Source: Octopus vulgaris
Taxonomy: Eukaryota
Reading direction: 5' to 3'
DNA: 64,000 nt
Assembly (NCBI GenBank): GCA_951406725.2
Contig: OX597838.1
Span: 37,510,001-37,574,000, forward strand
This document shows positions 1 through 64,000 of the stretch, piece by piece. Every line of letters starts with the position of its first letter. The stretch's first letter is position 1. The position numbers were made by a program, and so were the translations under genes. Under the pieces are notes generated by a model. That model saw nothing but the letters and a program-made list of their open reading frames with translations. It did no database searches and was not told where the DNA came from.

Positions 1-22061: not shown

Positions 22062-22501
22062 CATATACATACATATATATATATACATATATATATACAT
22101 ATACATACATACATATATATATACATATACATACATATATATATATACATACATACATACATACATATATATATATACATACATACATATATATACATAC
22201 ATACATATATATATACATACATACATATATATATATATACATACATATATATATATATACATACATACATATATATATACATACATAATATATATACATA
22301 CATACATATATATATATATACATACATATATATATATATACATACATACATATATATATATACATACATACATATATATATACATACATACATATATATA
22401 CATACATACATACATATATATATATATATACATACATACATATATATATATATACATACATATATATATATACATACATACAGACATACATATACATACA
22501 T

Positions 22502-22555
<54 letters not shown>
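21585..22555. repeat. (TA)n/(TACA)n microsatellite
   Basis: Directly visible. Confidence 0.95.
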
Positions 22556-22557
<2 letters not shown>

Positions 22558-22927
22558 GAGATCTATAAGCATATGTCGGCAGCCGAACAGCAAAGCTGAA
22601 TACATACATATATTCATCCATCGACTATACCAACGTATCAAGAGGCCAATGCTTTTTCGCAGGCTTCTGAGCTACAGGTATTAGGATTCATAATGGGAAA
22701 AAGGAAAAAGGTCAAAAGTATGGTGTGGTGATGTCAGCTGATGAGTGCGGAGTAGCGAGAGAAACGGAGGGTGGTACCAGGTAACACTGCTGTTCCATTC
22801 CTATTCCATTTCGGTTCCATTTCTCTTTCGAAATTAGCAATCATAGAGCGAGAAATAGAAGATGTCAAGTAGAAGTCTAGCTGTAAATTCGTTTGAAATG
22901 TTGCCATAATATAAAAACATACATAAC

Positions 22928-22968
<41 letters not shown>

Positions 22969-23000
22969 ATGTTTGTATGAGCGTGTGTGTATGCACACAA

Positions 23001-23034
<34 letters not shown>

Positions 23035-23043
23035 CTACATATA

Positions 23044-23095
<52 letters not shown>

Positions 23096-23502
23096 CACAT
23101 ATACATACATAAGTATATGTCATGTATATGCCGAAATCCATATATCCTTAAGTACACACGTGAACATATCTATACAAGTATTGCACATGTGTGTGAGTGT
23201 GTACGTGTGTGTGTGTGTAGGTATGTAGATAGATAAGATATGAGAGATAGATAGATAGATAAATTTATAGATAGATGGACAGACAGACAAATAGATGCAG
23301 TAAATCATAGATATTCGAGATAAATATATACATCGGTGAATAGGTAGATAGATATGTAACACAGAAATGTTTTCTGCTTATTCTTATGTATTTGTCTTAG
23401 AATATATTTTTTATATGTTGACTTTGTTCCGGTGGGTTTGCATTATCCTAGCTTTTCATATTTTCTCTTAACTTTAGACTTGTGTACATATACTCACAAA
23501 AG

Positions 23503-23551
<49 letters not shown>

Positions 23552-23734
23552 TAGCAATGTAAGTACATGTATGCCGCTGACGATTTCTTCTCCGAGTTTG
23601 CACTTTTACCTTTCTCCTTTCCGACAAAGAGCTGTTCTCGAAACCTAAAACTCTCACCTTTCACAGAACCTCAAGCTAACACATTTGTTGCGCCCGTTCT
23701 CATCTCCGTTTTTCTTTTTTCTTTATTTCTTTCT

Positions 23735-24617
23735 TCCTTTTCTTTTTTAAGTTTCAGCTCAGAGCTGCGGCCATGCTGATGCACCGCCGTTTAGCGCTAC
23801 ACTGTTATTACTAGAAGCCTCCTCTAATATGTGGCGCTTGATGAAGAATGGAGTTTGATACAGCTACCCTCATTTGCACCTCTTGCCGTGAGGTAGGCTC
23901 ATCTGGGACTCTCGACAGGAAGAGGTCCAGCTTTGATTTAAAAACCCCTACATCTACTTTGTGCAAATTCCTCAGACTCTTTGGGAGAATATTAAAAAGC
24001 TGTGGGCCCTTGAAACCCAGGCTGTTGCAGTAACTGGCCCTGAAGCGTGATGGCATTGCTGGGATCTTTGGCACTATGCAGTGTCGTCCCGTTCTGGCAT
24101 TGGTGTAGCTTTCAATGCCAAAATTTGGCACAATTCCTTCCAGGATCTTCCAGATATATATTACTGCATACCTCTCCCGTCTTCTCTCCAGGGAGTAGAG
24201 TCTTAGCTGTTTCAACCTTTCCCAGTAGCTGAGCTGTTGCAAAGAGACGATCTTCTTTGTAAATCTTCTCTGGATTGCTTCAAGGTCCACTGTGAGCAGT
24301 AATCCAGGCGGCTGGGGACAAATGTCCGCCAGAGGACCATCATGGTTTCCTTATCTCTGGTTCTGAATGTTCTTAGGATCCATCCAGCCAATCGTCTACA
24401 CTTTGTCGCCATCCTGGTAATGTGCATTTGGAAAGAGGTGTCCTCACTCATGTTGATACCCAGGTCCCTCACAGACTTAGGCTCTGGGATTGAAATACCC
24501 TGTGGACCGGTGTACCCTGTAGGTTCAATATTCAATTTTGGATGCTGGTAGCGCAGGGCCTGGAATTTTTCAGCATTAAACTGCATATTATTATCATTAT
24601 CCTCAGCCCATCTGTAA
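23735..24617 (-). mobile_element. 3' fragment (~0.9 kb) of a related LINE subfamily
   Basis: MQFNAEKFQALRY...RDLGI...[11 protein letters not shown]...[10 protein letters not shown]...KLDLFLSRVPDEP aligns with the 10515 LINE; small internal deletion/frameshift near 24290; same 3' stem-loop tail. Confidence 0.92.
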
Positions 24618-24619
24618 AT

Positions 24620-24760
24620 TGACCCCTGATGTACTCTTTGGCCCCAACTTTCTCTCACTCTTTCTTCTTGTTTCTTGAGTAACGCTGCGATGGACTGGCA
24701 TCCCGTCCAGCTGGGTGGGTACAGATACGTCACAGAAACCGGGAAACTTGGTCCATGAGC
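24620..24760 (+). mobile_element. SINE family C internal fragment
   Basis: ccctgatgtactctt...actttctctcactctttcttc matches the reverse complement of 33750-33800. Confidence 0.55.
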
Positions 24761-25235
24761 GCATAAATAAAAAAAAGGGCGCATAAAAAAAATAATACTA
24801 TAAAATACAAGTATAATTAAGGGCATAGAAAACACCATGCCTATGCTGAAAATGGACGCCAAATCATCAAACCACTTAAAAATTATTACTTTTTTTGTAC
24901 ACAACGTGTTGAAATCGAGGCAGCAGGCTCTTAGAATTTTATAAATTATCTTTGGATTGATCAATTTCTGGATTAGTCGAATAACGTTTCTTCATCTGCA
25001 AGATATACTTCGATAAATAAATTAGATATTTATACATATCCACAGGAAAGTAAACTCAAAGCTACGGTTACTTACAAATACCACAAATACATCTGCGAAA
25101 TGTAAAATCTAAAAGCGAATCTGTTATCGAGAAGTGTTACAGGTTGATACGAAAAATTGGCAAAGATTGTGATGCATCAGTAATTATTTTGCTTGATTCT
25201 ATGAAAGTATGGGCAGCAAATAGAGGGAGAGAGAA

Positions 25236-25284
<49 letters not shown>

Positions 25285-25372
25285 GGAGAAAGAGACATAC
25301 AAAAAGAAAGAAGTTTAGAGGGAAATTAAGAGAATGTGAAAGAAGGAAATGTGAGTAAATGTGAAGGATAGG

Positions 25373-25410
<38 letters not shown>

Positions 25411-25556
25411 AGAAAGTAAGAATAGAGAAAAGCGAGACAAGGAGAAAGAAAGAGGGAAGAAGTGAGAAAAAAAGAAAAAAGAAGTTAAGGAAAAGCAATT
25501 AGATATATAGGGAAATAAACGGTCTGACACATATATAGATAGGTAGATAGATAGAT

Positions 25557-25591
<35 letters not shown>

Positions 25592-25637
25592 AAGACAGAC
25601 AGACAGACAAATAGACAGACAGACAGATAGATGGATG

Positions 25638-25699
<62 letters not shown>

Positions 25700-25845
25700 T
25701 AGATAGATAGATAGATAGACAGCTAGATGGAATGGATATATATATATATAAATCCTTAAATATGTTTTAGCCCGAAGGCCGCGGCCATGCTGGGGCAAGC
25801 GATAATAAATCTCTGAACGAGGTATAAACAGTAACTGCACGACAA

Positions 25846-26007
25846 TGTGAGGTATGTTTGCCATCTCAATATGGCTAACCACTAAGGGTGGGTGTTACAG
25901 AAAGTGTGCCTATAGCCAGCTGGAGGAGATGTTCTCCTGGGGCTACAAGCTACAGTAACACCCACCCTTAGTGGTTAGCCATATTGAGATGGCAAATATA
26001 CCTCACA
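25846..26007. repeat. 53-bp inverted repeat with a ~56-bp spacer
   Basis: 25846-25898 and 25955-26007 are reverse complements with one mismatch. Confidence 0.9.
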
Positions 26008-26028
26008 CACACACATATATATATATAT

Positions 26029-26084
<56 letters not shown>

Positions 26085-26850
26085 GGCGGTGCTCCAGCAT
26101 GGCCTCAGTCAAACGACTGAAACAAGTAAGAGAATAAGAGAGAATATATATATATATAATTAGATAGATAGATAGAAAGACAGAGAGAGAGAGAAATCGG
26201 ATAGACAGACGGATAGATAGATAGATAGAGAGAGATAGAAGACATTTCTTACATAAAAAGAAGTCACTTATTCCCAAAAGTGAAGAAAACATACAAAAAC
26301 GTAAGTAAATAAAGAACGAAAGAAAAAACTGAAAGAAAAAGAAAAAGAAAGAGCAATGAAAATAAAGGAAGAAAAAATTAAAAAGAAATCAAGAAAGAAA
26401 ATAACGTATACTTATTGTTAAGTTCTCTGACGAGACATTTATCAATTCCGCTTTATGTTTTTGTTTATTTCTGGCAATAAGTTACGACATATCTTTCTTT
26501 GTTTTCGTTTTTAAATTTCCAACAATGGTTGCTTAATAAGTTAGCTAAATGTTCTTAACGACGTTGTTGAGAGACGTCACTAGTTTAGTTAGAGACGGAG
26601 ACAGAAGCCAAGACGAATGTTGTTTGACATACGCGCGAATATATAAAAAGGTTGTAGGTGTTACCGTATATAATATGTATGCGTGTGTGTGTGTGCCTGT
26701 GTGTGTGCGGGCGAATATGTATCTAGTTACCTAACTGCCTTTAAACGTTTGCGTTATGCTGTGTTTACTCACCAGATGGCGGTGGGGCAGTGCATCGACA
26801 CGAAGGGTTTGCACGAACAGAAATAGGACCCAGAAACAGGACGCCTATGA

Positions 26851-27085
26851 AGGCGGCGAGCTGGCAGAAACGTTGGCATGCCGGGCGAAATGTCTAGCGG
26901 TATTTCGTCTACCATTACGTTCTGAGTTCAAATTCCGCCAAGGTCGACTTTGCCTTTCATCCTTTCGGGGTCGAGTAAATAAGTACCAGTTACGCACTGG
27001 GGTCGATATAATCGACTTAATCCGTTTGTCTGTCCATGTTTGTCCTCTCTGTGTTTAGCCCCTTGTGGGCAATAAAGAAATAAGA
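26851..27085 (+). mobile_element. tRNA-related SINE family B, full length
   Basis: ggcggcgagctggcagaaacg...gagttcaaattcc (B box)...aggtcgactttgcctttcatcctttcggggtcg; agaaataggacccag is duplicated at 26819-26833 and 27083-27097 (probable TSD). Confidence 0.85.
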
Positions 27086-27089
27086 AATA

Positions 27090-27500
27090 GGACCCAGTTC
27101 TTTTTAATAAGCATGTTACTTATTCTATCGATATCTTTTTTTGCCGAACCATTGAGTCATAGGGACGTAGTTAAACTAGAATCAGCTGACAAGCGATGGT
27201 GGGGGACAAACACAAACACACCCACTCGCACACACACATCCACATACATACACACATACATACATACATACATACATACATACATACATACATACATACA
27301 TACATACATACATACATACATACATACATACAATAGACACATACACACACGATGGGCTTCTTACAATTTCTGTCTGCCACATAAATTCTGAAGGCGTCGG
27401 TCGACCGGTGATGTTGTTGAAGATACTTGTACAAGCTGTCACGCAGTGGGATTGAACCTAGAACTGCGTCTTTGGGCAGCAAATTTCTTATTACACATCC
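27090..27500 (-). mobile_element. Degenerate SINE family A
   Basis: acttattctatcg...ttttgccgaacc, an internal (TACA)n, and cacgcagtggga. Confidence 0.75.
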
Positions 27501-27559
27501 ATGAAAGCACTTATATATATATGAATATATTATCTAAAATTGATTCGGTTCCGTGTTAG

Positions 27560-27729
27560 TTCAAGTTTCGCTGGCCTCTGACGGAAGCCCCACTCCTTCA
27601 GGATTTGGATTGCTGAATGCTGAGCTACAGGAAGTCCATGATAGGCATCTTGAACTTCTTGTAGCTCTGCATTCAAAAATCTAAATCCTAAAGAAGTGGG
27701 GCTCCCGTTAGGGGCCAGCGAAAACTGAA
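27560..27729. repeat. ~170-bp foldback palindrome (83-bp arms, 4-nt loop)
   Basis: The arms are reverse complements with about 14 mismatches, mostly transitions. Confidence 0.9.
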
Positions 27730-27734
27730 GTAGG

Positions 27735-27860
27735 ACACATGTCAGTTGTCGAAATGATTGCAAAACAAGATGAAATTAAGTGTTTTTCTGAAGAACACAA
27801 CAGTGCCCGGTCCGGGAATCGAAACCACAATCTCGAACGCAATAGTAGTGAGCGCAACAT
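27735..27860 (-). mobile_element. SINE C-like head fragment
   Basis: gcccggtccgggaatcgaaaccacaatc is the reverse complement of a B-box-containing head. Confidence 0.6.
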
Positions 27861-28381
27861 CCAAACTAATAGGCCATGCAGCTTTATACATACATACATG
27901 CATACATACATACATACATACATACATACATACATGCATGCATGCATGCATGCATGCATACATACATACATACATACATACATACATACATGCATACATG
28001 CATACATACATACATGCATACATACATGCATACATACATACATACATACATGTATACATACATACATGCATACATGCATACATACATACATACATACATA
28101 CATACATACATACATACATACATACATACATACATACATGCATACGTACATACATAAATACATACATACATAATACTGTTTTATGAAAAGCGTATATTGT
28201 TAAATGCTCGAAATACGGGACTATAAGAACAGCCAACAACTGATGAAGGGTCGTTCTTTATGTTGTTTGTTTTGTTTTCCATTTGTGTCCTTCGTTGTTC
28301 GAAAGAATAGTTCATGTTCCATGTACTCGTGCTTCGTACTTTTTTGTTGCACACATTTCATGACGTCCTGCGCCCACACAG

Positions 28382-28437
<56 letters not shown>

Positions 28438-28440
<3 letters not shown>

Positions 28441-28583
28441 TCTCTACTACCCACAAGGGGCTAAACATAGAGGGGACAAACAAGGACAGACAAACGAATT
28501 TAAGTCGATTATACCGACCCCAGTGCGTAACTGGTACTTAATTTATCGACCCCGAAAGGATGAAAGGCAAAGTCGACCTCGGG
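28438..28583 (-). mobile_element. SINE family B 3' part
   Basis: Reverse complement of 26935-27080. Confidence 0.85.
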
Positions 28584-28653
28584 ATCTATATATATATATA
28601 TATGTATAGATGTATGTACATTTACGTATGTATATGTGCATATATATATATGC

Positions 28654-28691
<38 letters not shown>

Positions 28692-28722
28692 ATAGATGTA
28701 TGTACTTTTACGTATGTATATA

Positions 28723-28756
<34 letters not shown>

Positions 28757-28761
28757 TATTC

Positions 28762-28796
<35 letters not shown>

Positions 28797-28869
28797 GCAC
28801 GTGCGCGTGTGTATTCATACACTCATACACGTATACATACACCCATGTGACGATCATGATCAGAAGAAG

Positions 28870-28924
28870 GGTGAAATGATGATGATGGTGATGATGATGA
28901 TGATGATTATGATGATGATGATGG

Positions 28925-28980
<56 letters not shown>

Positions 28981-29106
28981 ATGATGATGATGATGATGGT
29001 GATGATAATAATGGGGAGCAGGAAGTTGTTGACGACGATGAGTGCGATGGCTATGACGACGCAGGCGACAAATATGACGAAGACAACGACGACGGTGATG
29101 ATGATA

Positions 29107-29162
<56 letters not shown>

Positions 29163-29458
29163 AAAGCAGAAGATAGAAATGAATGCAAACAATTCCGATA
29201 TTTCAATGTATTTTAAGGAAGAGAAATGAGAATTGAAAAAGCCGCCCCCCACGACCACCACCACCACCACAACCACCACAACCACCACCGCCGCCGCTGC
29301 CATTACCACCATTCAACACCAAAAGTAAACACAAAAAATATTTGAAAACTAACTAAAAAACAAAAAATTTCTTATGAAGACTATGATTAAAAAAAATGAA
29401 TTTCTTTTTCTTTACTTTAAATAACGATATCATTATTATTGTTATAATCAATAACAAA

Positions 29459-29505
<47 letters not shown>

Positions 29506-29690
29506 TACTACTACTACTACTACTAATAATAATAATAATTGTTATTATTGTCATTATTACTATTATTGGTATCACCATCATTACTATTATTACTATAATC
29601 CTTATTATTATTATCATTATCATTTTTATTGTTATCACAATTATTATTAGTATTGCTATTGTTGTTGTTGTTGTTGTTGTTGTTTCTCAC
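28870..29690. repeat. Trinucleotide repeat cluster (ATG)n, (ACC)n, (AAT)n, (GTT)n
   Basis: Directly visible. Confidence 0.95.
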
Positions 29691-30629
29691 CAGTCAATCT
29701 TCTGGTCGTCTTTCACACAGAAAGATCGATTAATTTTTGTCTATTTTGGAAATTAAATAAATAATTAAATTAGAAGGCACAGCGAAATAATCATTGAGTC
29801 ATTTACGCACGCACACATATACACCCGTATGTATGTGTGTGTGTATACAGTTATGTATAGATATATATGTGTATACATATATATGTGTGTGATGTATATA
29901 TATATATATTTATATATATATATATATTTATATATTTATATATTTATATATTTATATATTTATATATATATATATATACATACACACAGACACACATTTA
30001 TATATATATATATAATATGATATAGACTATCAAATATAAAATATCATTACTTTATGTTGGAGAGTTATTTAAAAGCTAAATAGCGTTTAGACGTTTCACT
30101 TCTCTCCCAGTATAATTGACCATGTATGAAAAATAAATGTCAGTTAGCATTCTGCCTTAAAAAGGTTGTAAGGAGCGCAACTCATTTCATATAAATTTTA
30201 CAGGTGTAGTTTTTGCGTTAGGATGTTGAGAAAAATATAGGATGTAAGAACGTTATTATAATATAATAGCAAAATATGAATAAATAAGATTACAAAGTAT
30301 AAAAAATGAAAAAGTGTAGGAAAAACATTTTAAATTTATAACGTAAAACAGGATTTATAAGAAACTGATCGATTCATTTCTATCGATTATGATTAGATTT
30401 TTTCAATATAGATTATGATACCGATTTTTTTATAGATTATGTGGAGCTATGAAATGAAATATTATCTAATATTTTCTTTCGGTTTGGTGTGATCTTCATA
30501 CAGTTTAGAATACAGTTATCATTGTTGCTACATTTAGAGGAGATTTCTGATCTTGTATTGGAATATTTAGCAAAATTTTAAGTGTTTTTAAGTTTCAGGC
30601 ACTTCTCACCTAAATATAATCGTATGAGT

Positions 30630-30792
30630 GGCGCAGGAGTGGCTGTGTGGTAAGTAGCTTGCTAACCAACCACATGGTTCCGGGTTCAGTCCCACTGCGT
30701 GGCATCTTGGGCAAGTGTCTTCTGCTATAGCCCCGGGCCGACCAATGCCTTGTGAGTGGATTTGGTAGACGGAAACTGAAAGAAGCCTGTCG

Positions 30793-30825
<33 letters not shown>

Positions 30826-31037
30826 TTGTGTGTCTGTGTTTGTCCCCCTAGCACTGCTTGACAACCGATGCTGGTGTGTTTACGTCCCCGTCACTTAGCG
30901 GTTCGGCAAAAGAGACCGATAGAATAAGTACTAGGCTTACAAAAGAATAAGTCTCGGGGTCGATTTGCTCGACTAAAGGCGGTGCTCCAGCATGGCCGCA
31001 GTCAAAAGACTGAAACAAGTAAAAGAAAAAAAGAAAA
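30630..31037 (+). mobile_element. tRNA-derived SINE family A, full-length reference copy
   Basis: A box tggctgtgtgg, B box ggttcagtccc, body with internal (TA)n, LINE-like tail ggcggtgctccagcatggccgcagtcaaaagactgaaac, A-rich end. Confidence 0.93.
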
Positions 31038-31334
31038 GCATGTTTTATATACCATTTCCATTTCTTCTGTCTCCATCGTTATCAATAAATAATTGGTTCA
31101 AATTTTGACAAAGAGTCAGAAATCTTATGAGGAGGGGATCAGTCGATTTCATTCCCCTGGTATTTATTTGAACGGCTCTGAAAGAATGATAGACAGCATT
31201 TGAACTCATACCGTAAAACCAGAAGACATGCCGCTAGCCTTACTAAGAATTCTGCAAGCTCGCCGGTTAATAAGAATAAGTAAATAACTGAATAAATAAA
31301 TAATATCAACAACAGCTACATCAATAATACTTTG

Positions 31335-32542
31335 AAATTTTGAAATTTAATCATCAATGTACTTTCCCTGATTATCTATGACTTCCTTCCATCTATTTAC
31401 AAGCTTTTTAATCCTTTCAATGTAAAACTCCTTTGGTTTCAAAGCGAAGAACTCTGAAATGTCAGTTTCGACCTCCTCCTCACTTGCGAAAGTTATGTCC
31501 CCCAAATGATTCTGTAAACTACGAAACAAATGGTAGCCTGAAGGAGCAAGGTCACGAGAATAAGGTGGATGAGGAATTTTTTCCCAAACGAGCTCTTCGA
31601 TCTTCTGTGATGTGCTCTTTGCAGTGTGGGGTCGCGCATTGTCCTGATGAAACATCGCTCCTTTTCGATTCACTTTTTTCTTCAAAGCTTGGTTCAAACG
31701 CTCTAATTCCTAACACTAGACTTGAGAATTGATTGTTGCATTAGGTGGTAACAATTCAAAGTGAATTACTCTTTGCAATCCCAACAGATAAAGAGAAGAA
31801 CATTTTTTCCTATGAAGTTCCAATCTCGGATGTGGTTGAGCTTTTCCCTTTTACCAGGCCACTGTTTACGACGTTTAACATTTCGATAGATGAACCATTT
31901 TTCGTCACCAGTCACAAGTCTATCCAAAAAGGGTTAAATGAGTTTGCGAGAATGGAGAGAAGAGCAAATGTCAACTCGGGATTTGCGGTGGCTTTCGGAC
32001 ACTTCATGAGGCACCCATTTTCCAAGTTTAGGTACCTTTCCAAGTTGTTAAAGATGACGATGACCAGTTGTATGGTTTAAATTAATCTTTATTGCCAATT
32101 CTTCAACTGATAATGCAGGATTTTCTTCAAGTAATGCCTCAAAGAGCTTATCAACGAACTGAACTGGACGTTCTGTTCGATCTTCATCTTCAAGAGTAAA
32201 ATTTCCACTTCTGAATTTTGCAAACCATCTTCTGCAAGTTCTTTCATTCAAGCATTCTTTCCCATAAACTGAGTGTATATTTCGAGTCGCTTCGGCTGCA
32301 GAGTTTCCTTTTTTGTACTCATAAAGCATTATGTGCCTCAAATGCGCTTTGGATACTTCCATGTGAGAAAGGGTTTTAATCAAAGAAATTTTAATTCTAT
32401 TATTCTGTAAAATAATATTTAATTAGTTTAAATGTACACAAATGCATGAAAATAATTTTAAATTCAATTAGGCATTCTAAAATACTATTAAATTTCATTC
32501 AATTTTAAGAAAGCTAAAATCGGACAGAACTTATGGGATGAC

Positions 32543-32548
<6 letters not shown>
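31335..32548 (-). mobile_element. Mariner (DD34D) transposon, disrupted; only the 5' TIR is recognisable
   Basis: HLRHIMLYEYKKG...TCRRWFAKFRSGNFTLED, KWVPH, VTGDEKW, HQDNARPHTA, HPPYSRDLAPSGYHLF; TIR tatcaggtcatcccataagttctgtccg abuts (TA)n at 32548; stops and frameshifts present. Confidence 0.93.
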
Positions 32549-32604
<56 letters not shown>

Positions 32605-32649
32605 TGAGTGTATTTTTATTGTTTAAACCTGCGTTAACTCCATTTTTTA

Positions 32650-32716
<67 letters not shown>

Positions 32717-33444
32717 CTTTAAAATTAAAAAAAACCCAAGAAACGTTGAAAACAAAACATAAAGAACAGAAAAGAAAGAGATAAATTAATTGACCTAGTT
32801 TAAATTAGTTTAACCGAATTGACATCAGCTTGAAGGGGCTGCTTCGACTAGTTATTGATAGCCGTAGAGGTGACTGATTGAATAACAACATCGAAGTGAT
32901 TGGATTGTGATTAATGATGGTTATTTTACTTCCGGAATAGTGAGTGATGAGACACAAAGGGCACGCGCATGTATGTATGAGTGTATATTTATGTGTGTGT
33001 ATATGTATACCTTTGCGTGCCTGTTTGAGTGGGTGGGTGTGTATGTATGCATGTTGGTATTATCGTGTGTAAGTACGTATGTTCGTATTTATATATGCAC
33101 GTGTGTGTTTGCGTTTATAGGTACGCATGTTTGTAAATATGCATGTATGTAAATATGTGTGTATGCCTTGTTATAGAGATAGGCACACATACGCATAAAC
33201 ACACATATGTACACACATATACAAATTCACATCGAACTACACACAAACATACATAAATACATACATACGTACATACATTTATACATACAAAAATCACTTT
33301 TACGCAAAACTACACAATAGCAGATACATACACACAGGTTTGTACAAACACATTCATATAAGTACGCTTACACATAAACACACGTACGTAGTTACACAGT
33401 GTGCGTATGTGCTTGCATCCTTGGATGTTTACGTATTCGTCTAA

Positions 33445-33518
<74 letters not shown>

Positions 33519-33527
33519 TTATGCATA

Positions 33528-34067
33528 TACACGACAGCCTTCTTTCAGTTTTCGTCTAGAAAGGAAGCATTCCGTCGGTTACGACGACGAGGGTTCCGGT
33601 TGATCCGATCAACGGAACAGCCTGCTCGTGAAATTAACGTGTAAGTGGCTGAGCACTCCACAGACACGTGTACCCTTAACGTAGTTCTCGGAGATATTCT
33701 GCGTGACACAGAGAGTACAAGGCCGGCCCTTTGAAATACAGGTACAACAGAAACAGGAAGAAAGAGTGAGAGAAAGTTGTGGTGAAAGAGTACAGCAGGG
33801 ATCACCACCATCCCCTGCCGGAGCCTCGTGGAGCTTTAGGTGTTTTAGCTCAATAAACACTCACAACGCCCGGTCTTGGAATCGAAACCGCGATCCTACG
33901 ACCGCGAGTCCGCTGCCCTAACCACTGGGCCATTGCGCCTCCAGTTTTCGTCTACAAATCCACTCACAAGGCTTTGGTCGGCCTGAAACTATAGTAGAAC
34001 ATACTTGGCCAAGGTTCCACACAGTGTGACTGAACCTGGAGCCATGTGGTTGTAAAGCAAGCTTCTT
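33528..34067 (-). mobile_element. Host SINE family A (body and part of head), interrupted twice; the head resumes at 36641-36672
   Basis: acgacagccttctttcagttttcgtcta | caaatccactcacaagg...ccatgtggttgtaaagcaagcttctt || gaagcaaaccttttaccacacaactacgcctg. Confidence 0.88.
33559..33941 (-). mobile_element. SINE family C, full length, with a 13-bp TSD
   Basis: TSD cagttttcgtcta at 33546-33558 and 33942-33954; tRNA-like head gaggcgcaatggcccagtggttagggcagcggactcgc...gtttcgattcc. Confidence 0.92.
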
Positions 34068-34555
34068 TATTTCATTACATTTGCCATAAAGGCAATAGAT
34101 AGAGTAAAGTAGCTTTGCGGGCTGGACAAGGACATTAATGAAATGAATGATAATGAAAGGAAGTTGATAAGGATGGGAGACGAAAAGCGCCCGCCGACCT
34201 CTGCTCCTCTAAAACATTGTTCTTTAAAACCAAACACAAAACGAGGTATTGAACCTCTTACAACTTTTACAACTTTTCAATTTTTGGACTTAACAGTCCA
34301 TTACAAGCAACAACATGGTTCAATAAGTACATATAATATATAAATACAATACACAAAACCCCTCCTCCCAGACCTGGCTTACGCTTTCCTTAAGCAATGC
34401 ACCAGCTCTAGGTCGGGGCTCCTGATGGTGTATCTAAACATGTCCTTTGAGAAGGTGTTCATTACCCTGACCATAGCGACATCCGATATGATCTTCGTAG
34501 TCACCTGCGAAGGCCACTCTTCGTCCCCTGTCCAGGGCATGGGCTCCTCCTTCCG
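34068..34555 (-). mobile_element. 5'-truncated member of the ORF1-only element family
   Basis: 34554->34379 encodes RKEEPMPWTGDEEWPSQVTTKIISDV...SPDLELVHCLRKA*, similar to the C-terminus of the adjacent ORF; ends AAATAAA directly on the SINE target sequence. Confidence 0.75.
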
Positions 34556-34570
34556 GGAAGCAAGCTTCTT

Positions 34571-36640
34571 TATTTTATCAAATTAGCCATGGAGACCTTA
34601 CACTTACATAAAAATCAACAAGTCAATCAAACATAAAAAATACATTATCACTTTTCCATTCCTCCTCTTTCCGGATCCCCAGCCGAATATCTAGCCGCCT
34701 GCTGATCAGACCACGTTGACAGCCGGGAGTTCAGAAAGAAGGCGAAGTGCCTATTATCAAATGTTTGTGTCACACAGTGCCACAATTTATAACTCATCCT
34801 CAACATAACTTGTGCCCGCATCCTCTGCCATCCTCCACGCCTCTTTCAAAATCGAATCGAGTTCCGTGTCAGCGTTGCCCGGGTACAAGCGATATTCCTC
34901 ATTGAGCCCCTTCGGCCTAAACGTCACGTCAAACGTTATGGCCTCGACAGCTATCTGCGGAGGCCATTCGGGGTCCTGTGGGAAGGCTAAAGGTGCTCCC
35001 TTATGGTGCTTTTCCATCACCTTTTCAATCTCTCCGCCTCTATAGAAGAAGATCAATACTTCGTCTTCCTCCGGGGTCGGGATATCCAATTCTTCCGTTG
35101 GCGGCACAGTTCCCGCCAACGGTGTTTCTTCTCCTGCCGGTGGCACAACCCCAACCGACGTAGTTCCGGGACATTCCGGTACTATGTCACCGACTGCCGG
35201 CAATGTTCCGTTTCTCTTCCTCTTCCTTTTTTTTCTTCTTTTCAACTGAGGGAGGGTACGTCTCTTCCGTGGCCGGAAGATTCGCCTTCCCCTCCTCATC
35301 CCTAGGATCCTTCGGTGAGCACCCATTGTTGCTCACCTTCCTCTTTCGGCCCTTGTTTGAGAAGTCCTCCGCTTCCTCGGCCGCCTTCATTCCCTCTTCT
35401 ACAGGGGTCTCACTCAACTGTTCTGGGACCTTATTTTGTTCCCGGGAACAGTTTCTCTTTATATGGCCGGACCCCAGGCACCGATGACATCTGGGGGGGG
35501 GGGGCGACCCACAAGTATCACCGGGTACCTGCACCCGGCCATTTTAAAAAAATCTGGAAAAACCAGATTGGCCGATTGGGTCCAAAGGGTCAAAACAGCT
35601 TTTGGCCCAACCCAGTCAACCGCAGGAAGAACTTTCACATTAAGAAGCTTGGTCCCGCTGCCACCCAGACCCCGGCGGATAGTCTCCTCTATCCACTCGG
35701 GTTTTATCCCGGGTGGTGGCAACCCGCAGACCCAAGCTTTCGTCACCCTCCTCTCATAATACGCGGGAAGGAACAAAATTTTCTCACCCTCCAAGGGTTG
35801 ACTCGCAAATTTGTGAGCCATTTCAGGGGTATCAAATACCAACCATACCGTTGCATATCTGACAAATACTCTGCCAACTTCTTTTCAATTGCCATCTTTT
35901 CGAATAGGGCGATGGTGTCGAGTGACTTGGAGTAGGTTCTCAACACCACCGCCCTATCTTCACGGTCTTTCAACCACTTTTTGGGCGCTATAATCTCCCA
36001 CTCCAAAATTTTATCTTTTTTCATTGCCATGTTTCTTTTTCTTTTTTTTTTGAAAATATATTCAAAATAAAACTTAAAAAGCGAGAAGAAAAAAGAAATC
36101 AAAAGAAAGTCACAATAAACAAAAAGGAGAAGGTCAAATAAAGTTTAGAAGAAAGAAAGTCAATGGTTCAGGAACACAGCAAAAAATTCTTCCGGCCATT
36201 CGGTACTCCCGGCCTAGGTTGAACCCGGAACGCCACAACTGGAACACAACTTCCACAAAAATTGATATACAAATTGTTCAATCTTCGGAGGCAAAAACAC
36301 TCCCCCAAACAGCAGTTCTCACAATTATTAAAGTTCTTCAAAAGGCACAATACAAGCAATAATTCTCATAATTAAGTGAGAAAAAATATTCACCCAACAT
36401 AAACCGAAGACGAATACGCCCCCAAACAAAAATTCTCACAATTCAGCGAGAAAAATTATTTGCCCCATGTAGGACTTCCTGCCTCTACAAAAACAATTCT
36501 CAACAAAATTTCCTACTGTACCCAAAAAACAGAATCTTACCTTACAATGGAGCTTCAAAATTTTTCAATTCGAGACGGTTTCAAAAGCATGTCTCACCTC
36601 TTTGGTGCCGAACACTACAATTATTCGCACATGCGCAGAG
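34571..36640 (-). mobile_element. ~2.1-kb ORF1-only (HAL1-like) non-autonomous retroelement of L1/Tx1-like type
   Basis: ~600-bp 5' UTR, one gag-like ORF with a CCHC knuckle, ~215-bp 3' UTR ending AAATAAA; no RT or EN; flanked by SINE-head target sequence. Confidence 0.75.
34787..36030 (-). pseudogene. ORF1/gag-like nucleic-acid-binding protein (~410 aa, CX2CX4HX4C knuckle), about 3 frameshifts
   Basis: MAMKKDKILEWEII...; VFDTPEMAHKF...VTKAWVCGLPPPGIKPEWI...YPVILVGRPP; RCHRCLGSGHIKRNC; a basic/acidic linker; C-terminal domain ...QDPEWPPQ...DTELDSILKEAW...EDEL*. Pieces lie in ORFs 35743..36102, 35459..35842, 35187..35534 and 34787..35326. Confidence 0.8.
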
Positions 36641-36689
36641 GAAGCAAACCTTTTACCACACAACTACGCCTGATCTATCTACCTATCAC

Positions 36690-36727
<38 letters not shown>

Positions 36728-36750
36728 GAGATAGGTAGATAAATAGATAA

Positions 36751-36824
<74 letters not shown>

Positions 36825-36930
36825 GGACACACAGAAGGAATAAGTGGACGGATAGACACAGATAAATCGATAGATATATAGATAGATTGATAGATAAATA
36901 GATAAATTGATAGAGAGCGAGATAGATAAG

Positions 36931-36982
<52 letters not shown>

Positions 36983-36998
36983 CAGAGAGGTAGATAAG

Positions 36999-37037
<39 letters not shown>

Positions 37038-37087
37038 GTAGATAAGTAGATATATAGATAAGTAGATAGATAGATAAGTAGACAGAC

Positions 37088-37155
<68 letters not shown>

Positions 37156-37472
37156 GAGTGAGAGATAGAGAGATAAGAGACGGACATAGCGGAATACGAT
37201 GACGTATATGCATGTCTTCGGGTGTTCTTCGCCAGTCTCCCCGAGGATGAGACAGTTTGTACTGGGTTAAATGATATCACACGATGGCAGAAGTAAGACC
37301 TGACCCGATCTGACATTTACTATCGTTATAAATATATATTTACATGTTGGGATTATGCTTCTAGACTACTTAATGATTCTCTTGAAAACTTGTTTATAAC
37401 TACTTACGTCTAAATAGACTTGGATGGCTACTTCAATGGCTGATTATGTTGGCAAATAATATCTTATTCATT

Positions 37473-37537
<65 letters not shown>

Positions 37538-37542
37538 CACAC

Positions 37543-37578
<36 letters not shown>

Positions 37579-37737
37579 GCATATACGAAGAAAGAGAGAG
37601 AGACAGACAGATAGATGGAGACACAGGGCGGGAGAGAGAGATTGACGATATATAGATATACATCTATCTCTCTATATAACATGCATGTACGTGCATATTG
37701 TTGAACATACACATGCAGATATATATTCATATATATA

Positions 37738-37768
<31 letters not shown>

Positions 37769-37811
37769 CTGTGTGTGTGTATGTGTGTGTGTGTAATTTC
37801 ATACATATATA

Positions 37812-37915
<104 letters not shown>

Positions 37916-38043
37916 CATATACATACATACATACTCACACATACTGTATGTATTTTTGTATGTATGTGTGAGCGATTAGCGACATCGTAAAAACTGATTT
38001 CTGCTTTCAAATATCTATATCATTAAAATGTAAAATGTGTATA

Positions 38044-38103
<60 letters not shown>

Positions 38104-38231
38104 AATATACATATATATGTATATATGTATATATATATATGTATATATATATACATATATGTGTATATATATGCATATATGTATATATATATATATGTAT
38201 ATATATGTATATATATATGTATATATATATG

Positions 38232-38321
<90 letters not shown>

Positions 38322-38322
38322 A

Positions 38323-38381
<59 letters not shown>

Positions 38382-38667
38382 TCTATATATGTACGTGTCG
38401 ATGTAGAAAAATAGGCAATAGTATTCTACTATATAGAAATATCTAATTACGTCGTGTTCGAGTCTGCGTCAGCATATGCGGAAGTACACTTAAAAACCTA
38501 TAAAATTCAATTAAACACCAGTAAGAGTGTGTGTGTGTACGCATATTCATGTGTGTGCGCGTGCGTGTGTGCGCACATAAACATGTATATGTACATATAT
38601 ACATACACATGCATATATATATATATATATATATATAGACATATGTTTGTATATCTGTATATGTATA

Positions 38668-38760
<93 letters not shown>

Positions 38761-38866
38761 ATATGTGTGTATGCGAATTGATAGGTAGATAGATAAATAG
38801 ACAGATAGATACACACATATATATATATATATATATGTATATAGATAGATAGATAGATAGATATAG

Positions 38867-38897
<31 letters not shown>

Positions 38898-38971
38898 CAT
38901 ATATATGTATTTATATATGTACGTATATATGAATTTGTGTATATATGGATGTGTATATATATATATGTATG

Positions 38972-39005
<34 letters not shown>

Positions 39006-39322
39006 CTCACATATTTAGCTTTGTGCTTACGCACATATGTGCACACTCGTATATACTTATACAGGCACTTAATACTTACTTCTGGCAGAAGTGTGTAGAA
39101 TCTTTTGTTATCTGTTTCATACGACTGTGTTGAACAGATTATGAACAGTTATCTTTGAGCATACTGTGGAGTAGCTAACAAGTATGGCTGAACAGACAGC
39201 CAAACATATCGGCCTCTACTTACAATTAAACACGCGATGTTAAAAGGAAATATAAGGATTGACATACAGGCACAAACGTACAAATGTATGTGTGTGTGTG
39301 TGTTTTTGTGCGAGCGTATATG

Positions 39323-39374
<52 letters not shown>

Positions 39375-39395
39375 CGCTTCCCATAATAACAGGAA

Positions 39396-39468
39396 TCTTA
39401 CTGAAGAGCCTACCTGAGTAAATAAATGTTATTTTTATTGCTGAAATAGGCGAAACTGCAGTCTAAGA
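39396..39468 (+). ncRNA. Minimal type I hammerhead ribozyme (canonical core)
   Basis: tctta CTGAAGA gccta-loop-taggc GAAA ctgcag TC taaga: stems I and II are perfect, stem III is palindromic, and the cleavage triplet is GUC. Confidence 0.85.
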
Positions 39469-39640
39469 AGAACTAAGTTTGTAAAAGTTTTTAATTTTCA
39501 TCTCATTAAATTTATCCAGCTTTTGTGTATCTAGTACACACTTCGCCTTTTAATGTACTTATATATGAATAATATATGGCGTGTCTTAGAACACCGGCGA
39601 TAATAATTAATTTTATTGTATCGCATTTGACTTTGTTTAC

Positions 39641-39708
<68 letters not shown>

Positions 39709-39729
39709 GCGTATACACATACACACATA

Positions 39730-40926
39730 TAGTGATATGACAGAAGTAGACAGACACTCCATAAAACATTGTTTTCTGTTTATTCTAAATTGTAAAGGTT
39801 TATATGTTTTATTAGTTGACATTTTTTAATGTTCCAGGTTCTATATGTGACTGTTTAATCCTGCCACGTACAATAGAAGCCTGGGAAGTGTCTGAATTTC
39901 AAAGAGGCTGTATTCTGGTTCATTCTGAAGTTGGACGCAGCGTAAAATCGCAGAAAACCTTGGGATCCCACTTTCTACAGTTAATAGAGTGGTTGTGCAA
40001 TTCACCAGAGAGGGGAAAGATGTCACATCACCTCGTCCAGATCAGCCATGGTCATCTGACATGACCCTTCTCTTTGTCAAGAGAAGTGTGACGGATAATC
40101 TTCGTTGCAAGGGCTTTGACATAGCTGAGCAAGTTGATGTCAGTCCCAGAACAGCTGTCATGTATCTCCACAAACTGGGCTACTATGGCAGAACAGCAAG
40201 AAAGAAGCCACTTCTTCGACCAGCCAACATCAAGCAGAGAAAATTTTAGGCCAGTGTGATGGCGGAGAGGCCATTAGCATTTTAGGATATTGTCACATTC
40301 TCTGATGAGTTTAGATTTACTGTATTTCCAGATAGTGATCGAGTGTGGGTCTGGAGACTCTTTGATCAAGAATTTGATGTGAAAAGATTGCAGCCGTCAT
40401 TGAAACAGACAGCTATTTCGTGATTGTCAGGAGAGTAATTTGACGCAATTGCTGATCAGAGCTTGTGGAGTGTGAGGGAAACATAAACTCAAATGAATAT
40501 GTGTCCATATTGCAGAAAGGACTCCTTCCACTTTTCTCCTATAGTGAGATGATTAAAGAAGCCTATTTATGGGAGACGGGGCTCCTTGTCACACGGCTAA
40601 AATGATCCTAGTTTTGTTGGATGAAAATGGCGTTAAAAACCTTCTATGGCCAAGCCAGTTACCTGGGACACAATGGACAGGACACTTCACAAAAAGAACA
40701 AGAGAGCATCTTCAAAGCCGGATTTTATGAGATGACTGCATGAAACTTGGTAAGAAATCCTTCAAGAAAATAATAGGGTCCTTACATTGACAAATGGAAA
40801 GGGCATGTCCACTAAACACTAAATATTGACATTGTAACACTTAATAAATAATTTGAATGTATAATTTCAGAGTTAAATAGATTTTAATGACTATACGGGT
40901 GTCTATTTACCTCTGTCAAGTCTGTG
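39730..40926 (+). mobile_element. Tc1-like transposon, decayed, with degenerate TIRs
   Basis: EVSEFQRGCI, LHKLGYYGRTARKKPLL, FSDEFRF, DGAPCHTAK, LWPSQ; ends tgacagaagtagacagacactc and gggtgtctatttacctctgtca are degenerate inverted repeats. Confidence 0.88.
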
Positions 40927-40971
40927 TATATGTATATTTGTTTTATGGGCTTCCATATACACACACACACA

Positions 40972-41011
<40 letters not shown>

Positions 41012-41040
41012 CATACAAAGACATACATATATATATATGC

Positions 41041-41153
<113 letters not shown>

Positions 41154-41334
41154 TATGTATGTATGTATGTAATTGTGTGTACGTTGTGCATGCATGTGTG
41201 TGTGTGCATGAGCACTAGGATTTCTGAAATGAATTGTACCCTAAAATAGTTGGCCTTGGGCCAAAATTCTTTCAGTTTTTGTCTATCCAATCCATTCACA
41301 ACGTTTTGTTCCGCCTGGGCTGCCATAGAAAACT

Positions 41335-41490
41335 CTTACCATGGGAAGATCTTCGAATTACTCTTCGAACTTGGCCACCAATTCAGCCTTGGTGTTGCAG
41401 ACAGAACGGTTGGTGTATTTCTCAACGCATGGGATTACAACTGGTGGAAATAGAGGGTCAGAAATTAGAGTTAGTGGAGTCATAGAAATT
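41335..41490 (-). mobile_element. Degenerate Tc1/mariner-superfamily transposase C-terminal relic
   Basis: Minus strand reads VEKYTNRSVCNTKAELVAKFEE*FEDLP, resembling the segment after the WPPxSPDLNP motif. Confidence 0.4.
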
Positions 41491-41524
41491 TTGCACAACT
41501 ACTTCTTACTCTTGTGGAGGCTTG

Positions 41525-42635
41525 TGGCTTAGCGTTTAGGTTGTCGGATGTTGTGTAGCTTAGCGTTTAGGTTGTCGTACTTAGTGTGACTTAGTGTTTA
41601 GGTTGTCGGATTTTGTGTAGCTTAGTGTTTAGGTTGTCGGATTTTGTGTAGCTTAGTGTTTAGGTTGTCGGATTTTGTGTAGCTTAGTGTTTAGGTTGTC
41701 GGACTTAGTGTGGCTTAGTGTTTAGGTTGTCGGATTTTGTGTGGCTTAGTGTTTGGGTTGTCGGACTTAGTGTGACTTAGTGTTTAGGTTGTCGGATTTT
41801 GTGTACCTTAGTGTTTACGTTGTCGGATTTTGTGTAGCTTAGTGTTTAGGTTGTCTGATTTTGTGTAGCTTAGTGTTTAGCTTAGTGTTTAGGTTGTGTT
41901 TAGTTTGTCGGACTTAGTGTAGCTTAGTGTTTAGGTTGTCGGATTTTGTGTAGCTTAGTGTTTAGGTTGCCGGACTTAGTGTAGCTTAGTGTTTAGGTTG
42001 TGTTTAGTTTGTCGGACTTAGTGTAGCTTAGTGTTTAGGTTGTCGGATTTTGTGTAGCTTAGTGTTTAGGTTGTCGGATTTTGTGTAGCTTAGTGTTTAG
42101 GCTGCCGGACTTAGTGTAGCTTAGTGTTTAGGTTGTGTTTAGTTTGTCGGACTTAGTGTAGCTTAGTGTTTAGGTTGTCGGATTTTGTGTAGCTTAGTGT
42201 TTAGGTTGTCGGACTTAGTGTAGCTTAGTGTTTAGGTTGTCGGATTTTATGTAGCTTAGTGCTTATGTTGTCGGACTAAGTGTAGCTTAGTGTTTAGGTT
42301 GTCGTACTTAATGAGGCTTAGTGTTTAGGTTGTCGGATTTTATGTAGCTTAGTGTTGAGGTTGTCGGACTTAGTGTGGCTTAGTGCTTAGGTTGTCGTAC
42401 TTAATGAGGCTTAGTGTTTAGGTTGTCGGATTTTATGTAGCTTAGTGTTGAGGTTGTCGGACTTAGTGTGGCTTAGTGCTTAGGTTGTCGGATTTTGTGT
42501 AGCTTAGTGTTTTGGTTGTCGAATTATCTATAGCTTTGTGTTTAGGTTGTCGGATTTTGTGTTGCTTAGTGTTTAGGTAGTCAAGTTTTGTGTGGCTTAG
42601 TGTTTAGGTTGTCGTACTTAGAGTTTAGGTTGTCA
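41525..42635 (+). repeat. ~29-bp minisatellite (~38 units, gcttagtgtttaggttgtcggattttgtgta)
   Basis: Directly visible tandem array with two main variants, ggatttt and ggactta. Confidence 0.97.
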
Positions 42636-42659
42636 GGGATGGATGTACCATAGTGATTT

Positions 42660-42880
42660 CGGTGTCGTACCCGTCATGATACGATTGTGGTTTTGATTCC
42701 TGGACCGGGCAGTGCGTTCTAGTCTTGAGCAAAAACTTCATTTCACCTTCTCCAATCCACTCAGCTGGCATAAATGAGTAATCCTGCAACGGACCGGCGT
42801 CCCGTCCAGGTGAGGAATCCATACGCCTTGAAACCGGGAAACCTGCCGTTAGCTGTCGCTATGACTCGAGAAGGTAACGT
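42660..42880 (+). mobile_element. SINE C-like body continuing after the minisatellite
   Basis: gattgtggttttgattcctggaccggg (B-box-like), cttgagcaaaaacttcatttcac, actcagctggcataaatgagta, gaaaccgggaaac. Confidence 0.7.
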
Positions 42881-43406
42881 ACACTTTTTTTCTTTTTTTA
42901 CTTTACTTCTTACTCTTTCTGTAGGTATGGCGAGGTGTTAAATCCTGCTGCCACACATATGGTCTTCCAGTAGCAACCCTCCCTAGCCAACGACTGACAA
43001 GCCTCTAGCTGCTTGCTACACATAGCCATCTGAATTGTGACTAAAGACTCTGTCCAAGGAGCCTAGAATGAATTCCGGCATAAGGATGCAGGTCAGAATG
43101 CTTGCTGTGTCCCACCCTGCTGGTCACGGCTTCATAGTATCCGTTCCGGCTATCCATGTCCCGTCGTACAACCGTCACAGTTTTCGCAGAGCAACACGAA
43201 TTATCACGATACATGTGACCCTTTTTCAATGCTCAGATGGCTTCCACTGGTGCATTTGAACTAAATTTCTCTCAACTACAGCGTTAATCTTTATACCCTC
43301 CAACGCCGTTGACTGTTTACCATTACACCAATGTGTTCCCAAAAAGTAACAAAGGAAATATAAAATGCGTGAAAAGTACCCCGAATACTTTGTGTGTGTG
43401 TGTGTG

Positions 43407-43456
<50 letters not shown>

Positions 43457-43461
<5 letters not shown>

Positions 43462-43681
43462 CATTATTTACAATTGACGGATATTTGTCCTCATCTTGTT
43501 TGTTGTTAACACAACGTTTCGGCTGATATACCCTCCAGCCTTCATCAGGTGTCTTGGGGAATGAGAACCTGGATTCTTATTCCTAAGGTATTTTTCGATG
43601 TTGTTGTTGTTATTATTATTATTATTATCATTATTACTATTATTATTTTTATTTTTTATTTTATTATTATTATTATTATAA

Positions 43682-43745
<64 letters not shown>

Positions 43746-43866
43746 GCATTCTTAACCACTATGCCATATGCCCACATGTATATGGCGTGGTGGTTAAGAG
43801 CGCGGGCTACTAACCCCAAGATTCCGAGTTCGACTCCAGGCAGTAACCTGAATAATAGTAATAATA

Positions 43867-43938
<72 letters not shown>

Positions 43939-44119
43939 TCGAAAAATACCTTAGGAATAAGAACCCAGTTTCGAAATTTTCCTCAAGACACCTGATGAAG
44001 GCTGAAAGGCATATCAGCCGAAACTTTGTGTTAACAACAAAGATGAGGACAAATATCCTTCAATTGTAAATAATGTAAATAATGTACATGATTCCTCATC
44101 TCTTAAATATTGAACTGTA
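43457..44119. mobile_element. Head-to-head inverted pair of a tRNA-head + (AAT)n + hammerhead-tail element
   Basis: The arms 43457-~43610 and ~43935-44080 are reverse complements; the tRNA-like head at 43783-43845 has A and B boxes. Confidence 0.8.
43508..43553 (-). ncRNA. Minimal hammerhead ribozyme (second copy on + at 43987-44032)
   Basis: gacac CTGATGA a ggctg-gagggtatat-cagcc GAAA cg TT gtgtt; palindromic aacgtt stem III. Confidence 0.7.
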
Positions 44120-44241
44120 TTATATTTATATATATTAAGATAAACAACAAGGATATCCAGTGGTCTGGATAATATATGTTTCTCTCCCTGTTTATCAGTC
44201 TATCTATCTATCTATATATGTATATATATATATATAAAGAA

Positions 44242-44286
<45 letters not shown>

Positions 44287-44378
44287 CACCCTAACCACTA
44301 TGGTACATACATCCCCGACAACCTAAACTCTAAGTATCTATCTGTCTATTTCTTTATATATATATATACATATATATA

Positions 44379-45643
44379 TTAAGGTATGTAGAAAAATACA
44401 ACATGGACAAGAACGTATAACTCTTAGAAGACGATACAATAAACACAGACAGGACATTCGAAACCCTCAGTCTTCAGTCAAGAACCGGATCATCGTAGTA
44501 ATTTCGGCTGATTAATCTTGAGATTACTAGATCACGGCCAGCCCTCCAAGAAAAACTAAGCAACGAGCATTAGAAAAACTAAGCTGGGAGCGTAGATTTC
44601 CTGGAAGAAGGATCGAATGCATACGGACACCAGGACAGCAAAAGGGACGAATATAAAAAAACAAAAAAATAATGGAATACAGAAACATGAAATACAGAAG
44701 CATTAACGGTGAAAACAACAACAAGTGTCTTACGACTGATAACAAGCAAACAAATTATTTCTCTGGCGCAAGGAAAGGAGCCTTATCGGCGATGCCTATA
44801 GCGGCGGACGAAAAACAACGATGTTAACACGACGCTGGTCAGAAGCTGAAAGGCAGATTTCGGCCAGCAGTCACGTGACAGAGAAGAGAGAAAAGAAAAG
44901 AAAGAGAAGCAACGGAAGAGAGAGAGAGAGGAGAGAGAAAGAGAGAGAGAGGAGGGACAAACGCAACAAAGAGAGAGAAGAGAGAGAAAGAAGGAATCAG
45001 AGAGGAGAAGGGATGGGTGTCGAAGATTGACCTGTGAGTGCAGAGCGAGACAAAGAATTAGGAGGGTAGTGGAAGATTAGACCAAAGAATCAGAGGAAAG
45101 AGAAGAGAAAAAGAGGATGAGTAGAGAGAGAAGGGGACAGATCAAGTAAAAGTGAGAGAGAGAGAGAGAGACAAACAAAGAGTCGTACCAGTTATTAAGA
45201 ATATGTGCTCACATTAATGTTAAGAGGGTACGTGGCGCCTGGAATATATGTTAAGGTATGTAGAAAAATACAACATGGACAAGAACGTATAACTCTTAGA
45301 AGACGATACAATAAACACGGACAGGACATTCGAAACCCTCAGTCTTCAGTCAAGAACCGGATCATCGTAGTAATTTCGGCTGATTAATCTTGAGATTACT
45401 AGATCACGGCCAGCCCTCCAAGAAAAACTAAGCAACGAGCATTAGAAAAACTAAGCTGGGAGCGTAGATTTCCTGGAAGAAGGATCGAATGCATACGGAC
45501 ACCAGGACAGCAAAAGGGACGAATATAAAAAAACAAAAAAATAATGGAATACAGAAACATGAAATACAGAAGCATTAACGGTGAAAACAACAACAAGTGT
45601 CTTACGACTGATAACAAGCAAACAAATTATTTCTCTGGCGCAA
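44379..45643. mobile_element. Non-coding element with 393-bp direct repeats around a GA-rich ~480-bp core, in a (TA)n context
   Basis: 44379-44771 and 45251-45643 are identical except for one visible substitution (offset 872). Confidence 0.85.
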
Positions 45644-46010
45644 TATATTTATATATATATATATATGTATATGTATCACATATATGTTATACATTATATA
45701 AATATGTTTCTCTCCGTTTGTCAGTATATCTATCTATATATCTATCTATCTATCTATCGTTTCATGCGACTCCATTTAATTGAACAATGCAATCATTACA
45801 TCAATTTAAAATGTAGAGCAATCTTCAGCTGCATAAAAACATAGAATTTAATTAAATTCGAAGGACAGATTAGTATAATTTTACCCAAAATCCCCAAGAG
45901 GATAAGAAGATAGACAAAGAACATGTTTTACAAACGACATCATAGTTGTAACTGTGACAGTTACACTTATACTAATGTGTCCTTGAAATTTAATGAAATT
46001 CTATGTTTTT

Positions 46011-46099
46011 ATGCAGCTGAAGATTGCTCTACGTTTTAAATTGATGTAATGATTGCATTGTTCAATTAAATGGAGTCGCATGAAACGATCTTACTGCAT
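46011..46099 (+). ncRNA. Hammerhead-like motif within a 94-bp inverted repeat (45756-45849 / 45996-46089)
   Basis: atgcag CTGAAGA ttgc...gcat GAAA cgatc TTA ctgcat; stem I is perfect, stems II and III are imperfect. Confidence 0.6.
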
Positions 46100-46208
46100 C
46101 ACCTCTGGATATCGTTGTTGCTTATTTTAATTTTAATCACCTTATTTTAAATTGCATGGATAATACCGTACTAAATTCTGGTGCCCCAACTTAAGTACCA
46201 TATTCATC

Positions 46209-46286
<78 letters not shown>

Positions 46287-46314
46287 TAGATAGATAAATA
46301 GATAGATAAATAGT

Positions 46315-46386
<72 letters not shown>

Positions 46387-46431
46387 CAGAGAGGCAGACA
46401 GACAGGCAGACAGACAGACAGACAGACAGAC

Positions 46432-46503
<72 letters not shown>

Positions 46504-46993
46504 GGATAGATAGTTATCGACACGAGCTAAAGGGAACAGATAAGAAACTAGAGAAACCGATGAGGAAAAAAAAACTTTAACAGGTACAGGTAGATAGTCA
46601 GTCGCAATTTTACTTTTTGCAGACGTCAGACAGCTGAAATAGAAAAGACGAAAGTAAATCGATACATATCGATTGAAATCCTGCAGAGTAGACGGAAGAA
46701 AGTGTCGAATTAGCGACTCACTAACCAATTCTGAATACCTGCACCAATCTGTACAGTTTCCACTTATTAGAAGGACTGGACTTGCCGTAGGCTGAAAATG
46801 TCCGAATGTGACAGCCATCTTATGAATACAGTGAAGTAAAAGTAAATGCCAGCCATTTTGAAATTAGTTCTGTTTCTATAGATCAGCTAATTGGATCTGT
46901 TGTGAGGAGCGGGATCTAGTTATTATCAAAAGCAAAACCTAATTTCACTATGGCTATCTTGACTGACTCACTTCGAATTATCTATCTATCTGC

Positions 46994-47043
<50 letters not shown>

Positions 47044-47058
47044 GTCTCACTTTCTCTT

Positions 47059-47132
<74 letters not shown>

Positions 47133-47193
47133 AATATATAAACACACAACACATGTATAATACATAATATATGTTTCTCTCCCTGTTTGTCAG

Positions 47194-47334
<141 letters not shown>

Positions 47335-47369
47335 CATAATATAAATATGTTTCTCTCCGTTTGTCAGTA

Positions 47370-47437
<68 letters not shown>

Positions 47438-48191
47438 AGTCTCTCTAGGTTGTCTACATATCTATCTAAGCGTACACTCGCATGTTTATATATGTGTATA
47501 TATCTAAGTAATTCTCGCTCTTTTTAAAATCTTGTTTATATCTATAGCTTTAGATATATTTAAATGTCTATTCCTCTATTTCGATCAATTAATCTCCCCC
47601 CACCCACCCACGAATCGCCCCCTCTCTGTTTCTATGTGAATCTCTGAGTGCTTGATTATCTATGATCAATACATTTACCCGTATCTATTTAAAATCCATC
47701 CTCCTACCTATCCACTTACCTACCTACCTACCTACCTACCTACCTACCTACCTACCTACCTTCATACCTACCGAAACGTCTACCTGAACACTTACCTGTC
47801 TACCTCCATCTCCCTCTCGATCTATCCACTTGTCGTCAAACCGCCTATGTCCTCATGCGTCGACATGTCGTGCTAAACAACGACAGCAACAATAAACAAA
47901 ACACACAAAAACAGCACAAACAATTGCAGTAAGAACAACGAAAAGCGACATCTATGTTGTTGGTAAGACGAATGTTCTTTTCCTCTTTTCATTTACAGTT
48001 GAAGTTATTTATATTTTTACCGACAGCGTGTATATATTCTGGAAGATAAACATGATCACAAGGTATACACGCTACCAACACAACCTGTACACACAGTACC
48101 TGCTTCTCACAGGCACTAACATAAGAGGCACTAACATAAACACATACTACATCATCTATCTCTCTCTCTATCACTCTATGTGTGTGTGTAT

Positions 48192-48256
<65 letters not shown>

Positions 48257-48264
48257 TATCTTTA

Positions 48265-48430
48265 ATTCTTTTAATTGTTTCAGTCATTTGACTACACACC
48301 AAGGACTTATTCTCTGCAGGCCGTGTAACTATTCCAACAGTCTCTTTTGCCGAACCGCTAGCTTACGTGGACGTAAACTCACCCACATCGGTGGCAAGTG
48401 ATGGTGGGGGAACAAACACAGACACACAAA
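48265..48430 (-). mobile_element. SINE family A 3' fragment
   Basis: tgtttcagtcatttgact...ttttgccgaaccgcta. Confidence 0.7.
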
Positions 48431-48449
48431 CATATACATATATAATATA

Positions 48450-48520
<71 letters not shown>

Positions 48521-48536
48521 CATACATATATGTATG

Positions 48537-48600
<64 letters not shown>

Positions 48601-48667
48601 CAGGTGGTGCACCAGCATGACCTCAGCCCTGGGCTGTAACTAGCAAAAGACAAATATATATATATAG

Positions 48668-48723
<56 letters not shown>

Positions 48724-48750
48724 ATACATACATATATATATTATTAGTGA

Positions 48751-48875
<125 letters not shown>

Positions 48876-49039
48876 TTATATTATGGGATATATTATGGGT
48901 GAAGGTCTTAATTGCTTGTCCTACAGGAACAGTGTTGTGTATGGCTGAACCCTCCAGTCATACACAACTGCACTAAACAACCCACATTTGTGGGTTGTAA
49001 TGACTCTCCAGTATAAAAAGGTTTGATAGGTCCTTACCC

Positions 49040-50040
49040 TGAGCAAAACAGCCATTACAATTTGATGCCAGCATCGTCGCACCAGAGTTGCAAGAACAAG
49101 GCTGGTGACAACATCGACATTCCTCAGGTGCTCCAACTCAAGATTTTTCTGAAGCGGTTTCTCCCGAAGGCTGCGAAGGATTTTGTTCCCTTCGCTGGCT
49201 TGTCTACCAAAGCTAACGAGCTATATCTGTCCGAGTGACTTGTTGATTAACCCATAAGTGGGAACGGAAATACGCAATAATAAAAGTGGGCGTTAGAGAG
49301 AGGCAAGACGTGGTAAGAGAGTTGTGGAGTCGGAGACTAGAAAAAAATACTCGAGATTTCCCAATCATAACAGCCTTGGCCTAGTGGTGTTGGTCAAGGC
49401 GAGCTGACAGAAACGTTAGCACGCCGGGCGAAATGCGTTGTCGTATTTCGTCTGTCGTTACGTTCTGAGTTCAAATTATGCCGAGGTTGACTTTACCTTT
49501 CATCCTTTCGAGGTCCATAAATTAAGTACCAGTTACGCACTGGGGTCGATGTAAGCGACTTAATCCGTTTGTCTATCCTTGTTTGTCCCCTCTGTGTTTA
49601 GCCCCTTTGTGGGTAGTAAAGAAATAGGTGTTAGTCAAGGTGCACAACATATGGTAAATTATTGATGTTGCATGCCCCTTTGACCCACGAATAGCCAAGA
49701 AGGAAGGCGAAAAGATGGATACATACAACCATCTTAAGTACGAAAATGCCTGGTTTTGGAAAATAAGGAAGGTGAAGATAGTGCCATTTATCGTTGGTTA
49801 CTTGGGAACAGTATCAGAAGGTATCAAGAGGAATATAAAGGAAATTGGAATAGAATGCCCCCAGTAGAACTGTTACAAAAGATTTGCTTCCATGGCACGG
49901 CCAGAATAATCAGGATAGTATAAGATAGCTGAAAAGAATGAATAGCATGGTACCGTAGACTGCAGGTAGTAAGTCCGCTACGCATGCAAGACTCCGGGAA
50001 CTCCAACAAAATCTGTGATAATGAGAACATAGTAATAATA
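49040..50040 (+). mobile_element. R4/Dong-like (restriction-like endonuclease) non-LTR 3' fragment, with two insertions
   Basis: IIDVACPFDPRIAKKEGEKMDTYNHLKYE...VKIVPFIVGYLGTV...ELLQKICFHGTARIIRIV* is a typical RLE C-terminus, followed by an AAT-rich tail. Confidence 0.8.
49398..49627 (+). mobile_element. SINE family B inserted in the R4-like relic
   Basis: Colinear with 26851; flanking ggtgttggtcaagg (49386-49399) and ggtgttagtcaagg (49627-49640) form a probable TSD. Confidence 0.88.
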
Positions 50041-50744
50041 CGTGGTCAATGAGGAGAGTAGACGTGATACCAATTGCAATTGGTGCACTTGGAAGTATCA
50101 ACACTTAACTACCAACATGACCAAAAAAGATTGGTGCAAGTGTGAAGGTAGAACAAAAATCAGCATTGCTTTCTTCAGGTCGAGTGTCCCATCCCGCTCA
50201 AAAGGTCCCTGAATAAAGGTTCTTTAAGGATGTTGAGAAAAACATCCATGTTTCCAAAGGAGAATTATCCAGACCCCAAAGAATTCCTTTCAACATATGG
50301 CTAAGATGGTTCCCCACATGTGCTCGTGATCAGAGATGCACGTATCGTCAGCCACTAAGGGACATGCTCAACTGGTTAAGGTCAAACAACTGACAAGCAA
50401 TTCTACGGTATTGAGCAGAATATTTGCTGTAGCCCGATTTTATACCAAGACAAAACAATGTACATGATAACACTTGCAATCAGTTAGGATCAGAAGCCCG
50501 AGACCCAGTGTCTGGTACCGCTATTATCTTTGTATTAAAAACTCACAGCTTATTTTACTGCTCATGATGAAAGGGCCAGCTGTCCACAGCCAGCAGACTA
50601 AGGTGACACTTGTTTCCTAGTCAAGAATTCTTCGCAGAGGTCTTGAAGCATGACTTGGAAACAAGTGTCACCTTAGTCTGCTGACTGTCGACAGCTGGCC
50701 CTTTCATCATGAGCAGTAAAATAAGCAGTGAGTTTTTAATACAA
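50041..50744 (+). mobile_element. Second R4/Dong-like 3' fragment with an insertion and an inverted 3' UTR duplication
   Basis: WSMRRVDVIPIAIGALGSI... then RILRRGLEA* (50624-50653); 94-bp inverted arms at 50530-50623 and 50651-50744. Confidence 0.65.
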
Positions 50745-51627
50745 TGATATATATATATCCAGAACCATGTGGTTGGTTAGCAAGCTACTTACCACACAGC
50801 CACTCCTGCGCCCATGTATGTATGTATATCAGACGAGTGTGGATAGTGGAGTGAGTGATGAAATTGAATTTTCCCAATCAGAAGTGTGGCATGTCAGCGA
50901 TCTAATTCACACAATTATAGATTAATCTCCCCAAAAACTGATCGTATGGGAATTATACACGTTGAGCAATTTGCTTTTATTGTAATAAGACACGTCCGGA
51001 ATACATTGGTCATATTTTCCAGTCCCCTTTCATTTCTTATTCCTCGGACTTTCCTTCTTTCTCTGTCCTTCTCTGTCACTGTCAGTCTCTCTTGTTGATT
51101 TTCTTTCTTTCTCTCTTTCATTCGCATTTTATCTCTCTGTCTTTCCCTCTCTCTCTCTCTCGTTCATTTTTTTTCGCTCTTTATCTCATTCTTTCTCTCT
51201 TTATTGTCTTTCACTTTCGTTCTCTCTCTCTCCTTCTTTTTCTCTCTCTCTCTCCTTCTCTCTCGTTCATATTCTTTATCGTTCTTCCGTTCTTGATCTT
51301 TCTCCTCTTTTCTTTCATTCTTTCTCTGCTTTGTTCTTCTCTCACTTTCTTCCATCCTCTCTCTCTCTTCTCTTTTTACCTTTCTTTCTTTCTTCCTTCC
51401 TCTCTTTCTTTCTTTCTTTCTTTCTCTCTCTCTCTCTCTCTATCTCTCCTAACACACACACTATTATCTTCCCTCTCTCACCCGTTCATTTTAACTTTCC
51501 TCCTCTCTCTATCTTGCCCTTTCTCTCTCTCTCGATCTCCCTTTTTCTCTTTCTTTGTTTCTCTCTCCATCTTTCTCTTTCTTCCTCCCCCTTTTCTCTT
51601 TGAACCAGCAGAATTATTAGCGCGCCA

Positions 51628-52265
51628 AGGTGGCCAGCTGGCAGAAACGTTAGCACGCCGGGTGAAATGTTTAGCAGTATTTCGTCTGCCGTTACGTTCT
51701 GAGTTCAAATTCCGCCAAGGTCGACTTTGCCTTTCATCTTTCTGGGGTCGAAAAATAAAGTACCAGTTGCGCATTTGGGTCGATATAATCGACTTAATCC
51801 GTTTGCCTGTCCTAGTTTGTCCCCTCTGTGTTTAGCCCCTTGTGGATTGTAAAGAAATAGGTATTTCGTCTGTTTTCATGATCTGAGTTCAAATTCCGCC
51901 GAGGTCTACTTAGTCTTTCATCCTTTCGGGATTAAGCACCAGTTGCGTACTGGGGTCGATCTAATCGACTGGCCACTTCCCCCAAAAAATCGGGCCTTGT
52001 ACCTAGAGTAGAAACGAATTGTTAGCACGCCGGAAAAAAGCGCTTAGCGACATTTCGTCCGGTGATCTGGCAGAATCGTTAGCACGCCGGGCAGAACGCT
52101 TAGCAGCATTTCTTTCGTCTTCACGTTCTGAGTTCAAATTTCGCCGAGGTCGACTTTGTCTTTTATCATTTCGCAGTCGATAAAATATGTACCAGCTAAG
52201 TACTGGGGTCGATATAACCGACTTAACCCTCCCCGGATTTGCTAGCCTTGTGCAAAAATTTGAAA
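51628..52265 (+). mobile_element. Tandem cluster of 3-4 SINE family B copies/subfamilies
   Basis: Repeated gttagcacgccgg, gagttcaaatt(c/t)cgcc and ggggtcgat modules. Confidence 0.85.
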
Positions 52266-52496
52266 GCTACCAATTACAGTTTCGGTTGATGCAAGGTCTT
52301 CTGAATCTATTTGTGAGGATGAAGTTCTACAGATAAATTGTACCTGAATTCAAAAGACCACCCGTGTGTCTGTGTTAAGTCTCGTCGATTCGGTGCAAGG
52401 ATTACGATAACGGACATGTGTCTATGGAAAGGACAGCTATTTGCAAGATATATATATATATATATTTATAATAAGATTAGCTCGTATACGAGTGGG

Positions 52497-52737
52497 TATA
52501 TATTTGTAAAAAATGTAGTTTGAAAATGCTGCTATATTAGACAAATTTTAATTTAACATGTTTCGGTTCTTGAAATAACGAACCTTGAACTATTACATCA
52601 TACTCTTTAAACATATAGCATGGACTATCTTTATTATATATAAAAAAATTTTTTTGAGAAGGTTCGTTATTTCAAGAACCGAAACATGTTAAATTAAAAT
52701 TTGTCTAATATAGCAGCATTTTCAAACTTCATTTTTT

Positions 52738-52748
<11 letters not shown>
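52497..52748. repeat. ~90-bp inverted repeat containing a hammerhead-like motif (Penelope-like terminus)
   Basis: 52497-52586 and 52659-52748 are reverse complements; TTGAGAA ggttc-loop-gaacc GAAA catg TT at 52654-52690. Confidence 0.75.
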
Positions 52749-52778
<30 letters not shown>

Positions 52779-53211
52779 AATAATATATACATACAATATT
52801 ATATATGTACATATATACACAAAGGTACTACACGAGTATCTATATCGCTAATGATAGAAGTCAAGAAATACTTCTGTACCACCGAACAGTCACAAATCTA
52901 TTACAGATAAGATAGGAAAAAATATCAGGGAACAATAATAATGTCTTACCTCAAATGGGTCAGGACAAGTAAATGCTGGCCAACTTGGTACCGGTTTGGC
53001 GCTAACTTTTGAAACCGGTTTTGACAGCCCAGGTGTCAAAACCATAATGATATCCGTGGAGCAGCTGATGATGGGGGTATGTTAGATTGTTGGTATGGCT
53101 GTTTTTATATGTGTGGGTTAGTATTATTGGATTGTTGATATGGCTGTGGAATAGTATTATAACATATCCTTTTGATATATGTGTGTGTATGTGTGTACAT
53201 ATATATATATG

Positions 53212-53260
<49 letters not shown>

Positions 53261-53282
53261 GTATGTATATGTATATACATCG

Positions 53283-53680
53283 TTTACTTGCTTTTAGAAG
53301 AGATTTTCGTCGAATGAATCAAACCCAGTTCTTTTTTAAGCCTTGGGACCTATTCTATCAGTATCTTCTGCCGAATCACTAATTTACAATCCAACACCCG
53401 TTGTCAAGCGGTGGTACGAGGCAAACACATACACACACACACACACAGACACACACAGACACACACGCACACACGCACTCACACATACACACATACATTC
53501 CCATATATATACGCATAAATACGACGAGCTTTTCCCAGTTTCTGCCGACAAAATCCACTGACAATGCTTTAGTCGCCCCGAGGTTATACTAGAAGACACT
53601 TGCCCAATGTGCCACGCAGTGGAACTGAACCCAGAACCACATAAGTGGGAAGCAATCATCTTACCACACAGCCACGCCTG
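53283..53680 (-). mobile_element. Degenerate SINE family A
   Basis: Colinear with the reverse complement of the 30630 copy. Confidence 0.8.
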
Positions 53681-54049
53681 AAGCAAGTCAGTTCACATTC
53701 TATTCAGCGTTAACAATACTCCCAATCACCTAAAAGAGTGCCGCATTATTTCTCAGCCCAATGGCGTCCGCGTCGCAACCCGTCCCTGAACCAGAACGCA
53801 TCTTCTTATTCAAGCCATCTGATAAAGATCCGGAACTGTATTTATCGACTCCATTCGCCAGGAATAATGAAAAACGCGAAGCTGATCGCTGCAGTATTTG
53901 TGTCGAGTAGAAAACCGAAACGGAGGCCGAAATGCTTCGTAAGGCCAAGGATGTCAGTGCTCTACCGAGTGGTCGTTTATGGATTCTATAGAAATGATAT
54001 AATTCACGATGAGCATGTGACAATAATGGCCTGTACCCAATATCTGAAG

Positions 54050-54801
54050 TCATCATCGTCACCATCATCATTCGTGTCATCACCGTCATCATCGTCTTCG
54101 TCGCCGTCATCTTCATCTCCGTCTTCATTATTGTAATCGTCATCATCATCGTCGTCGTCCTCACTCCGTATTATTGTCATCATCACCACCACCATCATCA
54201 TCATCATCATCATCACCATCATCATCATCCTCATCATCACCACCACCACCACCACCACCGCCACCATCATTATCAGCATCATCATCAGCATCATCATCGT
54301 CGTCGTCGTCGTATTTCGTCATCATCATCATAGTAATCACCGTCGTTATTTTCATTATATGTATTGTCATCTTCCACTCGTTAACGTCATCATCACCATC
54401 ACCATCATCACCATCACCATCATCACCATCACCATCATCACCATCATCACCATCACCATCATCATCATCATCACCATCACCATCATCACCATCACCATCA
54501 TCACCATCACCATCATCACCATCATCACCATCACCATCATCATCATCATCATCATCACCATCATCACCATCACCATCATCACCATCATCACCATCACCAT
54601 CATCATCATCATCATCAACATCATCATCATCAACATCAGCAGCAACAGCAGCAGCAGCAGCAGTATTCCTACCGTTGGCAATAGAGATGTCGATACGACT
54701 TTTACGACTACCATCAACCCCCCACCACTTTCTTTCCTTTCCTCTTCTACTTGACCTTCATCCTCATCATCATCATCATCACCATCGTCATAATCAGAAT
54801 C

Positions 54802-54833
<32 letters not shown>

Positions 54834-55017
54834 CACCTCCGCCAACAACACCATTACCTCTATTGATTTTTATATTTTATATTTACTTTTTTTTGTTCGA
54901 TTCATTGCAGACATGTCGAATCACGATAGAAAGAATGAATATTGATAATTATAATGATGATGATGACGACGACGACGACGACGACAACGACGACGATGAT
55001 GAAGGTGATAATGACAG

Positions 55018-55066
<49 letters not shown>

Positions 55067-55127
55067 AACGATGATAATGATGATGATAAAAATAATAAAA
55101 AAAATAATAATAATAATAATAATAGTC

Positions 55128-55166
<39 letters not shown>

Positions 55167-55208
55167 TAATAATAATAACAATAGTCATAATAACAACAAT
55201 AATAATAA

Positions 55209-55251
<43 letters not shown>

Positions 55252-55258
55252 CGTCGTC

Positions 55259-55318
<60 letters not shown>

Positions 55319-55385
55319 TTGGTGGTAGTAGTAGTAGTAATAATAATAATAATAGTCATAATAATAACAACAACAGCAACAATAG
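54050..55385. repeat. Trinucleotide repeat cluster (CAT/CAC/GAT/AAT/GTA)
   Basis: Directly visible. Confidence 0.95.
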
Positions 55386-55992
55386 CTAGAGCACTAATAA
55401 TACAAATACGAGCAGAAGTGGTGGGTTACAGCACGCATGAAATTCATTGACTACATTAGCAATTCCACTTGTCTACTTTGATCCCTATCAATCCTCGATC
55501 AATTAATAATTTTCATTAAACAAGAACAAGAGGAACAGCTGATGGAATATTCAAGAAATGGTGAGAAAAGGAAAAACGAAAGAATGCAATGAAAAGAAAG
55601 AAGACACAAAAAAATAAAACAATTCAATGAAAAGCAGACGACACTTTTGTTTGTGTGTTTGGCGGGTTGTGTTGACTGTTAGTTTATCAGCCATAGAGAG
55701 ACAGACAGACAGACAGACAATGGAGACGCAGAGGCGGAGAATGGATGGACACACAAAGAGATGCACACATAAACACATACAGGTACACACATGTACACAT
55801 ACGAACACGCATGCATTCAGACATATACATATGAGCAGATATACTCAAGCACACACAAACACACACACGTATGTGTGTGTGTTTATATACTTACATACGT
55901 ATATGTGCATATATACATACACACACACACACACACACATATATGCATATATATATGTATAAATACATATATATATATATATATATATATAT

Positions 55993-56390
55993 GGAGTGGC
56001 TGTGTGGTAAGTAGCTTGTTTACCAACCACATGGTTCCGGGTTCAGTCCCACTGCGTGGCACCTTGGGCAAGTGTCTTCTACTATAGTCTCGGGCCGACG
56101 AAAGCCTTGTGAGTGAATTTGGTAGACGGAAACTGAAAGAAGCCCGTCGTATATATGTATATATATATGCGTGTATATGTGTGTGTGTCTGTGTTTGTCC
56201 CCTTCGCATTGCTTGACAACCGATGCTGGTGTGTTTATGTCCCCGTTACTTAGCTGTTCGGCAAAAGAGACCGATAGAATAAGTACTGGGCTTACAAAAG
56301 AATAAGTCCCGGTGTCGAGTTGCTCGATTAAAGGCGGTGCTCCAGCATGACCGCAGTCAAATGACTGAAACAAGTAAAAGAGTCAAAGAG
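55993..56390 (+). mobile_element. SINE family A, near full length
   Basis: Colinear with 30630-31037. Confidence 0.92.
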
Positions 56391-56481
56391 ATATACTATA
56401 TACAAACGTACACGTATATATACTCATATATCCGCATTCATATACATAAGCACAGATGCATAAAGACATACAGAAATAAGC

Positions 56482-56538
<57 letters not shown>

Positions 56539-56539
56539 T

Positions 56540-56915
<376 letters not shown>

Positions 56916-57064
56916 ATAAACCCCACTAGAATGGGAGAAAGCGCTAATAATCTGAATGATATGATCTGAATGATATGATATATATATATGTAAAAAATGT
57001 AGTATATAAATAAATATCTATAAATATGAACCATCCGATCTTCTGATTACCTCATTTCTTCTAA

Positions 57065-57100
<36 letters not shown>

Positions 57101-57174
57101 TGTATGTATGTATGTATGTATGTATGTATGTATGCATGCATGTATGTATGTATGTGTGAGTGTGTTTATGTTTG

Positions 57175-57230
<56 letters not shown>

Positions 57231-57950
57231 TGTGTGTGTATATGCATATATGAGAGTGTATGTGTGTATATATATATGCACAGAAATGTATACACTCATG
57301 CACTTACGTATATGCGTTTATATTTATATACACTTAGTCAGAAATAAGCATACCTGTCATTCGCGCATACATAGACGCACACACACGCACATACTCATAC
57401 AGACATACACATACACTCATATACACTTACATACATACAGGCACTCATGCATACCTAGACGTACACACATATACTCATAGGCACATACATACACTCATAC
57501 ATACACACACACACATATATATAGAGAGAGAGGGAGAAAGAAAGAGAGAGAGAGAAATATGTAGAGGTATATATACTTAATGGTAGAAATATACATACAT
57601 ACATGCTCACACATACATACATACATACATACACACGTACACATACGCACATACATACATACATACATACATACATACACTCATACATACATAGATTTAT
57701 GGACATATACATAGAGATACACATTCATGTATTCGCACATAAACATACACATGGACATACATATATACCTATATACATATATATACACATATATATACAA
57801 AAACTATTCAGACTCATAGATATACACTTACAAATATGTACATACTCATAAATATATGCATATATACACACATATACATGTATACACATAAACGTACACA
57901 TGTATACACACACGTACACACACCCCCACACACACATATATAGACACATA

Positions 57951-57986
<36 letters not shown>

Positions 57987-57989
57987 GCG

Positions 57990-58134
57990 CGCAGCGTGGC
58001 TGTGTGGTAAGAAGCTTGCTTCCTAACCACATGGTTCTAGGTTCAGTCCCTTAGGCAACAGCCTTTTATTATTGTCTCGGACCGACCAAGGTCCTGTGAG
58101 TGGATTCGGTAGACGGAAACTGAAAGAAGCCCGT

Positions 58135-58188
<54 letters not shown>

Positions 58189-58189
58189 C

Positions 58190-58246
<57 letters not shown>

Positions 58247-58613
58247 CACCAGAGTGGCTGTGTGGTAAGTAGTTTGCTTACCAACCACATGGTTCCGGGT
58301 TCAGTCCCACCGCGCGACACTTTGCGCAAGTGTCTTTTGCTATAGCCTCAGGTCGACCAAACCTTGTGAGTGGATTTGGTAGACGGAAACTGAAAGAAGC
58401 CCATCGTATGTATATGTGTGTGTGTGTGTGTGACTGTGTTTGTCCCTCAACATCGCTTGACAACCGATGCTGGTGGGTTTACGTCCCCCATAACGTAGCG
58501 GTTTGGCAAGAGAACCCCGATAGAATAAGTACTAGGCTGGGGTGGACTTTCTCAACTAAAGCCGGTGCTCCAGCATGGCCGCAGTTAAATTATAGAAACG
58601 CATAAAAGAATAA
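57990..58613 (+). mobile_element. Two adjacent SINE family A copies (5' half at 57990-58137; near full at 58243-58613)
   Basis: Two heads (gtggctgtgtggtaag) and bodies; the second ends in the LINE-like tail. Confidence 0.88.
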
Positions 58614-60144
58614 AGGAATACACATACATACATTCAATCATAACTCTTTGTGTGTGTATGTATGTATGCATGAGTGCGTGTATGTATGTATATATGTATG
58701 AGCAAATGTATGTATATGAGTTTATGTGTATATGTGTATGTGTGTATGAGTGTATGAGTGTATGTGCATGAGTTAATAGATGTATGTACACGTACATACA
58801 TCTATTTCACACACACACATATACGTACACACACGTCCACATAAATACACATGCATATACAAACGCACACACATACGTGCACTACAGACATGCACATATA
58901 CACATACACTTACACATACACATCTACACACATACATAAACACGCACACATACATCACACAGACCCATAGACGTACTCACATATACACGCACACACATAT
59001 AGACTCGCACATTACACATACAATCACACTCACACACACACTCACACACACACGCACATATATATACATAAACACATGTACACATGCACACATACACATA
59101 TATATATACTTACACATATACACATATACTTATACTCACATGCGTACATACACCAAACAGTAACATAGACTTACACATACGCACATACTCATACAGACAT
59201 ACACATACACTCATATACACATACATACACGCACTCATGCATACATACATAGACGCATAGACGTACACACATACACTCATACACATGCACTCATACACAC
59301 ATGCACATACGCACATACATATACACTGATATACATACACATGCACACATACATACACAAACACATACACATACACATATACACACATACACAAACGCAT
59401 ACACACATACATATATACACATACACACATACACACATGCACACATACACAAACGCATACACACATGCACATGTACACATAAACTCATACACATACATTT
59501 GCTCATACATACATATATACAGATACACACGTATACACATACACACATACACATACACACATACACATACACACATGCACACATACACAAACACATACAC
59601 ACATGCACATGTACACATAAACTCATACACATACATTTGCTCATACATACATATACACACACACACACACACATTTATGATTGAATGACTCTCCAAGAGA
59701 ACGTGTTGTGATGTAAATTTTTCTCTAAACAGAATTCATGATTCTCCTCCGCATCCGCTTCAAGTGGCGACACGGTGGTGGCAATGGTGGTGGTGGCGCT
59801 AGTGGTGGCAGTTGTGGCGGTGGCGGCAGTGGTGGTGGCGGTGGTGGTGGTGCCAGTTTTCTTATTGATTGTTATATTCGGTGGTGGTCTTGGCTGCAGC
59901 ATTTATTTGCGTTGCTCTTGCGGCGATGGTGGCGCTGGTGTTAGTGTTGTTGGTGGTGTCAATGGTGGTGGTGATGATGAGATGTGGTAATGATAATGGT
60001 GGTGGTGGTGGTGGTGTGGTAGCATCCGTGCTGTCGGTGGTATGTTGTGAGTAGCTGCTGGTGTTACAGTTGGCGATAAAGATGGTGGCGATGGTAGTAT
60101 TATTCGTGATAGCGCGGTGTTCATGGCGGTGTATTGATGTGAAG

Positions 60145-60695
<551 letters not shown>

Positions 60696-60975
60696 ATACA
60701 AAAACCTTCACATTATCAATTTCACTTATATAACTTTTGGGAAAATCATTTGAACGTTTGACATTTGAAAAATTTTTTGTAAAAATGTTTTAGGAACCCT
60801 CACTCGCTCACGGTCAACGGGTCCTTGAGTTTAAGCACACCTAAACACAATGGTAAGTCCGGCACTGGTTGTGGTGTTTGGATTTAGAGCTAATATTGGT
60901 ATTAGAGGGAGATTAATTACGCTAATACGATTGACACATGCATGGGTTCATTTCCACTTCTTTATTATTAGTCAA

Positions 60976-61272
60976 CTAGCAGTATCGCCCGGCGTTGCTC
61001 GGGTTTGTAAGGGAAATAACTATATAAGCATTTTTAGAGAGTTACGTCCCTTATATAAATCGAGCAAAAAATGCATTAAAAATCCGAAAAAATGATGGTA
61101 ATTTTTTTTTTAATCATAGACTCATCGTAGACGCGCGCTAATACCCAGAAGGGCTCAATATGAATCACGACTATATTATACCCGCTTTTGGTTAAACTGT
61201 ACCGCAAAATGTGGGAGTAGTTAAGAATATAAATCGGAGGAGACAGACTCTCACACAACTTCAATATAAAGA
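60976..61272 (-). mobile_element. Non-autonomous Helitron
   Basis: Minus strand: 5' TC, 3' hairpin cccgagcaacgccggg about 10 nt before the terminal CTAG, inserted between A and T. Confidence 0.78.
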
Positions 61273-61692
61273 TTAGTTAAACATCCAACGAATCGATTGA
61301 TTAATTTTTGTTTTTGTTTGTCAAGGTGACAGATAACAATGAACAAGCTTTGACAAACGAAAGCAAAACAAATTAAAAATGGGTTAGTTCGTTGGATATT
61401 AAGTGGAATTGAACCAGTGCGTGTGTGTTAATAATATTGGCATAATGACCGTCCTTCTACCAGCAATATTATTTCTTTATCCCAACACCACAACCAACAG
61501 CTATAACAATAACAACATTACCATCAATATTGACACCGCCGCCAACACCACCACCACCACCACCACCACCACCACCACCAACGCTAATACTAAGCAACAC
61601 TATCACTTAGTCACCCATACCACAACTCTAACACCAATACCATAACCGGTACCACTACCAACACCAATATCAACACCACCATTGCGCGCGTA

Positions 61693-62010
61693 ACTCCGTC
61701 GTTTACGACGATGAGGGTTCCAGTTGATCCGATCAACGGAACAGCCTGCCCGTGAAATTAATATACAAGTGGCTGAGTACTCCACAGACATACGTACCCT
61801 GAACGTAATTCGAGGGGAAATCCAGCGTCACCCAGAATCGGACAAGGCTGGCTCTTTGAAAAACAGGTGCAACTCATTTTTGCCAGGTGGGTGGGTGGGT
61901 GGTGGTTGACTGAAGCAACGTGAAATAAAGTGTCCTGCTCAAGGACACAACGTGTTGCTTGGAATTGAACTCAATCTTATGATCATGAGCTGAATAACCT
62001 AAGCACTAAG
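61693..62010 (-). mobile_element. SINE family C-related copy
   Basis: acgacgatgagggttccagttgatccgatcaacggaacagcctg is shared with 33580-33630. Confidence 0.8.
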
Positions 62011-62849
62011 CTAAGTACCTTCTCAAATAACTGGTTCATCCGCTCATGAAATTAACGTGCAACTGGCTGAGCACTGCACAGACACATGTACCTTTATCTT
62101 GGCATAATGACTCTCCGATTACACAATGCACATAAAGAATCTTGGAAACCAGATACAAAAACGAAATTTGTTGTAGAGTTAGAATTGGTAATAGTGTTCA
62201 TAATGGCGATAAACCTTGGTGGTGAAAGTTCTATTGGTAGTGGTTGTGTTAGTGATAGCGTCGGTGGTAGTGTTGATGGTGGTGGCGTTAGATTTATATT
62301 GGTGCGGTTTGGTTTTGTTTGTGTTGGAAGCAGTAGAGCTGTTGATGGTCGGGATGGTGCAGTCATTATTGTTGGAGTTGTTTATTGCATAGGTGGGAGT
62401 AGTGATGGTGGTAACAGTAGAGCTCGTGTTGTGGAAGTAGTCTTGTGTTTTCCTGTATTAATCATAATATTGGCGGCAGCCTTTCTTTTGCCGTTCATAG
62501 TGACACACACACACACACATAATTATCCATACACACATACAAGTAAAGACAGAGATGCAAAACAAGGTGGAAAAAATAGTACTGAAATACCAAAGGTAGA
62601 GTAATGTACTATTGTGTTAAAGCTGAAAAAATCTTCAGCGAAGACTTTTTCATCTTTAATAAAATAGTATATTTATACATATACGCACACACATACATAC
62701 ACACATACACACATACACACGCACACTTGCACACATACACGCATGCATATAGGTATACACACACACACACACATACATATATATATATATGCATAATGTT
62801 CTTTAATTTGTTTTTTAAGCTCTTTTGAAATATTTTTTAGTGCATGAAT

Positions 62850-63490
62850 GCTAACCAACCACGTCACGATCAAGAACTTGTCAACAAACGTTAATAAAAG
62901 AAAATCTAAAATTTCATCTGATGACGAAACTTTTGACTGTGCTGTTATAATTTACACCGAGGCCCTGAAAAGAAGCAGCTTTCGAGATACAATAAAATAC
63001 ATCCATCACCAAAGAATCCTTAATACTAAGAAAAAATATATGGTATAACCCCACTTCCAGTTTAAACGTTAAAACAAATATTGCCAGATACTTTTCAAAC
63101 TGCGTTTTCCTAACGACCGTAAATTTCACAAAATGTTTAATGGATATTACCTCAAAGTTAGTTATAATTACACAGACAACTTCACGTCTTCCCTAGCTAA
63201 AATGAACAGAAAAAAGCTAGACCCCAGTCAACAAATGATAGGTCACCTCAATACAAATGCATCAACAAAAGTACATTCCCGCTAAATAGTGAATGCTTTC
63301 AAAGAAATATCGTTTAGTGTGTCAAAGTCTCAATCAGCTGTAACTGTGACGATACAAAGTGCCACGTAGTCCTTAGTGAGAACTCGTTTAAATCCAGATA
63401 TACTCACACGCATGCACTGTCAGACACAAGAACAAAGAATTTGCAACGATTTATTCGAAATACATTCCGTACTTCAAGAAGTACAAAAGA
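62850..63490 (+). pseudogene. Penelope-like element RT C-terminus / linker / GIY-YIG relic
   Basis: TIKNLSTNVNKR..ISSDDETF...YTEALKRS, WYNPHF, NVKTNIARYF, LKVSY, PLNSECFQRNIV, LSENSFKSRY; many frameshifts. Confidence 0.75.
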
Positions 63491-63626
63491 AGGTTGTATA
63501 TATATATATATAATAGAAAAGAGTGAAAAAACTACAGAAGGCTTGTTTTATGAGGTTAAAGAATATATTTAAGTCGTTATGTTTGAAAAATGTTATAAAA
63601 TTTTGCAAATAGTAACATAGTTTTTG

Positions 63627-63665
63627 GAGAAATTACCGGTTTCGTTTTAACTTTTCAAATTTCTC
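63627..63665 (-). ncRNA. Minimal hammerhead with a U3:A8 core
   Basis: gagaaat TTGAAAA gttaaaac GAAA ccgg TA atttctc; perfect 7-bp stem I, palindromic accggt stem III, GUA triplet. Confidence 0.72.
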
Positions 63666-63722
63666 AAATTTTTTAACTACATCGTGTCATGTCTTCGTTA
63701 TGAAGTGCAAAGAAGAGTTCCA

Positions 63723-63802
<80 letters not shown>

Positions 63803-64000
63803 GGAGTAATATTTACAGGGAAAAATTCAATTTAGTATTAAATCAAATTTCACAATATAGATATATAAAATATAAATTAGAGATAAAACCACTATTATGC
63901 AATTCAAACGATGATAGACATAAACCAAATCATAAATAACAAATAAAGTATATTTTTATAAAACATATAACTAGATCACAAAAAGTATAAGAATGAATAA

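Follow-up and report, generated by a model that had tools for sequence, protein, structure and literature searches.

A fused ORF1-only retroelement in an octopus SINE and a site-sharing autonomous LINE as its candidate partner

The window, a 64,000-nt stretch of octopus DNA on which all element coordinates below are based, contains on its minus strand what we interpret as a single copy of an ORF1-only retroelement formed by fusion, likely copied by target-primed reverse transcription (TPRT) into a fixed site in a SINE with the ORF2p of a full-length element supplied in trans; we assign this reading a probability of about 0.85. The common insertion site and a common 3′ hairpin suggest the use of partner ORF2 in trans. 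Together the elements make up a three-tier parasite system of SINE, site-specific LINE and ORF1-only riders, which can be assayed because young intact members exist.

Organization of the element

Along the minus strand, a SINE head is followed by a degenerate target, a 2.07-kb element, an internal target, a 0.49-kb piece, and target with the remaining SINE (Table 1). The sequence details in the initial annotation are all present, including AAGGTTTGCTTC (36641–36652, within the 5′ target copy), the position of GAAGCTTGCTTCCC, both quoted ORF1 C-termini, and the 18-mer AAGCAAGCTTCTTTATTT, which is identical at 34055–34072 and 34558–34575 and occurs just twice in the window. The description of the two 3′ UTRs as otherwise dissimilar was too strong, as both have a terminal hairpin and AATAAA layout; the inner hairpin has a predicted −3.0 kcal/mol in the fused element versus −8.4 in the stand-alone copy L026. 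Downstream of the element, the host SINE picks up again at 33545 past a nested SINE-like repeat. The A-box label on the SINE-head motif is presumptive and follows the A-box consensus.

Table 1. Features of the fused element and its host SINE in the window.
Feature	Position	Strand	Remarks
Host SINE head, 5′ remnant with A-box-like motif (…gtgtggtaa)	36653..36672	−	Matches head of intact SINE copies
5′ target copy, 13 nt	36640..36652	−	Degenerate here; likely ~7 nt of true duplication plus element-borne leader
5′ UTR of ORF1-only element	36031..36639	−	
ORF1, four reading-frame pieces	34787..36030	−	56–77% identity to intact ORF1 of L331
CCHC knuckle in ORF1	near 35445–35492	−	
Inner 3′ UTR	34569..34786	−	~116 nt shorter than stand-alone L026; terminal hairpin weakened
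Internal target copy	34555..34568	−	Fixed in fused family; holds GAAGCTTGCTTCCC
C-terminal ORF1 fragment of captured second family	34379..34554	−	Second family is 5′-truncated
Captured 3′ UTR, functional end of fused element	34066..34378	−	AATAAA last, no poly(A) tail
Terminal hairpin of captured 3′ UTR, then AATAAA	about 34082–34094	−	
3′ target copy and host SINE body	33942..34065	−	
Different SINE-like repeat nested in host SINE	33558..33941	−	Flanked by 12-bp direct repeat AGACGAAAACTG

No ORF2 similarity is present inside the element, as had been claimed for it, and the window's sole ORF2 match, a distant RT, lies outside it (11503–12648). This belongs with another minus-strand fragment at about 23800–24991 to unrelated LINE RTs that we take to be CR1/L2-like from their look; the first is 22% identical to the partner ORF2 described below. 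The window copy is probably dead, because its ORF1 is split into four frame pieces, an alternative source of the breaks being homopolymer errors in the assembly. A Pfam search of these pieces returned nothing beyond a sub-threshold knuckle.

Two further observations concern the window. A scan of its repeats is dominated by microsatellites, with kilobase-long (AT)n-rich tracts of near 5% GC at about 7850–10500 and 13600–18000. A near-palindrome, GCGCATG(T/C)GC(G/A), opens many of the ORF1-only families (36639–36625 in the window, and the 5′ ends of L331, L257 and L126); it resembles an NRF1 site and may be an internal promoter.

An autonomous partner with a common 3′ end

An autonomous element encoding EN and RT and having the same junction had been predicted, and was found as a 5.45-kb family, first traced through the ORF2 C-terminus in 3 of 30 junction-pattern loci. 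Its copies are 96–99.6% identical and encode a 467-aa ORF1 with a CCHC knuckle and a 1,133-aa ORF2, the latter uninterrupted in 5 of the 20 copies fetched. Pfam domains include RVT_1 (1e-27), Exo_endo_phos (3e-12) and zf-RVT (4e-9). The RT falls with the L1 group over the R2 type (human L1 ORF2p, E 1e-66; R2, E 1e-20), and L1 ORF2p is the nearest relative of solved structure. All 41 distinct partner 3′ junctions start at the target, every one of them GTAG, mostly in SINE bodies and some directly before another element. At one locus (L199, L200; contig C9, 2.665–2.677 Mb) an autonomous element lies in a head-to-tail run joined by target.

Two ORFs, an AP endonuclease, an RT, a C-terminal zinc motif and a preference for a multicopy target are Tx1-type features of the partner, which likely belongs to the Tx1 clade as judged by anatomy and behavior rather than by named Tx1 references. 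RRM domains with a CCHC knuckle are typical of Tx1-clade ORF1 proteins. Two sister families (RT identity 77% and 74%) terminate in (TC)n and (ATT)n, which are either targets or tails; they include young autonomous members with intact ORF2s of 1138 and 1145 aa (L311–L319 and L320–L328). The SINE-targeting autonomous copies form one branch apart from these sisters (support 99).

The ends of autonomous and ORF1-only elements have in common a 4-bp stem with a 5-nt loop upstream of AATAAA. In an alignment of this hairpin 95.6% of cells are paired and 17 are changed on both sides, with none of 500 shuffles as high and slid controls at 10–49%, in a covariation statistic that related sequences can inflate. 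The 3′ ends of the elements lack a tail and are exact, AATAAA lying flush on the target. Contigs from presumed-RNA runs span the junction, with no poly(A) end among the matches listed, and are of a kind that does not locate RNA ends.

ORF1-only lineages

A survey of ORF1 reduced 183 matches to 39 clusters, and a quick tree of these contains two ORF1-only lineages, which have the insertion site in common with each other and with the partner. Lineage II is nested among autonomous elements. Lineage I, which includes the window element, lies beyond the microsatellite-associated families in distance from the partner, with 29% identity over 190 aa between its ORF1 and that of the partner. The ORF1-only anatomy noted in the window extends through lineage I: no EN follows ORF1 in the 24 cluster representatives, of which 18 end at the junction and 6 have no call, and ORF2 matches are absent from all 20 further loci.

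ORF1 is under purifying selection in lineage I, the one lineage tested, with dN/dS of 0.06–0.38 between families, at dS of up to 3.6 and with one pair saturated, and of 0.39–0.76 among close copies. Intact relatives are predicted to encode two RRMs, a CCHC knuckle, a low-complexity linker and a C-terminal domain. An alignment-based model of a homologous ORF1 shows two RRM-like domains and a knuckle, with a pLDDT of 87 and best matches to tandem-RRM proteins at E 3e-4 but a TM of about 0.3; the single-sequence fold has a pLDDT of 38, and ZCCHC3-like proteins are look-alikes among the comparisons. A protein search with ORF1 matched a single relative, annotated in Octopus sinensis as an "uncharacterized protein" (P0121; 61% identity); it is a lineage-I ORF1, probably a transposon annotated as a gene. 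Together with a protein relative from Argonauta hians, it points to an octopus host. Longer proteins sought with the ORF1 alignment were not found, a result of little weight.

A model for insertion and the choice of target variant

We propose that the RNA of the element would bind its own ORF1p in cis and recruit partner ORF2p via the 3′ hairpin. Cleavage by the endonuclease would fall between AA and G(A/T)AG on the lower strand and about 7 nt farther downstream on the upper one. The transcript would extend past AATAAA by a few bases, into the target flanking the donor, and pairing of those bases with the primer strand could account for exact, tailless 3′ ends. At the other end, a 5′ leader (GCTTCC or GCTAAC) would make up the duplicated 7 nt to a new target of 13 nt lying behind the SINE head, and later elements could land in front of earlier ones owing to this rebuilt target.

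Older families are found at GAAG…TTCCC and younger ones at GTAG…T(A/T)ACC. GAAG accounts for 21 of the first 100 intact SINE heads listed, which all lie at the beginning of a single contig, versus none of 39 young autonomous junctions, a few of them stacked (Fisher p about 0.001). The age of the SINEs can account for the old GAAG preference and not for the young GTAG one. The shift would reflect either a change in the endonuclease or pairing of RNA past AATAAA with the primer strand, both of which the sequence alone allows.

That the endonuclease by itself sets the site, one change in it having moved all dependent families from GAAG to GTAG with RNA–DNA pairing irrelevant, is a serious contender that falls just short of an even bet, and it departs from our model solely at the RNA-primer pairing step. 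It fits with a single origin of GTAG use both on the tree of autonomous elements (support 82) and on the window lineage's ORF1 tree, and with the GTAG sites of all young families sampled, but it sits less well with exact, tailless 3′ ends that place a poly(A)-signal-like hexamer flush on the target, with a leader sequence that follows the preferred variant, and with the exceptions to the trend of variant with age (L396 at GAAG, L006 at GTAG). A broader and doubtful extension of the pairing model is that target choice is partly RNA-borne, flank and leader copying the parental SINE variant, so that a preference could be passed on with the protein unchanged and would track SINE evolution, with self-renewing stacks acting as a nursery for 3′-end exchange and new families.

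Target duplication and stacks

The elements have the non-LTR traits of 5′ truncations, a fixed 3′ end and a target site duplication (TSD) of variable length. A TSD of 12–16 bp had been anticipated; the direct repeat is present, and its length was overstated since part of the 5′ copy is element-borne. The 5′ 13-mer of full-length copies tracks the family and not the local target, with 0 of 14 variants at positions 8–13 common to both ends; at positions 2–6 this is true of 1 of 5. Shared variants are seen in L334 at position 5 and in L260 at position 7, and the four unshared ones at 2–6, in older copies, together with TSDs of 4–15 nt in truncated copies, leave the cut geometry uncertain. The 13-bp "TSD" is likely composed of a ~7-bp duplication and an element-borne leader, the latter rebuilding the target.

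Such a leader would account for mixed stacks, the largest of which has 9 units. Runs of 7, 8 and 9 units were found, each inside one SINE and with up to four families plus the autonomous element, and these mixed stacks elsewhere in the genome bear out tandem stacking as a phenomenon. In the C10 stack a junction variant arises at one unit, recurs in upstream junctions and is absent downstream, which suggests that the stack grew toward the SINE head. Units of the C1 stack differ by 8.8 mismatches within the stack versus about 20 between stacks, so that some stacking reflects local duplication or multimer copying. Extending this to all long homogeneous stacks, as local tandem duplications or assembly artifacts instead of repeated insertions, is a reading that we consider somewhat improbable: within-array identity does exceed between-array identity at C1 and C5, and junction variants are uniform within arrays, but arrays also contain up to four families that are no more than 70% identical, with target at every joint, and single-site specificity is beyond the reach of duplication. 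Elsewhere, near-identical dispersed copies with common flanks (L088, L089; contigs C28, C31 and C39) suggest segmental duplication.

Insertion into pre-existing SINE copies

The insertion point of the genome-wide system is a single base, between …GGTAA and G(A/T)AGCTT…, directly past the A-box-like motif of a SINE whose exact intact head occurs at least 87,796 times in the 2.8-Gb genome searched. The target is high-copy and short, lacks an ORF and has a tail rich in simple repeats. Its head gave no tRNA call by Rfam or ARAGORN, and its best match to 30 tRNA loci, covering few isotypes, is barely above shuffles, leaving A/B-box-like motifs only. The window itself contains seven uninterrupted heads of this SINE (7514, 30647, 50795, 56004, 58004, 58262 and 60250), six with GTAG and one with GAAG. 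As a separate observation, tRNA-Lys(TTT)- and tRNA-Thr-like sequences, many slightly diverged and possibly tRNA-derived repeats, dominate the tRNA matches (L357–L380).

The junction 16-mer AAATAAAGWAGCTTKS has 1,848 genome occurrences, a lower bound, versus 115 for a reversed control, so the junction is not due to chance. Element copies were collected by element sequence and not by flank, in genome searches that yield best matches and not a random sample. Tabulation of 3′ junctions, as the initial annotation had advised, places 40 of 42 distinct fused-family 3′ ends at the SINE target, 34 of them by script and 6, in diverged or partial SINEs, by eye; the two others (L020, L029) are off target. 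Among fused-family copies the element tails are 95.6% identical, against 76.5% for the SINE flanks, which means that the SINE copies were there before the elements entered them, and this flank divergence and the junction shared across copies both support site-specific insertion. Insertion splits the A- and B-box-like motifs and would likely silence that SINE copy.

A hitch-hiking origin, in which one SINE with its element was amplified whole and no targeting took place, is very improbable. It would accommodate the element-borne piece of target in full-length copies and about ten short copies with no SINE head at their 5′ end, for which target deletion or later insertion are the candidate explanations at hand, but SINE flanks are far more diverged than elements (also at 85.7 versus 99.5%), young near-identical elements occupy several SINE subvariants, and many unrelated 3′ UTRs abut the same base. 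Truncated copies, moreover, rejoin the head at differing internal points, both among short copies of 60–85 nt (L094, L096) and among longer ones (L017, L039). When DNA contigs were compared with L332 for an empty site, the same joints proved to be made by other SINE copies.

Origin and descendants of the fused element

The 2.1-kb and 0.5-kb parts had been read as two independent insertions at the same nucleotide, which is contradicted at the window locus by the 30 copies nearest to its 2.1-kb part. Eleven of these, the window copy included, run through an intact internal target into the 0.5-kb piece, in 16 the junction has been lost by deletion, in 2 other deletions lead into the same tail, and a single copy (L026) is unfused and keeps a complete 3′ UTR of its own, such that 29 of 30 carry the same fusion. 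The window pair is a single fused element whose tandem arose once in an ancestor and was then copied as a unit, and the internal gaagcttgcttccc is therefore the fused family's own sequence. That the internal target is instead part of the second element's own ORF1 was rejected, since relatives differ there.

The 0.5-kb unit stands alone behind a SINE head in 6 of 46 copies. These solos mix with fused copies (6 changes versus 5.3 when shuffled, on a poorly resolved tree), and a separate short family is unsupported on this weak tree; solos are as expected if cDNA synthesis stops and anneals at the internal target. Separate arrival of the 2.1-kb and 0.5-kb elements in the window's SINE copy is a very improbable account, since the solos and the true mixed stacks elsewhere that might favor it are outweighed by the prevalence of the fusion, with 11 identical internal junctions, by a loss of the same ~116 nt from the inner 3′ UTR across fused copies, and by solos that are not grouped apart, as truncation at the internal target predicts, within the limits of the tree.

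The single fused element likely founded younger families. Deletion has gone further in younger copies, up to 2.2-kb families in which an intact ~414-aa ORF1 lies directly on the captured tail, and the ORF1-only tree gives the order stand-alone, fused, junction-deleted and young intact, the same as the deletion series. This tree has 59 rows, some from loci fetched twice, and SH-aLRT values of 98–100 at key nodes; the stage trees are quick trees made without bootstrap. Given this order, 3′ ends were likely exchanged within a stack, from which a lineage arose. Read-through of one stack would have let the upstream element adopt its neighbor's 3′ end, its own then decaying by successive deletions to give the young 2.2-kb families with intact ORF1. 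Fused-family identity is about 93–95%; sampled GAAG-type autonomous copies are 68–92% alike, hence older, so none can be assigned as the exact driver.

Significance and comparison with known systems

The graded series of copies appears to capture a 3′ UTR swap, through stacking at a common target, read-through and stepwise deletion. That ORF1 has stayed under purifying selection while synonymous divergence reached saturation is relevant to the question of why non-autonomous elements retain it. The GAAG-to-GTAG shift and the microsatellite-associated sisters (74–77% RT identity) provide natural pairs for weighing AP-endonuclease specificity against RNA-primer pairing, a question relevant to site-specific insertion tools.

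HAL1 elements have a poly(A) tail and loose targeting. The octopus riders differ in that they lack poly(A), are site-specific, and encode a two-RRM and CCHC ORF1 homologous to that of a local partner; they work like HAL1 and are not HAL1 members. HAL1 (half-L1) is described, in the part of the source used here, as a non-autonomous derivative of mammalian L1 that encodes ORF1p only, as the riders do, and arose more than once (PMC5753468).

Among Tx1-clade elements, the sections drawn on describe target-specific Tx1L in Tx1D, Tx1-Mar in Mariner-N4_AMi, Keno, and Kibi/Koshi (PMC4494074). The likeness includes an APE and RT element inserted in another repeat, a target common to non-autonomous SINEU, and tandem insertion (PMC4494074), and the sister families here, ending in (TC)n or (ATT)n, recall Kibi. 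In contrast, the octopus target is one base of a SINE head and its riders encode a conserved ORF1 and are not SINEs; target regeneration and fusion-born families are octopus features not found in those sections (PMC4494074). Another study lists L1-Tx1 families for an octopus, with targets not given there (PMC13282606).

Also comparable are R1Bm and SART1, site-specific APE elements for which downstream target in the RNA is reported, in the portion cited, to aid accurate priming (PMC7265360), but which belong to a different clade and use rDNA or telomere targets, and the Dada DNA transposons, which according to the excerpt insert inside small-RNA genes with 6–7-bp TSDs (PMC8869645) but are without RT. 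Each ingredient of the octopus system has precedent, in Tx1-Mar/SINEU, HAL1 and TRE5-A.2. The literature searched, which covered neither Repbase nor Dfam, where the families may be named, yielded no SINE-head target, site-specific ORF1-only radiation or birth of families by stack fusion, and the combination is unreported within it.

A similar design is that of Dictyostelium TRE5-A.2, an ORF1-only element for which use of ORF1 in cis and ORF2 in trans was shown experimentally, and which inserts position-specifically about 50 bp upstream of tRNA genes via contact with TFIIIB/C and requires a 3′ RNA structure, in the pages relied on (PMC3159450). The octopus riders have the same ORF1-only, site-bound design, with cis and trans roles that their sequences suggest. 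TRE5-A.2 as described there arose from its partner by deletion and is still close to it, whereas octopus lineage I is 29% identical to its partner in ORF1 and has diversified to saturated dS.
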